Assembly (NCBI GenBank): GCA_000146465.1
Contig: CP001951.1
DNA length: 64,000 nt
Direction: 5' to 3' (one strand)
The notes beneath the pieces were generated by a model. It worked only from the letters and a program-made list of their open reading frames with translations. It did no database searches and had not been told where the DNA came from. The position numbers were made by a program, and so were the translations under genes. Positions 1 to 64,000 of the stretch are shown here, in pieces (the first letter of the stretch is position 1; each line of letters starts with the position of its first letter).

Positions 1-472
1 GAACTTGCTCAAGATTGTACTTTATCTTCTCTGCATCAAATATCTTTTCGTACATGTTCAATGCGGTAAACATGTGGTTCGTGTCCGAGGATTTCATGAA
101 GCTCGATGCCTTCTGGAACAGTCCATTCAAGTCGTTCAACTTCTCGTTATTGAATATATTCACAAGAATCGCATCGTATGCCATTCTAGTTATCTCGTCT
201 CCATACAAAAACAGATCCAATACATTCTCCACAAGATACTTTCGAACTTCGGAATACTCATCGCTTCCCCATTGCTTTATTATTGCATTCTTGAAGTAGA
301 TGGTTGCAACCCTCTTTATTGTTGCATCGGAATCCTTCATGCATGTATCTGGGAGAGACATCACAAAGCTTGGCTGCTTCTCCAAGTTCATCAGCATCGA
401 CTCTGCTGCACTCCTCTTTCCAGAATCCGGATCAATGGTCTGCAGAAATATTTGGCGTGTTTCTTCTCTCAT
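1..472 (-). CDS. Importin-beta family nuclear transport receptor, N-terminal part; the gene runs off the left edge of the window
   Basis: Reverse-complement translation from the ATG at 472..470 gives MREETRQIFLQTIDPDSGKRSAAESMLMNLEKQPSFVMSLPD...IKRVATIYFKNAIIKQW, the importin-beta N-terminal (IBN_N) pattern. It is open to position 1. The ORF track omits it because there is no stop inside the window, and track ORFs 5..496(+) and 15..299(+) are its antisense shadow. Confidence 0.55.
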   Translation of the reverse strand, partial: MREETRQIFLQTIDPDSGKRSAAESMLMNLEKQPSFVMSLPDTCMKDSDATIKRVATIYFKNAIIKQWGSDEYSEVRKYLVENVLDLFLYGDEITRMAYDAILVNIFNNEKLNDLNGLFQKASSFMKSSDTNHMFTALNMYEKIFDAEKIKYNLEQV

Positions 473-564
473 GAGGGCACCTCAGATATTTTTTGAAAAA
501 TTTTTGGGATATCCTTTCCGGCTCCCTAGGCGGAAAAAGAAAACTTCAACTGTTCGAGATGGTT

Positions 565-2100
565 TTATTGGCTCTTCTCGGCCATGATGGTCGAGTCAAT
601 CATAATGATAGAGGCTACACCATTGAAGGATGCTTTGATCATGTTCTTCTTGACCTCAAGGGCCTCATATATCCCAAGGGCCTTCATATCTTGAACCCCT
701 TTGATACTGACTCCTTCATAGAGACTTCCGCTAGCATGTCTTTTTCGGAGGTCCTGAATTGTGCTTATTGTATCAAACCCAAAGTTCCTGGCTAGAAGAA
801 GAGGAATTTTTTCAAATGCCTGGCCTATGGCCTTTGCAACAAACACCTTCTTATTACCGTATTCCATCGACTTCTCTCGAATCACTTTGGACAACTCCAT
901 CTCCATGGATCCTCCTCCTGTGACCACTTTTCCTGTCTTCAGGGCACTTCTAACAACACACATTGCATCATGTACTGCTCTTCCAATCTCTTCGAGAACT
1001 TCCTGGCCAGGTCCCCTGAGTATCATCGTGCATGCATTCATTCCTCCTCCCTCAAAGTAATTGTATCTGAACTTTCCCAACTGTCTCTCTTCAAAGAGTC
1101 CGCACGACCCCAAGCTTTCCTCTAGATAGTCTGTCGATCCCAGGATCCTTCCTCCGCACGACCCAATCACCCTATTAAGATCTTCCTTGGAAACTCTTCC
1201 TGCACAGAATATCCCATGCTTTGCAAAGTACTGTGTGGCGTAGTCTCCTATCGATAATGAACTTAGAACCACTTTTGCCCCGCTGTCTATTATCTCATCC
1301 AGCTTCCTACGGATTATTTCCCACTCTGCATCAACAACTTTCTGATACTCTTCGACTCCCCCAACCCTTATCTCGGCATTGTCCCTCTCGCTCTTCCACT
1401 CGAGCTCCACATTCAAGCAGAGGATTTTTGGATTTAAGATCTTCTTCGGCTGCTGCTCATATCCTGCATAAGTAAAGCACTTCTCAAATGCAACCCCGTT
1501 TACAACAGTCGAATCCCCAATACTTCCTCCCTGCACTTTCTTCACTCCAATCGAGTCTACATCATCTATACTTGCCTGTCTTATTGCATCAACAACCATT
1601 TGAGAAAAATGCTTCTTTTCATGCCTTATGTTCTTGGAGGTAACACACGTCTCAGCCAGCTTGTAGAGCATTTCATCATTCAGATCCATGCTCATCTTTT
1701 CTAGATGTTCGATACACACCATCCGGAGCTCACTAAGGCATTCTCTGATGGATTCAAGATCAAAATTGTCCTTAATCAACGGCTTCAAGCAACTTAATAT
1801 TTCCGTGGTTAGAATTATCACACTGGTTGTTCCGTCTCCAACTTCATTGTCTTGGGACTCAGACAGCGCCACCAGAAGTTTTCCCACAGGATGATTAACT
1901 TTCATGTGCTTGAGTATAGTTGCCCCATCGTTAGTTACCACTATTTCCTTTCCAGCAAATAGCTTGTCCATTCCGTAAGGTCCTAGAGTGCTCTCCAGGA
2001 ATTCAGCCATCTTCATGCACACATCTATGTTTGATATAACCTGGAGCTTTCCTTCTCGAGGGTCTGCTATCTTCTCTGTCTGTACAAAAAGTTGATTCAT
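565..2100 (-). CDS. T-complex protein 1 (CCT/TRiC) chaperonin subunit
   Basis: The track ORF is 565..2154, but its first codon is GTG; the first ATG (MNQLFVQ...) is at 2100..2098. Motifs LGPYGMDKL, VTNDGATILKHMKVNHP, GDGTTSVIIL and GGGSMEMELS are the group II chaperonin signature. The subunit type cannot be assigned by eye. Confidence 0.85.
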   Translation of the reverse strand: MNQLFVQTEKIADPREGKLQVISNIDVCMKMAEFLESTLGPYGMDKLFAGKEIVVTNDGATILKHMKVNHPVGKLLVALSESQDNEVGDGTTSVIILTTEILSCLKPLIKDNFDLESIRECLSELRMVCIEHLEKMSMDLNDEMLYKLAETCVTSKNIRHEKKHFSQMVVDAIRQASIDDVDSIGVKKVQGGSIGDSTVVNGVAFEKCFTYAGYEQQPKKILNPKILCLNVELEWKSERDNAEIRVGGVEEYQKVVDAEWEIIRRKLDEIIDSGAKVVLSSLSIGDYATQYFAKHGIFCAGRVSKEDLNRVIGSCGGRILGSTDYLEESLGSCGLFEERQLGKFRYNYFEGGGMNACTMILRGPGQEVLEEIGRAVHDAMCVVRSALKTGKVVTGGGSMEMELSKVIREKSMEYGNKKVFVAKAIGQAFEKIPLLLARNFGFDTISTIQDLRKRHASGSLYEGVSIKGVQDMKALGIYEALEVKKNMIKASFNGVASIIMIDSTIMAEKSQ

Positions 2101-2123
2101 GTCTGGGCCTAAAATTTTTATGC
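2101..2123 (-). promoter_or_regulatory. AAAATTTT box plus CCC motif immediately upstream of the CCT start codon
   Basis: The minus strand reads gcatAAAAATTTTaggCCCagacATG. The same architecture, an AAATTT-like box, then CCC, then ATG, recurs upstream of many genes in this window (see findings). Confidence 0.35.
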
Positions 2124-2348
2124 TCGATAAAGGCTCTAAGGAAAAGCTCCTCACCAGTTACGAGCCAAGGACATACCTAAGAAGACCTAGGAAGAAAGAG
2201 GATGAACAGATGTCCCAGACGCCCCTCAGAAGACACGGCTCTCTCTTTAGAGTCGATCTTTCAAGAGTGATAAAAGAAAAGGAGCATTTTGTATTTTCAA
2301 GGTTTCTTAATAGATTCATCAGATAAAGCCAAGATTTATTACACAGAT

Positions 2349-5300
2349 TTACACATCAAGCCTACTTCCGTACACAATAGTCTTCAAGTATTCCCTGTCG
2401 CAGTGCCCCATGTTCTCGGCACAGAGCATAAGATCTTTTAGGCCGAATTGGCTATTCCTGTTGGACATTTCCACATGGAATTTCACCAGATCTTCATCTC
2501 CTCCAGAAAAAGATGCAATGGCAGTCCCCTCCTGTGTTCCATAGCCTTTACAATAAACAACCTTGGTATCCTCCATCAAAGAGTGTTTTTTCCCTTCCTC
2601 AATCGTGAGTATCAGCCTGCTATTTCCAGATTTCTTACAGCTTCCCAGGAAATGTATGTTTTTTATCAAGTAGGTTCTGTCTTCCTGAGACTCCTCTTCC
2701 AACATCCTGTAGATCTTCTCATTGTTTTCCTTGGGCCCTGCCGATATCACAGCCGTTATCGCCATCTTTTCTTCGATAATGTGTGTTGCGATATCGCAAG
2801 CAATTATAAGAGTGTAGTCAAACGGATGCCTTGACATTTCATGAATTAAGCCTTCATATTCATCTTTGGTGTCTGGAAATGTGCTTGAGTAAAAGGAATC
2901 TACACTCCTCGAAATCACATCTCTTACCAAGTTCATATCCGCATCTACCATACCAGCCCACATATTCTCGAAGTTGTCCCTGCACAATCTACTTTCAAGA
3001 ATGGGATATATCACGTTCTCCACATACTCCCTATAAATCCTGAAAGAAAGATGTACTCCATACGCTTCAAAGAAGATTTTACTCTTTCTACCAAACACTA
3101 GATTAAGAATTTCATATACCTCTCTCTTTTTGCTATGCTGTTTGCTGATGCTTCTTTCCTTCTCCAATTTCTTTTTATGCTCGTAGACTTCATTGAGCGG
3201 TGCATGTTCAACTATCAGTTCAAGAAGTCTCTCCTCCAACCGCTCTAGATTCCCTGACTCCTCTGTCTCAAATCTCTCTACAAAACTACAGTTGTATGTA
3301 TATTCCTTGTAAGGATTTGTCTTTGTGCTCGATACCAGTATAATAGAGTATTGTGGATTGTCCATCTGCCGTTTGAGAGCTCTATACACGTCCTTGTCAA
3401 ACCGATCGCATCCATAAACAATGACATCGTTCCCATAGTAGCTGCAGTTGGACAATACCTGCTTGTAGTTTTTATCTTCAAGGCTGGTCGAGATAAACCT
3501 TCTTGCCCTGGTAAGAGCCGAAATGCCACTGCTATGAACAAATCCGTTTCTTTTGCAATGAAGAACCCAGTCGGTGCTCGAGAGAATATACTTTATAGGA
3601 CACAAGTATTTCATTCTTCTCCATTTCTCCACCTCATCAGATAGCTCTCTTACAATCTTATCCATCAGGAGAGCTCTTTCATCTGCCGACTTGATTTCCT
3701 TCTTTATAGACTCAAGCTTAAGAACCGATGCATTATATTCGTCTTTCATTGCCTCAATTTTCTTTTCAATCTGTAAAAGCTTCTTTTCCTCCTCCTCTAT
3801 TTCCTTCCTGCTCTTTTCAACCTCCTTCCCAAGCACTGCTATCTCTTGATCCAGAGGAGAAATCTCCTCCATAGTCTTGGCATATTTATATCTCGCCATC
3901 ACCCACATAAAGAGTGGCCCGCAAGCACTACTTGCCTTCTGTGCCTTTTCATAGCTGAACAGAGGATTCGATATCATATTCTCGAGAACATCAGGTACTT
4001 TTGTACTCCTGCAGTTCAGAACCTTAGAAACAAAATCCTCTCTTTTCATAAACTGGATCAATTGTTTCCATTCAATGCTCCCTCCCTTTGTCTCTCCTTC
4101 CACAATCCAATACACTGCCTCTACAGTGTTTCTAACTATTTCAGGCGGGTTGATCATCACTCTGATCTCCGACAAGCTACTCTTCGGCAGTTCCTCTATA
4201 CTTCTTCTAGACTCAGATAGTAATGTCTTTGCCACTCTAAGCCTTTTGTCTATCACCTCCTGTTTCTTCTGATTCATCATCAACGCTCCTTCTATTTCTC
4301 TCTTCCTGTTTCCGATTGCTCCTTTCTCCCTTTCTAACTGTTTCTGGGTATTGATGATCTTTTCGAGCTGCCCGTCTAGCCTGTCCGTGAGCTTTTCCAG
4401 ATCCTTTTTCTTTCGAGAAGATTCAAGCCCTAGGGCTAGTGCCTCCTTTCCGAAGTCCTCAATCTTCTGCAGCCCCCCTATCAGGAATTTCCTTCTTCTA
4501 GATTCCTTTTCCTTGAACTCTCTTGCAATCCTTGCAAAGCTCATTCCGAACCCAATTGCTTTACAGAGGAAACCAGTTGTCACCACATTGGGATGCTGGC
4601 ATTCCCATGGATGTCCATCTTCCTCGACTCCCATTGCCAAGGAAGATGTTTCCGAAGGAATCCCTTCATTTTCCAAGTCAATGTTGATACCAACATTTGT
4701 TGTAAAGCATTCTTTTACCATATCCAGATCGGATATGTCTTTGCTTCTCACCATATTATAGATCTTAAGTAGGTCCAGAGAATAATAAGCTGTTCTCTTC
4801 AGCTTGAAAATCATACATTGGTTGGATATATCTTTCCTTAGAGAAGACACATCCTCTACAAGAAAAGCAGTTTGCCCATCAATCTTCTTTTCGTCCTCAT
4901 TACTAACTATCCTTACATTTTCCTTCATCTGTCTCATACACTCTCTCACCACCCAATGCTTTCCTGACATCCTACCTCCTTCAATCACAAGATTGTACCC
5001 TCTGTGGAAAATAGACCCTACGTAGGAAATATCGCTGCATCTCTTTGCCCTTCTGAACCTTCTAGTCTCAAGATTAAACTCAATCTCTTCAGGACGTCTT
5101 CCAAAAGCCCTTTGCATCTCTTCTTCCAAATCCTTTGATTCTCCAAAGTAAATCTTTGCTTCAAAGTACATCAGATCAACCAAATCTCCCTCCTCCATAC
5201 ACAGATCCCCTAGTGTCCTGATAAAGCTGGTGATTTCCTTCAGGTTGACTTTGAAGTTTTTGTAGATAAACTCCACCACCTGTAAGACCCTTTTGTAGTC

Positions 5301-8300
5301 CTGGAAATGCTTCGTTGCTTCAAATCTTTTTCTGATTTCCGACTCAAAAAGAAGTTCCGTATCTCTCGGCTCTTCCACAAATATAGACTTTATCTTTCTT
5401 CTCAGTCTTTCTGCTGCCGTGTTCCGAATTGCATCATTCCCTTTCTTTTCATTGATTCCACATATTAAAACCATGTTCTTTACCTCTATCTCTCCAATTC
5501 TTCCACACTCGTTATATTCCCTAACTGCCTCCACCAGACTTACATTCCTACAGTCAAAACCCTCAATGTAAACCACCGATCTTAAATCATATATCTTCTC
5601 TTCTCCTACTCTCTTTATCTTGTCTTCCCCAAGACTTTGAGCGATCATCGAGGTCTCAAATCCGTTTCCCTCAATCACAACAACCTTCTCCTTAAAAACC
5701 TCTTCAACCAACGACCTCTTCCCAACTCCTACTTCTCCTCGCATGAAAAAGACTTTTGAACCGTCTTTTACTAGTGCTTCCATTGCCCTTGCATAAAAGC
5801 TCTGTTCTTCTGTTACCACCAAACCTCTAAATGGGAACACAGGTACCTTTCTTCCATCGTATCTTATGTCCATACCAGTCCCAACAGTGTTTTGGAGATT
5901 CCCTATCTGGTAAAGATCGTCCTCTTCCATGTGAACAAGAAACACCCTGGTTAGGGTGGCAGGTGTTATATTCTCCATAGACGTGCTTTCAAACACAAAC
6001 CTATAGTGGTCTGGAATCCTAATTCTTTCTCCGGAACTCAGGCATAGTAACTTATTTTCGTCTAATATAGAGTTGAAATCTTCAATCCAGAAGGACTCTG
6101 CAATCCCATCAAATACAAACCAGCATTCCTTGCTACTGTCCATGTTCCTTCTTAGATCTCGAACAAACTTGCTATCTTTCCACTCTCCAGTAACCTTGTC
6201 TTGGAATCCAAATATCTTCCCTATATTTCTCGGGTTGTAGTAAAAGCACATCGCTCCTCTGGACTCTCTTGCTAATTTTATCAATGTACTCTTCCCAGCC
6301 CCATTCCCTCCTATGACAAGAGCTCCTCTCCTGTTCTCCAACCCATATAGTAGCATGTCTTTGTGTGCTAGGTTCTGCTCCACTTTCCTTTCAAAAATCT
6401 TCTCAAATTCTTTAACAAATATAGCTTTGTCTTCCCGCCCAAGACAGGCCATATAAAAGTAGATTGCCGATCTCATAATCTCCGCCTCTTCTCTTCCCTT
6501 TGTGATCGTTCTTACTGCTCTTAACCCAAAATCATAATGATCCTGCTTACTTGCCTTGGACTCCACTTCCCTCATTAGCCTGTAGATCTTTTCCGAACTT
6601 TCTTTACAATAGTAGTCTATAATGTCTTTTATGTCTGGTGCATCTATTCTTGTTTCCCCGAGTATGGCTCTTAGGCTTCTAGGCATCCTGTACCGACCCT
6701 TATATCCTATGTTCATCGTAAGGAAGAACTTTGTCTTATTTTTGTTAAGGAGAATCAGCTCAGTCGCCCCACTCATTATCTCTTCACTCAGTCGATTGAA
6801 CTCGTCAAAACATAAGTAAGACCCTGTAAGAACTGCCCCCGAAATAACATTTCTTAAGGTTTCAAGCTCACACCCTTCGTTGCAGCAAAAAACAAAAACA
6901 GGCTTTCCAATAAGCCTACAGTAGTATTTCACCGACTCTGTCTTTCCTGTTCCGCTTCTTCCATACAGAATCACCCCACATAAACTTTTTAGCGAAATGG
7001 CTATACTTGAAAGTACCCTACATACTAAGGGTGTAAATACAATGTCTACCGGTGGGTAGTATTCAAAACCATACTCTATCTCTTCAGTGGAATCCATAAA
7101 GAGCTCCCCACTCTTCAGTACAGGTTTTGGATATAGCCTTATCACTCCATTCGGATGCTTCTCAATCTCCCTTTCTAGTACTCTAAGCTTTGGAGTCATT
7201 TCAAAATCTCTTTTGTTGAAGTACTTAAACTCGGAAATCAAATCGGAAATAATTGACGGACATCCCTCTTTGAGACTCTCCAGACCATCGTGGAACCAGG
7301 ATTTGAGGGTTCTCTTGACCTCTTCTTCAAATGTATCCATAAACCCTCCAATATCTTGGTCAATCTGTACCTTCTGGCGAAGCATCACTGTCTCCCCGTT
7401 ACCTTCAAATCCCAAAATACTGCCGTTTTCGACAATAACACCATCTATGTTGAACATCATTCCCAACATCTCCACATAATAGGATCTACTATTCAGCCCC
7501 CGTATAAGATCGATGTCCGAAACAAGATAAAGCCTAGGTGTTCTTTCCCTACATCTCCTAAGGAATACTTTGAGACCTTTCGATATATCGTCAAAGTCTT
7601 TCTTCATACCGAGAAACTCATCTTTATGAGGTAAAAGAGCCCCAAGCTTAACCTCCCATCCACTGGAAGAACTTGGAGTGCTAAATCTATTCAAGACGTC
7701 CAGGAATCTTTTTTTTATCATGGAGTATTTCTTAGCTTCAAAGTCTAATCCATCAGTGGAAAAAACATTTGCGAACTCCCTTATTCCTCTCTGGACCTCT
7801 TCAAGACAAGCCAGAAAGCTGAGACAATCGTCCATGCGCTCCTTAATCCCATTAAGCTCCTCTATAAAGAAGTTCTTTTCATTGAACCTCGATATTGAGT
7901 CATGCTCCACAAGAAGCTTATTAACTCTCTCCTCAACTTGGCTCAAGTCTGGTATAACTACTTCCTCCTTCCGAAGATGCCTCACCTTCAAACTCACTAA
8001 GAATATTTCAGCCCTAGCCCTCTCTATATACCTTTCAACCTCATACTCCATCCTTGAATCGGCTAGCCTCTTTTCTACCTCATCTTTATCCTGTAGAAGA
8101 AAAAATTCCTTTGTCTCCATCTCTGTGTCAAAGTACTTCTTTTTTACATAGGGACTTTTTGTATGCTGTAGACAATCCAACCCAGATATATAGTATTTTA
8201 TCTTACTCTGAAACTCCTTATAATATTCTGCATGGAATAGAGATACATCAATGGACTTTAGAAAAGAGGAAAGTTGCTCCACATCTACATCACATACTTT

Positions 8301-10337
8301 TTGGGACTCATACTTCTTGAGGATAGTCTCAAACCTACTAAAGGTGGCCCACTCAGCATCCAATCCTCCTATTCTTTCTTGTAAGGAACTGCAAATCAAA
8401 GGATAATCCACAATACCAAGAATCTTGTTGAATCTTTTGATTTTCTCTTCAAGCTCTTCGTATCTTGTCTTAAGAGATTTAAACATAGGCCAAAACATTA
8501 GTCCGTCTCTTTCCTTGGCTGCATTGTCTATCTTTTCCCCAAAATCTCGAATCTCAGAGACCAAGGCCTCTCGTCTTGACTTTATGATGCCAAACGGAAT
8601 ATCATTTAGAAATAAGTTCAAGGCTTCCCTGTTTGCTTCTAGAGCACTATCCCTTTCACTCCGGACAGTCTCAATGGCCACGCTTGGTCTTTCCAGTCCA
8701 TACTCAATGACGGCCCCATTCAACTCTTCAAGAATTCGAAATTCCTCGGACCGGAGATATTCATCAACCAGTATGGAATTGGATATTCCCTCAAGCAGAT
8801 CTCTTCTCTCCATACTGCTTTCTTGGGATCCAGAATCTCCCATGCCCCCAACCATATCCTTCCTTGCAGCTAGCATATCGTAGACTCTGGAGTTTTCTGC
8901 ACTTACAAACCTGCAAACTTCATCGCATACCGTCTCAAACAACCTCGCTTGTTCTGAAGCATCCATAGTATGTTCAAAGGTAAAAAATGGAATTGTATTC
9001 TTAACAAACATCTCGACACTTCTTTGCGAATCCCGGACTCTCAGAAACCTTTCGTAAAGCCCCAAAGGAAGGTCCCAAGTCGGAATCAACTCCAATATTC
9101 TTGTGCAGGTTTCATAATTTGCCACAACCATTCCAATTATTTTTTCCACTTTAGACCTTATTTCCTGGCCTGGCCTGAGCCTTTGAAGAACCTTTTCAAA
9201 GAAATATCCTTCTCCTTCCGAAGGAAATATCTTCTCCAAAATCTTAAAGTACTCAGAAAGAGGAGGTTCAAAACAATGCTCCACACCATTCCCACATCCT
9301 TCGATCTTTACAATTTCTTTCTTAAGCCTATGTTTTGAGGAAAACAGACTGCTGTCTCCTGCTTCTAAGGCCTCCAGTACAGATTCAAGATATTGTAGGA
9401 ACACTCTGCTCATAGACCTATTTATCCCTCGCACTACAATGCTCTTTTCGTAAAACTTAAAAAACTCCAAGTAAGTCTCGCTGTCGAGAGAAAACAGCAT
9501 CTGCTTCTGGATTTGTTTGGAAAATATTGCTTTCATTTCCTCCTTGGCTATCTTTTTTAAAAGGAATCTGTAGGTGTAAACCCTGTTCTCAAGCTCCCGA
9601 ACTCTGTCGTCGATCTCTTCTATGTCTTGGAAGTCCTTTGCATCCTTCCATCGCAGCATCAAGATCTTTTCCATTGATCCAAACACCAAATCTATCTCCT
9701 TGTGAAACAGATCTAGGTCTTCACGCACATCCTCCAATATCCTGTTGATTCTCCTGCATCCATCATCAATTCTTGTGTAAATAGATCTAGCCTCTAATGC
9801 TAAAGCCATTGTCTCATGGATAGGTTGAGAAATCCGAGACCTAACACCCTCCAGAGATACAATAGTCATGTACTCATCCAGCCTCTTTAGAATGGTAGGC
9901 TCAGGTGACACCTTGAACTTCCTGTTTCCATCGGCTTCCCTACTAATGCTCACTATTCTTCCCCAGGAAAATCCATCAGAAAGCACGGAATTTTCCCACT
10001 CATATATTGTGTCACTTACCTGTCTTTCTATGCTCTTTTTCATCCTTCGGATCTCCCACAGCTGCACTATCCCGTCATAATCCTGCCCAAAAAATAGATC
10101 TAGAATCTTCCAGACTTCTCCAAACATGTCGTGAAACATGAACAGTCTAGATAGCTTATTACAGAAATTGTCATCCAGAGATGGAGGACATGACTTTACA
10201 ATAGAGTCTAGGTATCTGACAATCATCATCCTATTGTTAACTGTTTTTCTTGCGAAAATCTCGAACAGGTTGAAGATGGAGAACATTTTCATGACCTTGC
10301 ATAGCTTGTGAAACTTATCTCCATCCTCCTGTGGCAA
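2349..10337 (-). CDS. Dynein heavy chain, linker, AAA+ motor and C-terminal portion
   Basis: A 2662-aa ORF with AAA1 P-loop context (GRSGTGKTESVKYYCRLIGKPVFVFCCNE), further AAA modules (GGNGAGKSTL, GEVGVGKRSL) and the stalk coiled coil. Its first codon is TTG, and the frame stays open upstream into the overlap with ORF 10315..11820, so this is the downstream part of a split gene. Confidence 0.85.
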   Translation of the reverse strand: MPQEDGDKFHKLCKVMKMFSIFNLFEIFARKTVNNRMMIVRYLDSIVKSCPPSLDDNFCNKLSRLFMFHDMFGEVWKILDLFFGQDYDGIVQLWEIRRMKKSIERQVSDTIYEWENSVLSDGFSWGRIVSISREADGNRKFKVSPEPTILKRLDEYMTIVSLEGVRSRISQPIHETMALALEARSIYTRIDDGCRRINRILEDVREDLDLFHKEIDLVFGSMEKILMLRWKDAKDFQDIEEIDDRVRELENRVYTYRFLLKKIAKEEMKAIFSKQIQKQMLFSLDSETYLEFFKFYEKSIVVRGINRSMSRVFLQYLESVLEALEAGDSSLFSSKHRLKKEIVKIEGCGNGVEHCFEPPLSEYFKILEKIFPSEGEGYFFEKVLQRLRPGQEIRSKVEKIIGMVVANYETCTRILELIPTWDLPLGLYERFLRVRDSQRSVEMFVKNTIPFFTFEHTMDASEQARLFETVCDEVCRFVSAENSRVYDMLAARKDMVGGMGDSGSQESSMERRDLLEGISNSILVDEYLRSEEFRILEELNGAVIEYGLERPSVAIETVRSERDSALEANREALNLFLNDIPFGIIKSRREALVSEIRDFGEKIDNAAKERDGLMFWPMFKSLKTRYEELEEKIKRFNKILGIVDYPLICSSLQERIGGLDAEWATFSRFETILKKYESQKVCDVDVEQLSSFLKSIDVSLFHAEYYKEFQSKIKYYISGLDCLQHTKSPYVKKKYFDTEMETKEFFLLQDKDEVEKRLADSRMEYEVERYIERARAEIFLVSLKVRHLRKEEVVIPDLSQVEERVNKLLVEHDSISRFNEKNFFIEELNGIKERMDDCLSFLACLEEVQRGIREFANVFSTDGLDFEAKKYSMIKKRFLDVLNRFSTPSSSSGWEVKLGALLPHKDEFLGMKKDFDDISKGLKVFLRRCRERTPRLYLVSDIDLIRGLNSRSYYVEMLGMMFNIDGVIVENGSILGFEGNGETVMLRQKVQIDQDIGGFMDTFEEEVKRTLKSWFHDGLESLKEGCPSIISDLISEFKYFNKRDFEMTPKLRVLEREIEKHPNGVIRLYPKPVLKSGELFMDSTEEIEYGFEYYPPVDIVFTPLVCRVLSSIAISLKSLCGVILYGRSGTGKTESVKYYCRLIGKPVFVFCCNEGCELETLRNVISGAVLTGSYLCFDEFNRLSEEIMSGATELILLNKNKTKFFLTMNIGYKGRYRMPRSLRAILGETRIDAPDIKDIIDYYCKESSEKIYRLMREVESKASKQDHYDFGLRAVRTITKGREEAEIMRSAIYFYMACLGREDKAIFVKEFEKIFERKVEQNLAHKDMLLYGLENRRGALVIGGNGAGKSTLIKLARESRGAMCFYYNPRNIGKIFGFQDKVTGEWKDSKFVRDLRRNMDSSKECWFVFDGIAESFWIEDFNSILDENKLLCLSSGERIRIPDHYRFVFESTSMENITPATLTRVFLVHMEEDDLYQIGNLQNTVGTGMDIRYDGRKVPVFPFRGLVVTEEQSFYARAMEALVKDGSKVFFMRGEVGVGKRSLVEEVFKEKVVVIEGNGFETSMIAQSLGEDKIKRVGEEKIYDLRSVVYIEGFDCRNVSLVEAVREYNECGRIGEIEVKNMVLICGINEKKGNDAIRNTAAERLRRKIKSIFVEEPRDTELLFESEIRKRFEATKHFQDYKRVLQVVEFIYKNFKVNLKEITSFIRTLGDLCMEEGDLVDLMYFEAKIYFGESKDLEEEMQRAFGRRPEEIEFNLETRRFRRAKRCSDISYVGSIFHRGYNLVIEGGRMSGKHWVVRECMRQMKENVRIVSNEDEKKIDGQTAFLVEDVSSLRKDISNQCMIFKLKRTAYYSLDLLKIYNMVRSKDISDLDMVKECFTTNVGINIDLENEGIPSETSSLAMGVEEDGHPWECQHPNVVTTGFLCKAIGFGMSFARIAREFKEKESRRRKFLIGGLQKIEDFGKEALALGLESSRKKKDLEKLTDRLDGQLEKIINTQKQLEREKGAIGNRKREIEGALMMNQKKQEVIDKRLRVAKTLLSESRRSIEELPKSSLSEIRVMINPPEIVRNTVEAVYWIVEGETKGGSIEWKQLIQFMKREDFVSKVLNCRSTKVPDVLENMISNPLFSYEKAQKASSACGPLFMWVMARYKYAKTMEEISPLDQEIAVLGKEVEKSRKEIEEEEKKLLQIEKKIEAMKDEYNASVLKLESIKKEIKSADERALLMDKIVRELSDEVEKWRRMKYLCPIKYILSSTDWVLHCKRNGFVHSSGISALTRARRFISTSLEDKNYKQVLSNCSYYGNDVIVYGCDRFDKDVYRALKRQMDNPQYSIILVSSTKTNPYKEYTYNCSFVERFETEESGNLERLEERLLELIVEHAPLNEVYEHKKKLEKERSISKQHSKKREVYEILNLVFGRKSKIFFEAYGVHLSFRIYREYVENVIYPILESRLCRDNFENMWAGMVDADMNLVRDVISRSVDSFYSSTFPDTKDEYEGLIHEMSRHPFDYTLIIACDIATHIIEEKMAITAVISAGPKENNEKIYRMLEEESQEDRTYLIKNIHFLGSCKKSGNSRLILTIEEGKKHSLMEDTKVVYCKGYGTQEGTAIASFSGGDEDLVKFHVEMSNRNSQFGLKDLMLCAENMGHCDREYLKTIVYGSRLDV

Positions 10338-11781
10338 TAATACCCCCAGAACTTCGGTTTCTTTCTTTCTCGCCTTCCTCCAGGATATCAGAGTCTATGT
10401 CGCAAATCCTTTCGAAAGCCTCGTTGAAAACATCGGAGACAAACCCCTCCTGTTGGTCAAATACAACTTCTAGTCTAGCCTTAATGTTGAAGAGATCTTT
10501 CTTCATCCATCCTACCACAGGCCTCAAGTCAGGATCTCCAATCTCAGATATCATTTCTTGTAGCAGGCTTCTGTATCTTATTTCATGGGCAGCCTTTTCT
10601 GGAGAACTCTTCAGTAACTTAGGAACAACTGCTCCAAGTCCCTTGAACGACCAAGAAAAGAGAAGGATTTTCTTGATGTCTTTGAATTCGGAGTGAAATT
10701 TGGCCAACTCCTCTCCTCCCCTGAATTCATAGAACAATGACGACTCTAAGGACATGGCCTCAGATTCCTCGCCCTCCCTAGAAACAGTAAGTGAGCACAT
10801 ACTCTCTATAGAGCATAAAAGTAGTTCTTCACAACACTTAAGCCACCCAATCGATAGGTTCTCATGCACCTTGTCGATTATTAGCCAAACTAGTCTATCC
10901 ATCTGGGAAAGAATCAGTTTTCGAGCCATCTTCGACTGTCTTCCAATTCTTCTGCCGATTTCCTTTATAGCACTAACTGTAGAGTCCTTGAACTCGTCCA
11001 AGCTCCTTGGAAAATAAACTCCCTTAAAGTCCATGCCCTCATAGAAGCCATGAAGCCCTCTTCCAAGTTCGAAGTACTTGTTTGATAACATCAAGCTCTC
11101 TAGGGTTGCTGCAGAAACAAACCTTTTACTCCTCTTCAAAACATCATGAACAAATCCAAATACTTCGGACTTTCCGAATTCTCTTATATAGCACATCTCC
11201 ATATAGAATTTGCTCCAGAAGGTCTTTTCCTCATGAAACCCACTTCTTTTGAATCCTACGGACTCATGAAGTCCTCTTATGCAGCTGGTCCACTGTTCCA
11301 CATTCCTATGAATAAGCTCCAGCTCACCACTAGAAAGAAACCTTTCGGGGTCAAGCCCATTCTGAAGCTCCTCACCATGCTTCCTATAAAGCCGATCCAT
11401 TTCCTGGGTTTCCATGCTAAGATAGATCTTTTCTTTCTTATCTTCTTCACTTACGGCTTTGCTGAGATGCAGGGCATGATGCTCTAACAACCGGAGAGCC
11501 TTCTCTACAGCCACAGATACACCCTTCTTTTTAATCCTAGACATGGTGGCTGGTATTACGAAGTTCGACATTGCATCTACCATGAATTCACATGAGCCTT
11601 TGAGTATGAGAAGCCCATCCTTCCTGTGATTGACTATACAGTCTGCTCCGACCTGGGATTTCTCTTTACATTCATAGGAATGTCCATTACTATCCGAGAT
11701 ACATTTATGAAAATCCGTAGTAGACTTCAATTTGTCCACAATTCTGTCTATCTCATCGCAAAGTGTATTGTTTGTGTCCAT
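10315..11781 (-). CDS. Dynein heavy chain N-terminal tail portion, separated from the motor ORF by a +1 frame break
   Basis: The track ORF is 10315..11820, first codon TTG; the first ATG (MDTNNTLCDEIDRIV...) is at 11781..11779. It ends at TAA 10317..10315, only 23 nt inside the start of the 2349..10337 ORF. Both frames are open across 10318..10394, a stretch that includes the C5 homopolymer at 10343..10347. It lies on the same strand and is contiguous with the motor ORF, and together they total about 3,150 aa. Confidence 0.55.
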   Translation of the reverse strand: MDTNNTLCDEIDRIVDKLKSTTDFHKCISDSNGHSYECKEKSQVGADCIVNHRKDGLLILKGSCEFMVDAMSNFVIPATMSRIKKKGVSVAVEKALRLLEHHALHLSKAVSEEDKKEKIYLSMETQEMDRLYRKHGEELQNGLDPERFLSSGELELIHRNVEQWTSCIRGLHESVGFKRSGFHEEKTFWSKFYMEMCYIREFGKSEVFGFVHDVLKRSKRFVSAATLESLMLSNKYFELGRGLHGFYEGMDFKGVYFPRSLDEFKDSTVSAIKEIGRRIGRQSKMARKLILSQMDRLVWLIIDKVHENLSIGWLKCCEELLLCSIESMCSLTVSREGEESEAMSLESSLFYEFRGGEELAKFHSEFKDIKKILLFSWSFKGLGAVVPKLLKSSPEKAAHEIRYRSLLQEMISEIGDPDLRPVVGWMKKDLFNIKARLEVVFDQQEGFVSDVFNEAFERICDIDSDILEEGEKERNRSSGGIIATGGWR

Positions 11782-11804
11782 TGGAGGGTCAGAAGAGCAA
11801 AGAT

Positions 11805-12725
11805 ATGAGAACCTTAACAATTGATGGAAGAGCCCTAGTTATGGACATCCACATGCTAAGAAAGGAAAGAGAAAACTGCATCAATGAAAGAGATCGGCTC
11901 ATTTCTGAAATGGACTCTTTCATCGTAGGGTCGATGGGGGAAATAAGAGAAGCATTGACCATTCCCGAAACTACTGTCTGGGAAATCTCTCAGGAGGATC
12001 TCTTGCTATTTGTCTCCTGGAGGATATCCAAGCTGATTTCTCTAACAAGAGATAAAAAGATAGAAATTCTCAGCAAGCTCGTTTGGGAAAAGGTGAACTA
12101 CAAAGACTTGGAGAACATCCTAGTCGCCGAGTATTGCTACAAAAAAGTGTTGGCAAACGACTTTTCGGAAAGTTCTGCCTGGGATACCGATGTTTACATT
12201 GACATAGGAAATGGGGATGTGGACATAAAAAGCGATTCTGTGGAAAGAATAACAACTGGTTCGGATGGGGTCTTTTACAGATCACTGAATGGTCTATTTT
12301 CGAAGAGGTTCCATGTGAGGGTTAGCAAGGAGCTAATGAGGTCTTATGCCCTGAATATAAAGGTGGAGATGGGCCTGGAGATCTTCAAAAGCCTCTATGA
12401 GAAGGATGAGGAAGACCTGAAAAGGCTGTCATCATACAAACACTACAAGGAGAAAGGGCTTCCCACACTCGTTATGAGCGGTGAAATGACAAGTAATCTG
12501 ATGGAAGACATAAGAGCAAGAGTTTCCCAGGAAGTTACTGGAATAATTGCTGCAGAAATGCCAGACAGAAAAAAGGCGCTTCTCATCACCTACCTCCTTG
12601 TGATGTTTGGAGGAATCGGGTCGGATCTTGACTTAAGCTATTTCAATGGGAAGAAAGAATTATACATGCTGGAATGGACAAAATCCAAAGAAAATATTTT
12701 TATCAAAATACAACTCGAGAGCTAA
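11805..12725 (+). CDS. Hypothetical protein
   Basis: The track ORF is 11763..12725, first codon GTG; the first ATG (MRTLTIDG...) is at 11805. It is divergent from the dynein ATG at 11781, only 24 nt away. I recognise no family. Confidence 0.4.
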   Translation: MRTLTIDGRALVMDIHMLRKERENCINERDRLISEMDSFIVGSMGEIREALTIPETTVWEISQEDLLLFVSWRISKLISLTRDKKIEILSKLVWEKVNYKDLENILVAEYCYKKVLANDFSESSAWDTDVYIDIGNGDVDIKSDSVERITTGSDGVFYRSLNGLFSKRFHVRVSKELMRSYALNIKVEMGLEIFKSLYEKDEEDLKRLSSYKHYKEKGLPTLVMSGEMTSNLMEDIRARVSQEVTGIIAAEMPDRKKALLITYLLVMFGGIGSDLDLSYFNGKKELYMLEWTKSKENIFIKIQLES

Positions 12726-12729
12726 CACC

Positions 12730-13863
12730 TTAATACAGTTTAAGCAGGGATCCTTTTACACATCGGTCCCTGGACCTCTGAGCTTTCTGCAACTGCTTTT
12801 CGCTGTATGTGAAAATAAATTCGTTTCCACTTATTCTCAACATCTTGTATGCAGAAAGAGTACCTACTATGTCGTCCTCAGATATGTGAGTTTCTTTGGA
12901 TATCTCGTTGATGCTTGCTTTGTCGTGTCTTGAAAGATACTCTACAACAACCTCCATCCAATATGCTCTGTAGCTAAGAAGCCCAAGATCACTCAGAGGC
13001 TTTTCAGGCCCGGAAATCACATTTTCTCTTTTGCTGAGTAGGTATGAGAAGTCGATCAGGACTCTCCCATATCCCTTTCTTTGCTCAAAAGGAAGGGTCA
13101 AGATGCATGCAAGATTGTATCCCTGCTCAGACACCTTTTCCTTTGAGAAGTATCCCACTATCTGGTATCCGTTGTCTTCCAGCCTGCAGAGCACATAAAA
13201 CATAAATACATCTATATCGTAATAGAGCGACTTGTGATCCAAAAACAGCTTTGAAAGTAGAGATAAGTTCCTACAGTAGTTTTTCTGTATGTGCCCGTCG
13301 CATTCAAAAAAACTTAAGTCTCCGTCCCGGTATATCTCTCTTCCGGGAGGATGGCGAAGCTTGCATTGCCTTGCATGCTGAGTCAGGCTGTCCATTGTCC
13401 CAAAATAGTAAAGACAGAACTCGCATATGTAAACCACGTCGTTCTCGGCTATTGCCTTTGGATATGGCGAGAAATACCATGCATCCACAAGATAATTCCG
13501 AAGCATGATCTTCTTGACGTTCTTCATCTTGAACTCTTCATCCTGAGGCGGCTTCTCCAGCTTAGGCTCTTCATCCCCTCCTCCATCCTCCTTTTCCGAG
13601 TCTCTTCTCGACTTCTCGGTCTTTGTCTTTTCCGACTTCTTTTTCTTAGGAATCTCCACCTGAGAAGGGTCGCTGAGGTCAACCATCGACGAGTCTATCC
13701 ACTCATCAAGCCTTCTGTTCAGCTCCACATAATGGACATAGAACTCAAGCCTGGAGTTGGTTGTTCTTGTCCCAAGAACCTCTGCTTTGAATACTTCTTC
13801 GGCCCCATCCACAATCTTCTTGACTGGAACTTTGAATCCTATACAAACATCCTCGAGCTTCAT
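12730..13863 (-). CDS. ESA1: MYST-family histone acetyltransferase (Esa1/Tip60-like) with an N-terminal chromo/tudor-knot domain
   Basis: The first ATG is at 13863 (MKLEDVCIGFKV...; the track start at 13884 is TTG). The chromo-like block YVHYVELNRRLDEWI, the C2HC zinc finger CEFCLYYFGTMDSLTQHARQC, the acetyl-CoA site QRKGYGRVLIDFSYLLSKRE and LSDLGLLSYRAYW are the MYST HAT signature. Confidence 0.85.
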   Translation of the reverse strand: MKLEDVCIGFKVPVKKIVDGAEEVFKAEVLGTRTTNSRLEFYVHYVELNRRLDEWIDSSMVDLSDPSQVEIPKKKKSEKTKTEKSRRDSEKEDGGGDEEPKLEKPPQDEEFKMKNVKKIMLRNYLVDAWYFSPYPKAIAENDVVYICEFCLYYFGTMDSLTQHARQCKLRHPPGREIYRDGDLSFFECDGHIQKNYCRNLSLLSKLFLDHKSLYYDIDVFMFYVLCRLEDNGYQIVGYFSKEKVSEQGYNLACILTLPFEQRKGYGRVLIDFSYLLSKRENVISGPEKPLSDLGLLSYRAYWMEVVVEYLSRHDKASINEISKETHISEDDIVGTLSAYKMLRISGNEFIFTYSEKQLQKAQRSRDRCVKGSLLKLY

Positions 13864-13913
13864 AGGCTGGTGGCTTCCATGCAAATTTTTAGGAAATCAA
13901 CTCTTCCCTCCAG
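13864..13913. promoter_or_regulatory. 50-nt bidirectional promoter between ESA1 (minus) and NIP7 (plus), with a shared AAATTTTT box
   Basis: The sequence is ggctggtggcttccatgcAAATTTTTaggaaatcaactcttCCCtCCag, followed by the NIP7 ATG at 13914. Read on the other strand, the same box sits about 25 nt upstream of the ESA1 ATG. Confidence 0.3.
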
Positions 13914-14444
13914 ATGAGGGATTTAAAACAGGAAGAGGAGGAGAAGGTCCTCAAGAAGCTTAAGTTTTTCATTGGCGACAATGTCAACAGGATTCTTTCT
14001 GGAGAAGAAAAGCTCTTTTTGCACAACCAGCGTGTCATGCTCCTTTCGGAAAAGATGAAAGCGGCAACATCTATGATATCCAGGAAAAATCTCATCATGG
14101 CAGGGACGGTGATAGGGAAGTTTACCAAGAATGGGAACTTCCGGCTGGGAATATCGTCTTTGAACCTTCTCTCCAAGTGGGCCATACACAAGGTCTGGAT
14201 CAAGAGCAGTGCAGAAATGAATTATGTGTATGGAAACAACTCTCTGAAATCTCATATATTCCGGAGCTCTGAGGGAATTCCCATCAATGCAGGAGTCTTT
14301 GTATTCAATCAGCATGATGTTCCTCTTGGGTTTGGGATTACTTCCTTGACGCCTCAGGCTTACTCTGCAGCAAAGGGACATGCACTTGTCCTTCTAAGAC
14401 AGTCGGATACAGGAGAGTATGTCCGTAACGAAGAAAAAATATAA
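13914..14444 (+). CDS. NIP7: 60S ribosome subunit biogenesis protein NIP7 (PUA domain)
   Basis: The 176-aa product has FIGDNVNRIL, RVMLLSEKMKAATSMISRKNLIMAGTVIGKFTKNGNFRLGISSLNLL and HKVWIK, in the same order as conserved NIP7. Confidence 0.8.
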   Translation: MRDLKQEEEEKVLKKLKFFIGDNVNRILSGEEKLFLHNQRVMLLSEKMKAATSMISRKNLIMAGTVIGKFTKNGNFRLGISSLNLLSKWAIHKVWIKSSAEMNYVYGNNSLKSHIFRSSEGIPINAGVFVFNQHDVPLGFGITSLTPQAYSAAKGHALVLLRQSDTGEYVRNEEKI

Positions 14445-14538
14445 TCATATAAACGTTTCTTTTACTGAATTCCTCTGAGGAAATGCATATGTCTGTTTTT
14501 ACGATTATTTCTCCCTGGACGGAATAGTCCCGAGTGTT

Positions 14539-16923
14539 ATGTCTGGAAAGAAGGAGAGACTTCTGAAAAAGTATTTGGAAAAGAAAAAGAGGCAGAGGAA
14601 TAGAGATGAGCTGTATGCACAGATAGCTGCATTATGTAGGCCTGAGGAGGATAGAAAGGAACAAGAAAAGTCTGAAAAGAGGAAGCTGGAAGAGGTCCGG
14701 AGTGATTCTGAAGACATCTCGTTGTCAGTCTCAGAAGACTCTCCATCTTCCTCAGAAAATGAGGTAGGCCATTCTTTACAAACCAAGGCGATGGATGTTG
14801 GATGTGAAACCATGAAAGACTCGAATGAGGAGGAGGCAATGGATATGTATTTGTGGGATACCCACGCAAGAAACATCCAAGAAGAAGCCAAGAATGCCAT
14901 GGTATTTTCCGAGGATAAAGAGTCTTCGGAGTGTGAAGACGGCACTGGAGATTCTGTTTCTGAAGACAGAAATACCTACATTTCTGAAGAGACAGGAAAA
15001 GATGTATCCAAAGAGTATGAGACAAAGACTCTTGAAAACCGACGGGAAGACATCGAAGAGTACAGAAAGACATTGCCGATTTACTACGAGAAGGCGGAAA
15101 TCATATTTACAGTCCGGAACTCCTCGATAGTATTTATTACGGGAGCAACTGGATGCGGGAAGACAACCCAAATTCCACAGTTTCTCTATGAAGGGGGGTT
15201 GGGGACATATGGAATGATAGGTGTTACACAGCCAAGAAGAATATCGGCAGTCTCGATATCCGGAAGGATCAACGAAGAAGCTAATGAGGATATTTGTGGA
15301 TACAAAATCCGGTACGAGTCGTCGGTTACTTCTGAAACCAAGATCAAAGTAATGACGGACGGAGTACTACTAAGAGAAATACAAGAGGATTTTCTCTTGT
15401 CAAAGTATTCTGTCATCATCATTGATGAGGTTCATGAAAGAAGCACTAACATCGACCTCCTAGTCTCTATGATTCCTCGGATCATGAAGATAAGAAAGGA
15501 AAGAGGAAATGAGCTTAAGCTAGTTCTGATGAGTGCCACCGGAGATGTGGATGAATTCAAAGCATTCCTTGGAGACATTACTGTCTTTAGATGTCCTGAG
15601 AAGGGATTCCAGGTGAACACGTTCTATGAGGAAAGGACCGAAATGGACTATCTGAATGCAGCATATGAAAGAATAAGAAAGATAATTCTTTCTGGATCCG
15701 ACTCTGGAAAGAGAAGAAAGATGAATGGAGAAAGGTCGGATGTGATTGGCTCTGCCGTTTCCAACGACAAGTCTGCTTCAATTCTTGTTTTTCTTAGCAG
15801 CAAGCAAGAGATATATCAGCTCAAGAGTAGGCTGGAAGGTTCTGGAATGGATTTGACTGCTCTCCCTCTCCATTCATCTCTCTCTCGAGCGGAGCAGGAG
15901 CTTGTGTTTAAAAAAACTCCGAATAGGAAGGTAATACTTGCCACCAATGTTGCAGAAACCAGTATTACAATACCAGACATTGTCTTTGTGGTTGATTCGG
16001 GGAAAGTCAAGAACCGGATGGTTGACTCCGAGGGAATTACAAGATACTCTGTCGACTTTATTACGAAGTCAAGCGCAACCCAAAGAATGGGAAGAGCTGG
16101 GAGAACCGGGCCTGGAATATGCTACCGACTGTATTCTGGAAAGGCTTATGAGAAGTTCTTTGAGTGTATGGAGCCGCAGATTTTGAGAGAACCTCTTGAT
16201 GGAGTAGTGCTCGGCCTTCTGTCTCTGGGAATTGGAAATGTTTATGGATTTCCGTTTCTCTCCAGGCCTGAAAAGAAATCCATAGCTAGTGCCACTATGC
16301 GCCTCCAAGCACTGGGTGCAATTGATGGAAACCTAAGGTTAACAGAGCTGGGGAAGAAGATGTCGATGTATCCTGTAGAACCTAGGCTGGCAAGACTGCT
16401 TTGCGCACAGGGATTTGAGGATATATTTACTGAAATCCTTGTTCTTGTCAGCTTGATTTCCTTGGGTATCGAAGTGAGGAGGAACCACAGCAACGGAAAG
16501 TATTTTGAAGGCTCCAAAAGCGATCTTCTAGTTCTTCTGGGAATCTACAATGATTTCTTGAAGAGTAGAAATAGAAAGTCGTTTTGCACAGAAATGGGCC
16601 TGGGCTATACAACAGCAGTTGAGGCGATGAAGATGATAACACACCTGGCAAAAATCACTGGTGGTACAGTGGACAAAGTTGGGTCCCTAAACTTGACTCC
16701 GGACACATGTTCCCGAATAAGAAACATAATATATCGAGGATTTGCAGATCACCTAGCCATGCCTTTATCCGGCACTCATTTCTTTCAAAAAGAAGAAGTC
16801 TCTCCATCGAGGGATAGCGTCTCGGTTGAAAGCGGGGACTTTGTTGTCTTTGGGAGCCTGGTTTCTAGCAAAGGGAAGCTATATATGAAAAACATCACCA
16901 TTGTCGAGGAAAGCTGGTTTTAA
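14539..16923 (+). CDS. DEAH-box ATP-dependent RNA helicase (Prp43/Prp16/Prp22 family)
   Basis: Motif I GATGCGKTTQIPQFL, motif II IIIDEVHERS, motif III LMSATGD, QRMGRAGRTGPGICYRLYS and the HA2/OB C-terminal region. The N-terminus is acidic and Ser/Glu-rich. Confidence 0.8.
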   Translation: MSGKKERLLKKYLEKKKRQRNRDELYAQIAALCRPEEDRKEQEKSEKRKLEEVRSDSEDISLSVSEDSPSSSENEVGHSLQTKAMDVGCETMKDSNEEEAMDMYLWDTHARNIQEEAKNAMVFSEDKESSECEDGTGDSVSEDRNTYISEETGKDVSKEYETKTLENRREDIEEYRKTLPIYYEKAEIIFTVRNSSIVFITGATGCGKTTQIPQFLYEGGLGTYGMIGVTQPRRISAVSISGRINEEANEDICGYKIRYESSVTSETKIKVMTDGVLLREIQEDFLLSKYSVIIIDEVHERSTNIDLLVSMIPRIMKIRKERGNELKLVLMSATGDVDEFKAFLGDITVFRCPEKGFQVNTFYEERTEMDYLNAAYERIRKIILSGSDSGKRRKMNGERSDVIGSAVSNDKSASILVFLSSKQEIYQLKSRLEGSGMDLTALPLHSSLSRAEQELVFKKTPNRKVILATNVAETSITIPDIVFVVDSGKVKNRMVDSEGITRYSVDFITKSSATQRMGRAGRTGPGICYRLYSGKAYEKFFECMEPQILREPLDGVVLGLLSLGIGNVYGFPFLSRPEKKSIASATMRLQALGAIDGNLRLTELGKKMSMYPVEPRLARLLCAQGFEDIFTEILVLVSLISLGIEVRRNHSNGKYFEGSKSDLLVLLGIYNDFLKSRNRKSFCTEMGLGYTTAVEAMKMITHLAKITGGTVDKVGSLNLTPDTCSRIRNIIYRGFADHLAMPLSGTHFFQKEEVSPSRDSVSVESGDFVVFGSLVSSKGKLYMKNITIVEESWF

Positions 16924-16957
16924 AATCCAAAGTTTTCTTCTTTAAACCTCTGCTTTA

Positions 16958-18331
16958 TTACTTTTTTCTGATCCTTTTTTTAGGTTTAGTCCCCTTTCTC
17001 TCGGTTTTTTCAGGCTTAACAAACTTTTCAAACTTGACGTTCTTCAGCTCTGCCATTCCAGGTATTTTCTCCAGAAAGAAAAGCTCGGCCAAAGAGTTGA
17101 AGTCCAAGCCCTTGTAGTCCAAGATGTAAGACACAAAGTGCTCCTTGTATGACCTTATGTAGGACACAAAGGCCTTAACAGAAAGGTTTAGGAGATCAGA
17201 ATCAATCTTGCTCTTTATGTCGCTATAGGAAGTCGAAGGCTTTATCTTGTAACTGCTCTCTGCCACGGGAATCCCCTTCAGCTTTAGAAACTCGGTATAT
17301 GCTTTCTCATTCGGCATCACAAAGAGGATGGACTCCCCTTTGCATCCATTTCTGGCCGTTCGTCCACTTCTGTGGACTATACTGCTGTATTCCTTTGGGA
17401 TGTCAAAATGCACTACCAAATCCACATCCTGAAAGTCGATTCCCCTTGCCGCCACGTCTGTGCAGAAAAGAAGGCTGTTTCCCTTGAAAAACTCTCTGTA
17501 GACCCTATTTCGCTCATCTTGGGGGATCTTCCCATGTATCTTGCAGATGTTTTGCAGCCCAGCTCTCGAAAGCAGACTAGAAAAGAAGTCCACCTCGTTG
17601 CAAGTTGCAAAGAAAACAATACATCTTCGCCCAGGGACAATATCAACTAGAGCAAATAGCTTGTCCATAGGACTTAGAACAATATATTCGAGAGCGACAG
17701 GCATTGCGTTGTTCCCTACATTGATGCTAACAGGATTCCTTAGAGAAGACATCGAGAGCTTGCTCACAGAGTCGTTGATTGTTGCGGAAAATAGGCCTGT
17801 AACTCTGTTTTTTGGAAGCTTTGCAAGTAGTTGCAGGAGCTTTTCCTCAAACCCAAAGCCCAGTAGCTTATCTGCTTCATCAAGTATAGCATGTCTGACC
17901 CGTGAAAATTTCTTTGTGTCTCTACCGACAATCTCCAAGAGTCTTCCCGGCGTTCCAACAACAATGGGAAATTCCTTCTTCATTCTTTCGTAGTCATCTT
18001 CAATGTTCATTCCGCCGATAAAGCATTCGCATCCCACCCCAAACAGATCGGCTACGTCCTTGATCTGCAAGGCAAGCTCTCTAGTCGGTGTGATAATCAT
18101 CGCTACAATTCCCTTCTCTTCTCTCCTGTCGTATATCGCACTAAGTATTGGTGCAAGAAACGCCATGGTCTTTCCTGTACCTGTTGGAGACTGGACCACC
18201 ACATCCTTTCCCTTCAGCATTTCCGGAACACACATCTGTTGAACATCAGTCATCTTCCCAAACCCGTTCGCTTCTATTTCCTTCTTCAAAATGCTGTTTA
18301 TAGGAATATCTTCAATTCCCCTGGGACGCAT
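16958..18331 (-). CDS. DEAD-box ATP-dependent RNA helicase, ribosome-biogenesis type (Has1/Spb4/Dbp4-like, with a DUF4217-like C-terminus)
   Basis: Q-motif region, motif I SPTGTGKTMAF, PTRELALQ, DEAD (ILDEADKLL), SAT, HRSGRTARNG and a C-terminal KAFVSYIRSYKEHFVSYILDYKGLDFNSLAELF block. Confidence 0.8.
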   Translation of the reverse strand: MRPRGIEDIPINSILKKEIEANGFGKMTDVQQMCVPEMLKGKDVVVQSPTGTGKTMAFLAPILSAIYDRREEKGIVAMIITPTRELALQIKDVADLFGVGCECFIGGMNIEDDYERMKKEFPIVVGTPGRLLEIVGRDTKKFSRVRHAILDEADKLLGFGFEEKLLQLLAKLPKNRVTGLFSATINDSVSKLSMSSLRNPVSINVGNNAMPVALEYIVLSPMDKLFALVDIVPGRRCIVFFATCNEVDFFSSLLSRAGLQNICKIHGKIPQDERNRVYREFFKGNSLLFCTDVAARGIDFQDVDLVVHFDIPKEYSSIVHRSGRTARNGCKGESILFVMPNEKAYTEFLKLKGIPVAESSYKIKPSTSYSDIKSKIDSDLLNLSVKAFVSYIRSYKEHFVSYILDYKGLDFNSLAELFFLEKIPGMAELKNVKFEKFVKPEKTERKGTKPKKRIRKK

Positions 18332-18408
18332 TAAAACCGGGACACATCCTAGTTGATCTAAAAATACAAAATTCCGTAAAACTTATAGCTCTCTCTAAAC
18401 TTTTATTC

Positions 18409-20079
18409 TCAGCTTCCAGAAGGTAGAACCCATGTCTTTAGTATCGAGTTGTATCTTTTGAAAACAGAGCGCGAGATGATTCCGTCCTCAACCAATAAAT
18501 AGCCGTACTTGAAGACCACGTTCATCTTGATGTCAGGTGGGCACTCCCCGAGCCCCTGTATGATGAGATCCATAAGCATCTCCTGCTTCTCTATTTCTCT
18601 CATGTGTCCGTCGAGAATAGAGAAGAACATGGAGGCCTTGATCGTTGATCCATCTATGTCGTTAAAGTCTATCATTTCCACTAAGAACATCGAAAATGCT
18701 TCTATCAGATCGAGAGAGGAAGCGTTCCTCACTATTCTCAGGAGAGTTATTTGCTTGACAACATCGTCCATGTCCACTCTGTCCAGATCCTCCCGCTCAA
18801 CCACAGAAAGCAGATACAGCACAACATCGTCAAAAAAAGATGTTCCTCTTCGGGGCTCCTTCTCCTCGAAAACAGCCTCCTCAGCCTCATCCTCCAAGTA
18901 GTTGTAGTGAATAACTCTTCCCTCAGAAAAGACTATGTGGTCCATAAAGTCCTCCTTTACCGAAATATCATCCCATATAATGCATCTGTCTATGTTTCCC
19001 CCGATAAAGCATCCATGCCCAACCACCGAGTTCTTGATGAAATGATTCATCTTAAACTTCAAGTCGCATCCGATAACAGTATTTGATATCGGTTCATGGA
19101 ACTCCACATCCGGGATGTCGAAGAAAAAGTTGCTTTCCACCTGTACAAAGCTCCGAAAATCCCCAGAGTTATGGCATTTAAATCTCAGTAGGTCCACAGC
19201 TTTTCCCTCCCTGACATCTTCGTTGAACTTAAAGTAGTCGTACAATGTGACAATCTCCCTGCTGTAAAATCTATTTCTTCTTTCAATGCTGAGTTGCTCT
19301 ATGTTTCCATTTACATCCATCATATCTCCCTGTCTGCAGCACATTATCTTGAAGTTATATGCGTTGAACCCAAGAATCCCTCCAACCAGATCCCCAAGAG
19401 TTTTGAAGTCGAAGTTCTCTGTGAAGAGTGGAAAAATTGCCGATGACACAACTGCTATTGTCGGGGAGGATAGATTTGCAGTGAATTCGATCGTCCCATC
19501 GCTTTCTACTGCCTCTCTAACCTTCTCACTGTTACACTTCTCATTGATACATTTGTTGTAGAAGATAACCTCATTGTCCCGGAACCCATATAAGTGCGAC
19601 ACCCTACTGTTGCTTTCGTTAGGGTGCAAAAACAGAGTCATCACAAAGCTTTTGTCTTCTCTATGCCTATTGATAATACTTCTAAGAGGATAGTTCGTAT
19701 AGTGATTTGCATATATGACCAGAAGATCGTCGAACTCAAGTCCGTTGTCATCGATGTGTCTCATCAGATCTCCCAACGATTTCCCATCGCATCCAAGCGA
19801 TATGATATTCATCCTCCCCCCAAGTTCTGTTTTCTTGACATGTTTTATCACCTCTTCGCAATCACTCCCTGCAAGAACCACATTGAAGAATTTCTGATCA
19901 CAAAGGCTCGATAGAATATACTCTATCATGGGTATATTTGCCACAGGAAACAGAGACAAATTTTTCCGGAGGCTGGTCATCTCCGCAGGGATCTGCTTTG
20001 TCTCATAGAAGTCACAAATCAAAAGGATTATCTCTCTGTTTTCCCTTATAAAGTTTTTAATGTCCCTGATTTCCATCAA
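18409..20079 (-). CDS. Translation initiation factor eIF-2B epsilon-like subunit, with a nucleotidyl-transferase N-domain, a hexapeptide-repeat beta-helix and a W2-like C-terminus
   Basis: The N-terminal LFPVANIPMIEYILSSL matches the eIF2B gamma/epsilon and GDP-mannose pyrophosphorylase fold. The middle carries I/V-G hexapeptide-like repeats (IGCDLKFKMNHFIKNSVVGHGCFIGGNIDRCIIW). The C-terminus is acidic and aromatic. Confidence 0.5.
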   Translation of the reverse strand: MMEIRDIKNFIRENREIILLICDFYETKQIPAEMTSLRKNLSLFPVANIPMIEYILSSLCDQKFFNVVLAGSDCEEVIKHVKKTELGGRMNIISLGCDGKSLGDLMRHIDDNGLEFDDLLVIYANHYTNYPLRSIINRHREDKSFVMTLFLHPNESNSRVSHLYGFRDNEVIFYNKCINEKCNSEKVREAVESDGTIEFTANLSSPTIAVVSSAIFPLFTENFDFKTLGDLVGGILGFNAYNFKIMCCRQGDMMDVNGNIEQLSIERRNRFYSREIVTLYDYFKFNEDVREGKAVDLLRFKCHNSGDFRSFVQVESNFFFDIPDVEFHEPISNTVIGCDLKFKMNHFIKNSVVGHGCFIGGNIDRCIIWDDISVKEDFMDHIVFSEGRVIHYNYLEDEAEEAVFEEKEPRRGTSFFDDVVLYLLSVVEREDLDRVDMDDVVKQITLLRIVRNASSLDLIEAFSMFLVEMIDFNDIDGSTIKASMFFSILDGHMREIEKQEMLMDLIIQGLGECPPDIKMNVVFKYGYLLVEDGIISRSVFKRYNSILKTWVLPSGS

Positions 20080-20261
20080 TTGAAGGGTATTTAGATTTAT
20101 TTTTGTTTATCGCCTAGACACTATTGATACATCCCAATCAAAACGGCCACACGTTCAGGTATCCTATTTGTGTTCCCCATCTCAAGCACCATGGCCATCA
20201 AGTTCCTCTACAGTGTTTCAGGCCTGCCTGCCTAACATGCAAACTATTTCATAATCAAAAT

Positions 20262-23057
20262 TTAATTTTCATAAATATTACTTGCCTCTCCTCGCCCTGC
20301 CGATCTTTGCAGTGTTTCCTTTATCCTTTCAGCCCTTTCAACAATTTCTTCCGGAACCCCTGCCATTCTTGCAACATACAACCCATGGGAGTCCCAGGAC
20401 GTCCCATCCATGAGCTTGTACAAAAACACAATGTCCTTTCCCTTAACCGTCGAATTCATATATCCATTACTGACTCCTTCAACCTCTCTGATGATCCTGT
20501 GATAATGGGTTGAAAACAGAACATGGCATCCTCTCTCCTTAAGGTAGTCCAGAACGGCCCTGGCAATGCACTCTCCGTCTCGGGTCGAAGTCCCTCGTCC
20601 AAGTTCGTCCATCATCACAAGGGAGTTTCTTGTTGAGTGCTTCAGGATGCTTGCCGTTTCCCCTAGCTCAACCATAAACGTCGATTCTCCCTTTACCAGG
20701 TCATCCCGTGCCCCTATCCTGGTAAATATCCTGTCAAAGAGAGGCGTCTCCATCTTCTCACAGCACACATCCATTCCTGCCTGGCTGAGAATTACATTGA
20801 AGCACAAAGTCCTTAATAAGGTCGACTTTCCCCCCATGTTGGCACCAGTAAGCACAAGAATTCTCTTTTGTGCATTGTAGTCATTTGCTACAAAGGTAGG
20901 ATATATTGGATTCGACATTCCACAGATGCGAAGCCCTTCCGAAAAGGTGGGGGTTGTTGCTCTGTTCCTTTGCGAAAAGGTAGTAAACGAAAGATAACAA
21001 TCTACATTTGCAAGTTCCCAGAACATCTGGCGGAAGAAAACAACATGTGGAAGAAGTACATCTATGGCTCGCCTAAGCAACGACCCCTTGGATTGGAATA
21101 TCTTCTCTTCGCACTCAACATATCTTTCAACAAGATTTTTCAAATCTCTTGTGTAGTACCTATTGGTTCCCTTGGTGGAAGACATTATGAAGTAGTCTGA
21201 TGGAACTTTCGTCTCCTTTGCTACCTCCATTTGGAATATGTCCTTTCCTACGTCTTTGAACTTTATCGATTGACATTTTAGCCTGGCCTTTTGTTCCCGT
21301 AAATATTCATTCAGGCCTTCCTCAATTTCTCTCCTTTCTTTCATCAACTGGCACAGTTCATCTCCATCCTCCTCTCCAGGAGATATTTCTGTCTCGCTCA
21401 CATCATAGATTTTACGGTGCCATTCAAGCACTTTGCTTATTTCCCGGCTGAATTCTTCTGCCTTTGCAACCATAGATTCTGCGCTATCACTTTTCTGGCC
21501 CTTCAGTGTCTGTACCAAGACATCTCCTGCCTCTCTACAGGCATCCAGACACCTAATGAATTTGTTTAGGTCCTTAGTACCCGGGTTTCCATTGAAGAGC
21601 CTTGTCAAAAGCCTCTCCCCATCCCCTATCCTCGCCAAGGCATTCTTTAGGTTAGAAACCTCCACCTCTTTGAACATACGTGCTGTTTCTTGTCTCTTTG
21701 CAATGTCCTCCCTCCTTACAAGTGGTGCTGCTATCCATCTTCTAAGGAGCCTTTGTCCAAAGGGTGTGCTAGAGAAGTCAATTGCCTTGAAGAGAGTCTT
21801 CTCCCCTGTTCCATTGTAATTGTTCTTGAATATCTCCATATTCCGGAGAGTGGCGTCATCAACAACCATGGTTCTTGCCTCGTCCTGAAGCTTCGAGATC
21901 TTTACATTCTTCAAAGCATCACTTCTCCGAAGCTTCTCCATATACTTTGCCAAATACTGGAAACATACATACTCTCTGGAGTTTGAAAACTCATACTTCT
22001 TGCTTGACACATATCCCGTCTTATCAGGCACAACCCGTGGAATCCCTGGGATGGTGAAGTCTGCAATCATCTCCCGGACATCGTGTTGGGACAGAATTGT
22101 CTTGATTCCATGTCTTGCTCTGTCATCACAGAAAGACGAAAAATACACTTCTCCAATGCTTGCATCATACAGCAAAACAGATGTATGAATCTCTCCATTG
22201 CACTTCTCTGCATAACAAATCTCATCTGTCGCCACACTCATCAAATACATAGGAATTGACGACTTCATGTAGTCTATATTGTATATCGTCCCCTGTGTAA
22301 TAATCTCCTTAAGCTCTCGCCGTATTATTTTGTCCTTGGCCATCCTGCCCTCCACTCCCTTGCTCAGCTCGTCTCTTTCTCGTATCTGCTTTCCAATCAT
22401 GTTTTCGCTTTGGTCTACTCTAGCAATCTTGTATCCGTTCTCCAGAAACTTTCTGGTCCAGTAGTCAAGACTACTCTCAGGGAACCCGGACATCTTCATG
22501 TTTACTCTATCTGTAATTCTCAGATCAAATAGTTTTGCTCCGATAAGTGCATCGTTCTCGTATAGCTCGTAGAACTTTCCCTTCTTAAAGAACACAATCG
22601 TATCAAAATGATCCTTCTTTATGTCCCAAAATTGCTTTTCAAAGGGTGTAAATCTATTGTACTCGCTCTTCGGTATCAAGAGCGTTGAGGGATCATATCC
22701 TTCTTCTCCCACTCTTCTCCCGTTTCTGTCCCTAATATCTTCCAGAAATTTATATCTCTCCTCTGTCTTCTTCTCTTCTTTTTCTTCTTTTCCTAATCCC
22801 TTGTTGCTTCTATAAGATGGCTCCACATCCGAGGGTACTATAGGTTTGGAACCATCTGCTGCCTCTTCTCTTTCCTCGGGACTTGGAGCCTTACAAATTC
22901 TCTTGTGCTCCTTGAGATCCAAAATACCAGTGGAGTTTCTGCTGTTCTCCAAATCAACCATCCGGTCCAATGTCTCCCCAGAATCCTCCTTTTTCTTCGG
23001 AGCTTTAAAGTAGTCAAATAGTGTCTTTCTTTCTTTCATTTCCTGGCCTCTTACCAC
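20262..23057 (-). CDS. MSH6: DNA mismatch repair protein, MutS homolog of MSH6 type
   Basis: The mismatch-binding domain I has GKFYELYENDA (the Phe-x-Glu motif). The ABC ATPase carries TGANMGGKSTLLR, STFMVELGETASIL and MDELGRGTSTRDG. A long basic/acidic N-terminal extension is typical of MSH6. Confidence 0.8.
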   Translation of the reverse strand: MVRGQEMKERKTLFDYFKAPKKKEDSGETLDRMVDLENSRNSTGILDLKEHKRICKAPSPEEREEAADGSKPIVPSDVEPSYRSNKGLGKEEKEEKKTEERYKFLEDIRDRNGRRVGEEGYDPSTLLIPKSEYNRFTPFEKQFWDIKKDHFDTIVFFKKGKFYELYENDALIGAKLFDLRITDRVNMKMSGFPESSLDYWTRKFLENGYKIARVDQSENMIGKQIRERDELSKGVEGRMAKDKIIRRELKEIITQGTIYNIDYMKSSIPMYLMSVATDEICYAEKCNGEIHTSVLLYDASIGEVYFSSFCDDRARHGIKTILSQHDVREMIADFTIPGIPRVVPDKTGYVSSKKYEFSNSREYVCFQYLAKYMEKLRRSDALKNVKISKLQDEARTMVVDDATLRNMEIFKNNYNGTGEKTLFKAIDFSSTPFGQRLLRRWIAAPLVRREDIAKRQETARMFKEVEVSNLKNALARIGDGERLLTRLFNGNPGTKDLNKFIRCLDACREAGDVLVQTLKGQKSDSAESMVAKAEEFSREISKVLEWHRKIYDVSETEISPGEEDGDELCQLMKERREIEEGLNEYLREQKARLKCQSIKFKDVGKDIFQMEVAKETKVPSDYFIMSSTKGTNRYYTRDLKNLVERYVECEEKIFQSKGSLLRRAIDVLLPHVVFFRQMFWELANVDCYLSFTTFSQRNRATTPTFSEGLRICGMSNPIYPTFVANDYNAQKRILVLTGANMGGKSTLLRTLCFNVILSQAGMDVCCEKMETPLFDRIFTRIGARDDLVKGESTFMVELGETASILKHSTRNSLVMMDELGRGTSTRDGECIARAVLDYLKERGCHVLFSTHYHRIIREVEGVSNGYMNSTVKGKDIVFLYKLMDGTSWDSHGLYVARMAGVPEEIVERAERIKETLQRSAGRGEASNIYEN

Positions 23058-23064
23058 CGAAAAT

Positions 23065-24165
23065 TTATACAGGCCTGGGGCTTTTTACAGATGCACTTGC
23101 AACTAGAACAAGCACAACAAAGGCTGCTACAGACATCAGCTCCAAGCTTACATCTGGAGTCCGCCCAGACAGAAGCACGCCCATAGTTACTGTGAGTGTG
23201 GAGAGAAGATGCCTCTGGAACAGCTTCATGGAGTCTTTGCTGACACATTTGTTTATGCAGGGACAATGATGATCAAACCCAAGCACACATCTCTCGCAGA
23301 TAGAGCAATGTTTGGTTCCACCAGCTTTCCGTACTAGGCACGTGTAGCAGAAATGCTCCATTGTGTATTCGTCTTGTTCTATCATCGTAGACACCAACTC
23401 CCTTGCCTCTTGGTATGTACCCACAGGACCGAACCTTGGTCTGGTCAAGAACAAACAAACCAGATTGAAGAAATACTCAAGTGTGTGGGTTGTATGCTCA
23501 AAGTCTTCTCCAAGCACCTTGTAGCTAATGTAGAAAGAATAAAACAGATTGAGATACACAGGAAGTCTTGTGCGTGCCACTCTTCCCCAGAAGATCAGAA
23601 AAACAGCAACAACTCCAACTTGCCATGCCTTCCCTAAGAAAAAAGATCCCCAGTGCATCCCTATCGATATTCCTTCTATCATCCAGATCTTATACCTGTC
23701 CGTAACTCGATTTGCTTCCAGAAACCTCTCCACATTCCTAGCACGCTTTCCCCTTGCATATACACGCAGCGTTCTTCCCTTGAAGTCTTCGACACCCGCG
23801 TCTGCACCATAGCTCAAGAGAAGAACCATTCCTAGCACATCGTCAAATCTGGCACACGTATGCAACAGCCCCATTCCACTTTTGTTCACATAGGTGATGT
23901 CTGCACCGTTTTCTATCAGGAGTTTCATAACCTTATAGTTTGAGTTGTAAAGTGCATAGTATAGGGGCGAGCTATCAAGAGCTCCTCCAACACTGTTAAC
24001 AATCCCAGGATCCTTCACCAGTCTATGGCAGACGTCCAGGTTGTTGTACATCGACGCCCAATGAATAAGACCGGTTCCATCGGAAAAACTGTAGCTGTTT
24101 GGAACCGAATCCAGAAATACTGAGCTATTTGCCATTAAGGCTGCCTTTATTTCCTCATCGTCCAT
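23065..24165 (-). CDS. AKR1: Ankyrin-repeat DHHC palmitoyltransferase (Akr1-like)
   Basis: N-terminal ankyrin repeats (LIHWASMYNNLDVCHRLV..., SPLYYALYNSNYKVMKLLIENGADI) are followed by transmembrane segments and the DHHC-CRD CSICERCVLGFDHHCPCINKCV. The stop lies 7 nt upstream of the MSH6 ATG. Confidence 0.75.
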   Translation of the reverse strand: MDDEEIKAALMANSSVFLDSVPNSYSFSDGTGLIHWASMYNNLDVCHRLVKDPGIVNSVGGALDSSPLYYALYNSNYKVMKLLIENGADITYVNKSGMGLLHTCARFDDVLGMVLLLSYGADAGVEDFKGRTLRVYARGKRARNVERFLEANRVTDRYKIWMIEGISIGMHWGSFFLGKAWQVGVVAVFLIFWGRVARTRLPVYLNLFYSFYISYKVLGEDFEHTTHTLEYFFNLVCLFLTRPRFGPVGTYQEARELVSTMIEQDEYTMEHFCYTCLVRKAGGTKHCSICERCVLGFDHHCPCINKCVSKDSMKLFQRHLLSTLTVTMGVLLSGRTPDVSLELMSVAAFVVLVLVASASVKSPRPV

Positions 24166-24268
24166 CCGATAAACAAAATAGATAAATATAAGGTTGACAG
24201 GAGGCAGGAGAAAATGAACTCCTGGAGCATCTGGGAAGGATCTAATAAAAACATATTCGGAAGACCCT

Positions 24269-25069
24269 ATGATTCATGACGAAAAGATGCTTCTGAAGTC
24301 TCTGGAACACAAAAATATAGAGGAAAAAGAGATCTTCCCCTCAATATGCTCTGTTCTTGGCCTTCAGTACTTCTCGGAGGAGAACGGAGCCCTGGCACAT
24401 ACGCTTGCAAGTCCTTCATTCATCATAGACATATCTGGATTGAGTGCAAAGCTGACTTTTGTTGACGAAAGCTTTTCAAGGTATTTTAAATATGTCGAGT
24501 TCTACTTGTGCCAACATCTTGAGAAGAGGAACATGCGGGACTTCTACTTCTACCTTAGGATGTTTGTGCGGATGGAGACGGGAAACGAGGGGCTTGAGGA
24601 AAAGGACTCGGGAGACATTTGCCAATGTGTCTTTAATGGAGGCTACTGCATAAATCCGTCTTTCAGGGATGTGGCTAAAAGTAGTACCGATGGGATTTAC
24701 GACATATACAGGCACAGATTTGAATATCACATGTACACGAAAAGATTTATCTTCCCCATTCCTGTGAATGATCCTGTAGAAGATGAGGACTCTGGCTTCT
24801 TGGTGGCCGAGGGTGTGAATGGAAAGCAAATGAATGCAAAGGTAAGCCTGAACCTGTCCAGATACTTTGGGCCCAAAGCCTTTGACCGTGAGGTGCTCAG
24901 GATACTTCCCCATATAGGCTTTTATTGGAAAGGAATGGTGGATCATGAGGAAGTGGTTGTTCGGAAGGACCTTGGTGTATATGTCAACGGAGAGCTACGT
25001 AGAGATGCAGCCTTTCTCATGAAGCTTGGGAAGAACTTGCATCTTTCTCTTAACTTCCTCAGGGACTAG
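24269..25069 (+). CDS. Hypothetical protein
   Basis: A 266-aa ORF with an ATG start. It is preceded by aaaaacatattcggaagaCCCt, the AAATTT-like box plus CCC. Confidence 0.4.
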   Translation: MIHDEKMLLKSLEHKNIEEKEIFPSICSVLGLQYFSEENGALAHTLASPSFIIDISGLSAKLTFVDESFSRYFKYVEFYLCQHLEKRNMRDFYFYLRMFVRMETGNEGLEEKDSGDICQCVFNGGYCINPSFRDVAKSSTDGIYDIYRHRFEYHMYTKRFIFPIPVNDPVEDEDSGFLVAEGVNGKQMNAKVSLNLSRYFGPKAFDREVLRILPHIGFYWKGMVDHEEVVVRKDLGVYVNGELRRDAAFLMKLGKNLHLSLNFLRD

Positions 25070-25141
25070 TCTCCCATGGCCAAGACTCTTCTTATCGCAC
25101 CCTGTACTTGAAAGTTCACAGGAGACAACCCTCCTCTCATA

Positions 25142-25645
25142 ATGCTGGTTGTGAACGGGACTGGTCTAAGAAGAAACTCAATTATAGAGTTATGTGTGTT
25201 TCCGGACATGAATGTTCATAGAATGATGGTTGAGCTGAGCAAACAGACAGACAATCCTGTATTCTTCGACACCGTTGGAAACCTAAGAGTAGTAGCAGAT
25301 GCCTCGTTTATCCTGAGCTATAGAAAACTTGTGAAGGCACTTCTGTCCCTGAAATCTAGAAGAGGATTTGTGCTGTTCATTGATTCCATTTCATTTCTTG
25401 CAGATAAATCTGTGGCAAATCTCCAGAGGTTTTACAACATTCTGTGGATGCTGATATACGAGAACGATGCCACTATTGTTGTATCGAACCACTACAGGAT
25501 CGTTAGAAATCGAGGAGCTCTTGACTTTGCACTTGAGTTGGGACAGAGGTGGAAAATGATGGTAAGCTACAGGATTATGTATAAATATGTTGGGGACAAG
25601 GTTGTTGCAAAGATCTATAGCGACGAGTTATTTGAGAAAGTTTGA
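25142..25645 (+). CDS. Hypothetical protein, possibly a divergent RecA/Rad51-fold paralog that lacks a Walker A motif
   Basis: GFVLFIDSISFLAD (a Walker-B-like hydrophobic strand plus D) and ATIVVSNHY resemble Rad51-paralog core strands. No GxxxxGK[ST] is present. The resemblance is weak. Confidence 0.3.
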   Translation: MLVVNGTGLRRNSIIELCVFPDMNVHRMMVELSKQTDNPVFFDTVGNLRVVADASFILSYRKLVKALLSLKSRRGFVLFIDSISFLADKSVANLQRFYNILWMLIYENDATIVVSNHYRIVRNRGALDFALELGQRWKMMVSYRIMYKYVGDKVVAKIYSDELFEKV

Positions 25646-25710
25646 ATACATGAAAGTTTATAAAACCAATTCACACAACCCCTGTCTTAGATGTTTTATT
25701 CTAAAGCGAC

Positions 25711-25810
25711 TGCCGATGATGAGAGCTCTTGGCTTAGGCTTGCTAGTAGGGATTAAACCCACCCTCTGCAATATCCATATGATGAGAGCAACAAAGAGTC
25801 TCTGAGGCCT
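25711..25810 (+). ncRNA. Candidate box C/D snoRNA
   Basis: C box ATGATGA at 25716..25722, C' box TGATGA at 25780..25785, D box CTGA at 25802..25805, and a short GCC/GGC terminal pairing flanking the C and D boxes. It is about 95 nt and intergenic. The D' box is degenerate (CTGC at 25765). Confidence 0.25.
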
Positions 25811-25889
25811 TCAAATTAATGTTTATTCCATCTTCCCCCATCGCTTTCCAGAAAGGTCATTGAGGCCAAGCATCATGCATCAAACTGCT

Positions 25890-26990
<1,101 letters not shown>

Positions 26991-27110
26991 TTATCGGCTT
27001 GCCATAGCATTTCATTGGGAAACATTATTCTCTAATAACACCAACAGCCCGAACGGCCATAGGCCCCAACCTACAACCAAAGGACTTCCAAACCACATAA
27101 ACATATTAAT

Positions 27111-29822
27111 TTATTCATCGAAGAATCCATTCAGAACCCTTTCGGTTTCCAGAATCTCCTCCATCTTCTCGTTATACCTTCTCCTCCCAGCCTCCACAAT
27201 GCTGTCTGCAATCCTTGTCAGAGAATGGTCTTCTCCATTGTATTTTCTGCAGTTGCTACGCATAAGCTCCAAATCGTCCAGAAACTCGTTGAATTTCCTA
27301 TACTTGTTGTGTCTGGCCTTTGTTTTGATTGTTGTTAGGTCAATTGGGTTGTCCACAATCAAGGGATAGTCTGGAAATTTCTTGATAGACACAGGCCTAT
27401 GGAATGCAATAGAATATGGAATCTGAAAGAACTGAGCAAGAAGATCCAGCATGATCTCCTGCAGATACACTCTGGCTTTTCTTTTTTCCGCTTCAATCTT
27501 CTTCTTCGTCATCTTTGCTGCAGATGCAAACTTAGGACATGCCTTGTTCGTCTTCATATGCCCCACTTGTCCACAGCTTCCACATGTCAGCACTCCCTTC
27601 CTTTCCTCGGATATTTTCTTCTTCCGTGCCTTCAAATACGCCTTGATAACACGAGGATCAGAAATCCTTTCAGTTTCTACATAGGAAGATTCCCCCTCCC
27701 CGTAAGTACGTCTAATAGTAAGGAATGTCTCTTCAGACAGCACCGTTGTCTCACTCGCCACATCTGTATTTCTTCTTCCTTCTTTATGTCTCCGGGCAAG
27801 GAAGGAATCATTAAATGGAATCTCTTCAACAGAGCTTAGAGATGCAAGCTGCTTGTTCCATATCCTGTCGATCTCTTCCTTGTATCTTAGCTGATGCTCG
27901 TTAATGATCTTCCGGTTTTCAACCTCGTTCCCTCTCTTAAGCCTGATCTTTCTAAAGCTAAACCCTTCTCCAATCCCCGTGGGGTCTCCAGGCCCGCTCA
28001 ACTCAAGAAGACCTCTTCCGTTGCATGCATTTACAAAGTTCCGGCTGAGGCACCATGGAGGCGGAACCATCTCCTCCTCATTTTCCTCATCGTCACTTTC
28101 GACAACCATTTTGTATCCCGAGTCCTGGAGTTTTCTTTCCCCTGCCAACATGCTCTCGTATTGGCATATGTTCTCGGGAGTAACAAGCTTTCTGAGATCT
28201 TCTTCTCCAAGCAATGCAGAGCTCGGCCTCAGAACCCATACATTATCTCGTCCTTTCTTAACACAGTCTGCATACTCCTTCAGCCACTTTCTCTTGCTAC
28301 CCTCGCTGAAATAAGGAAACATTTCGTCCAGCTGCGAAATCCTCAGCTCCTTGCTTCCCCCCACCTTGCTGTTGAACAAGCGGAATGCTGCAACCTTAAG
28401 TCTGTTTTTGCAGAATATATTGAGCTTTCTAGAATGCGGTGCATAAACCTCCTCCAGTGGAAACTGCTGCCCTACACAATAGAGATTGTCAATGTTTCTG
28501 TACGTCAGGAACTCCCCATCAGCCGATGACTCCACAATGCACAAGTAGTCTCTGGAGCTGTGTTTGAAAACAGGTGCAATGAACAAGTTGTTTGTGATGG
28601 CCTGTATAGATGTCCCAGGCATGACATCTCCAAACCCAGAGAATGGAGAAGGATCCTCGGGGTCCAGAATAGTGTATTGTGACTGGTCAGGCGCATACTC
28701 GTCTCTTACATTACTCTTTCTATAATAGATATTGAGTAGACTCACCATCCCCGGATTCACAAGGAAAAACGGTTCCTCCTCAGAATATTCAAACAGCGAG
28801 AACGGGCCTCCATCCTTGATTGTTAGCTCTCCCGCTTTCTTTATGATGCTTTGCCCTTTTCCCCTGTTGCCTTCCACTGCTTTGAACCTTATACCACTGC
28901 CATTTACCATAAATCTTGGCCTATGGAAGTTCCTAAGCTCCTCCCTTGTATGATTGTTTTTGTAAAACATCGGATCTAGTCGCAACGCAGGAAGAGAATG
29001 CTGAACCCCAAACGTCCCCAGGCTGTTCTTTGTCCTCGACTCCTGTCCATAATACTTGTCAAGTGAAATATTATACTTTCCCTTCAGAGGTTTGTCCACA
29101 GAAAATACCTCTTTCTGTTTCTTCTTGGGCTTTCCTTGCTTCTTCTCGTCCACCTTTTCGAAGATTAAGTTGGGGTCCTCCAAATAGAGTGTGAGAAACG
29201 ATTTGTAGTTCTTCATGTCGTTCTCATCCACAACCACGTACTTTTCCCAGTCTTCCTCCAGAATACTGTCCACCAGCTCCATGGTAACCGTATCAGAAGT
29301 CCCCAAACTTCCAATCTTGTCGGTGTCGTAGACTACATCGTTCTCCCATTCCACCAAATCAAAAGGATACTTGATCTCCTCAACCCTCTCCAAGACATCC
29401 TTGGAAACTTTCCGCTTCAAAATCTCTTTCTCAAGCTGCTTTCTCTTGAGATACTGCTTCAGTCCCGTGCTTCTTGTGGATCCTGAAAGAGCTTGAAGTG
29501 TTGTGTTGCTATCCCTTGCATATGTCATGCTGTTTCTGAACTTGCCCTGGTCATCCACTTCATAGCTCATCGACTCGTTCGGAACCTTCCGCCCTTTATA
29601 CTTCCTAAGCTTGTATTCATAGGACTTCTCAATCACCAGCAGGTCTAGAAACCCCACATTTGCAGGCCTTGTCTCCAAAGTCTCATCCCCGTCTTCCGTA
29701 GTTCTCCTTTCTCCACCCTGTGCTACCTTCCTCGAGCAGTTGTCAAACTCAGTCTGCATTCCTGGATGTTTAGGGGGATGTCTTTCAATTCCGAATCGAT
29801 GGAGAAGCAGATGTTTTTTCAA
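27111..29822 (-). CDS. TAF1: TFIID subunit TAF1-like protein (DUF3591-type core, zinc knuckle, C-terminal bromodomain)
   Basis: Zinc knuckle CGSCGQVGHMKTNKACP. The C-terminal bromodomain is YSIAFHRPVSIKKFPDYPLIVDNPIDLTTIKTKARHNKYRKFNEFLDDLELMRSNCRKYNG. Confidence 0.6.
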   Translation of the reverse strand: MKKHLLLHRFGIERHPPKHPGMQTEFDNCSRKVAQGGERRTTEDGDETLETRPANVGFLDLLVIEKSYEYKLRKYKGRKVPNESMSYEVDDQGKFRNSMTYARDSNTTLQALSGSTRSTGLKQYLKRKQLEKEILKRKVSKDVLERVEEIKYPFDLVEWENDVVYDTDKIGSLGTSDTVTMELVDSILEEDWEKYVVVDENDMKNYKSFLTLYLEDPNLIFEKVDEKKQGKPKKKQKEVFSVDKPLKGKYNISLDKYYGQESRTKNSLGTFGVQHSLPALRLDPMFYKNNHTREELRNFHRPRFMVNGSGIRFKAVEGNRGKGQSIIKKAGELTIKDGGPFSLFEYSEEEPFFLVNPGMVSLLNIYYRKSNVRDEYAPDQSQYTILDPEDPSPFSGFGDVMPGTSIQAITNNLFIAPVFKHSSRDYLCIVESSADGEFLTYRNIDNLYCVGQQFPLEEVYAPHSRKLNIFCKNRLKVAAFRLFNSKVGGSKELRISQLDEMFPYFSEGSKRKWLKEYADCVKKGRDNVWVLRPSSALLGEEDLRKLVTPENICQYESMLAGERKLQDSGYKMVVESDDEENEEEMVPPPWCLSRNFVNACNGRGLLELSGPGDPTGIGEGFSFRKIRLKRGNEVENRKIINEHQLRYKEEIDRIWNKQLASLSSVEEIPFNDSFLARRHKEGRRNTDVASETTVLSEETFLTIRRTYGEGESSYVETERISDPRVIKAYLKARKKKISEERKGVLTCGSCGQVGHMKTNKACPKFASAAKMTKKKIEAEKRKARVYLQEIMLDLLAQFFQIPYSIAFHRPVSIKKFPDYPLIVDNPIDLTTIKTKARHNKYRKFNEFLDDLELMRSNCRKYNGEDHSLTRIADSIVEAGRRRYNEKMEEILETERVLNGFFDE

Positions 29823-29836
29823 AGTAGGGGCCCCTC

Positions 29837-30382
29837 ATGAGTATCTCCGGCCCTCAAGACATTCCCCAGGAATACATAAACAACGAGAATCCTTTTGCAT
29901 ACATGAAGGAATACTTTGAAAATCCATTTTTGGATCCAGAGATCAAGCTTCGCCTCAATGCTTTGCAGCAGATGCAGCCTCGGTTTGTTCCTCTTGGAAT
30001 CAACGGTTCAGTACTCAAGGCAGAGCAGGCAGCCAAAACTAAAGCCATAGTCGAGTCCCAGATAGAGAGATTACTCCAAGAAGGAATGAGTCTAATAAAC
30101 AGCACCGATCCAGAAAGAGAGGCTGTTTTGAAGAGCAATGCCAACGACCCAAGAATCCTTGATATCTTGATTAGCATAGGTAGGCTGAAGCTCTTGAGTA
30201 ATCAGGAGAAGCTTAGAGAAAAGGTTTATTGTGCTTTGAAGAGCACGATCCCATCCGATGTGGTGGAGTCCGTTGACTATTCCTCTCCTTTGAAAGAAGA
30301 CTACCTCTTGGGTGCAATGGAGTATGGGGAACTGGAGGAGAAGTCCAATAAGACAGAGCCGTTGCCATCCCCAAACTATTAA
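29837..30382 (+). CDS. Hypothetical protein
   Basis: A 181-aa ORF tightly packed between TAF1 and RFC. No confident family. Confidence 0.4.
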   Translation: MSISGPQDIPQEYINNENPFAYMKEYFENPFLDPEIKLRLNALQQMQPRFVPLGINGSVLKAEQAAKTKAIVESQIERLLQEGMSLINSTDPEREAVLKSNANDPRILDILISIGRLKLLSNQEKLREKVYCALKSTIPSDVVESVDYSSPLKEDYLLGAMEYGELEEKSNKTEPLPSPNY

Positions 30383-30386
30383 ATCT

Positions 30387-31451
30387 TCAGATGTATCTCT
30401 TTTCGTTGAGCACACACATCGATGCTGCCACAAACCCTTCTAGATGATATATACTTTTCATTCCAAGCCTTATCCTCTCCTCATACTTCAAAGCATGGCG
30501 TGACAGGAGAAGAAACGTCTTGAAGTCCTCCCCAAGAACAAGGTTGCGCAGTAGCCCGATAAGAATGGTCCTGGGAGATATGCATGTGTTCAGAAGTGCA
30601 TACAGACTCTTTCTAATTTCAACCAGTCCTTCCGATGTCGGATTACGCTTAATGACTCCTGCCATCGACCCCACTTCTATTTCCCAATCAAGCTTCATTG
30701 CCTTACAGTTGTTCTTCGGCCTTTTTGCTTCCTTCTCGTTCATGTTAAAGCAAAACAGCTCGAGAATGCAGAGAGCCCTCCTCATGTTTCCCTCCGACTC
30801 TCTACATATCTCTTCAAGTGTTTCCTCCGGGACAGTATAGTTTTCCTTTTCCAGTATCCTACGCATGTTAGACATAATATCTTCGTCGGAAAAGCCTGGG
30901 ATTCTCAAGAAGAAGCATCTGCTTCTTATTGGCTCTATCAGCCTTGAGAGTTCGTTACACATCAATACGACACGGAGAACATTACTGTACATTTCAATTG
31001 TTCTTCTGAGGGCTGCTTGTGCCTCCAGGCTCAACTCTTCCGCAGATGTTATAACAATGAGCTTGATTGGGGTTCTTTTAGCTCTTGAAAGCATCGACAG
31101 TATAGGTTTTGTCTGCCCCATCTCCTTAATGATGTTTTGGATGACAGCCTTGTCGTGATGCCCGTACTGGGATGGAGATATCTCGACATACTCGTCAGAC
31201 TCCATGTACGACACCTCAATCTTTTTGGTTCCGCTTAGAACCTCAACCGTCCTTATCTTTGGCTCAGAGTTTCCTCCATACAAATGGTTTATCAGACACA
31301 GGAGAGTGGTTTTCTTTCCGTGCCCAGACTTCCCATGTAGTATCATGTGAGGAATTGTCTCCAGAGTATAACTTTTCAAGAGGCTCGAGATCTTGTCCCG
31401 TCCAACCACCTTATCAAACGACGTTGGCCTATACTTTTCAATCCATATCAT
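30387..31451 (-). CDS. RFC5: Replication factor C small subunit (yeast Rfc5 / human RFC3 type)
   Basis: The track ORF starts on TTG; the first ATG (MIWIEKYRPTSFDKVVG...) is at 31451. The degenerate P-loop HGKSGHGKKT is typical of Rfc5/RFC3. Sensor and box motifs are present (LIVITSAEELS, SRC-like RSRCFFLRIP). Confidence 0.8.
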   Translation of the reverse strand: MIWIEKYRPTSFDKVVGRDKISSLLKSYTLETIPHMILHGKSGHGKKTTLLCLINHLYGGNSEPKIRTVEVLSGTKKIEVSYMESDEYVEISPSQYGHHDKAVIQNIIKEMGQTKPILSMLSRAKRTPIKLIVITSAEELSLEAQAALRRTIEMYSNVLRVVLMCNELSRLIEPIRSRCFFLRIPGFSDEDIMSNMRRILEKENYTVPEETLEEICRESEGNMRRALCILELFCFNMNEKEAKRPKNNCKAMKLDWEIEVGSMAGVIKRNPTSEGLVEIRKSLYALLNTCISPRTILIGLLRNLVLGEDFKTFLLLSRHALKYEERIRLGMKSIYHLEGFVAASMCVLNEKRYI

Positions 31452-31587
31452 CTGGGGTGCATGTTCCAAGAGACCTTTTATCTAAGTATATGGTCGGGTA
31501 CCTTCTGGATTGACTGTTCCTTTACACTCTCTTCTGACACTTCTCTAAAGACGGGCTTCAGATTTCTATGCAGTAAAATACAAGTCC

Positions 31588-32358
31588 ATGGACTTTGAGA
31601 GTAAAGACAGGAGATATGGAGATCTTCCCGGGAGACAGACAAAGATTTTCATGAAAAATGAAATTTCCGACGGAGACAGTGCAGCAATAGAAAACACAAG
31701 CAGACAAATTCCCCACAGTGAGTTCGAGGCTTTTCTTAAAGATTATTTTGCAGAAGCAGACGAGAAGAAGTTTAATCAGACTGTTTTAAGGACGCCTTTA
31801 GACGAGGAATGGCTTGAGGAGATAGTTGGGAAGGAGACTGAATGTGCAAGAGAGGCCATGATAAAGGGTCTTATGGGATGTCTTATAGACGAAGGAGATA
31901 TTCTTAATGGCTTTTCCGAAGTTCTGGAGGAGGAAGGATCTGCAGAAATGGAAGTGGAAGACTGTATTGAGGTGGAGAAGACTCTAAGATCCTTTTCCCT
32001 AGAGAATATAAGGGATCTGGTTAGACTGTACAAAGAACAAGTTTCGATTAACAACAAGAGGAAGGACCTTCTTCGCAAGAAGTTAAAAGAGAGATTGGCC
32101 TACTATGGATACTGGATGGTACTGAGGGCCATTGACTCGGAAATTGAGGATTTGGTTTCCCGAGAGAAGGGAAGAAAGAAGGGAATTGAGGAGGAAAGAG
32201 CTCGGGAGGTTCTAGAAAAACGTTCCGAATTCATGGAATTATTCAAGGATTTCTCGGTACTTGAGGAGGACTATAGAAACTATGAGGATCTATTTGATCC
32301 CAAGGAGAATGTGGATGCAAGTAGGCATGGAGTGTTTCCATACGACTACTTTTCATAA
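31588..32358 (+). CDS. Hypothetical acidic protein
   Basis: A 256-aa ORF with an ATG start and Glu-rich sequence. No confident family. Confidence 0.4.
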   Translation: MDFESKDRRYGDLPGRQTKIFMKNEISDGDSAAIENTSRQIPHSEFEAFLKDYFAEADEKKFNQTVLRTPLDEEWLEEIVGKETECAREAMIKGLMGCLIDEGDILNGFSEVLEEEGSAEMEVEDCIEVEKTLRSFSLENIRDLVRLYKEQVSINNKRKDLLRKKLKERLAYYGYWMVLRAIDSEIEDLVSREKGRKKGIEEERAREVLEKRSEFMELFKDFSVLEEDYRNYEDLFDPKENVDASRHGVFPYDYFS

Positions 32359-32408
32359 AGAGGGAAGGCTATTAGGAAGGAAAAGATAATGGGCCGGGAG
32401 CCCCTGGA

Positions 32409-33041
32409 ATGAGTCTTGAGGAAAAGCTAATGAAAAGGCTAGAGGGAGGGATGTTTCGGATACTGAACGACAAGATGTACCATGGAAAGGGCTTAAAGAA
32501 GAGGGACTTGAAGCTATATCATGAGCTGTATGATCAGCAGGTTAAGCGATGGCCAGTTAATCCTCTTGATGTTATTATTGAGAAGATAAAGAAGAAAGGA
32601 AATGGCATGGCGATAGCAGACATAGGATGTGGAGATGCTCGGATTTCCAGGGAGTTTGAAAATGTAATGTCCTTGGATCTGAATCCTTCTCGAAAGGATA
32701 TAATCCGCTGCGATATGAGACAAAGGATCCCTTTAGATGACAAGAGTGTGGACATTGCAGTTTGCTGTTTAAGTATGATGGCTGAGAACATTTCGGTTCC
32801 TATGAAGGAGGTAAACCGGATACTAAGGGAGTCGGGGTACTGGTATATAGCAGAAGTCAAGAGCAGGATACCTAATATAAAGCATCTGGAGAAGAAGTTT
32901 GAGAGCTTTGGGTTTGAAGTTGAGCATACCGACATGTCAAATGCACAGTTTATTCTTTTCGTTTTGAAAAAGAATCTAGATAAGAATCCGAAGAAACTTC
33001 CACCGGTCAGATTGATTCCATGGGTTTACAAGAAGAGATGA
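32409..33041 (+). CDS. RRP8: rRNA-processing protein 8 (Rrp8)-like SAM-dependent methyltransferase
   Basis: A Rossmann methyltransferase with motif I IADIGCGDARIS, an acidic strand SLDLNPS, motif IV region SVDIAVCCLSMMAEN, and YWYIAEVKSRIPNIKHLEKKFESFGFEV resembling the Rrp8 C-terminus. Confidence 0.65.
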   Translation: MSLEEKLMKRLEGGMFRILNDKMYHGKGLKKRDLKLYHELYDQQVKRWPVNPLDVIIEKIKKKGNGMAIADIGCGDARISREFENVMSLDLNPSRKDIIRCDMRQRIPLDDKSVDIAVCCLSMMAENISVPMKEVNRILRESGYWYIAEVKSRIPNIKHLEKKFESFGFEVEHTDMSNAQFILFVLKKNLDKNPKKLPPVRLIPWVYKKR

Positions 33042-33078
33042 AGGTGGAAAGAGGAAACTTGATGTTTACTACCTTTGG

Positions 33079-33495
33079 CTACTTGGCGGAAACTCCGAAG
33101 AAGAAGACAAAAGCTGTTGAATACACCGAGTAGTATATGAAGAACAGGATTGATACAACGATGTCTGGCGTGGTCATAGTGAAGCACTCTCTGCAGTTCT
33201 TGTATCCCATCCTCATTACAAACACATTATTCATGATGATGAAGAATGCCAGGAGGTTCATTATCTTTGCAATAACATGGAGAGCTTAAATTAAAGATAG
33301 CACTTACCATTTATGATTCTAAAATACAGCTTTCCTTTCTTTGCCATTGGTTTTACAAGAGACAGAGCTGTGGAATATGTTATTATAACTATGAGAACCT
33401 GGCTTCCGTAGAAATATCTTGGTGCTAGGGATGCAGTGAGGATCAGTCCGAGGAGCGATGAAATCTTTGAATTAGTAGGGCAAGGCACTTACCAT
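33079..33495 (-). CDS. Small multi-pass membrane protein of about 121 aa, encoded by three exons with two tiny spliceosomal introns
   Basis: Exon 1 is the ATG alone (33495..33493). Intron 1 is 33492..33465 (gtaagtgccttgccctactaattcaaag, 28 nt). Exon 2 is 33464..33308. Intron 2 is 33307..33285 (gtaagtgctatctttaatttaag, 23 nt). Exon 3 is 33284..33079. The splice joins two track ORFs in frame (33291..33488 and 33079..33261). The product is M-ISSLLGLILTASLAPRYFYGSQVLIVIITYSTALSLVKPMAKKGKLYFRIIN-A-LHVIAKIMNLLAFFIIMNNVFVMRMGYKNCRECFTMTTPDIVVSILFFIYYSVYSTAFVFFFGVSAK. Confidence 0.45.
33285..33307 (-). other. Spliceosomal intron of 23 nt (phase 1)
   Basis: Minus strand: AAATG|gtaagtgctatctTTAATttaag|CTCTCC. 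Removing it keeps the upstream exon in frame with the downstream 60-aa ORF. 23 nt is at the minimum of Encephalitozoon intron lengths. Confidence 0.4.
33465..33492 (-). other. Spliceosomal intron of 28 nt immediately after the ATG
   Basis: Minus strand: ATG|gtaagtgccttgccCTACTAATtcaaag|ATTTCA. It has a GTAAGT 5' splice site, a CTAAT branch-like element 3 nt from the 3' AAG, and is almost the same length and sequence as the RPL27A intron. Confidence 0.5.
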
Positions 33496-33645
33496 TTCCA
33501 TCTTGTCTTTGAACATCATTGTGGTCTGGGGTTGGGTGTTTAGATGGTTTGTTGATGCCAAGAAGGGAGGCCATGGTAGCTTGATGGGCTAGAGACAGCA
33601 AGGGTTCCCTTGGACACATTGGGAATGGATGGCTAGAACGGAGAA

Positions 33646-33668
33646 GTAAAAAATATTTCGGGATCCCT
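33646..33668 (+). promoter_or_regulatory. AAAAAATATTT box plus CCC motif upstream of the NDC80 ATG
   Basis: The sequence is gtAAAAAATATTTcgggatCCCtATG. Confidence 0.3.
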
Positions 33669-35303
33669 ATGACTCGGAGATTCACCATGACGCCGAACTC
33701 CAGGAATTCTATTAAGACACCTATTTCAGGGGCGAAGGTTGCTCTATTTCCAAGACACTCTGTAGCGGCTGAGGAGATCAAGAGGAGGGATATGAGGCTG
33801 GTGAGAGAGAAAGGATACAAGCAGCAGTGTGTTGACACTATTTTAGGGTTTTTGATGGAAAATGGATACGATGGACAGATATCACAGAAGATCATGCATA
33901 ACCCGTCTTCGAAGGACTTCCAAAGTATCTTCAAGTTCCTGTATGGATTTGTGGACGACTTTGTGTTCTCCTCAAGGTTTGAGGACGAAGTTGTGAATGT
34001 GATGAAGAATTTGAGGTATCCATATTGCGGGGAGATTACGAAAAGCCAGCTGAGTGCAATAACACCCCACACATGGCCTGTAATTCTAAGCATGTGCAGC
34101 TGGCTAGTGGAGCTGATAAGGCATGGAGCAACTCTTCTCGAGCAGGAGGAAGAGAAGAGTGTTGAGAGCTGTTTCTTTGAGTATGTGTGTGATGGGTATA
34201 TGAGATTTATGGAAGGAGATGAGGATGATGCGGCTCTTGAGGAGGAATTTGAGAGGAAGGTCACAGAGATATACACGGGGATATTTAAGGAGATCGATCG
34301 AAAGAAGGAGGAACTTTCCCGGATTGAGGAGATGATAGGGAAGTCTCGAAGGATGTCTGAAAGCCTTGGAGAGCTGGAGAGAAAGAAGAGAGAGTTGACA
34401 GATGATCTGAACATGCTGATAGCTTCTGAGAAACAGCTTGAGGGGAAGAAGAAGAAGTATCTAGGGGCTATTGAGCGTCTTTGCGAAGATATTGCAAGGG
34501 TTGAGGAGGAGATTGAAAGCCAAAGGGTACAAGAGGAAGGATTGAGGGTTCAAATAACGAAACAGAAGATCAATCCTGAAGACGTAAGGGAGATGAATAC
34601 CGAGAAGATGGAGTTATTTAAGGAGCTAGAAAGAATGAAGCCGGAGAAGGAGGGGCTTATGAGAGAGGTAGGAGAACAAGAAAGAGAAGCACAGGAAAAG
34701 GTTGAAGAGGTTGAGAAGTTGTTTTTTGATCTGAAGGGTCTTCGAGATGAGATTTCATTGAGGATAGTGAAGGACACAAAGGGAGGGGTCCAAGTAGTGA
34801 ATGAGGTAAGCAACGAGGTGTTTGACAACGGAATAGCTTCGGTGATTGTACGTCTTGAAGAGGAGCTAAATGGAAGAAGTGATGTTCTTGTGGCAGGGGA
34901 GATGAACAAAGGTATGCTTGAGGAAGCAAGGGCAGAGAAGGAAGGAATGTCTAGCGAACTAAGCAACAGACTCAAATATTGCAGTGATAAGCTTTTGATG
35001 GCAGGAAAGTTGTATCTGGAGAAGAAGGAGATATCTGAGAACGAGCAAAGGAAGAGCAAGACCGAAATGGAGCTGCTGGAGAACGAACTTCTGAAGCTCA
35101 ATCTGGAGTCCAACACGTCTCTGCTGATGAGTGAGCAGAAGCTACAAAAAGCCAAGATACTTCTTGACAGAACACTCAACACCATAAACTATGAGAGAGA
35201 GGAGATTAGCAAGATGGTGTTTAACTTCTACAACACAGTTGTTGATGTTCATACATTGATCCAGTCACAGGTTGGAGACCTGAGGACCTTACTGAACAGG
35301 TGA
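33669..35303 (+). CDS. NDC80: Kinetochore protein NDC80/HEC1
   Basis: The N-terminal calponin-homology region has the NDC80 pattern (QQCVDTILGFLMENGYD...SSKDFQSIFKFLYGFVDDFVF...LRYPYCGEITKSQLSAITPHTWPVILSMCSWLVELI). It is followed by a long coiled coil. Confidence 0.7.
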   Translation: MTRRFTMTPNSRNSIKTPISGAKVALFPRHSVAAEEIKRRDMRLVREKGYKQQCVDTILGFLMENGYDGQISQKIMHNPSSKDFQSIFKFLYGFVDDFVFSSRFEDEVVNVMKNLRYPYCGEITKSQLSAITPHTWPVILSMCSWLVELIRHGATLLEQEEEKSVESCFFEYVCDGYMRFMEGDEDDAALEEEFERKVTEIYTGIFKEIDRKKEELSRIEEMIGKSRRMSESLGELERKKRELTDDLNMLIASEKQLEGKKKKYLGAIERLCEDIARVEEEIESQRVQEEGLRVQITKQKINPEDVREMNTEKMELFKELERMKPEKEGLMREVGEQEREAQEKVEEVEKLFFDLKGLRDEISLRIVKDTKGGVQVVNEVSNEVFDNGIASVIVRLEEELNGRSDVLVAGEMNKGMLEEARAEKEGMSSELSNRLKYCSDKLLMAGKLYLEKKEISENEQRKSKTEMELLENELLKLNLESNTSLLMSEQKLQKAKILLDRTLNTINYEREEISKMVFNFYNTVVDVHTLIQSQVGDLRTLLNR

Positions 35304-35396
35304 GAAGGCTGGGACTAATAAAGTTGTGTTTCTTGTTACAAAGATAAGAGCGAGGAGGAGTTTTATTCTGGAATTTTTTGCCCTTTCAAAGGAGGC

Positions 35397-36251
35397 ATGA
35401 AGAAGACCAATAAAAAGCCCAACGGAGGGAAATTCCGGAAGGAAAGTAGAATGGCTCGGCCTGACAAAAGAGGGGGGAGAGAAAGGATGAATAACAAGAA
35501 GAAGGGGAGTGTACGGGCCGGGCTTGATAAAAAGGTCTTAGTTGAGCCGCATAGGAGGTTTCCAGGGGTTTATGTTAGTCGGGGGAAGGAGGATCTTTTG
35601 CTTACAAAAAGCTTGGCACCAGGGATTAGCGTGTATGGAGAAAGGAGGATTACTGTTGATGTTGAGCAAGAAAGAATCGAGTATCGGGTCTGGAATGTTT
35701 ATCGAAGCAAGCTTGCAGCAGGAATTGTTTGTGGGGTTGAGAACATCCACATGGGCCCGGGAAGCAAAGTGTTGTATCTAGGGGCTTCATCCGGTACAAC
35801 GGTTTCCCATGTCTCGGACATTGTTGGGAAGGACGGAGTGGTGTATGCCGTGGAGTTCAGTGAAAGATCTGGAAGAGATTTGATCAACATGTCTATGAAG
35901 CGTCCCAACATCGTTCCGATAATAGAGGATGCAAGACATCCATCGAGATACAGAATGCTTGTGCCGATGGTTGACTGCATCTTTTCGGATGTTTCACAGC
36001 CCGACCAGACAAGAATTGTTGCCTTGAATGCCCAGTACTTCCTAAAGGAAGGAGGAGGAGTTGATGTGTCGATCAAGGCCAACTGTGTCAACTCGTCAGT
36101 CCCTGCAGAAACAGTCTTTGCAGAAGAGGTGAACATCCTGAGGAAGCACAACATCAAGCCAAAGGAGCAAGTGACTCTCGAGCCGTTTGAAAAGGACCAT
36201 GCAATGATAGTCGGGAAGTTTAGGCTGTCCAAGTCTGGAGAAAAGAAATAG
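35397..36251 (+). CDS. NOP1: Fibrillarin (Nop1), the rRNA 2'-O-methyltransferase
   Basis: A basic Arg/Gly-poor N-terminus is followed by [87 protein letters not shown] and [13 protein letters not shown]. Confidence 0.9.
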
Positions 36252-36345
36252 TTCCCCCAGGGAAACTCAAAAGCCCTGAAGATGAAATCAGACCTTCATA
36301 TCCAAATCTTTATTTTGACCAAATAAACGACCTAAAAGTATTATT

Positions 36346-37053
36346 TCACCATTTCATGGCAGTCTTCTTAGTTTTCTTGTCCGCCTTCTTTTCTACTCCA
36401 CAGGATTCCTCTTCAAGAATTCCATCGCTTTCTTCCAACTCGGCAACATATCTCTTCTTTCGATTCTGTTTCTTTTCTCTTTCTACTGCAGCCTTGTTTG
36501 CCAAATGGAATCTGTCCTTGAGCTCTGTCCCATAGATTCCACTCTCAAGCCTGAGCATGAGCTCGTCTCCTATGTTCTTCTCGAAGTTGATTTTGTTTAA
36601 AGTTTTGAGTGCTCGGAGCTTTTCTCTTCTATTCATCTTCTTTCTTCTCACCATATACTTTGTCTTCCCGTGCTCCTTGAAGCGCTCCAACCTTCGGAGA
36701 TACTGCGTGAGTTTCGAAAGCTTCTGCTTACATTTGTGGATAATCTTTTCATCCCAGAACTCAAGATTCTCTTCTATCTGCCTGAGAGCTTCTTCGTAGT
36801 TTGAAGACAGCTTGATCTCTTCGTAGACATCTCTAGGAACATGCACCCGCTCAGGCTCCTTGATAAACAGGAAAAGCTCTTCGCCCATTTCCCGGACTGT
36901 TGCATACTTCGAGTTGGCTAGTGGGCATGAAAATCTGTCGCACAACCCAGTTACATTGTTCTTGTTCCTGCACAGAGCGTTCTCTTCTGTCTTCATCTTG
37001 AACGAGCAATAGCCTTCTCCACCTATGTTCCTCCATATGCTCTCGTCGGACAT
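36346..37053 (-). CDS. MAK16: Mak16 (60S subunit biogenesis; Ribosomal_L28e/Mak16 family)
   Basis: The N-terminal IWRNIGGEGYCSFKMKTEENALCRNKNNVTGLCDRFSCPLANSKYATVRE matches the Mak16 cysteine cluster. The C-terminus is acidic and Lys-rich. Confidence 0.8.
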   Translation of the reverse strand: MSDESIWRNIGGEGYCSFKMKTEENALCRNKNNVTGLCDRFSCPLANSKYATVREMGEELFLFIKEPERVHVPRDVYEEIKLSSNYEEALRQIEENLEFWDEKIIHKCKQKLSKLTQYLRRLERFKEHGKTKYMVRRKKMNRREKLRALKTLNKINFEKNIGDELMLRLESGIYGTELKDRFHLANKAAVEREKKQNRKKRYVAELEESDGILEEESCGVEKKADKKTKKTAMKW

Positions 37054-37114
37054 CTATCGTGGGTACTGGGTCATACAAATATTAACCGAATATAGACTCA
37101 AACATCCCATGCTG

Positions 37115-37849
37115 CTAAAGGGATGAAGAGAAGGGGTGGCTTCTCAAGTGCTTGAATAAAAACCCATCTGGAAATATCTCTGCTACACTAGTGATTCCAA
37201 ACTTCTCTAAGAGGTCGGCTAGCTTACTTCGGACTAAAAGATGTCCCTTGTGAAGTCTTCCCTTTATGTGCCTGTCTATCTTCACTTTTGTATCACTTAA
37301 AACTATGCCTGCTCCGCACACAGTGCATCTCCCCATCCCTTCTCCGTTGTTCTTTGCATAATATGCTTCCTTGATTCTTTCCAGCTCCCATTTTACCTTC
37401 TCGCATTCATCAAAGGCGTGGCACGCTTCCTCCACTTTTCCTTCCATCCCAAGCTGCTCGATACTTTCATAAAGCTTCTTGAACAACTCCTCCTTTTCTT
37501 TTATTCTCTCAAGCAGAGGAAGATCTGAAGTATCAGAAGCAGTGCATTTCTTGGCAACATTTCGAACATCCAAAACAATCTCAACAAGTAAACGAAGGAG
37601 CTCCCATTCATACTCTTCAGCCCTCTTTCTTCCATTTTTGTTGTATTCAGCCCGGTAATATTCCTCATGGTTACCATATCTGCACTTTCCAATGCTTCTT
37701 CTCGTGTTGCGGAACAACTCAAATGGGCAGAACGAAGCAAGCATGTATATGCAGGTGTCTCTCCTCTCCGAAGATAGCTTGTCAGGGTTGTAGATGTCTC
37801 TTTCCCGCCCAAGAAGCATGTCAAGAACTTCCCTTGCTCGATCTGTCAT
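37115..37849 (-). CDS. LUC7: LUC7-like U1 snRNP protein
   Basis: The N-terminal DRAREVLDMLLGRERD...RDTCIYMLASFCPFELFRNTRRSIGKC..H.E is the Luc7 first zinc finger. A second C2H2-like CTVCGAGIV...H...H follows. The gene's upstream region is 37850..37994. Confidence 0.65.
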   Translation of the reverse strand: MTDRAREVLDMLLGRERDIYNPDKLSSERRDTCIYMLASFCPFELFRNTRRSIGKCRYGNHEEYYRAEYNKNGRKRAEEYEWELLRLLVEIVLDVRNVAKKCTASDTSDLPLLERIKEKEELFKKLYESIEQLGMEGKVEEACHAFDECEKVKWELERIKEAYYAKNNGEGMGRCTVCGAGIVLSDTKVKIDRHIKGRLHKGHLLVRSKLADLLEKFGITSVAEIFPDGFLFKHLRSHPFSSSL

Positions 37850-37994
37850 TCTAATGGGGGACGATACTTGAACATAGGTAAAGCGATGATGTCTTTCTCA
37901 GAGAGAAACAAGCTTTGTTGCTATTCTCCGTTTCCCGGAAGCCGTCATCCTTATCTAAAAACAATCGCATAGAACTTCTGGAGGCCCTTTTAGC

Positions 37995-39089
37995 CTAACC
38001 TGGTAATGATACAGAGGATCTCCCCCCAATCATAATAAACTCGCCACTCTTCAACTTTATGGAGCAGAAGCTCAAGGTCTTCTTCAGAAAAGAAACATAA
38101 TCATGTGGAAGTCTGGACGAGGTAAGGTCCAAATATCTTAGAGAACCTTTGAAGTGCATGATGACCTCATAGAAAGAAGCCCCATCAAAAGTACATCCAA
38201 CAAACCCAAGCCCAACCAAATTTGGGTATCTCAAATATACCGTCTTGAACATCCTACTGTCGATCTCCGCCTCTGTCACATGAAGCAGCCTCAAATTAGG
38301 AAGACTTTCCCTCATACACTTCAAGTCTCTTCCTCCAACATACATTATCTCTGCCATCTCGAGACCAAGGTTGGTAAGGCACTTCAGAAAGCCCATGCAT
38401 CGTACAGCGTTCACAAAAGAACACAGTCTTACATCCAAACAGACCCCTTCATCAATAATCTTAAACCATACCAACTCCCTTGAGATACACAGGTCAACGA
38501 AGGATTGAAAGTCAATTCCCATGTTGACAAGCTCTATCTTCTTCAATTTTGGCATCTCTTGGAGCTTTTTCATAAGGCCTTCTCTCCACTCATGGCATCC
38601 TAAGACATCAACATTCACTAGTGACACACTTACTAGTGACCCTACACCAAGAATATTCATAAGATCCTCATACGCCACAGTAGTGTCCCTCATAACTATT
38701 TCCTGCAGCACAGTGTCTATGTTGCTCCTCATCTTTACATTTGCAACTTTTAGAATGCTCAGCTTTCTAATGCATGTATTGTTGATCGAAGCCAAATCAA
38801 AAGAACACGAATCACAGACCCTCAGGACCCGAAGGTTGATAAAGGGGTGGAGGTCGACGTCAAATGCAGGCCTTGCCTCATAATACACCTTCCTCTCATA
38901 TGGTTTCCTCCACGGCGAAAGAATGGGTACTTCCCTTGGAGGCACAGATTTGCACAGAGCCTTTAGACGTCTATCGTATTTTCCAATCAGATATACCAAG
39001 TCCCTGGGAATCTGGAACTCAGGCTTGCATGTCTCTCTTGGAATCAAGCGCTTCTTGTTCCCGATCTTAAGATCAGCTATTCTTCTCAT
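37995..39089 (-). CDS. Leucine-rich-repeat (RNI-like / F-box-LRR-like) protein
   Basis: It has a periodic L..L..L..C/N spacing: LRVLRVCDSCSFDLASINNTCIRKLSILKVANV..., KLKKIELVNMGIDFQSFVDLCISRELVWFKIID, LKCLTNLGLEMAEI. I see no other recognisable domain. Confidence 0.35.
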   Translation of the reverse strand: MRRIADLKIGNKKRLIPRETCKPEFQIPRDLVYLIGKYDRRLKALCKSVPPREVPILSPWRKPYERKVYYEARPAFDVDLHPFINLRVLRVCDSCSFDLASINNTCIRKLSILKVANVKMRSNIDTVLQEIVMRDTTVAYEDLMNILGVGSLVSVSLVNVDVLGCHEWREGLMKKLQEMPKLKKIELVNMGIDFQSFVDLCISRELVWFKIIDEGVCLDVRLCSFVNAVRCMGFLKCLTNLGLEMAEIMYVGGRDLKCMRESLPNLRLLHVTEAEIDSRMFKTVYLRYPNLVGLGFVGCTFDGASFYEVIMHFKGSLRYLDLTSSRLPHDYVSFLKKTLSFCSIKLKSGEFIMIGGRSSVSLPG

Positions 39090-39148
39090 ACCTCAAGGGA
39101 TCTCCTCATCGGCATATTTCAGCATTCTTGCTTCTCCCCTGAAGCAGA

Positions 39149-39499
39149 ATGAGTCTAAAAGAGTCTGGAGTAATGGTTATGACAATAGGAGTGACTGTAT
39201 TCCTTGCTGGTGCCATTCTTCTGATGGACAGGGCGCTCATGATATCCGGGAATCTCCTGATAATCATAGGAATTGCTCTTCTTGCCCGGTCCAGGATGTT
39301 CTCCTTTCTGCGCCCAGAGAAAATGCAAGCCATGGTGATTTTTGGAATGGGAATTCTGTTTCAGGTTTACAAGCTCCTTGTCTTTGGCTTTTTTCTGGAG
39401 GTCTTGGGCCTGTTCCTTCTTCTGAAAGACAGCATCCCCACATTCAGGACTGTGCTAACAACCTTACTCTTTGGAAAGTTGCAGAAACTTATAAAGTAA
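39149..39499 (+). CDS. GOT1: Got1/Sft2-family Golgi transport membrane protein
   Basis: The 116-aa product has four predicted TM helices. FLAGAILLMDRALMISGNLLIIIGIALLARSRMFSFLRPEKMQAMVIFGMGILFQVYKLLVFGFFLEVLGLFLLL parallels yeast Got1 ([28 protein letters not shown]...). Confidence 0.6.
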   Translation: MSLKESGVMVMTIGVTVFLAGAILLMDRALMISGNLLIIIGIALLARSRMFSFLRPEKMQAMVIFGMGILFQVYKLLVFGFFLEVLGLFLLLKDSIPTFRTVLTTLLFGKLQKLIK

Positions 39500-39578
39500 A
39501 GATCTCGATTAAACACCAACGAATTTATTTCATTTACGAGGAAGACCAGAGCCCATCTCTGTGTTTCTTTTTGGATTC

Positions 39579-41366
39579 CTACTCCAATGAAGAACTGCTC
39601 TGAAGTTCTCCCCTTAAGATTTTCAGCCCATATGTATTGAGCATTCTTATAGCATCTACTTCCTCACGGTTGCATCGGTCTGCATCCCATCTATGCTTCC
39701 TCTTGAATATCTCAAGAACTTTCCCAAGACACCGATAGGCCTCCTTTACATCTATAAGCCCAATCATCAGCCTGTTGCAGAGCACATCGCATATCCTGAC
39801 AGCCATCTCGTTGTCTATGCAGTACTCCACTTCTTCGACAAGGTAGGTGTATTTCTCTGATAGGTGATCTTTCTTCTTCCCCCTTCTTCTATACTTTGCA
39901 AGCTTCAAAGCCATTGTTCCGTAGAATCTCGTAAGCCTCTCTGCAGTATCCTTTCCCACCCCTAGTTTCCTTTGGATCGAGACATATGTGTCTTCGGAAT
40001 ACCCATCACTCCCAAGTATCTGAACATATTTCGTCACACAAGGGCCCTTTGGCTTCAATGAAAACTCTCGGATTGCCAAGTCTATGGCATCTTCTGCTAT
40101 TTTTCTATATATCGTCCACTTCCCTCCTGTGACCGTTAGAAGTCCATTCTTCTCAATCTTGACAAAATGCTTCCTAACAATAGAACTTGTTTCCGAAACC
40201 TCGTCATCTTTGACCAGCGGTCTTATTCCTGTCCAGATAGCAGAGACCTCGTCCTTGACCAGCTTTAGGCCCTGCGAAGTGTATGCCCTAACCTCATGCA
40301 TCAGAAACTTTAAATCCTCCTTTGTTGGAGATGGCGACAACTCATTCTTTGCCTTGATGTCCGTGGCCCCCACAAGAGTCTTCCCCATCCATGGCATGAA
40401 AAAGGCTATTCTGTTGTCTCCTGTAAGAGGGTCCAGAAACCCCATTTCCTTGGGTGCATATTCCTTTGGAATAACAATATGTGTTCCCGAACTCTGGGAT
40501 ATAATCTCTCCCGTGCTTGAATCGCTCTTCTTCCTTAGATCATCTGCAAAGCTGCCTGTGCTATTGATAACCCCAAGTCCCTTAATCTCCATTTCCGAGC
40601 CTGTAATCCCGTCTTTGCATCGAACTCCCGTAATCTTTCCACCCGAGCTTATCAAGGATTTCACAGACAGGTAGTTCGTTGCCACTGCTCCATGATAAAC
40701 TGCAGTCATCACTAGCATCACATTGTTTCGAACATCGTCTTGCTGCCCATCAAAATAAACCATTGCTCCACAAAGATTCTTCTTGTTGACATGAGGAAAT
40801 ACATCTATAGCCTCCTTCCTTCCAATAAAATAGCTTCCTCCCAATGATTTCAGCCCTGAGATCCAGTCATAGAGCTTCAGCCCAATGTAATAGTAAGGAA
40901 TAAGTATCCTGCTGTATACCGGAACCATTATCTTGATGCTATTTGTAAGATATGGCGATATTCTAAACATGGTACTTCTTTCTTCCAACGCTTGCCAAAC
41001 AAGCTTGTACTGAGACCAATCTAAGTTACTAACTGCACTTGCAAGATACCTTACTCCACCATGGACAAGCTTGGTCGATTTCGAACTAGTTCCTGACCCG
41101 AAGTCCCCTGCATCTACCAGAGCTACTTTCAGCCCCCTCGTTGCTCCGTCAAGGGCACATCCCGCCCCACTGCTCCCTGCACCAACTATGATCAGATCAA
41201 ACACCTCCGACCGAAGTCTCTCCATCATGGCCTCTCTTGTAGGCACCTCCCAGTTCTTGCAGGGCTTCCTGATGCATTTCAGCCTACCCATTACAAATAT
41301 CTTCTTGTAGAGATATCTGAAGGCCATAAGTACCGAAAGAAACAAAACCACCAGTGCAGCCAGCAT
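39579..41366 (-). CDS. GUT2: FAD-dependent (mitochondrial/mitosomal-type) glycerol-3-phosphate dehydrogenase
   Basis: An N-terminal hydrophobic leader is followed by the FAD-binding fingerprint DLIIVGAGSSGAGCALDGATRGLKVALVDAGDFGSGTSSKSTKLVHGGVRYL. The C-terminal is a DAO_C-like domain. Confidence 0.85.
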   Translation of the reverse strand: MLAALVVLFLSVLMAFRYLYKKIFVMGRLKCIRKPCKNWEVPTREAMMERLRSEVFDLIIVGAGSSGAGCALDGATRGLKVALVDAGDFGSGTSSKSTKLVHGGVRYLASAVSNLDWSQYKLVWQALEERSTMFRISPYLTNSIKIMVPVYSRILIPYYYIGLKLYDWISGLKSLGGSYFIGRKEAIDVFPHVNKKNLCGAMVYFDGQQDDVRNNVMLVMTAVYHGAVATNYLSVKSLISSGGKITGVRCKDGITGSEMEIKGLGVINSTGSFADDLRKKSDSSTGEIISQSSGTHIVIPKEYAPKEMGFLDPLTGDNRIAFFMPWMGKTLVGATDIKAKNELSPSPTKEDLKFLMHEVRAYTSQGLKLVKDEVSAIWTGIRPLVKDDEVSETSSIVRKHFVKIEKNGLLTVTGGKWTIYRKIAEDAIDLAIREFSLKPKGPCVTKYVQILGSDGYSEDTYVSIQRKLGVGKDTAERLTRFYGTMALKLAKYRRRGKKKDHLSEKYTYLVEEVEYCIDNEMAVRICDVLCNRLMIGLIDVKEAYRCLGKVLEIFKRKHRWDADRCNREEVDAIRMLNTYGLKILRGELQSSSSLE

Positions 41367-41534
41367 CTATGGGCACGAACTCCTTCTTCTCTCTTATACT
41401 TCCGGACATCCAATTACTGGTTGACAGGTACAGAGACAAACAAGTATTTCAAGCCTCCTATGAAGAGGCCAATAAAACCGGGTTCGATTGGTCTTCTATC
41501 CCTCTACTGCAAATAAAAAAATTCCTAGAGGCCT

Positions 41535-42464
41535 TTGCAGATGGAAGGAATCAGGTTTGCTGATGTGCTACAATCCTTTGAAAAGAAAACAGAAGATGGC
41601 GAATATGTGAGTGTGGAAAGAGATTACAACGAAAGAAAGGTGATAGAAAACGATGTCAAGCGCACAGAGCTGCTGGGTGTGGACAAGAGGAATCAGGAGG
41701 CAATTAAGATTCTGAAGAGGCTGCTTTTTGTGGAGCTAGACAAGATTCCAGTTAAGTACACACAGGGGATGAGTGAGGTTGCGTCTGTGTTTGTCCTCTA
41801 CTACTTTCAGGAAATTGTTGAGGAAGAAGTGGCCAAGGGAATGTTTATCGCCGAGCGGGAAGAGAAGCCTGAGGGAGAAGCTTCGACGGCGGAAGGCTTT
41901 TCGGAGCATTTTATTGAGCTACCTGAAGAGGAAACCACAGAGCTTAAGAAATTTCTTTCAAGGCACAAGGACATAATAGCCAAGCTTGGGGTGGTGCTTA
42001 CAAACGTGTTCAAAAGAAAGCTGGAGCCATTAGTTGCAAACGACTTCAAGCTGTACAAGGAGAATATGAAGATATTTGTGGAGATGATGAAGAAGCGGGG
42101 AGTGAAGATTCCAGAGCTGGAAAGCTACAAGTTCATGGGATCTATTCTGACGTTTTTCTTAAGAAACCTGACGAAGATGGAGGATGTCCACAAGGTGTTT
42201 GAAATAATCTTGTCATGTCCCAACACCTGCCCGTTTCTTTTGTTAGTACTTTTTTATGGCCAGATCTCGAGTGGCAAGGCTATAGAGAGTATAAATAACA
42301 AGCTGTTCCCGAAGGTGGTTAAGCTTGAGGAAGAGTTTATTGAGACTCGGAAAAGAATCGAAAGCAAGGAGGTTTGCCCTTCAAAAAGGAAAATCATGCT
42401 GATAGGCGGAGTTATTAGTATAATCACCGCGGTTGTTGTGTATAAGATAACAAGAAAGGAATAA
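41535..42464 (+). CDS. TBC-domain Rab GTPase-activating protein with a C-terminal TM anchor
   Basis: The arginine-finger motif IENDVKRT (IxxDxxR) and the glutamine-finger region YTQGMSEVASVF (YxQ) are present. The C-terminus is hydrophobic (IMLIGGVISIITAVVVY). Confidence 0.55.
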   Translation: MQMEGIRFADVLQSFEKKTEDGEYVSVERDYNERKVIENDVKRTELLGVDKRNQEAIKILKRLLFVELDKIPVKYTQGMSEVASVFVLYYFQEIVEEEVAKGMFIAEREEKPEGEASTAEGFSEHFIELPEEETTELKKFLSRHKDIIAKLGVVLTNVFKRKLEPLVANDFKLYKENMKIFVEMMKKRGVKIPELESYKFMGSILTFFLRNLTKMEDVHKVFEIILSCPNTCPFLLLVLFYGQISSGKAIESINNKLFPKVVKLEEEFIETRKRIESKEVCPSKRKIMLIGGVISIITAVVVYKITRKE

Positions 42465-42520
42465 AGCCTTTTTCTCAAGTGCTGTTTGTCTTATAAACAA
42501 AAGAATTTTGTATGTATCAA

Positions 42521-42955
42521 GCCATGGCGGGTAGACAAAAATCAAATCAAGTTGACACCATTATTTAATCCCAAGAGTCTTGTCAATCTCCTCTGCAAAG
42601 TACTTCTCCACAAGCGCCCTTTTCTTCTTCGCTGTCGGCGTAAGCAGATCCGCGCCCTCAAAACTCTCAAACCCACGCCGCAGCACAACAACCTTCGACG
42701 GAATCTCAAGCCTCGTGATCCTCCTCTGCTTCACCAGCTTCTCTCCAACCTCCCGCAGGTGCTCCATAATCTCCTTCTCACTCCTCTTCTCGTCAGGACA
42801 CACAACAATCGCAATTATCCTCTCGCTCTCAGACCTCCGTGGAATAAACACATCCTGTATAATGTCTCCGTCAATGTACAGCGTCTCAAGCTTCTCAGGG
42901 TCAATGTACTCCCCCTGTGCAGTCTTGAATCCATCCTTCAGATGCCCAATCCCAG
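42521..42955. repeat. Left arm of a ~435-bp near-identical inverted repeat (a copy of the acyl-CoA synthetase 3' end plus about 40 bp of its 3' flank)
   Basis: The reverse complement of 42521..~42955 matches 46475..46910 nearly base for base, for example gccatggcgggtagacaaaaatcaaatcaagttgacacc at both outer ends. The encoded peptide LKDGFKTAQGEYIDPEKLETLYIDGDIIQDVFIPRRSESERIIAIVVCPDEK[R/K]SEKEIMEHLREVGEKLVKQRRITRLEIPSKV[V/I]VLRRGFESFEGADLLTPTAKKKRALVEKYFAEEIDKTLGIK differs at only 2 aa. Confidence 0.8.
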
Positions 42956-44651
42956 AAATCACCTTACTTATAGATATAGCCAAAATATCATCCGCATAGC
43001 TGCTCTTCCATTCAAGTATAACCTCCTGTCCAGACAGCTTGACATGGATGTTTCCAATCATAAGCCCAGACTCCACCTCAACAAGCTCCTCAAACCCATC
43101 CATAAGCACTTGCTTCAACAATACCCCTGTCGAGTTGTATGGGATCCTTTGCCTCTCGTATATGCTCATCTCCTTGTATTTAGATTCCATCAAATCGTCT
43201 CTCTTGTATATCCTAATGTCGTTCTCTGTCCCTACGATAATCCCCTCAAATTCCCCCTCAGCATTGGTAAATATTTTAGCCTCATTATCCTTGACTAGAT
43301 CAAATCCTGCCTCTTCTCCATTCCGTAGAGTATAAAGCTCCATCTCAATCCCTTTCTTTTCGTTTCTCTGCTGAATCACATTCCTGAGTCTCTGCATCTC
43401 ATTCATCTCTCCATGCACAAAGAAGAGGTGCCGAGGTTGGCATTCTTCAATGAACTGGCTATTTTGTGTAAAATCCACATGCGCACTGAATGAGATGTAT
43501 TCCACCGACATGTTAAGCCGAAGCCTCTTTCCATTCAACGCCTCTATCTCCTTGGGCTCGCTGAGTATCTCCTTTGCAAGTGTTCCGTCTACACAGTATC
43601 CAGGTATTATCACGGCATTCTTACTGTCCGAACACCATCGCTCAAAGAGATCTCTTGAAAGCCCGCTCTGCAGCATTCCCGGGCTGGCCATGATCACACA
43701 TGGACCCTCATCATCAAAAGAGTCTATTCCCTTCAGATTCTTGACATATTTGAATGCAAACGGGTTTCGGACCAAGCTTAGTTTTTGAATCCTCTCGTTC
43801 ATCATTCCTATGTAGGTCTGATATACCCCCATACACCTTTTTGCCAATGCAGATGCATAGTAGATTGGGATCTTCTGCAGAGAAGCATTTGAGCTCCAAT
43901 GTTCCTCAAGAATAAGAAGAAGCTCCTGTGCCCTTCCAAGAGCAAACACCGGAAGTAGACATCTCCCCCCTCTTTGAACAACATTCTGAACAATGCTTGT
44001 AAATCGGCCCTCCCTCTCTGATCTCGGAAGATGGCATTGCACTCCATATGTCGATTCCGTTATAAGTGCATCGATTTTGCATCCAGGAGACTCTGCAGCC
44101 TTAAGATGTCTGTCTTCTTCCCTACTGAAATCCCCGGTATAAAGAATCTTGCTCTTCTCTATTTCAACCAAAAACATGGCTGCCCCTAGTACATGCCCTG
44201 CATTCAATGCCTTAACCTTAATCCCCTTCACATTGACTTCTTGATGGTAATCGATAGGTATGATTCTGTCGTAGCATTTAACCAGGTCTGTTTCGGTGTA
44301 GAAGTCTGCATCCGATGCTGCATTGATCAGCCGGATATAATCGTTCAGAAGCCATTTAAGAATGGCCTTTGTAGGATGTGTCATATAAACCTTTCCTTTG
44401 AAGCTTGTCTTTTCCGTTAGAAACGGCAGTGCCGCTGCATGGTCTAGGTGGAAGTGTGTAACAAATATGGCATCGATCTTCGAAAGATCTACAAGATCCA
44501 GAAAAGGAAGGGATGCCACGCCGGTGTATGCCGGATGAACCCCGCAGTCCAGCATTATAGTCCTGCCCCCACACTCGACAATAACGCATGATCTTCCAAC
44601 TTCGTTTCCTGCCCCAAGAGGCATCACTTTTATCTTCTCGCTAGAGAACAT
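42561..44651 (-). CDS. YSH1: Cleavage and polyadenylation specificity factor 73-kDa endonuclease (CPSF73/Ysh1) with a chimeric C-terminus derived from the acyl-CoA synthetase tail
   Basis: Metallo-beta-lactamase (VTHFHLDHAAALPF, HxHxDH), beta-CASP and RMMBL regions are present (IKVMPLGAGNEVGRSCVIVECGGRTIMLDCGVHP...). The last ~140 codons (42561..~42955) are the inverted-repeat copy of the acyl-CoA synthetase C-terminus. Confidence 0.8.
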   Translation of the reverse strand: MFSSEKIKVMPLGAGNEVGRSCVIVECGGRTIMLDCGVHPAYTGVASLPFLDLVDLSKIDAIFVTHFHLDHAAALPFLTEKTSFKGKVYMTHPTKAILKWLLNDYIRLINAASDADFYTETDLVKCYDRIIPIDYHQEVNVKGIKVKALNAGHVLGAAMFLVEIEKSKILYTGDFSREEDRHLKAAESPGCKIDALITESTYGVQCHLPRSEREGRFTSIVQNVVQRGGRCLLPVFALGRAQELLLILEEHWSSNASLQKIPIYYASALAKRCMGVYQTYIGMMNERIQKLSLVRNPFAFKYVKNLKGIDSFDDEGPCVIMASPGMLQSGLSRDLFERWCSDSKNAVIIPGYCVDGTLAKEILSEPKEIEALNGKRLRLNMSVEYISFSAHVDFTQNSQFIEECQPRHLFFVHGEMNEMQRLRNVIQQRNEKKGIEMELYTLRNGEEAGFDLVKDNEAKIFTNAEGEFEGIIVGTENDIRIYKRDDLMESKYKEMSIYERQRIPYNSTGVLLKQVLMDGFEELVEVESGLMIGNIHVKLSGQEVILEWKSSYADDILAISISKVISGIGHLKDGFKTAQGEYIDPEKLETLYIDGDIIQDVFIPRRSESERIIAIVVCPDEKRSEKEIMEHLREVGEKLVKQRRITRLEIPSKVVVLRRGFESFEGADLLTPTAKKKRALVEKYFAEEIDKTLGIK

Positions 44652-44722
44652 TCTAGGGCGATCAGAGCAAGTTGAATTTCTTGCAACTGGTTTCTTTCAG
44701 AATAAAAGATAAATGTAGAAGT

Positions 44723-44742
44723 CTATTCATATTAATGAATAG
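44723..44742. promoter_or_regulatory. Perfect 8-bp hairpin with a 4-nt loop in the divergent CPSF73/acyl-CoA-synthetase promoter
   Basis: ctattcat-atta-atgaatag (44723..44742), inside the 147-bp AT-rich spacer 44652..44798. Confidence 0.2.
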
Positions 44743-44798
44743 TATTACTATAAGCAGTAAATTGGAAACTATATAATAATAAATGTTATACAATTAGG

Positions 44799-46868
44799 AT
44801 GGGAACAATCAGGTTTATATCTATAATCTCTTTTCTTAGTGATATGATGATTTGGTGCATTGATGGACCTGGTAAAGAAGCCAAGGATAATCTTAAGGCT
44901 CCTCTATTGACAAGTGATAATAAGCCCAATGATTTTAAGGCATCACCTATTCCATGTAGTGAAAGTACCGTTAGAATGTCTCGTTTCAAGGATATGATGA
45001 ACAGAATAAGGATTATGGAAGATGGATCTGTGCAACACGTCAACTTCCAGAGAGATGTTGTGTGTACCCCAGACGGCTCAAAAACCATCCTCGAGCTCCT
45101 TCTCTCGCGCTGTGCAACAATGGGCAACGAGCCCTTCCTCGGCACAATCGTCGGCAACAAGGTCAAGTACAAGACTGCAAACGACATCCGCAGAGAGGCA
45201 GAGGGCCTTGCCTCGTTCCTGGCACAGACCACAAGCCCCGGAGACATGGTGGGCATCTACTCTGTCAACAGATACGAGTGGATAGTTGCCGAGATGGCAA
45301 CTTACATGTGCGGATGCACCAATGTCCCCCTGTACTCCATGTTCTCGCCCGAGAACGTCCAGATGATTCTGAAGGAGACGGGGATGAAGGTGTGTGTTGC
45401 GTCTCGGGAAAAGGCCGAGCAGCTGGTTGAGACTGTGCTGGAGGGCAGGGAGACGATGCTCGAGCACATTGTGCTGATGGACAAGGCGCCCGAGCTGGTG
45501 GCGAGGCTTGAGAATGCCGGGCTGCGGGGACATTACCTCAAGGAAGTGATTTCTCATCGGGGAGGGATAACCAAGGAAAGGTACTCGAAGGGGGAGGATC
45601 TTGCAACGATATGCTATACAAGCGGGACATCTGGGTGTCCCAAGGGGGTGATGCTGACACACCGGAACTTTATCTCTGGGGTTTCTGGGATATTCCGTGG
45701 GTCTCGGAAGGAAGAGATGGTGTCTCTTGACAAGGAGGATGTGTATCTGTCGTACCTGCCGCTAGCACATGTGATGGAGAGGATATGTGTCAACATCTCG
45801 ATGGCATATGGGTGCAAGATAGTGTTCTACAGGGGGAACATGAAGGAGATCAAGGAGGACTATCTTGTGGCGAAGCCGACATTTATTATTTCTGTGCCGC
45901 GGGTGCTGAATCTGTTCAAGGACAAGATTGAGGAGAAGGTGAGGCAGAAGAACTTTGTGCTGCGATGGATTTTCCGGGGGGCCCTCCGGTACAAGATGTG
46001 GAGAGTGGGGCGAGGAGAGCTGAAGAGCAAGTTTGCAGACTGGCTTGTGTTCAACAGGATTGCAAAGGAGTTTGGAGGGCGGATTTCGCGGATTCTGTGT
46101 GGGTCTGCACCTCTTCGGAAGGAAGTTCTGGTGTACATGCAGGCTGTGCTCTCGTGCCGGATTATCCAAGGATATGGGCAGACGGAGAATGTAGGGTCGG
46201 GGATTGTGCAGCCGCTGGACACGAACCTGTACGACAATGTTGGGATTCCCTTTCCGTCGAACGAGGTGAAGCTTGGAGAGATACCAGCGGAGCTTGGGAG
46301 CGAGTATGGGCGCCGGTATCCTGGAAGGAAGTTTGGAGAGATTCTGTTGCGCGGGGACAATGTGACGCAGGGGTACTTCAAGAGGCCTGAGGAGACGGCG
46401 GAGCTGTTTACTAAGGACGGGTGGCTCCGGACGGGGGACATTGGGATGTTTGATGTGTCGACGGGGATGTTTTCTGTGATTGGGCGTCTGAAGGATGGAT
46501 TCAAGACTGCACAGGGGGAGTACATTGACCCTGAGAAGCTTGAGACGCTGTACATTGACGGAGACATTATACAGGATGTGTTTATTCCACGGAGGTCTGA
46601 GAGCGAGAGGATAATTGCGATTGTTGTGTGTCCTGACGAGAAGAAGAGTGAGAAGGAGATTATGGAGCACCTGCGGGAGGTTGGAGAGAAGCTGGTGAAG
46701 CAGAGGAGGATCACGAGGCTTGAGATTCCGTCGAAGGTTATTGTGCTGCGGCGTGGGTTTGAGAGTTTTGAGGGCGCGGATCTGCTTACGCCGACAGCGA
46801 AGAAGAAAAGGGCGCTTGTGGAGAAGTACTTTGCAGAGGAGATTGACAAGACTCTTGGGATTAAATAA
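44799..46868 (+). CDS. Long-chain fatty-acid-CoA ligase (acyl-CoA synthetase, AMP-binding family)
   Basis: AMP-binding motif ICYTSGTSGCPKGVMLTHRNFISG, the ACSL linker and gate region, YGQTENVG, and the C-terminal lid GWLRTGDIGMFD...IGRLKDGFKTAQGEYIDPEKLE typical of ACSL. The first ~70 codons are AT-rich with a TM-like segment; the true start may be an internal ATG. The body from ~45030 is markedly GC-rich. Confidence 0.8.
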   Translation: MGTIRFISIISFLSDMMIWCIDGPGKEAKDNLKAPLLTSDNKPNDFKASPIPCSESTVRMSRFKDMMNRIRIMEDGSVQHVNFQRDVVCTPDGSKTILELLLSRCATMGNEPFLGTIVGNKVKYKTANDIRREAEGLASFLAQTTSPGDMVGIYSVNRYEWIVAEMATYMCGCTNVPLYSMFSPENVQMILKETGMKVCVASREKAEQLVETVLEGRETMLEHIVLMDKAPELVARLENAGLRGHYLKEVISHRGGITKERYSKGEDLATICYTSGTSGCPKGVMLTHRNFISGVSGIFRGSRKEEMVSLDKEDVYLSYLPLAHVMERICVNISMAYGCKIVFYRGNMKEIKEDYLVAKPTFIISVPRVLNLFKDKIEEKVRQKNFVLRWIFRGALRYKMWRVGRGELKSKFADWLVFNRIAKEFGGRISRILCGSAPLRKEVLVYMQAVLSCRIIQGYGQTENVGSGIVQPLDTNLYDNVGIPFPSNEVKLGEIPAELGSEYGRRYPGRKFGEILLRGDNVTQGYFKRPEETAELFTKDGWLRTGDIGMFDVSTGMFSVIGRLKDGFKTAQGEYIDPEKLETLYIDGDIIQDVFIPRRSESERIIAIVVCPDEKKSEKEIMEHLREVGEKLVKQRRITRLEIPSKVIVLRRGFESFEGADLLTPTAKKKRALVEKYFAEEIDKTLGIK

Positions 46869-46910
46869 TGGTGTCAACTTGATTTGATTTTTGTCTACCC
46901 GCCATGGCTC
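46475..46910. repeat. Right arm of the ~435-bp inverted repeat (native acyl-CoA synthetase 3' end plus 3' flank)
   Basis: See the left arm. This copy is in its native ACSL coding context, where the C-terminal lid domain is canonical, so it is the likely source copy. Confidence 0.8.
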
Positions 46911-46941
46911 TGATAATTTTTGTCTACCTTAAAACCCTGAA

Positions 46942-49248
46942 ATGGAAAATTCGTTGAATAGCAAAAGAGTCAAATCGGAGAAGCTTAAAATAGATATGGT
47001 CCGAGGCCAAATAGAAGAATACACCAATCTTCTCAAGCTCCAACATGTAAATGTCGATGAGCTGATGGAAAAGATAGCGTCTGGATGGTGCGAAGACATG
47101 ACCAGAAAGGAAATTGTAGATTACTGTAGTGAAACCGCAGCCTCGATGATCACCAAACATCCTGAGTATGGATGGATCTCGTCCCGAATCATTGTCTCAT
47201 ATATCCACGATATCACCATGGATTCTTTTGTTGAAAAGATCAAATACATACAAAAGTACCAGGGAACGATTTCTGAAGAGATGTACAAGATAATAGTGGA
47301 GAATGCAGAAATAATTGATTCGATTATAGACTACGAAAAAGATTTCCTTTTCAACTACTTTGGAATACTTACCTTGATGAAATCTTATCTGATAAAGGTG
47401 GGGGAGGAGATTGTTGAAAGACCCCAGGATGTATTTATGAGGACAGCCCTTCAAGTCCATAAGTCTGACTTTGGGAAGGTCAAGGAGACATATGAAATGC
47501 TGTCAAGACACTACTTTACCCATGCAACACCGACCTTGTACAATTCATGTCTCAAGGAAGCACAATTGGCCAGCTGTTTTCTCATAACACCTCGGGAAGA
47601 TTCGATTGAGGGGGTATACCACATGATCAACCAAACGGCAATTATAACTAAGTACTCTGGGGGCATAGGACTCAATCTTCATGGGATTAGGTCGAAGGGA
47701 AGCCCTCTGAAAAGAACTGGGGGAAAGAGTAATGGAATCATTCCGCTGATCCAGGTTTTGAATGCCACAAAGAGATACATCAATCAGGGTGCCGAAAGAA
47801 GACCCGGGTCGATAGCCATTTATCTTGAGCCTTGGCATATGGAGATATTTGACTTTCTGGACCTTAGGAAGAACACAGGCCCTGAGGAATTCCGGGCAAG
47901 GGACATCTTCATTGCACTATGGATCAACGATCTATTTATGGAAAGGGTCAAGAACAATGAGGAATGGTCGTTGTTTTGCCCTAGCCAGGCTGTTGGGCTG
48001 AATGAGACATGGGGAGAGGAGTTCAATGCCTTGTACTGCAAGTACGAGAAGACAATCAGCAGGACGGTGGTTCCTGCGCAAAAGTTGTGGAAGGCCATAA
48101 TCGAGGCGCAGATCGAAACCGGAACACCTTACATGTGTTATAAGGATGCATGCAACAGACTTAGCAATCAGCAGCATCTTGGAACTATTAAATCATCGAA
48201 CCTTTGTGCAGAGATAGTTGAATATTCCTCTGGAGAAGAGACCTCGGTGTGTAATCTTGGATCTATTTCTCTTCCTATGTTTGTCAAGAACAAGAAGTTT
48301 GACTTTGAATCTCTTAAAGACGTGGTCCGGATACTTACAATCAACCTCAACAAGGTGATCGACTTCAACTACTATCCTGTGGAAGAGTCCAAGAGATCGA
48401 ATATGAAGCACCGGCCGATCGGAATAGGAGTGCAGGGTCTAGCAGATTTGTTTGCAATTCTAAGGCTTCCGTTTGATAGCGATGAGGCCCGTAATCTGAA
48501 CAAAGACATCTTTGAGACGATGTACTATTCGGCACTGGAGACCTCGTGCAAGTTGGCCGAGAAAGAGGGGCCGTTTGAGTCATATGAAGGATCTCCCATA
48601 AGTAAAGGGATCTTTCACTTTGAGCTGGCAGGCAAGAAGGCTTCCAACAACTGGGACTGGGAAGGGCTTCGGGAAAGAATTAAGAAGTATGGAACCCGGA
48701 ATAGCCTTCTGATTGCGCTAATGCCGACTGCAGGAACGTCGCAGATCTTTGGAAACAACGAGACATTTGAGCCGTTCATATCGAACATATATACCAGGAG
48801 AACACATGCTGGGGAATTTCAGATTGTTAATAAACATCTGATTAACGATCTTTCCGAGCTGGGGCTGTGGTCATATGAGATGAAGAACCTGATTATTGAA
48901 AACGAAGGATCTATCCAGAACATCACAACGATTCCAAAAAAGATCAGAGACATATACAAGACAGCATGGGAAATAAAGATGAAGGCTGTGATAGACCTGG
49001 CGGCGGATAGACAGGTGTTTGTTGACCAATCGCAGTCTTTGAACGTCTTTGTGGCAAAGCCGACCTACTCACAGCTCACATCGATGCACTTCTACGGATA
49101 TCATTGCGGTCTGAAGACGGGAATGTACTATTTGAGAACAAGGCCGATAACATCTGCAATCAAGTTTACAGTGGACAAGAAGCTTGCAGAGAAAACCTTA
49201 TCCTCCATGAATGATACGGACGAGCCCTGTTCGATGTGCTCCTCTTGA
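46942..49248 (+). CDS. RNR1: Ribonucleoside-diphosphate reductase large subunit (RNR1)
   Basis: ATP-cone N-terminus. ATPTLYNSCL, CFLITPREDSIEGVY, KYSGGIGLNLHGIRSKGS, NGIIPLIQVLNATKRYINQG and the C-terminal CxxC tail (CSMCSS). Confidence 0.9.
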   Translation: MENSLNSKRVKSEKLKIDMVRGQIEEYTNLLKLQHVNVDELMEKIASGWCEDMTRKEIVDYCSETAASMITKHPEYGWISSRIIVSYIHDITMDSFVEKIKYIQKYQGTISEEMYKIIVENAEIIDSIIDYEKDFLFNYFGILTLMKSYLIKVGEEIVERPQDVFMRTALQVHKSDFGKVKETYEMLSRHYFTHATPTLYNSCLKEAQLASCFLITPREDSIEGVYHMINQTAIITKYSGGIGLNLHGIRSKGSPLKRTGGKSNGIIPLIQVLNATKRYINQGAERRPGSIAIYLEPWHMEIFDFLDLRKNTGPEEFRARDIFIALWINDLFMERVKNNEEWSLFCPSQAVGLNETWGEEFNALYCKYEKTISRTVVPAQKLWKAIIEAQIETGTPYMCYKDACNRLSNQQHLGTIKSSNLCAEIVEYSSGEETSVCNLGSISLPMFVKNKKFDFESLKDVVRILTINLNKVIDFNYYPVEESKRSNMKHRPIGIGVQGLADLFAILRLPFDSDEARNLNKDIFETMYYSALETSCKLAEKEGPFESYEGSPISKGIFHFELAGKKASNNWDWEGLRERIKKYGTRNSLLIALMPTAGTSQIFGNNETFEPFISNIYTRRTHAGEFQIVNKHLINDLSELGLWSYEMKNLIIENEGSIQNITTIPKKIRDIYKTAWEIKMKAVIDLAADRQVFVDQSQSLNVFVAKPTYSQLTSMHFYGYHCGLKTGMYYLRTRPITSAIKFTVDKKLAEKTLSSMNDTDEPCSMCSS

Positions 49249-49337
49249 TTAAACTTCGTTGCTTTCTTTTCAGCCTTGTTTTTCTGTTTGAACGCCGTAC
49301 CTCCAGCAGATGTATTGAGGAGCTTTAAAACCCATAG

Positions 49338-50921
49338 ATGAACTTTTTCAAGGAAGGAGAGAGACTGAAGGCAATCTTCGACGACCTGGTGAAGCAGCAC
49401 AAAAAGAGTAAGAGGAAGGTTGTTGATAACAAGAACGTGAGCAAGGAGATGCTACAGACATATGAAGAGAACAGGATGAAGCTGATGCATTTTTTCGAGA
49501 TGCACTCGAGATTTATTAGGCCAAGGAAGAACAGTATTGGAATCTTTTCTGTGGATGACTTTGTCAAAGTCAAAACCTCGGAATCGATGATGTTTCCCAA
49601 AAAGGAAGATTTTAGGAGGGAAGGGAGACCAGGAATGCCATTTTCTGTTGGAAGGCCTATGCAGTGGGGAGGAATGAATGGGAGAGAGCCTTTTTACATT
49701 CAGGATAGGATTCCCACACAAGGATGGAAGGGGTGTGGTCGGGATGGAAAGCCGATGTGGATGGGGTTTGGAGGGTACCCGGGGGCTCCTGGGCAGGAAA
49801 GCATATTACGAGGCTGGGGTCCTATGAACTTCCTGCATCAGAATAGCAGAGGGTTTTTTGGGGCCGGGTCATATGAAATGGAAGGTGGGAGTTTTGAAGG
49901 AGAACATGGTAGCTATGGATATGGAATTCGGATGGCACCGGGGCCAGGAGTTAGAAGACGGTTTGATATTGGAGGAGGGGGCCCAAGTGATGGGTACGGT
50001 ATGTTTCCTAAGAGAAGACCACCTGACATGGACTCCAAGACAGCAGAAGTATCTAAAATGGGTTTTCCACATGAGAGAGAGGAAATAGGAAGGAATGGAG
50101 TTCCACCATCGATGAGTTGGACGGGTAGTAGGAGGCCATACATCCCTACGGAAAGGAGAGAGGAAATGATAAGGCCTCCCTTCTACTATCCGATTTTAGG
50201 GGGATACGGCTATCCTGTCCATGGAAATGGTACGTTTCCTGGTGTTCCAGTGGAAGAGACCTTTGCAACAGCATGCTCGATATATCCAGAAACATCCAGG
50301 AAAGAACAACACTTTGTAAAATACCCACAAAGCTTTCCAGGTAGTGATGTGATAGACTGGATGCCGGAGAAGAAAAGTTCTAAGACGAAGACACCAAAGG
50401 AAACGAAAGTGCCAACCTCTCCAAAAGAAAACGAAAGCTCTATTTCAGGGAAAGAGGATCCCTGGAGGCTAGACATAACAACAGACTTAGAGAAAAGAAA
50501 GTTGTGTGATGAAGATCAGGGCAGAGACGAGAATAAGGAAAAGGCTTCTTTCGCAGACTTCCCAGATGGCAAGAACAACTCCCATGGGGAACTTTCCACA
50601 AACCACGGGAAGGATCTGAATATAATGACCATAGAGGATCTAATTGGAGACAAGACGATTGACAAGGATGCAAAAGAGTTCATCTATGAACTTTGCGATG
50701 GATTTGTCGATCATATTATCCATATGTCATGTGCATTGGCTTACCACAGGAAAAAAAATACTGTGGAGGTCTGTGATGTCAAATTAGCATTGAAAACAGA
50801 GGTTGGGATCGAGCTCCCCTCGGATGGGGATTCGGAAGAGGAGTCTTCCTTAAGTCCCGGAAGAGAAGTGAAGGTTGTAAGAAATGAAGAGAAACAGCCC
50901 CGGATGGCCAAAAAAGACTAG
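49338..50921 (+). CDS. Protein with a C-terminal TAF12-like histone-fold domain and a long Gly/Pro/Met-rich N-terminal region
   Basis: The C-terminal KEFIYELCDGFVDHIIHMSCALAYHRKKNTVEVCDVKLALKTEVGIELP parallels the TAF12 histone fold (...[34 protein letters not shown]...). The N-terminal 300 aa is low-complexity (GGMNGREPF, GFGGYPGAPGQ). Confidence 0.4.
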   Translation: MNFFKEGERLKAIFDDLVKQHKKSKRKVVDNKNVSKEMLQTYEENRMKLMHFFEMHSRFIRPRKNSIGIFSVDDFVKVKTSESMMFPKKEDFRREGRPGMPFSVGRPMQWGGMNGREPFYIQDRIPTQGWKGCGRDGKPMWMGFGGYPGAPGQESILRGWGPMNFLHQNSRGFFGAGSYEMEGGSFEGEHGSYGYGIRMAPGPGVRRRFDIGGGGPSDGYGMFPKRRPPDMDSKTAEVSKMGFPHEREEIGRNGVPPSMSWTGSRRPYIPTERREEMIRPPFYYPILGGYGYPVHGNGTFPGVPVEETFATACSIYPETSRKEQHFVKYPQSFPGSDVIDWMPEKKSSKTKTPKETKVPTSPKENESSISGKEDPWRLDITTDLEKRKLCDEDQGRDENKEKASFADFPDGKNNSHGELSTNHGKDLNIMTIEDLIGDKTIDKDAKEFIYELCDGFVDHIIHMSCALAYHRKKNTVEVCDVKLALKTEVGIELPSDGDSEEESSLSPGREVKVVRNEEKQPRMAKKD

Positions 50922-50993
50922 GAGAGACGAAGTCTTTCTTTTGGGAGAAGGTATGTTTTGTTTCTAAAAAGTTTTAACCCTCTATTTCTGGAG

Positions 50994-51470
50994 ATGGCAA
51001 CAACTAAAGGCAAAAATAGCAGGCTGGCAATTGAGATGGAGTCTATGTCGAGAGACCCACCACCAGGATGCAGCGCAAGCCCAATAAGCCCCAACGAACT
51101 AGACAAGTGGATTGCAGTTATAACAGGGCCCCCAGGATCGGTCTATGAGGATGGGATATTTGAACTTCTGATTGTCTTTCCTCCATTTTATCCATTCAGC
51201 CCGCCAAAGGTGACGTTCAAGACACGGATATTCCATTGCAACATATTTGAAAAGAATATCTGCCTAGATATCTTAAAGGACCAGTGGAGCCCAGCACTAA
51301 CGATAGATAAGATCCTCTTGTCCATAGTTTCCCTGCTCCAGGATCCCAATCCCGACGATCCTCTGAACAAGGAGGCAGCCGATCTGTACCGAAACAATAG
51401 GATGGAGTACAATAGGAAAGCAAAGGAATGGGTGCGGCTTCATGCCTCGAAACATAAGTCTGAGGAATAA
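50994..51470 (+). CDS. UBC4: Ubiquitin-conjugating enzyme E2 of the UBC4/UBC5 (UbcH5) class
   Basis: The track ORF starts at 50958; the ATG for MATTKGK is at 50994, preceded by aaaaagttttaaCCC. RDPPPGCSA, YPFSPPKVTFKTRIFH(C)NI, active-site NICLDILKDQWSPALTIDKILLSIVSLLQDPNPDDPL and EWVRLHA all match. The HPN tripeptide reads HCN here. Confidence 0.85.
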   Translation: MATTKGKNSRLAIEMESMSRDPPPGCSASPISPNELDKWIAVITGPPGSVYEDGIFELLIVFPPFYPFSPPKVTFKTRIFHCNIFEKNICLDILKDQWSPALTIDKILLSIVSLLQDPNPDDPLNKEAADLYRNNRMEYNRKAKEWVRLHASKHKSEE

Positions 51471-51586
51471 GAAGTTTCTTGATGGAACAGATGATTCTGT
51501 TATATTAAATTGTTCTGTTTATTTCTGTACAACCAGGATGCCAAAACAAGGAGCAAAGGAAAATTCTGTATGAAAACAGAGTCCCT

Positions 51587-52135
51587 ATGATTTTTGGAGA
51601 AGCAGGCACATGGCTCCTCGAGGACCTCAAGTCAAGTGTCCTTAAACCCTATAGACATGCAGAGATAAAGGCAATACAAGGAGAAAATGGAGATCTGGAC
51701 AAGAAGATGGAGGAGATTAGAAGGGCAGCAGGGTCTGGGATATCTGAGGAGCTCTCAGTGAACTACGTCATGATGAAGCATTTCAAAGAGCGTAACGAAA
51801 GAATAGTCAGGAGTTACAAGTTCCATCGAATCCTGGGTCTTTTCGACTGCTTTTTTGGCAGAAAGGAAACTTCTGGAATACTTTCTCCTGAAGAGGAGGA
51901 ATGTGCAGAGGAATACTACGCAACTCTCAAGGAGTATCTTGAGCCTTTTGCTGACATGGACTTTACCACGGAAACACCGCCCACACAGTTTTTTGTGCAG
52001 GTGATCACGCTGGAGGACTGTGGAGTGGTGATGGATGAGGGAGACCTCATAGAACTCAAGAAGGACAGAATATACTTTATCAAGAAGAGTTCTATTGCTC
52101 ATCTGATCAGCGATGGACTTGTACGAATCATTTAA
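51587..52135 (+). CDS. SLD5: GINS complex subunit, Sld5-like
   Basis: The C-terminal PPTQFFVQVITLEDCGVVMDEGDLIELKKDRIYFIKKSSIAHLISDGLVRII mirrors the Sld5 C-terminus (PPDFVRVL..G..L.....V.L.R.S.HLLRRSDVEPLI..G.LE.I). Confidence 0.45.
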   Translation: MIFGEAGTWLLEDLKSSVLKPYRHAEIKAIQGENGDLDKKMEEIRRAAGSGISEELSVNYVMMKHFKERNERIVRSYKFHRILGLFDCFFGRKETSGILSPEEEECAEEYYATLKEYLEPFADMDFTTETPPTQFFVQVITLEDCGVVMDEGDLIELKKDRIYFIKKSSIAHLISDGLVRII

Positions 52136-52144
52136 TAAAATCAC

Positions 52145-52681
52145 CTATGGGATGTCTACAGAAGATTCCGGGCCTATCTTTTTACTGATAATGCACATTG
52201 CTTCCTCTGAAGTCAATCCTCCTTCCTCTTCTCCAATGGTATGGTAATTATCTCCAAAGAGGCCCTCAACCTCCTCTTCAACAACTCCGAAGATCTCGCA
52301 TTCAATATTCTCCTTGATCTTGTCTTCGTCGTATCCTCTCTCCTTAAGTCTCTTGTAAAGAACTTCAACAGGAGCCTTCATCAGAAAGACTAAATCAAAG
52401 GCTATATTGGCTGCCATCCCACAACTGTGGGTGTCTATGATGTATGACTCCTTGCCAAGGAGATATCCTTCTAGAGATTTTCTCACCACTTCATCATCGA
52501 AGAGAAGCGATTTGTATGTCTCGCTGTACTCCTCATATAGGTTGTTTTCCTCGATGTACCGGCTCATCTCGACATGGGGAATCCCAAATCTTTTCGATAT
52601 GTCCAACGAAAAAGTTGTCTTTCCTACTCCAGGCGTCCCAGTAACTAGAATCTTCATTGGGAGGAGTGTGGAGACATTCAA
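52145..52681 (-). CDS. FAP7: Adenylate kinase isoenzyme 6 / Fap7 (18S rRNA maturation NTPase)
   Basis: P-loop ILVTGTPGVGKTT, IIDTHSCGM and the Fap7-like C-terminus with LYKRLKERGYDEDKIKENIECEIFGVV. Confidence 0.8.
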   Translation of the reverse strand: MNVSTLLPMKILVTGTPGVGKTTFSLDISKRFGIPHVEMSRYIEENNLYEEYSETYKSLLFDDEVVRKSLEGYLLGKESYIIDTHSCGMAANIAFDLVFLMKAPVEVLYKRLKERGYDEDKIKENIECEIFGVVEEEVEGLFGDNYHTIGEEEGGLTSEEAMCIISKKIGPESSVDIP

Positions 52682-52687
52682 ATAAAT

Positions 52688-53959
52688 TCAGCCTTTAATC
52701 CTCGATTCTACAAAGTCCTTGAACCAGATGGACTCCTCAAATCCCTCGCAGAATCTCTTTACTATCTCTCCAGCTCCCTTCTTGTCAAGCATGTTCAGGA
52801 GATAAAAAGATCTATACACCTCAAATGCGCTGTCTCCTGACGGAAGGCAAAATCTGTTTTTTCCGAAGCTCTTGAAATCCTCGAGAAACTTCTTATGGAC
52901 TGGAGAACCTCGGATCCTGTCGTTGAGTATCACACAGAGGAGCTTCATCACAAGGCCGTGGTTTGGAGGCTGCACCTCAGAACACTTTGAAAGAACTTCA
53001 AACGAGGTCTCGAAGTCTCCACTGCGGAACGAAGACAATCCAAACTCCCCTAGAACTTCTTGCTCAATCTTCCCCTCTCCTATTGTGTCCTTGATCGACT
53101 CATAGTACTTCCTTGACTCCCCATATCCTTGGGTTCGATCAATGTAGAGAAGCCTGAACAACCTGTCCTCTGTTTTTGCCGGCCTTCCCAGCTTGAAAAA
53201 CTCAAACTGTAGAACTCTTCTTTCGACAAGCTTCGGGTCTATTTCCAAAAGCCTTTTAAGAAGGCCATTGTAAGTACTTATCTTCGGAGAGTCAAGAATC
53301 TCATACAGAGTCTCAAGATAGAAGTCTATGTTTTCCAGAAGCGTGTTTTTTTCTCTATCCCCAAAGCAATCAAGCAACTCGTTGATCGTCTTCATGATCT
53401 CCACCCCATCCTTGGACTTCATGTGGATAGACAGGAGAGTCCTTAAGGCTTTGGCCTTCATTTCTTTATCCTTTGCACTATCCTTGAACTCTTCTAACTC
53501 TTTTCTTCTCTCCTCTGTGTCTTTGATGACCAGTATCTTGCTTAGATCCCTGGACAGCCTCTCCTCGTCTCTCCGATCCTCTTGTTGCCCATTCTCATCT
53601 TCTTTGGGCTCGTGATGGGCCAGCAGCTCGTCAATTGTCTTCTTGTGGGTCTTAGTGTATACTCTCGGCGACTCCAAGAACTTCTTCAAAAACGGAGGAA
53701 GGCCCCTGCTCAAATACCCCTCCATCTTTCGGATGTCGACAAGTATCTTCTTTAGTTGCTTGTCAAAAATCTTCTGGTTTTCTTCCTCCTCCAGCTCCAT
53801 CACTCTGCACTGGAGATCATGGAGTCTCTTCTCCTTCTTCCCCTGCTTCTCAGATGCCTCATAAGTCTTTTCTTTTATCTTTACTCGGCTACTTTCCTCT
53901 CTCTCCTCGTCAATCGACTCAAAAAATCTAGACATCAGGGGATGAATGGGCTTCTTCAA
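52688..53959 (-). CDS. Hypothetical protein
   Basis: A 423-aa ORF starting 6 nt downstream of the FAP7 gene. Acidic N-terminal third, helical remainder. No confident family. Confidence 0.4.
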   Translation of the reverse strand: MKKPIHPLMSRFFESIDEEREESSRVKIKEKTYEASEKQGKKEKRLHDLQCRVMELEEEENQKIFDKQLKKILVDIRKMEGYLSRGLPPFLKKFLESPRVYTKTHKKTIDELLAHHEPKEDENGQQEDRRDEERLSRDLSKILVIKDTEERRKELEEFKDSAKDKEMKAKALRTLLSIHMKSKDGVEIMKTINELLDCFGDREKNTLLENIDFYLETLYEILDSPKISTYNGLLKRLLEIDPKLVERRVLQFEFFKLGRPAKTEDRLFRLLYIDRTQGYGESRKYYESIKDTIGEGKIEQEVLGEFGLSSFRSGDFETSFEVLSKCSEVQPPNHGLVMKLLCVILNDRIRGSPVHKKFLEDFKSFGKNRFCLPSGDSAFEVYRSFYLLNMLDKKGAGEIVKRFCEGFEESIWFKDFVESRIKG

Positions 53960-54001
53960 ATTCTCTCCAGAACACTGTATTTATTACACATCTTTCAAGC
54001 A

Positions 54002-54907
54002 TCATAGATATCGCCAGTCCGAGTCCACAATCCCCTCCTTCATCCAGAACTCCAGCGACCTACTGTTCTTGGTCAGAAGGTCGTTCAGTTGAGTAAACGA
54101 TACCACCAGATCTCTTCCATTTATCTGTACATCGGCATGAGAAAGCGGATGGAACAGCTCTGCACACACCTCCGAGCTTAAACGCATCTTGTCCTTGAGT
54201 TGGGGGAAAAACTCCATGGCATCCTCACACTTTTCTTCATCTTCGCACCAATAAGAAGATGTAATGATTCTCCCTCCCTCAGGAATGCATCCCGAAAATT
54301 CTTCGAAGAGCTCCAGATCTTTCTCAATGATGTCAAAGCACTGTAGGTTCTTATGGAGTCTATCCCTAAGCGCCTTGAGGATCTTCTTCTTGGGAGCTTG
54401 TTGAAGGACCAGAGATCTCACAAAGTATTCTTTATACCTTTCTAGAAGATCAGGCATCAGCTCGAGAAAAAAGCTTAGGACATCAGATGTCTTCAGCCCC
54501 GGATACCATGAGAAGAGCTCGTCCTCTATCACTTCCATACTTTCTACCTGGTCCAAGATACACTCAAAGAGGTCGTCTCTTTTGGTCAGCTCCTCCTTGA
54601 TTCTTTCAAGCTTCTTTATTATCTTTTTGTTGATATTCCGAAATGATTCGGAAACTGCAAACAGTATATTTCTGGTGCTCATGTTTCTTATCTTCAAGCT
54701 AAGCATCCCAGGCCTTGCGCTCTTCTTCGTGGCTTCTGTGCTATTCATTGCAACAAGATTTGGAATGTAGCTGATCCTTTTACTTTTCAAGCTTTCGTTG
54801 CATGCATCTTCCATCGATTCCCTGTCAAATTTCTTCATCCTCCTTACAATTTCCCGATCTCTTTCAATCTCCTCCATCCCAAACAAAGAATTTATAGGAT
54901 AGATCAA
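54002..54907 (-). CDS. Hypothetical protein
   Basis: A 301-aa ORF. No confident family. Confidence 0.4.
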   Translation of the reverse strand: MIYPINSLFGMEEIERDREIVRRMKKFDRESMEDACNESLKSKRISYIPNLVAMNSTEATKKSARPGMLSLKIRNMSTRNILFAVSESFRNINKKIIKKLERIKEELTKRDDLFECILDQVESMEVIEDELFSWYPGLKTSDVLSFFLELMPDLLERYKEYFVRSLVLQQAPKKKILKALRDRLHKNLQCFDIIEKDLELFEEFSGCIPEGGRIITSSYWCEDEEKCEDAMEFFPQLKDKMRLSSEVCAELFHPLSHADVQINGRDLVVSFTQLNDLLTKNSRSLEFWMKEGIVDSDWRYL

Positions 54908-55008
54908 ACTCGTTATTTTTACTTGTTTTAGATGCAGAGACAGTTATCAAAAGGCTACAAGACATGGAAAGAAAGAGCCCGTAGTAACAACTATCAAAAG
55001 AAGACAAT

Positions 55009-55480
55009 TTAATAAGTAATTATCCACTTCCCCCCAACTCTTGTGATCTCTTCTTTTGCTGATGGCGTGAAATACCTGGCTTTGACAACAATCGGCCTTT
55101 CCAAAGGCAGCTTTCCTCCAATAACAATGTGATATCCAAACTCCCTGACATCGATCACAGGAACCTTCTCAACGTTATCCAGGAACTCGTATCTTTGCTC
55201 CTTTGGGATCATCCCCCACAGCCTTGCAGAGCTGATTGGGCGGGCATAGTTCGAGTTCTCCTTCCTGTGGTAAACCCTCATTCCTCTCTTTCCATGGTAG
55301 TCCGGATGGAATCTTGTGAAAAGAGTCTTCATGTGGCTGAATCCTCCTGCCAGCCCTCGGCCTCCAGAGTGTTTTCTATGCTTTCCTACACGTCCATGTC
55401 CGTGCGATACATGCCCTCGCATCTTTCTAGTCTTCTTAACCTTTTCTGCCTTCAAATTAGCTCAGATAGCCACTTACCAT
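55009..55480 (-). CDS. RPL27A: 60S ribosomal protein L27a (uL15) with a 28-nt intron immediately after the start codon
   Basis: Exon 1 is the ATG at 55480..55478. The intron is 55477..55450 (gtaagtggctatctgagctaatttgaag). Exon 2 is 55449..55009. The spliced product [37 protein letters not shown]... matches eukaryotic L27a ([30 protein letters not shown]). The track ORF 55009..55455 starts on TTG inside the 3' splice site. Confidence 0.8.
55450..55477 (-). other. Spliceosomal intron of 28 nt at the start codon of RPL27A
   Basis: Minus strand: AAAATTTTATCCCTGAAATG|gtaagtggctatctgagCTAATttgaag|GCAGAAAAG. It has a GTAAGT 5' site and a CTAAT element 3 nt before the 3' AAG. The upstream AAAATTTT box plus CCC motif is also present. 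Confidence 0.75.
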
Positions 55481-55635
55481 TTCAGGGATAAAATTTTTAC
55501 CTCGACAAATACAAGCAATCCAATTTTCTTCAATGGCCATCCATTTTCCACTCAAGCCGTTGTACAGGCGCCTGATGCAGGAATGTGAAACTGTCGTTTG
55601 AGCAAGGTTCAAAAGAAGTGCAAGCACACTCTGAA

Positions 55636-57009
55636 ATGCACTCCACACACAAGAAGATCAAGGTCAGCATAAGGCTAAGGCCCTCTACAGGGAACAGAGA
55701 GATATGGAAGACCTCTGAAGACGGTTTGTGGCATATCCGTGGGGAGAGGAGAGTGAAATACAGCGGGTTCCAAAGCATCCTGTCGAACATGACAAACGAA
55801 GAGGTTTACAAGCTGTGTGTGCAGGAGGAGGTTTGGAAGTTTTTGAACGAAGAGAACTGCACGGTGTTTGCATATGGACAGACAGGCTCTGGAAAGACAT
55901 ACACAATGCTGGGAGGAGATGAGGAGGGGATTATAAAGCTGGCAATAAGAGATGTTTTGAAGAAGAGGTCTGTGGGGATATCGTATCTAGAAATTTACAA
56001 CGAGAAGCTCTTTGATCTTTCGAACAACAACGAGGTTCAGATGTTCAGTGTTGGAAACAAGAATGTGATCTCGAACTTGTGGGTCGAGCATGTGGATAAG
56101 TGGGAAGATGTTGTGCCTTTTATTGAGAAGTGTGAGAAGAACAGGAGGTTTGGAACTACGGAGTTCAACACAAAGAGTAGTAGGTCACATACTGTGGTTC
56201 AAGTGACATACAGCAGCAACAACCGAGTCCGGACTTTGAATATGATAGACCTTGCAGGGAGCGAAAGAGCAAGCCGATCGAATGACAGGAGGAAGGAAGG
56301 GTCCTTTATTAACAGGAGCCTTCTTGCACTCTGCACGGTTGTCAACAACATAGGAAATGGGAAGTATCTGGGGTTTCGGAACTCGAAACTGACAAGGGTG
56401 CTTCAGCCGTCATTGGACGGACTTACGAATCTGATTGCAATCTGCACGTTGTCACCTTATGAAGATTGTGTTGAAGAGTCTGTAAGTACATTGAAGTTTG
56501 CGGCAAGGCTGTGCAATCTCGAGCTGAAGACGGAAGAGATGCAGATATCAAGCGATGGGGATGGAAGATGTGGAGGAGATGGATTGGAAGGAAGTTCCAG
56601 ATGCGAGGTGAAACACAGATGCTGCAGAAAGTTTCATCCTGAAGTTAGTAAAGAAACAAGCGATGTTCTGGAGAAGACAGAGTCCATGACCTTTGAGAAG
56701 TACTTTGAAGGATACGGCTTTTCGGAAGCTCCTGGGCTGGAAGAGCATAGAGAGCATGACAAGGTGTGTAGTGAGAAGGATTCTGTAGCAGGGATACTCC
56801 GGACCTTTGGAAGGGTGATTATGGAGAATCTGGAGTGGAAGGTAAAGCTTATGGAGGAGCTGAACATAATTAACAACGATAGAATACATTTGCTAGAGAG
56901 AATGGTAGGAGAGTTACTTGGTAAGAACCCATCAAGAAGAATGAATGAGATCTTCATACTCGAGAAGTACAGGTTCAACCTTCGTAGGAAGATGGTTGGA
57001 AGAAAATGA
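55636..57009 (+). CDS. Kinesin-like motor protein
   Basis: The track ORF starts on GTG at 55585; the first ATG (MHSTHKKIKVSIRLRPS) is at 55636. P-loop AYGQTGSGKTYTM, switch I SSRSH, switch II LIDLAGSE, then a short coiled-coil tail. Confidence 0.8.
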   Translation: MHSTHKKIKVSIRLRPSTGNREIWKTSEDGLWHIRGERRVKYSGFQSILSNMTNEEVYKLCVQEEVWKFLNEENCTVFAYGQTGSGKTYTMLGGDEEGIIKLAIRDVLKKRSVGISYLEIYNEKLFDLSNNNEVQMFSVGNKNVISNLWVEHVDKWEDVVPFIEKCEKNRRFGTTEFNTKSSRSHTVVQVTYSSNNRVRTLNMIDLAGSERASRSNDRRKEGSFINRSLLALCTVVNNIGNGKYLGFRNSKLTRVLQPSLDGLTNLIAICTLSPYEDCVEESVSTLKFAARLCNLELKTEEMQISSDGDGRCGGDGLEGSSRCEVKHRCCRKFHPEVSKETSDVLEKTESMTFEKYFEGYGFSEAPGLEEHREHDKVCSEKDSVAGILRTFGRVIMENLEWKVKLMEELNIINNDRIHLLERMVGELLGKNPSRRMNEIFILEKYRFNLRRKMVGRK

Positions 57010-57040
57010 TTATGCACTGTTGATTTTACCCATAGAAGGA

Positions 57041-57466
57041 ATGGGACCGAAGATCAAAACACTTGTATTTTTGAAAGTAATGGTTCTTGTTATACTTCTG
57101 CACTTTCTTCCTGTGGTCTTGAAGGAGATAGGGCTAAAGAAGAGGGTGGAAATGATGAAGAGGGACTTCAATAGAAGGCTTCTCGAGGGAAGTGAGAGCT
57201 TGGAGAGGCTTAGGATGCTGAAGACGCTAATAAACAATGCAAGATACTGCAAAGACGGAGATATACCGCTGGACGGTTCCATGGCCGAAACCAAGAGGGC
57301 TTATGAAGGGCTAAGGGTATGGAGCGACCCTGTTTTCCTGAGGCTTTCGAATATATACAATATTTCTATTTTTTTTCCTGTGTTTGCGCCTGTGGTGATA
57401 CAGAGCATAAAGATTCTGAGGTATAGAGACTCTTGGGGGAGCCGGGGGGAGAAGGTTGAACCATAA
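57041..57466 (+). CDS. Hypothetical small protein with an N-terminal TM helix
   Basis: The track ORF 56945..57466 overlaps the kinesin 3' end. An internal ATG at about 57041 (MGPKIKTLVFLKVMVLVILLHFLPVV...) avoids the overlap. No family is recognised, and the coordinates are uncertain. Confidence 0.3.
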   Translation: MGPKIKTLVFLKVMVLVILLHFLPVVLKEIGLKKRVEMMKRDFNRRLLEGSESLERLRMLKTLINNARYCKDGDIPLDGSMAETKRAYEGLRVWSDPVFLRLSNIYNISIFFPVFAPVVIQSIKILRYRDSWGSRGEKVEP

Positions 57467-57485
57467 TAAATGTAATATGTTTTAG

Positions 57486-58205
57486 ATGTGTTTAGGGCTT
57501 TCTGAACTGTGTCTGCAGAAAGAACAAAATGGCAACTACGATGCCCAGGGGATGAATGAGGAGAGTGGAAAGGAATGTTCGAAGCAGCAGAAGAGGCTGG
57601 CAGAGGCTCTCAGAAGAAGAGATGGCCTGAAGGAGGAGATGGAAAAAGTCAGACAGGATCTTCAAAAGCTGGAGATCCACCGGAGAGTACTATTGGACAT
57701 GGTAAGGATTGGAAATGGAGGAATGGAAATAGACGTTAACAGATACAGACCGATCTATAAAGCAGAAGTCGAGGGAGCAAAAGGCCTGATACATGTTCCG
57801 GGAGAGCGATACCATCTAGCAATATATAACCTCGGGAGGATTCCGATGGCGAGTATGAAGCCCTTTTATAACCAGAAGAACATCTATCCAATTGATTACA
57901 TGTGTAAGAGAGCCTACTACAAAAGTAGAGGGAGCCCTGGAGGAGACGGGTATGCCCTGTATACATGTACAATAAGGAATGTTTGTAGCAAGCCTCTGTT
58001 TGAGATATCTGAGAGGGACCTATGCATAAGAGGGAAGGCTGGGGAGGTCTTCAATGCATTTAAAAGTTTGTTTTCCTGGGAGATTGAGTTTGGAAGCATA
58101 ACGGAGTTTTTTGGGCTGAACAATCTGTATGTTCGGAGACTGATCAGCGAGCAAGAAGGATTTAGAGGGCTTGGAATTGGAGATAGATGGGAAAGGAAGG
58201 CCTGA
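57486..58205 (+). CDS. Hypothetical protein
   Basis: A 239-aa ORF with an N-terminal coiled-coil-like region (KQQKRLAEALRRRDGLKEEMEKVRQDLQKLE). No confident family. Confidence 0.4.
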   Translation: MCLGLSELCLQKEQNGNYDAQGMNEESGKECSKQQKRLAEALRRRDGLKEEMEKVRQDLQKLEIHRRVLLDMVRIGNGGMEIDVNRYRPIYKAEVEGAKGLIHVPGERYHLAIYNLGRIPMASMKPFYNQKNIYPIDYMCKRAYYKSRGSPGGDGYALYTCTIRNVCSKPLFEISERDLCIRGKAGEVFNAFKSLFSWEIEFGSITEFFGLNNLYVRRLISEQEGFRGLGIGDRWERKA

Positions 58206-58279
58206 GAGTGTTAGCCTGTTTATATTAAAGGTTGTGACAATTTTTGCAGAGTATTGTTTGTGAAGACTAACCCCAAGGG

Positions 58280-60085
58280 ATGATTCTAGATGAGATTGTG
58301 AAGGAAGCGGCAGCGCTGCAGCTGAGGAAGGAAGACGAGAATACATGGTCTCGGGTGAACGATGTACTCATGAGGCTTTCCGGGGCAGTTGTGGGGCCGG
58401 AAGATGTGCGAAGAGTGTTAGAGAGTGTTTCCGACCTGATTGTAAGGTCGATGCAGAGTGACAGATCGAGGCTTGCAGGAACAGCCCTTGGATTTCTCAA
58501 GAACTGCATTTGCATCTTGGGAAATGAGTTTGGGATGGCAGGGCAATATCTAGTGCCTCTAGCGAAAGTATGTGGAAAGAGCAGTAAGGTGTTTTATTCA
58601 AGGGGAGAGGAAGTGCTTGTAGAACTTTGTAAGAGAGTGAATATTAAGGGACATGCAAGGTTTTTTAGCGAATACTGTGGAAGTGCCAATAAGAATGTTA
58701 GGCTTGCTATTTTCCGGGGGATTGAAGCATGGGGGAGTGAGTCTGGAAAGATAGAAGGATTGGAGAATCTTGTTATAAAGGGAAGAGAAGATGCATTTTC
58801 GGAAGTTCGAGAGGTGTGCAAAAGAATGATGGAGAAGTTCAGTATTGGGGAGAGAAAGGAAGGATGCTTTAGAAGACAGCGTTTGGAAGAGAGTCTTGAG
58901 AGTGGGGTAAAGAAAGGGCCTGTTAGAATGGCCAGGATGCCGGTGCGAGGGGGATATGGAGGAATGGAAGGAATCGGGGCAAGAGAGATGGAAAAGAAAG
59001 AGCTTGCACCCAAGTTTTCTCCGGCTAGAAAGCAAACAAAAACAGGAGATAAAGACTATGACAAGATAAGGGAGCTTTCAAGACAGGTCAAGGACATAGC
59101 CGAAGACATAAGGCCGAATGTGGGGGCTGAGAAGAGCTCAAGCGGTAGAATAAGAACCAAGATAAAAGAGATGTTCTCCAGAGGAAGTGATAAGGCAGGG
59201 ACTGTGTATCCAGAAAGTAAGGTTGAGATACCAAAGGAGGTGATGAACCATGAGGATCTAACTCCAGTGAGGTTGGACAAGTATCTCAGTAGATATCGTG
59301 AAGAGTATGGAAGGCTTATTCCCAAGAATATAACTGGAGTTAGCAATGGATTTGAAGTTGAGGATACCGAGCTAGGGGAAGAATTTCTAGAAGCCAAAGA
59401 AGTCTCTGATGAAGACAAGGCGAGGATTGGAGAAACAAAGGAAGAAGATAAGCTTAATGGGTCTTGCGAAGAGAAGAAGGAAAGGATTGTTGTTGGGAAT
59501 GAAAGCTTTGATGAGGAGATGGGACATGATTTAGAGGGAGGAGATGAAGTGTGTGCAGAGCTTGAGATCGGAGAACTTTCGAAGAGCTTAGCGAACATCT
59601 CGATCAATGAAGGAGATGTGGAGGATAAACCACATTCCGATGGAGATGGGATGTTGTCGGAGGCTTCTGGAAATCCCTACGAGAATCTTGTTGAAGGACA
59701 AGAGATGGAAAGCTCTCTTAAAGAGTACACCATAATGGATTCTGGGAAGCTAGAAGAACACAAGGAAAATAACAGGGATGAATCCCGGCTTTGTAGAGGA
59801 TCTGGGGCCTCGATCGGAGAGTCAACAATTTCGATTGACTCGGAGGTTGAGAACCAAAGAAAGGAGAGAAAGAAGGGATGTAGGAATGCTCTTGAGATGA
59901 TGAAGGGAAATCGATTTGCAGGGTTTCTTGAGTTGAGTGAAAGCAGCGAGGAAGAGACTGTATTTTCTAGAAGGCAGGGGGAAAGGAAGGAAGGAGTGGA
60001 GAAGCAAGATGCAGACAACACAGGCGACTTTACGGCGATGGACTCCCTTGTGGAGGTTAGAAGAGGGGTTTTTAGAAAGAAGTAA
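58280..60085 (+). CDS. Hypothetical protein with a HEAT/ARM-like N-terminal domain and an acidic Glu-rich C-terminal half
   Basis: A 601-aa ORF. The N-terminal 190 aa look like helical repeats, and the C-terminus is highly acidic and low-complexity. Confidence 0.4.
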   Translation: MILDEIVKEAAALQLRKEDENTWSRVNDVLMRLSGAVVGPEDVRRVLESVSDLIVRSMQSDRSRLAGTALGFLKNCICILGNEFGMAGQYLVPLAKVCGKSSKVFYSRGEEVLVELCKRVNIKGHARFFSEYCGSANKNVRLAIFRGIEAWGSESGKIEGLENLVIKGREDAFSEVREVCKRMMEKFSIGERKEGCFRRQRLEESLESGVKKGPVRMARMPVRGGYGGMEGIGAREMEKKELAPKFSPARKQTKTGDKDYDKIRELSRQVKDIAEDIRPNVGAEKSSSGRIRTKIKEMFSRGSDKAGTVYPESKVEIPKEVMNHEDLTPVRLDKYLSRYREEYGRLIPKNITGVSNGFEVEDTELGEEFLEAKEVSDEDKARIGETKEEDKLNGSCEEKKERIVVGNESFDEEMGHDLEGGDEVCAELEIGELSKSLANISINEGDVEDKPHSDGDGMLSEASGNPYENLVEGQEMESSLKEYTIMDSGKLEEHKENNRDESRLCRGSGASIGESTISIDSEVENQRKERKKGCRNALEMMKGNRFAGFLELSESSEEETVFSRRQGERKEGVEKQDADNTGDFTAMDSLVEVRRGVFRKK

Positions 60086-60204
60086 GAGCCTAAGGGCGAA
60101 GAAATAAAGTCTTTAAGTTAGCCAGGTTTTTGTGTTTTATGTGTGGGACGTAGAAAAAGAAGACATACTTTGAAGGTTTGTTTAAATTGTCCTGAGGAAG
60201 AACT

Positions 60205-60394
60205 AGTGGTTAGATGGCAAGTCGACCGCTCTGGGCAGTAAGCGCGGGTCTAGAGATCTCCTTGTGGGTAGTTGGGGAGTCTGTAGGGACTCTGCACCTA
60301 CCATTAAAGCGGAGGGGAACGCATGAGGGCGGAAACGCAGCAATGAGTACCTCCTGCAAGGCAGAGTCTCCAGCCTTCCGCGCCAGTCCTTTTT
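60205..60394 (+). ncRNA. Candidate signal recognition particle RNA (reduced, S-domain-like), probably a Pol III transcript
   Basis: It lies in a 375-bp GC-rich gap between genes that has no ORF. catGAGGGCGGAAACGCAGCAatgagtaCCTC (60321..~60355) closely parallels the SRP RNA helix 8 apex (human GAGGUCGGAAACGGAGCAGG: a GNRA tetraloop followed by AC-G.AGCA). Flanking complementarity gggactctg/cagagtctcc and gcggagggg/ccttccgc is consistent with a long helix-5-like stem. A T5 run at 60390..60394 serves as a terminator, and a TTTAAAT box sits about 25 nt upstream of the proposed 5' end. The ends are approximate. Confidence 0.4.
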
Positions 60395-60460
60395 GTGGAG
60401 TATGGCTTTTGCTTTTGAAGAAGGGATGGGGATATTGCTAAAAAAAACAAAGATCCCTAC

Positions 60461-61894
60461 ATGCTTGAGAACATAAGGATAGAGCCGAAGATGAGCTACA
60501 GGAAGATAGTGGGGGTCAATGGGCCTCTTGTGATAATGGACAACATCGGGTTTCTAAAGTATGCAGAGATAGTCAGTCTGACGCTTCCTGATGGAAGTGT
60601 TAGGCAGGGACAGGTTCTGGAGGTGTGTGGAAAGAAGGCTGTGGTCCAGGTGTTTGAGGGGACGTCTGGAATAGACATCAAGGAGACACAGGTTACATTT
60701 ACAGGAGAAACATTGAAGATGGGGATTTCGGAAGACGTGCTGGGAAGGATATTCAACGGGAGCGGAAAGGTCATTGACGGAGGCCCGAACATCATTGCCG
60801 AAGACTACTTCGACATCCAGGGACAGCCCTTGAATCCATACTCCAGGATATATCCCGAGGAGATGATCCAGACTGGAATATCATCGATTGATGTGATGAA
60901 CTCGATTGCCAGGGGACAGAAGATTCCTATATTCAGTGCATCGGGGCTTCCCCACAACGAAATAGCTGCACAGATATGCAGGCAGGCAGGGCTTGTGAAG
61001 AGAAAGGACTCGATAGATAGTAGTGACGACAACTTTGCAATAGTTTTTGCAGCAATGGGGGTGAATGTAGAGACTGCAAATTTCTTCCGGAACAGCTTCG
61101 AAGCATCTGGATCGATTGGGAGGACAGCATTGTTCCTGAATCTGGCCAACGACCCCACCATCGAAAGGATCATCACGCCACGACTGGCGTTGACGGCAGC
61201 AGAATATCTTGCATATGAGAAAGAGAAGCATGTTCTTGTGATCATGACAGACATGAGTTCGTATGCAGATGCGTTGCGTGAGGTTAGTGCTGCAAGGGAA
61301 GAGGTTCCAGGAAGAAGAGGATATCCAGGATACATGTATACAGACCTTAGCACGATATACGAGAGAGCAGGGAGGCTGGAGGGAAGAAACGGATCTATCA
61401 CCCAGATCCCGATTCTAACAATGCCAAATGACGACATAACGCATCCGATTCCAGATCTCACGGGATACATCACCGAAGGACAGATTTACGTTGACAGGCA
61501 GATGCACAACAGACAGATCTATCCACCCATAAATGTGCTTCCATCATTGTCTAGGCTGATGAAAAGCGCAATTGGGGAAGGGATGACGAGAAAGGACCAT
61601 GGAGATGTGTCGAACCAACTTTATGCAAAGTATGCAATAGGCAAGGATGCCCAGGCCATGAAAGCTGTTGTGGGTGAGGATTCTCTTTCTTTGGAGGACA
61701 AGATCTCGATAGAGTTTTTGGAAAGGTTTGAGAAGGAGTTTATAAGCCAGAGACATAACGAGCTTAGGACAGTGAACCAGTCCCTGGACATTGCATGGGA
61801 TCTCCTTCGAACGTTTCCACGAGAAATGCTTAATAGAATCCCATCGGACATATTGGATGAGTTCCATTCTGTGGCGCCCTCGAGATCGGAGTAG
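60461..61894 (+). CDS. VMA2: V-type proton ATPase subunit B
   Basis: [26 protein letters not shown], the degenerate P-loop region, [22 protein letters not shown] and the [34 protein letters not shown] signature of V-ATPase B. Confidence 0.9.
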
Positions 61895-61963
61895 ATCCAC
61901 GTTCTTGTTTCCGGGGATGGATAACTCGGAAGAGGGGAAAAAGGCGATTTCCAGCAAACCCCG

Positions 61964-62128
61964 ATGAACGGAATGGGCACAGACCAGAAAGTCTTTACAT
62001 ATGTATGCATACAGTGTCCCTCGCTGAGGGAGCTGAAACTGAAGGATCCCATCAGATGCACGGAATGCGGCAACAGGGTTCTCCGCAAGAAGAGGACAGA
62101 CAATGTGGTGCAGCTGGATGCCGTCTAG
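61964..62128 (+). CDS. RPB12: RNA polymerase I/II/III common subunit RPABC4 (Rpb12, ABC10-alpha), 54 aa; it falls below the ORF-track size cutoff
   Basis: ATG at 61964, stop TAG at 62126..62128. The product is MNGMGTDQKVFTYVCIQCPSLRELKLKDPIRCTECGNRVLRKKRTDNVVQLDAV. The C-x2-C...C-x2-C zinc ribbon and LKPKDPIRC.ECG.R...KKRT are the Rpb12 pattern. It is preceded by ggaaaaagg...aaaCCCCg. Confidence 0.65.
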   Translation: MNGMGTDQKVFTYVCIQCPSLRELKLKDPIRCTECGNRVLRKKRTDNVVQLDAV

Positions 62129-62204
62129 TTTACTCAATAAATATGTTCTCTGTCAGTACGACTCTTATAATAGTCTTTATAAAAAAGTGTGTTGGAAACC
62201 CCAA

Positions 62205-62564
62205 ATGGAAGAGGGAAGGAAAAGAAAGGCAAAGGACCAATTGTCGCCATATTCCAATCCGGTTGAGGAGAGTGACCAGCATAGTGGTGTTGTAGAGCCT
62301 CTTCCATTGATTCACAAGAAGAGGGCCAAGGCAAGGGTTGGGGATTCATCAATGATTGCAAACTCCGAATCTCTGAAAGGGGTGCTGAGTTCTGTGAATA
62401 TCCTAAAGCCGAGGGGAGGAGGCAACGATAGAATAAGCGGTCTGAACAGATGCTTTGTCAATGCTGTGCAGAAGGTGGTTGAGAAGGAATCCAACAAGAG
62501 TCTTTTGTATTTATTTAGGCAATACGAGAAGTATTACAGGGAGTTGACGGAATCGAATGATTGA
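62205..62564 (+). CDS. Hypothetical small basic protein (about 119 aa)
   Basis: The track ORF 62103..62564 begins inside the Rpb12 gene. The ATG at 62205 (MEEGRKRKAKDQ...) is preceded by tataaaaaagtgtgttggaaaCCCCaa, so this is the likely start. No confident family. Confidence 0.4.
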   Translation: MEEGRKRKAKDQLSPYSNPVEESDQHSGVVEPLPLIHKKRAKARVGDSSMIANSESLKGVLSSVNILKPRGGGNDRISGLNRCFVNAVQKVVEKESNKSLLYLFRQYEKYYRELTESND

Positions 62565-62622
62565 ATTCCAAGTTGAATAAATGACGATATTATTTAAGAA
62601 GTTGTAAACAGATAGATTTTTG

Positions 62623-64000
62623 ATGAGAAATGTGTGTTTGGTGGTGATAGACGGATGGGGGCATTTGGAATCAAGGACGCAGGGGAATGCTGTGTCGGAG
62701 TCGGAGTGCCGTTGGATGAGGGCTTTAAGCTGGGGACGTTGCAGTCTTCTTCTGCATGCCCATGGTAGATATGTGGGGCTCCCTGACGGGTTAATGGGGA
62801 ATTCCGAGGTAGGGCATCTAACTATAGGGAGCGGGAGGATTATCGAGCAGGACATACTAAGGATAGATCGAGCCATTGAGGAGGGAAGGCTGAAGAAAAT
62901 AGTGGATGAAGTGCTCCAGGGAGGCCGAGGTAGAATACATGTGGTGGGGATGGTTAGCGACGGAGGAGTCCACTCACACATAAGACATCTGAAGGGGATT
63001 TTGGAGTCTCTGAAAGGACGTAACGAAGAAGTGTTTATCCATTGTATAAGTGATGGGAGAGATACAGAGCCACAGGTGTTTTTAAAGTATCTTGAAGAAA
63101 TTAAGAATTTCTGCCGGGATATTGGCACAGGAAAGATTGCTTCTGTGGCCGGGAGGTTTTACTCAATGGACAGAGCAAACAACGAGGAAAGAACAGAGCT
63201 TAGCTTCAAGACAATGACAAGTGGGAAGGAGATAGGAGAAGATGCCGAGGATTATGTCCTTGGAATGTACAAGGAAGGTCTGGGAGATGAGACCCTTAGG
63301 CCTTTTCTTGTTGATAAGGCCGGAAGGATAAGTAGAGAAGATACCATCATCTTCTTCAACTTCAGAGCAGACAGGATGAGACAAATTGCTTCTAGGTTTG
63401 CCAAGAACGGAAACAACATAGTGACAATGACCGAGTACAAGAAAAATCTTAAGTCCAAGGTTCTCTTCGGGAAGGTCTGTGCGAAGAACACCTTGGCAGA
63501 GGTTTTGTCAGACCGCGGAATAAGACATACACACATAGCAGAAAAGGAGAAGGAGGCACATGTGACATACTTCTTCAACGGGGGTAGGGAGCAGCCATTT
63601 CTCTGGCAAAAGACGATAATACTTCCCAGCCCAGACGTTGAATCTTTCGACACAGTACCATCAATGGCCTCGAAGGAAGTGACAGAGTATGTGATTGCAG
63701 AGATTAGAGACGGAGTACCGATGGTAATTGCCAACCTTGCACCCCCCGACATGGTAGGACATACAGGAAACCTTGAGGCAACAAAGATGGCTGTTGAGGC
63801 AGTGGATGGATGCATAGGGACAATATACAGAGCCTGCATAGAGAACAAATATACTCTAATCGTAACTGCAGACCATGGAAATGCCGAAAGAATGACGGAT
63901 GGAAGAGGAAACTGCTGCAAAACCCATACAACAAGTAAGGTTCCTCTAATAGTCTGTGGAGAAGAAGTGGGAGAATTCTCTTCCTCATGGGGATACACAG
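62623..64000 (+). CDS. 2,3-bisphosphoglycerate-independent phosphoglycerate mutase (iPGM), N-terminal ~459 aa; the gene runs off the right edge
   Basis: ATG at 62623. The translation has no stop to 64000: MRNVCLVVIDGWGHLE...GLMGNSEVGHLTIGSGRIIEQD...VVGMVSDGGVHSHIRHL...HCISDGRDTEP...SMDRANNEERTEL...HVTYFFNGGREQ...DMVGHTGNLEATK...LIVTADHGNAE. The catalytic-Ser region DGWG, the Mn sites and the ADHGN motif are the iPGM signature. The ORF track omits it because there is no stop in the window, and track ORFs 62511..63128(-) and 63252..63998(-) are its antisense shadow. Confidence 0.8.
   Translation, partial: MRNVCLVVIDGWGHLESRTQGNAVSESECRWMRALSWGRCSLLLHAHGRYVGLPDGLMGNSEVGHLTIGSGRIIEQDILRIDRAIEEGRLKKIVDEVLQGGRGRIHVVGMVSDGGVHSHIRHLKGILESLKGRNEEVFIHCISDGRDTEPQVFLKYLEEIKNFCRDIGTGKIASVAGRFYSMDRANNEERTELSFKTMTSGKEIGEDAEDYVLGMYKEGLGDETLRPFLVDKAGRISREDTIIFFNFRADRMRQIASRFAKNGNNIVTMTEYKKNLKSKVLFGKVCAKNTLAEVLSDRGIRHTHIAEKEKEAHVTYFFNGGREQPFLWQKTIILPSPDVESFDTVPSMASKEVTEYVIAEIRDGVPMVIANLAPPDMVGHTGNLEATKMAVEAVDGCIGTIYRACIENKYTLIVTADHGNAERMTDGRGNCCKTHTTSKVPLIVCGEEVGEFSSSWGYT

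Follow-up and report, generated by a model that had tools for sequence, protein, structure and literature searches.

The analysed DNA, a stretch of 64,000 nt (64 kb) referred to below as the window, contains a 375-bp spacer between a gene for a 601-aa CLASP_N-like protein (58280–60085) and the gene for V-ATPase subunit B (60461–61894; assigned by Pfam). At the protein level, V-ATPase B shows 100% identity to its counterpart in Encephalitozoon intestinalis ATCC 50506, 95–96% identity to the proteins of E. romaleae, E. hellem and E. cuniculi, and about 91% to those of Ordospora. The window is therefore DNA of E. intestinalis, a microsporidian, in keeping with the reduced parasite that an earlier reading of the letters alone had assumed. 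Within the spacer, the element at 60205–60394 stands out by its base composition. Its GC content is 56.8%, compared with 37% and 39% in the two other parts of the spacer and 44.1% in the window, in agreement with this earlier, sequence-only reading, which had described the spacer as GC-rich. The start codon of V-ATPase B lies 66 nt downstream of the element on the same strand.

For comparison, orthologous loci were fetched via the V-ATPase B orthologues of E. cuniculi (L001, L002), E. romaleae (L003), E. hellem (L004), Ordospora colligata (L005) and O. pajunii (L006), and from assemblies of sequencing runs that represent further microsporidian lineages (L007, SRR29713748; L008, SRR21023573; L011, SRR21633403). 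The sequencing-run lineages are close to Encephalitozoon/Ordospora. Their V-ATPase B is 88–94% identical to that of the window, and their loci have a GC content of 54–58%, above that of the named species.

The wider surroundings of the spacer also deserve a comment. Upstream lies an ORF with a FYRN domain (57486–58205, + strand), which encodes 239 aa from its first ATG, compared with 219–222 aa called in other Encephalitozoon; its true start codon may be located further downstream. Just downstream of V-ATPase B, a 54-aa ORF (61964–62128, + strand) encodes RPAB4/Rpb12 (PF03604, E = 7e-11). A 51-aa equivalent is called in L002 (4524–4679), L004–L006 and L011 and is uncalled in L001, which is of the same species as L002, and in L003, L007 and L008. 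This patchiness looks like an annotation inconsistency for a tiny gene.

Match to the SRP RNA family and gene signals

We scanned the whole window with Rfam 15 at gathering thresholds. The sole match, on the + strand, was to RF00017 (Metazoa_SRP), which aligned with 60240–60384 at 70.7 bits (E = 9.4e-16 for the 64-kb window). A match of this quality is far beyond chance. The gathering score of RF00017 is 70, and the element thus belongs to the SRP RNA clan CL00003, with RF00017 as its best model, by a margin of 0.7 bits. The alignment covers model positions 101–249 of 299, corresponding to the S domain and the adjoining part of helix 5, without the Alu half. It is this missing half that keeps the RF00017 scores near the threshold, or below it in some of the relatives described further on.

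Permissive Rfam rescans of 60000–60520 and of the full window revealed nothing further that was credible. Matches to mir-2780 and EBV sisRNA at 60097–60190 (E = 1.3 and 7.6) fell far under the gathering scores and were dismissed as chance. An RNA from the minus strand was likewise rejected, as this strand folds more poorly (z = –1.45) and has no Rfam match. The unguided minimum-free-energy fold of the + strand reached –77.7 kcal/mol (z = –2.6) and matched the three-way shape of the S domain. Elsewhere in the 64-kb window, ARAGORN found no tRNA genes and no other Rfam family appeared at E ≤ 0.01, with libraries that are blind to the microsporidian snoRNAs of PMC5499648.

The gene and its putative signals are located as follows.

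60181–60187, + strand: TTTAAAT, a TATA-like box at about 24 nt before the onset of conservation; likely a promoter element
60205–60394, + strand: SRP RNA gene of 190 nt, with its ends placed by the onset of conservation and the terminal T-run
60390–60394, + strand: T5 run, a putative Pol III-type terminator and the likely 3′ end

The sequence-only reading had proposed that the SRP RNA is strongly reduced, to about 190 nt, and possibly devoid of an Alu domain; the match to the S domain alone, on the predicted strand and above the gathering score, bears this out. It had also pointed to a TTTAAAT box about 25 nt upstream and to an end resembling a Pol III terminator. Both are in place, the box 24 nt before the start of conservation and the terminator-like TCCTTTTT at 60387–60394, where it forms the last letters of the element.

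Both signals recur in the relatives. The TATA-like box is the sole upstream feature that stays aligned in nine lineages; it reads TTTAAAT in five of them, is of the TATAAT type in Ordospora and reads GAAAT/TAAGT in two of the sequencing-run lineages. At the other end, a run of 3–5 T follows the last helix-5 pair in all nine lineages (four or five T in the eight measured blocks, three in L011). A TATA-dependent Pol III gene is expected to have a TATA-like box about 25–30 nt upstream of its start and an oligo-T end; here, both signals occupy positions conserved in nine lineages. TATA-like boxes have been reported upstream of Encephalitozoon ncRNA genes (PMC5499648). A and B boxes were not found in these genes, and TATA/TFIIIB-driven recruitment of Pol III, with TFIIIB recruited directly, has been put forward as a hypothesis (PMC5499648).

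Secondary structure and covariation

The RNAalifold consensus, calculated from a trimmed alignment, comprises 58 pairs, which are distributed over the following elements.

60207–60228, + strand: 5′ hairpin of 5 bp, a one-base bulge and 3 bp with the GNRA-like loop GGCAA, from the minimum-free-energy fold and RNAalifold
60233–60266, + strand: 5′ strand of helix 5, including the near-invariant CAGUAAG internal loop (60236–60242)
60267–60302, + strand: helix 6 with the GNAR tetraloop GUAG (60283–60286)
60311–60354, + strand: helix 8 with the GNRA tetraloop GAAA (60332–60335) and the GAGG (60325–60328)/AGCA (60339–60342) loop; predicted SRP54-binding core
60355–60389, + strand: 3′ strand of helix 5, containing the cagagtctcc and ccttccgc segments

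This fold is well preserved between species. In the alignment of eight sequences, 96.6% of the cells are paired, compared with 38–50% when the partners are slid, and 22 pairs show compensatory changes, compared with 3–6. The nine-sequence alignment yields similar values, with 96.0% of the cells paired (35–53% for slid partners) and 22 of the 58 pairs compensatory (1–7 for slid partners). In either alignment, none of 500 shuffles reached the observed value for pairing or for compensation. Changes that preserve the helices in this way point to selection on the fold.

On the level of the individual helices, the contributions differ. Helix 5 has 24 pairs in segments that are 82–100% paired, with compensatory changes in eight pairs. 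The 15 pairs of helix 6 are 94% paired and include 10 with compensatory changes; its loop is GUAG in eight lineages and GGAG in one. The 11 pairs of helix 8 are 100% paired and nearly invariant over nine lineages. Since helix 8 barely varies, covariation is little informative there, and this helix is supported by the covariance model instead.

The sequence-only reading had recognised the apex of helix 8, and the motif stands. The segment GAGGGCGGAAACGCAGCA at 60325–60342 (GAGG-GCG-GAAA-CGC-AGCA) agrees with all upper-case, highly conserved positions of the Rfam helix-8 apex consensus AGGgcgGAAAcgcAGCA, namely AGG, GAAA and AGCA. The tetraloop was correctly recognised as being of the GNRA type, but its register, given as GGAA, was one base off: in both the covariance model and RNAalifold, the loop is GAAA (60332–60335), closed by the pair G60331–C60336.

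Further claims concerned the flanks, in which gggactctg (60286–60294) was matched with cagagtctcc, and gcggagggg (60309–60317) with ccttccgc, as a nested, helix-5-like stem. These pairings do not survive comparison. The segments are complementary in the E. intestinalis sequence itself, but the two pairings cross rather than nest. In the eight-sequence alignment, 67.9% pairing is no better than the mean of 67.7% obtained by shuffling, and a single pair is compensatory. The fold that the data support assigns gggactctg to helix 6 as its 3′ strand and gcggagggg to the 5′ base of helix 8, whereas cagagtctcc and ccttccgc both belong to the 3′ strand of helix 5.

The resulting structure has the hallmarks of an SRP RNA. 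Helix 8 carries a GNRA tetraloop and the conserved loop with 5′ AGG and 3′ AGCA, helix 6 bears a GNAR tetraloop of the eukaryote/archaeal type, known as the SRP19 site, and helix 5, which shows covariation, closes the three-way junction from which helices 6 and 8 extend. The Alu domain, with helices 2, 3 and 4, the loop-loop contact and the UGUNR motif, is absent, and a 22-nt hairpin is all that lies upstream. An Alu domain marks the canonical eukaryotic form and is no requirement for an SRP RNA in general.

This 5′ hairpin lies outside the Rfam match, which starts at model position 101. Its eight pairs are 100% paired in nine lineages, and three of them show compensatory changes, among them a switch from GAU/GUC to GGC/GCC in L011. 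In three lineages, namely those of Ordospora and L011, the loop (60216–60220 and its orthologues) is a GNRA tetraloop (GAAA, GAGA and GCAA), and in the six others it is a G-N-N-R-A pentaloop. This alternation suggests that a GNRA-like fold is the conserved feature. Nothing is left of the Alu 5′ domain apart from this hairpin, which stands in the place of Alu helices 2–4. Judging from its substitution pattern, it is under purifying selection; the nine-lineage covariation set thereby adds evidence of selection on the hairpin to its support for the published secondary structure.

Conservation at the V-ATPase B locus and alternative readings

Each of the eight related loci contains a match to the S domain of RF00017 (56–74 bits, E from 1e-11 to 4e-17), located just ahead of V-ATPase B on the same strand. 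Three of the eight orthologues reach the gathering score and five stay below it (56–69 bits). The conserved block is 190–193 nt long in the eight aligned orthologues; it starts at 60205 and stops at 60394, and the flanks diverge. The boundaries that had been proposed from the E. intestinalis sequence thus coincide with the limits of cross-species conservation. The helix-8 motif is kept in all eight orthologous spacers, with at most one substitution in its 22-nt core. The orthologous site had been named as a place to look for conservation, and both the motif and compensatory base changes are indeed found there.

In L007 (2776–2965) and L008 (2762–2952), the upstream neighbour is a gene for a DUF3591/bromodomain protein, and the SRP RNA still adjoins V-ATPase B. 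For Nosema granulosis (L009) and a further lineage (L010), neither Rfam at E ≤ 0.1 nor a search for the core with up to five mismatches detected an SRP RNA upstream of V-ATPase B. The linkage between SRP RNA and V-ATPase B is clade-limited. A metagenome scan for more distant relatives with the exact 33-nt pattern of the helix-8 core gave 0 matches.

A linkage that survives a change of the upstream neighbour, on the same strand and 66 nt from the V-ATPase B ATG, is what one could expect if the element were part of the V-ATPase B mRNA, as a structured 5′ leader or a cis-regulatory element, and not an independent RNA gene. However, the element has its own TATA-like box and a conserved T-run end ahead of V-ATPase B, the 66 nt up to the ATG are not conserved, and the sequence is that of an SRP RNA. 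Moreover, the linkage is missing in N. granulosis and L010, and RACE in E. cuniculi set the start and termination sites of the ncRNAs (PMC5499648). We give the leader interpretation next to no weight.

The same applies to a coding function of the spacer. The sequence-only reading had seen no credible ORF here. This judgement is sound as to credibility, but the spacer is not ORF-free: a 75-aa ORF beginning with ATG (60214–60441, + strand) runs over almost the whole element, and its ATG is conserved in 8/8 aligned sequences. The ATG is conserved because the GAUG that contains it forms part of the hairpin’s inner stem and loop. Six of the seven aligned relatives have a stop in the frame of the ORF inside the element: codon 2 in E. 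hellem, codon 10 in E. cuniculi and later codons in E. romaleae, L008 and the two Ordospora species. L007 keeps the frame open across the element and meets a stop just beyond. Indels of 1–3 nt shift the frame, and substitutions across the ORF track base-pairing, not codon structure. With the frame lost in relatives and no Pfam match to the ORF, we rejected the coding reading, and a small protein from this spacer is extremely improbable. An automatic caller could annotate the ORF as a hypothetical protein, and such an annotation would be an error.

We also considered whether the element might be a pseudogene or retroelement copy derived from SRP RNA, comparable to Alu/B1 SINEs, or a chance GC-rich structure. 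Repeats derived from SRP RNA are common in other eukaryotes, and here the S-domain half alone matches RF00017, with a score barely over the threshold. However, known SRP-derived SINEs retain the Alu part, not the S domain. The window contains one match only, and this match occupies a fixed syntenic position in nine lineages of at least two genera. Its helix-8 core is unchanged save for one substitution, and the compensatory changes, by which every helix is maintained, show selection on the fold. Finally, its orthologue is the RACE-validated SRP RNA of E. cuniculi (PMC5499648). This origin is very unlikely, if slightly less so than the leader and coding readings.

Taken as a whole, the evidence is best explained by 60205–60394 (+ strand) being the single-copy SRP RNA gene of E. 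intestinalis, to which we assign a probability of about 97%.

Relation to known SRP RNAs and proposed function

The SRP RNA of Encephalitozoon, its reduced form and the loss of the Alu-binding proteins have already been published and are hence not new. The original prediction is credited to Rosenblad, Zwieb & Samuelsson 2004 (cited in PMC5499648), and SRP RNA is among the eight Encephalitozoon ncRNAs that were already in Rfam 12 (Belkorchia et al. 2017, PMC5499648). All 18 of 18 E. cuniculi ncRNAs, including SRP RNA, were validated by 5′/3′ RACE in the same study, and the transcript that the sequence-only reading had called for as a check is thus on record for the E. cuniculi orthologue (PMC5499648). 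The Encephalitozoon SRP RNA was described there as devoid of a canonical Alu domain, with a secondary structure containing an ‘uncommon Alu domain’ (PMC5499648), and the E. cuniculi RNA lacks helices H3 and H4 (PMC8137916). SRP9/14 and SRP68/72 are apparently absent in Encephalitozoon (PMC5499648), in line with the earlier expectation that components of the SRP9/14 type had been lost. As Rfam’s own threshold would annotate the E. intestinalis locus, the result carries little weight as a discovery. It does show that an SRP RNA can be recognised from the helix-8 motif alone and that the sequence-only reading placed its ends correctly.

The closest known counterpart is the E. cuniculi SRP RNA (L001, 2729–2921), a direct orthologue that is likewise flanked by the CLASP_N-like gene and V-ATPase B in the same syntenic position. 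The two RNAs, 193 nt in E. cuniculi and 190 nt in E. intestinalis, have the helices, the helix-8 core, the TATA-like box and the T-run in common. Only species-level substitutions, of which many are compensatory, set them apart in the 5′ hairpin, helix 5 and helix 6.

When comparing the E. intestinalis RNA with human 7SL and the canonical eukaryotic SRP RNA (RF00017, CL00003), the S domain is shared, with helix 5, helix 6 with its GNAR loop, and helix 8 with its GNRA loop and AGG/AGCA. Whereas the canonical RNA measures about 300 nt, that of E. intestinalis has about 190 nt and offers no counterpart to model positions 1–100 and 250–299, which hold Alu helices 2–4 and the distal part of helix 5. 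Yeast scR1 is about 520 nt long, with extra helices, and retains an SRP14-based Alu domain. Compared with scR1, the microsporidian SRP RNA is a minimal version. The loss of Alu helices H3 and H4 is reported to be common to it and ascomycete SRP RNA such as the scR1 of S. cerevisiae (PMC8137916). With bacterial 4.5S RNA, too, the SRP lacks an Alu domain and has helix 8 and SRP54/Ffh at its centre (PMC8137916). However, 4.5S RNA has neither helix 6 nor the three-way junction, whereas the E. intestinalis RNA retains helix 6, which would imply an SRP19-type assembly. A literature search for microsporidian SRP19/SRP54 inventories returned nothing specific.

Based on the gene layout, the locus would be a TATA-driven, Pol III-type unit. 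Transcription would probably start about 24 nt downstream of TTTAAAT and stop in the T5 run. The transcript of about 190 nt is predicted to fold into an S domain, in which helix 5 would close the three-way junction bearing helix 6 and helix 8. From established SRP biology, we would expect helix 8 to bind the M domain of SRP54 and SRP19 to clamp the tetraloops of helices 6 and 8. The particle would then bring ribosomes with signal peptides to the receptor at the ER. Because Alu helices 3 and 4 as well as SRP9/14 are missing, elongation arrest is presumably lost or much reduced.

A more speculative thought concerns what is left at the 5′ end. Together, the hairpin and the CAGUAAG loop at the base of helix 5 could form a protein-free ‘mini-Alu’ that has retained contact with the ribosome or bends back onto helix 5. 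We regard this as a doubtful proposal with a small chance of being correct, although, if true, it would mean that a eukaryote can arrest elongation by minimal means in the absence of SRP9/14.
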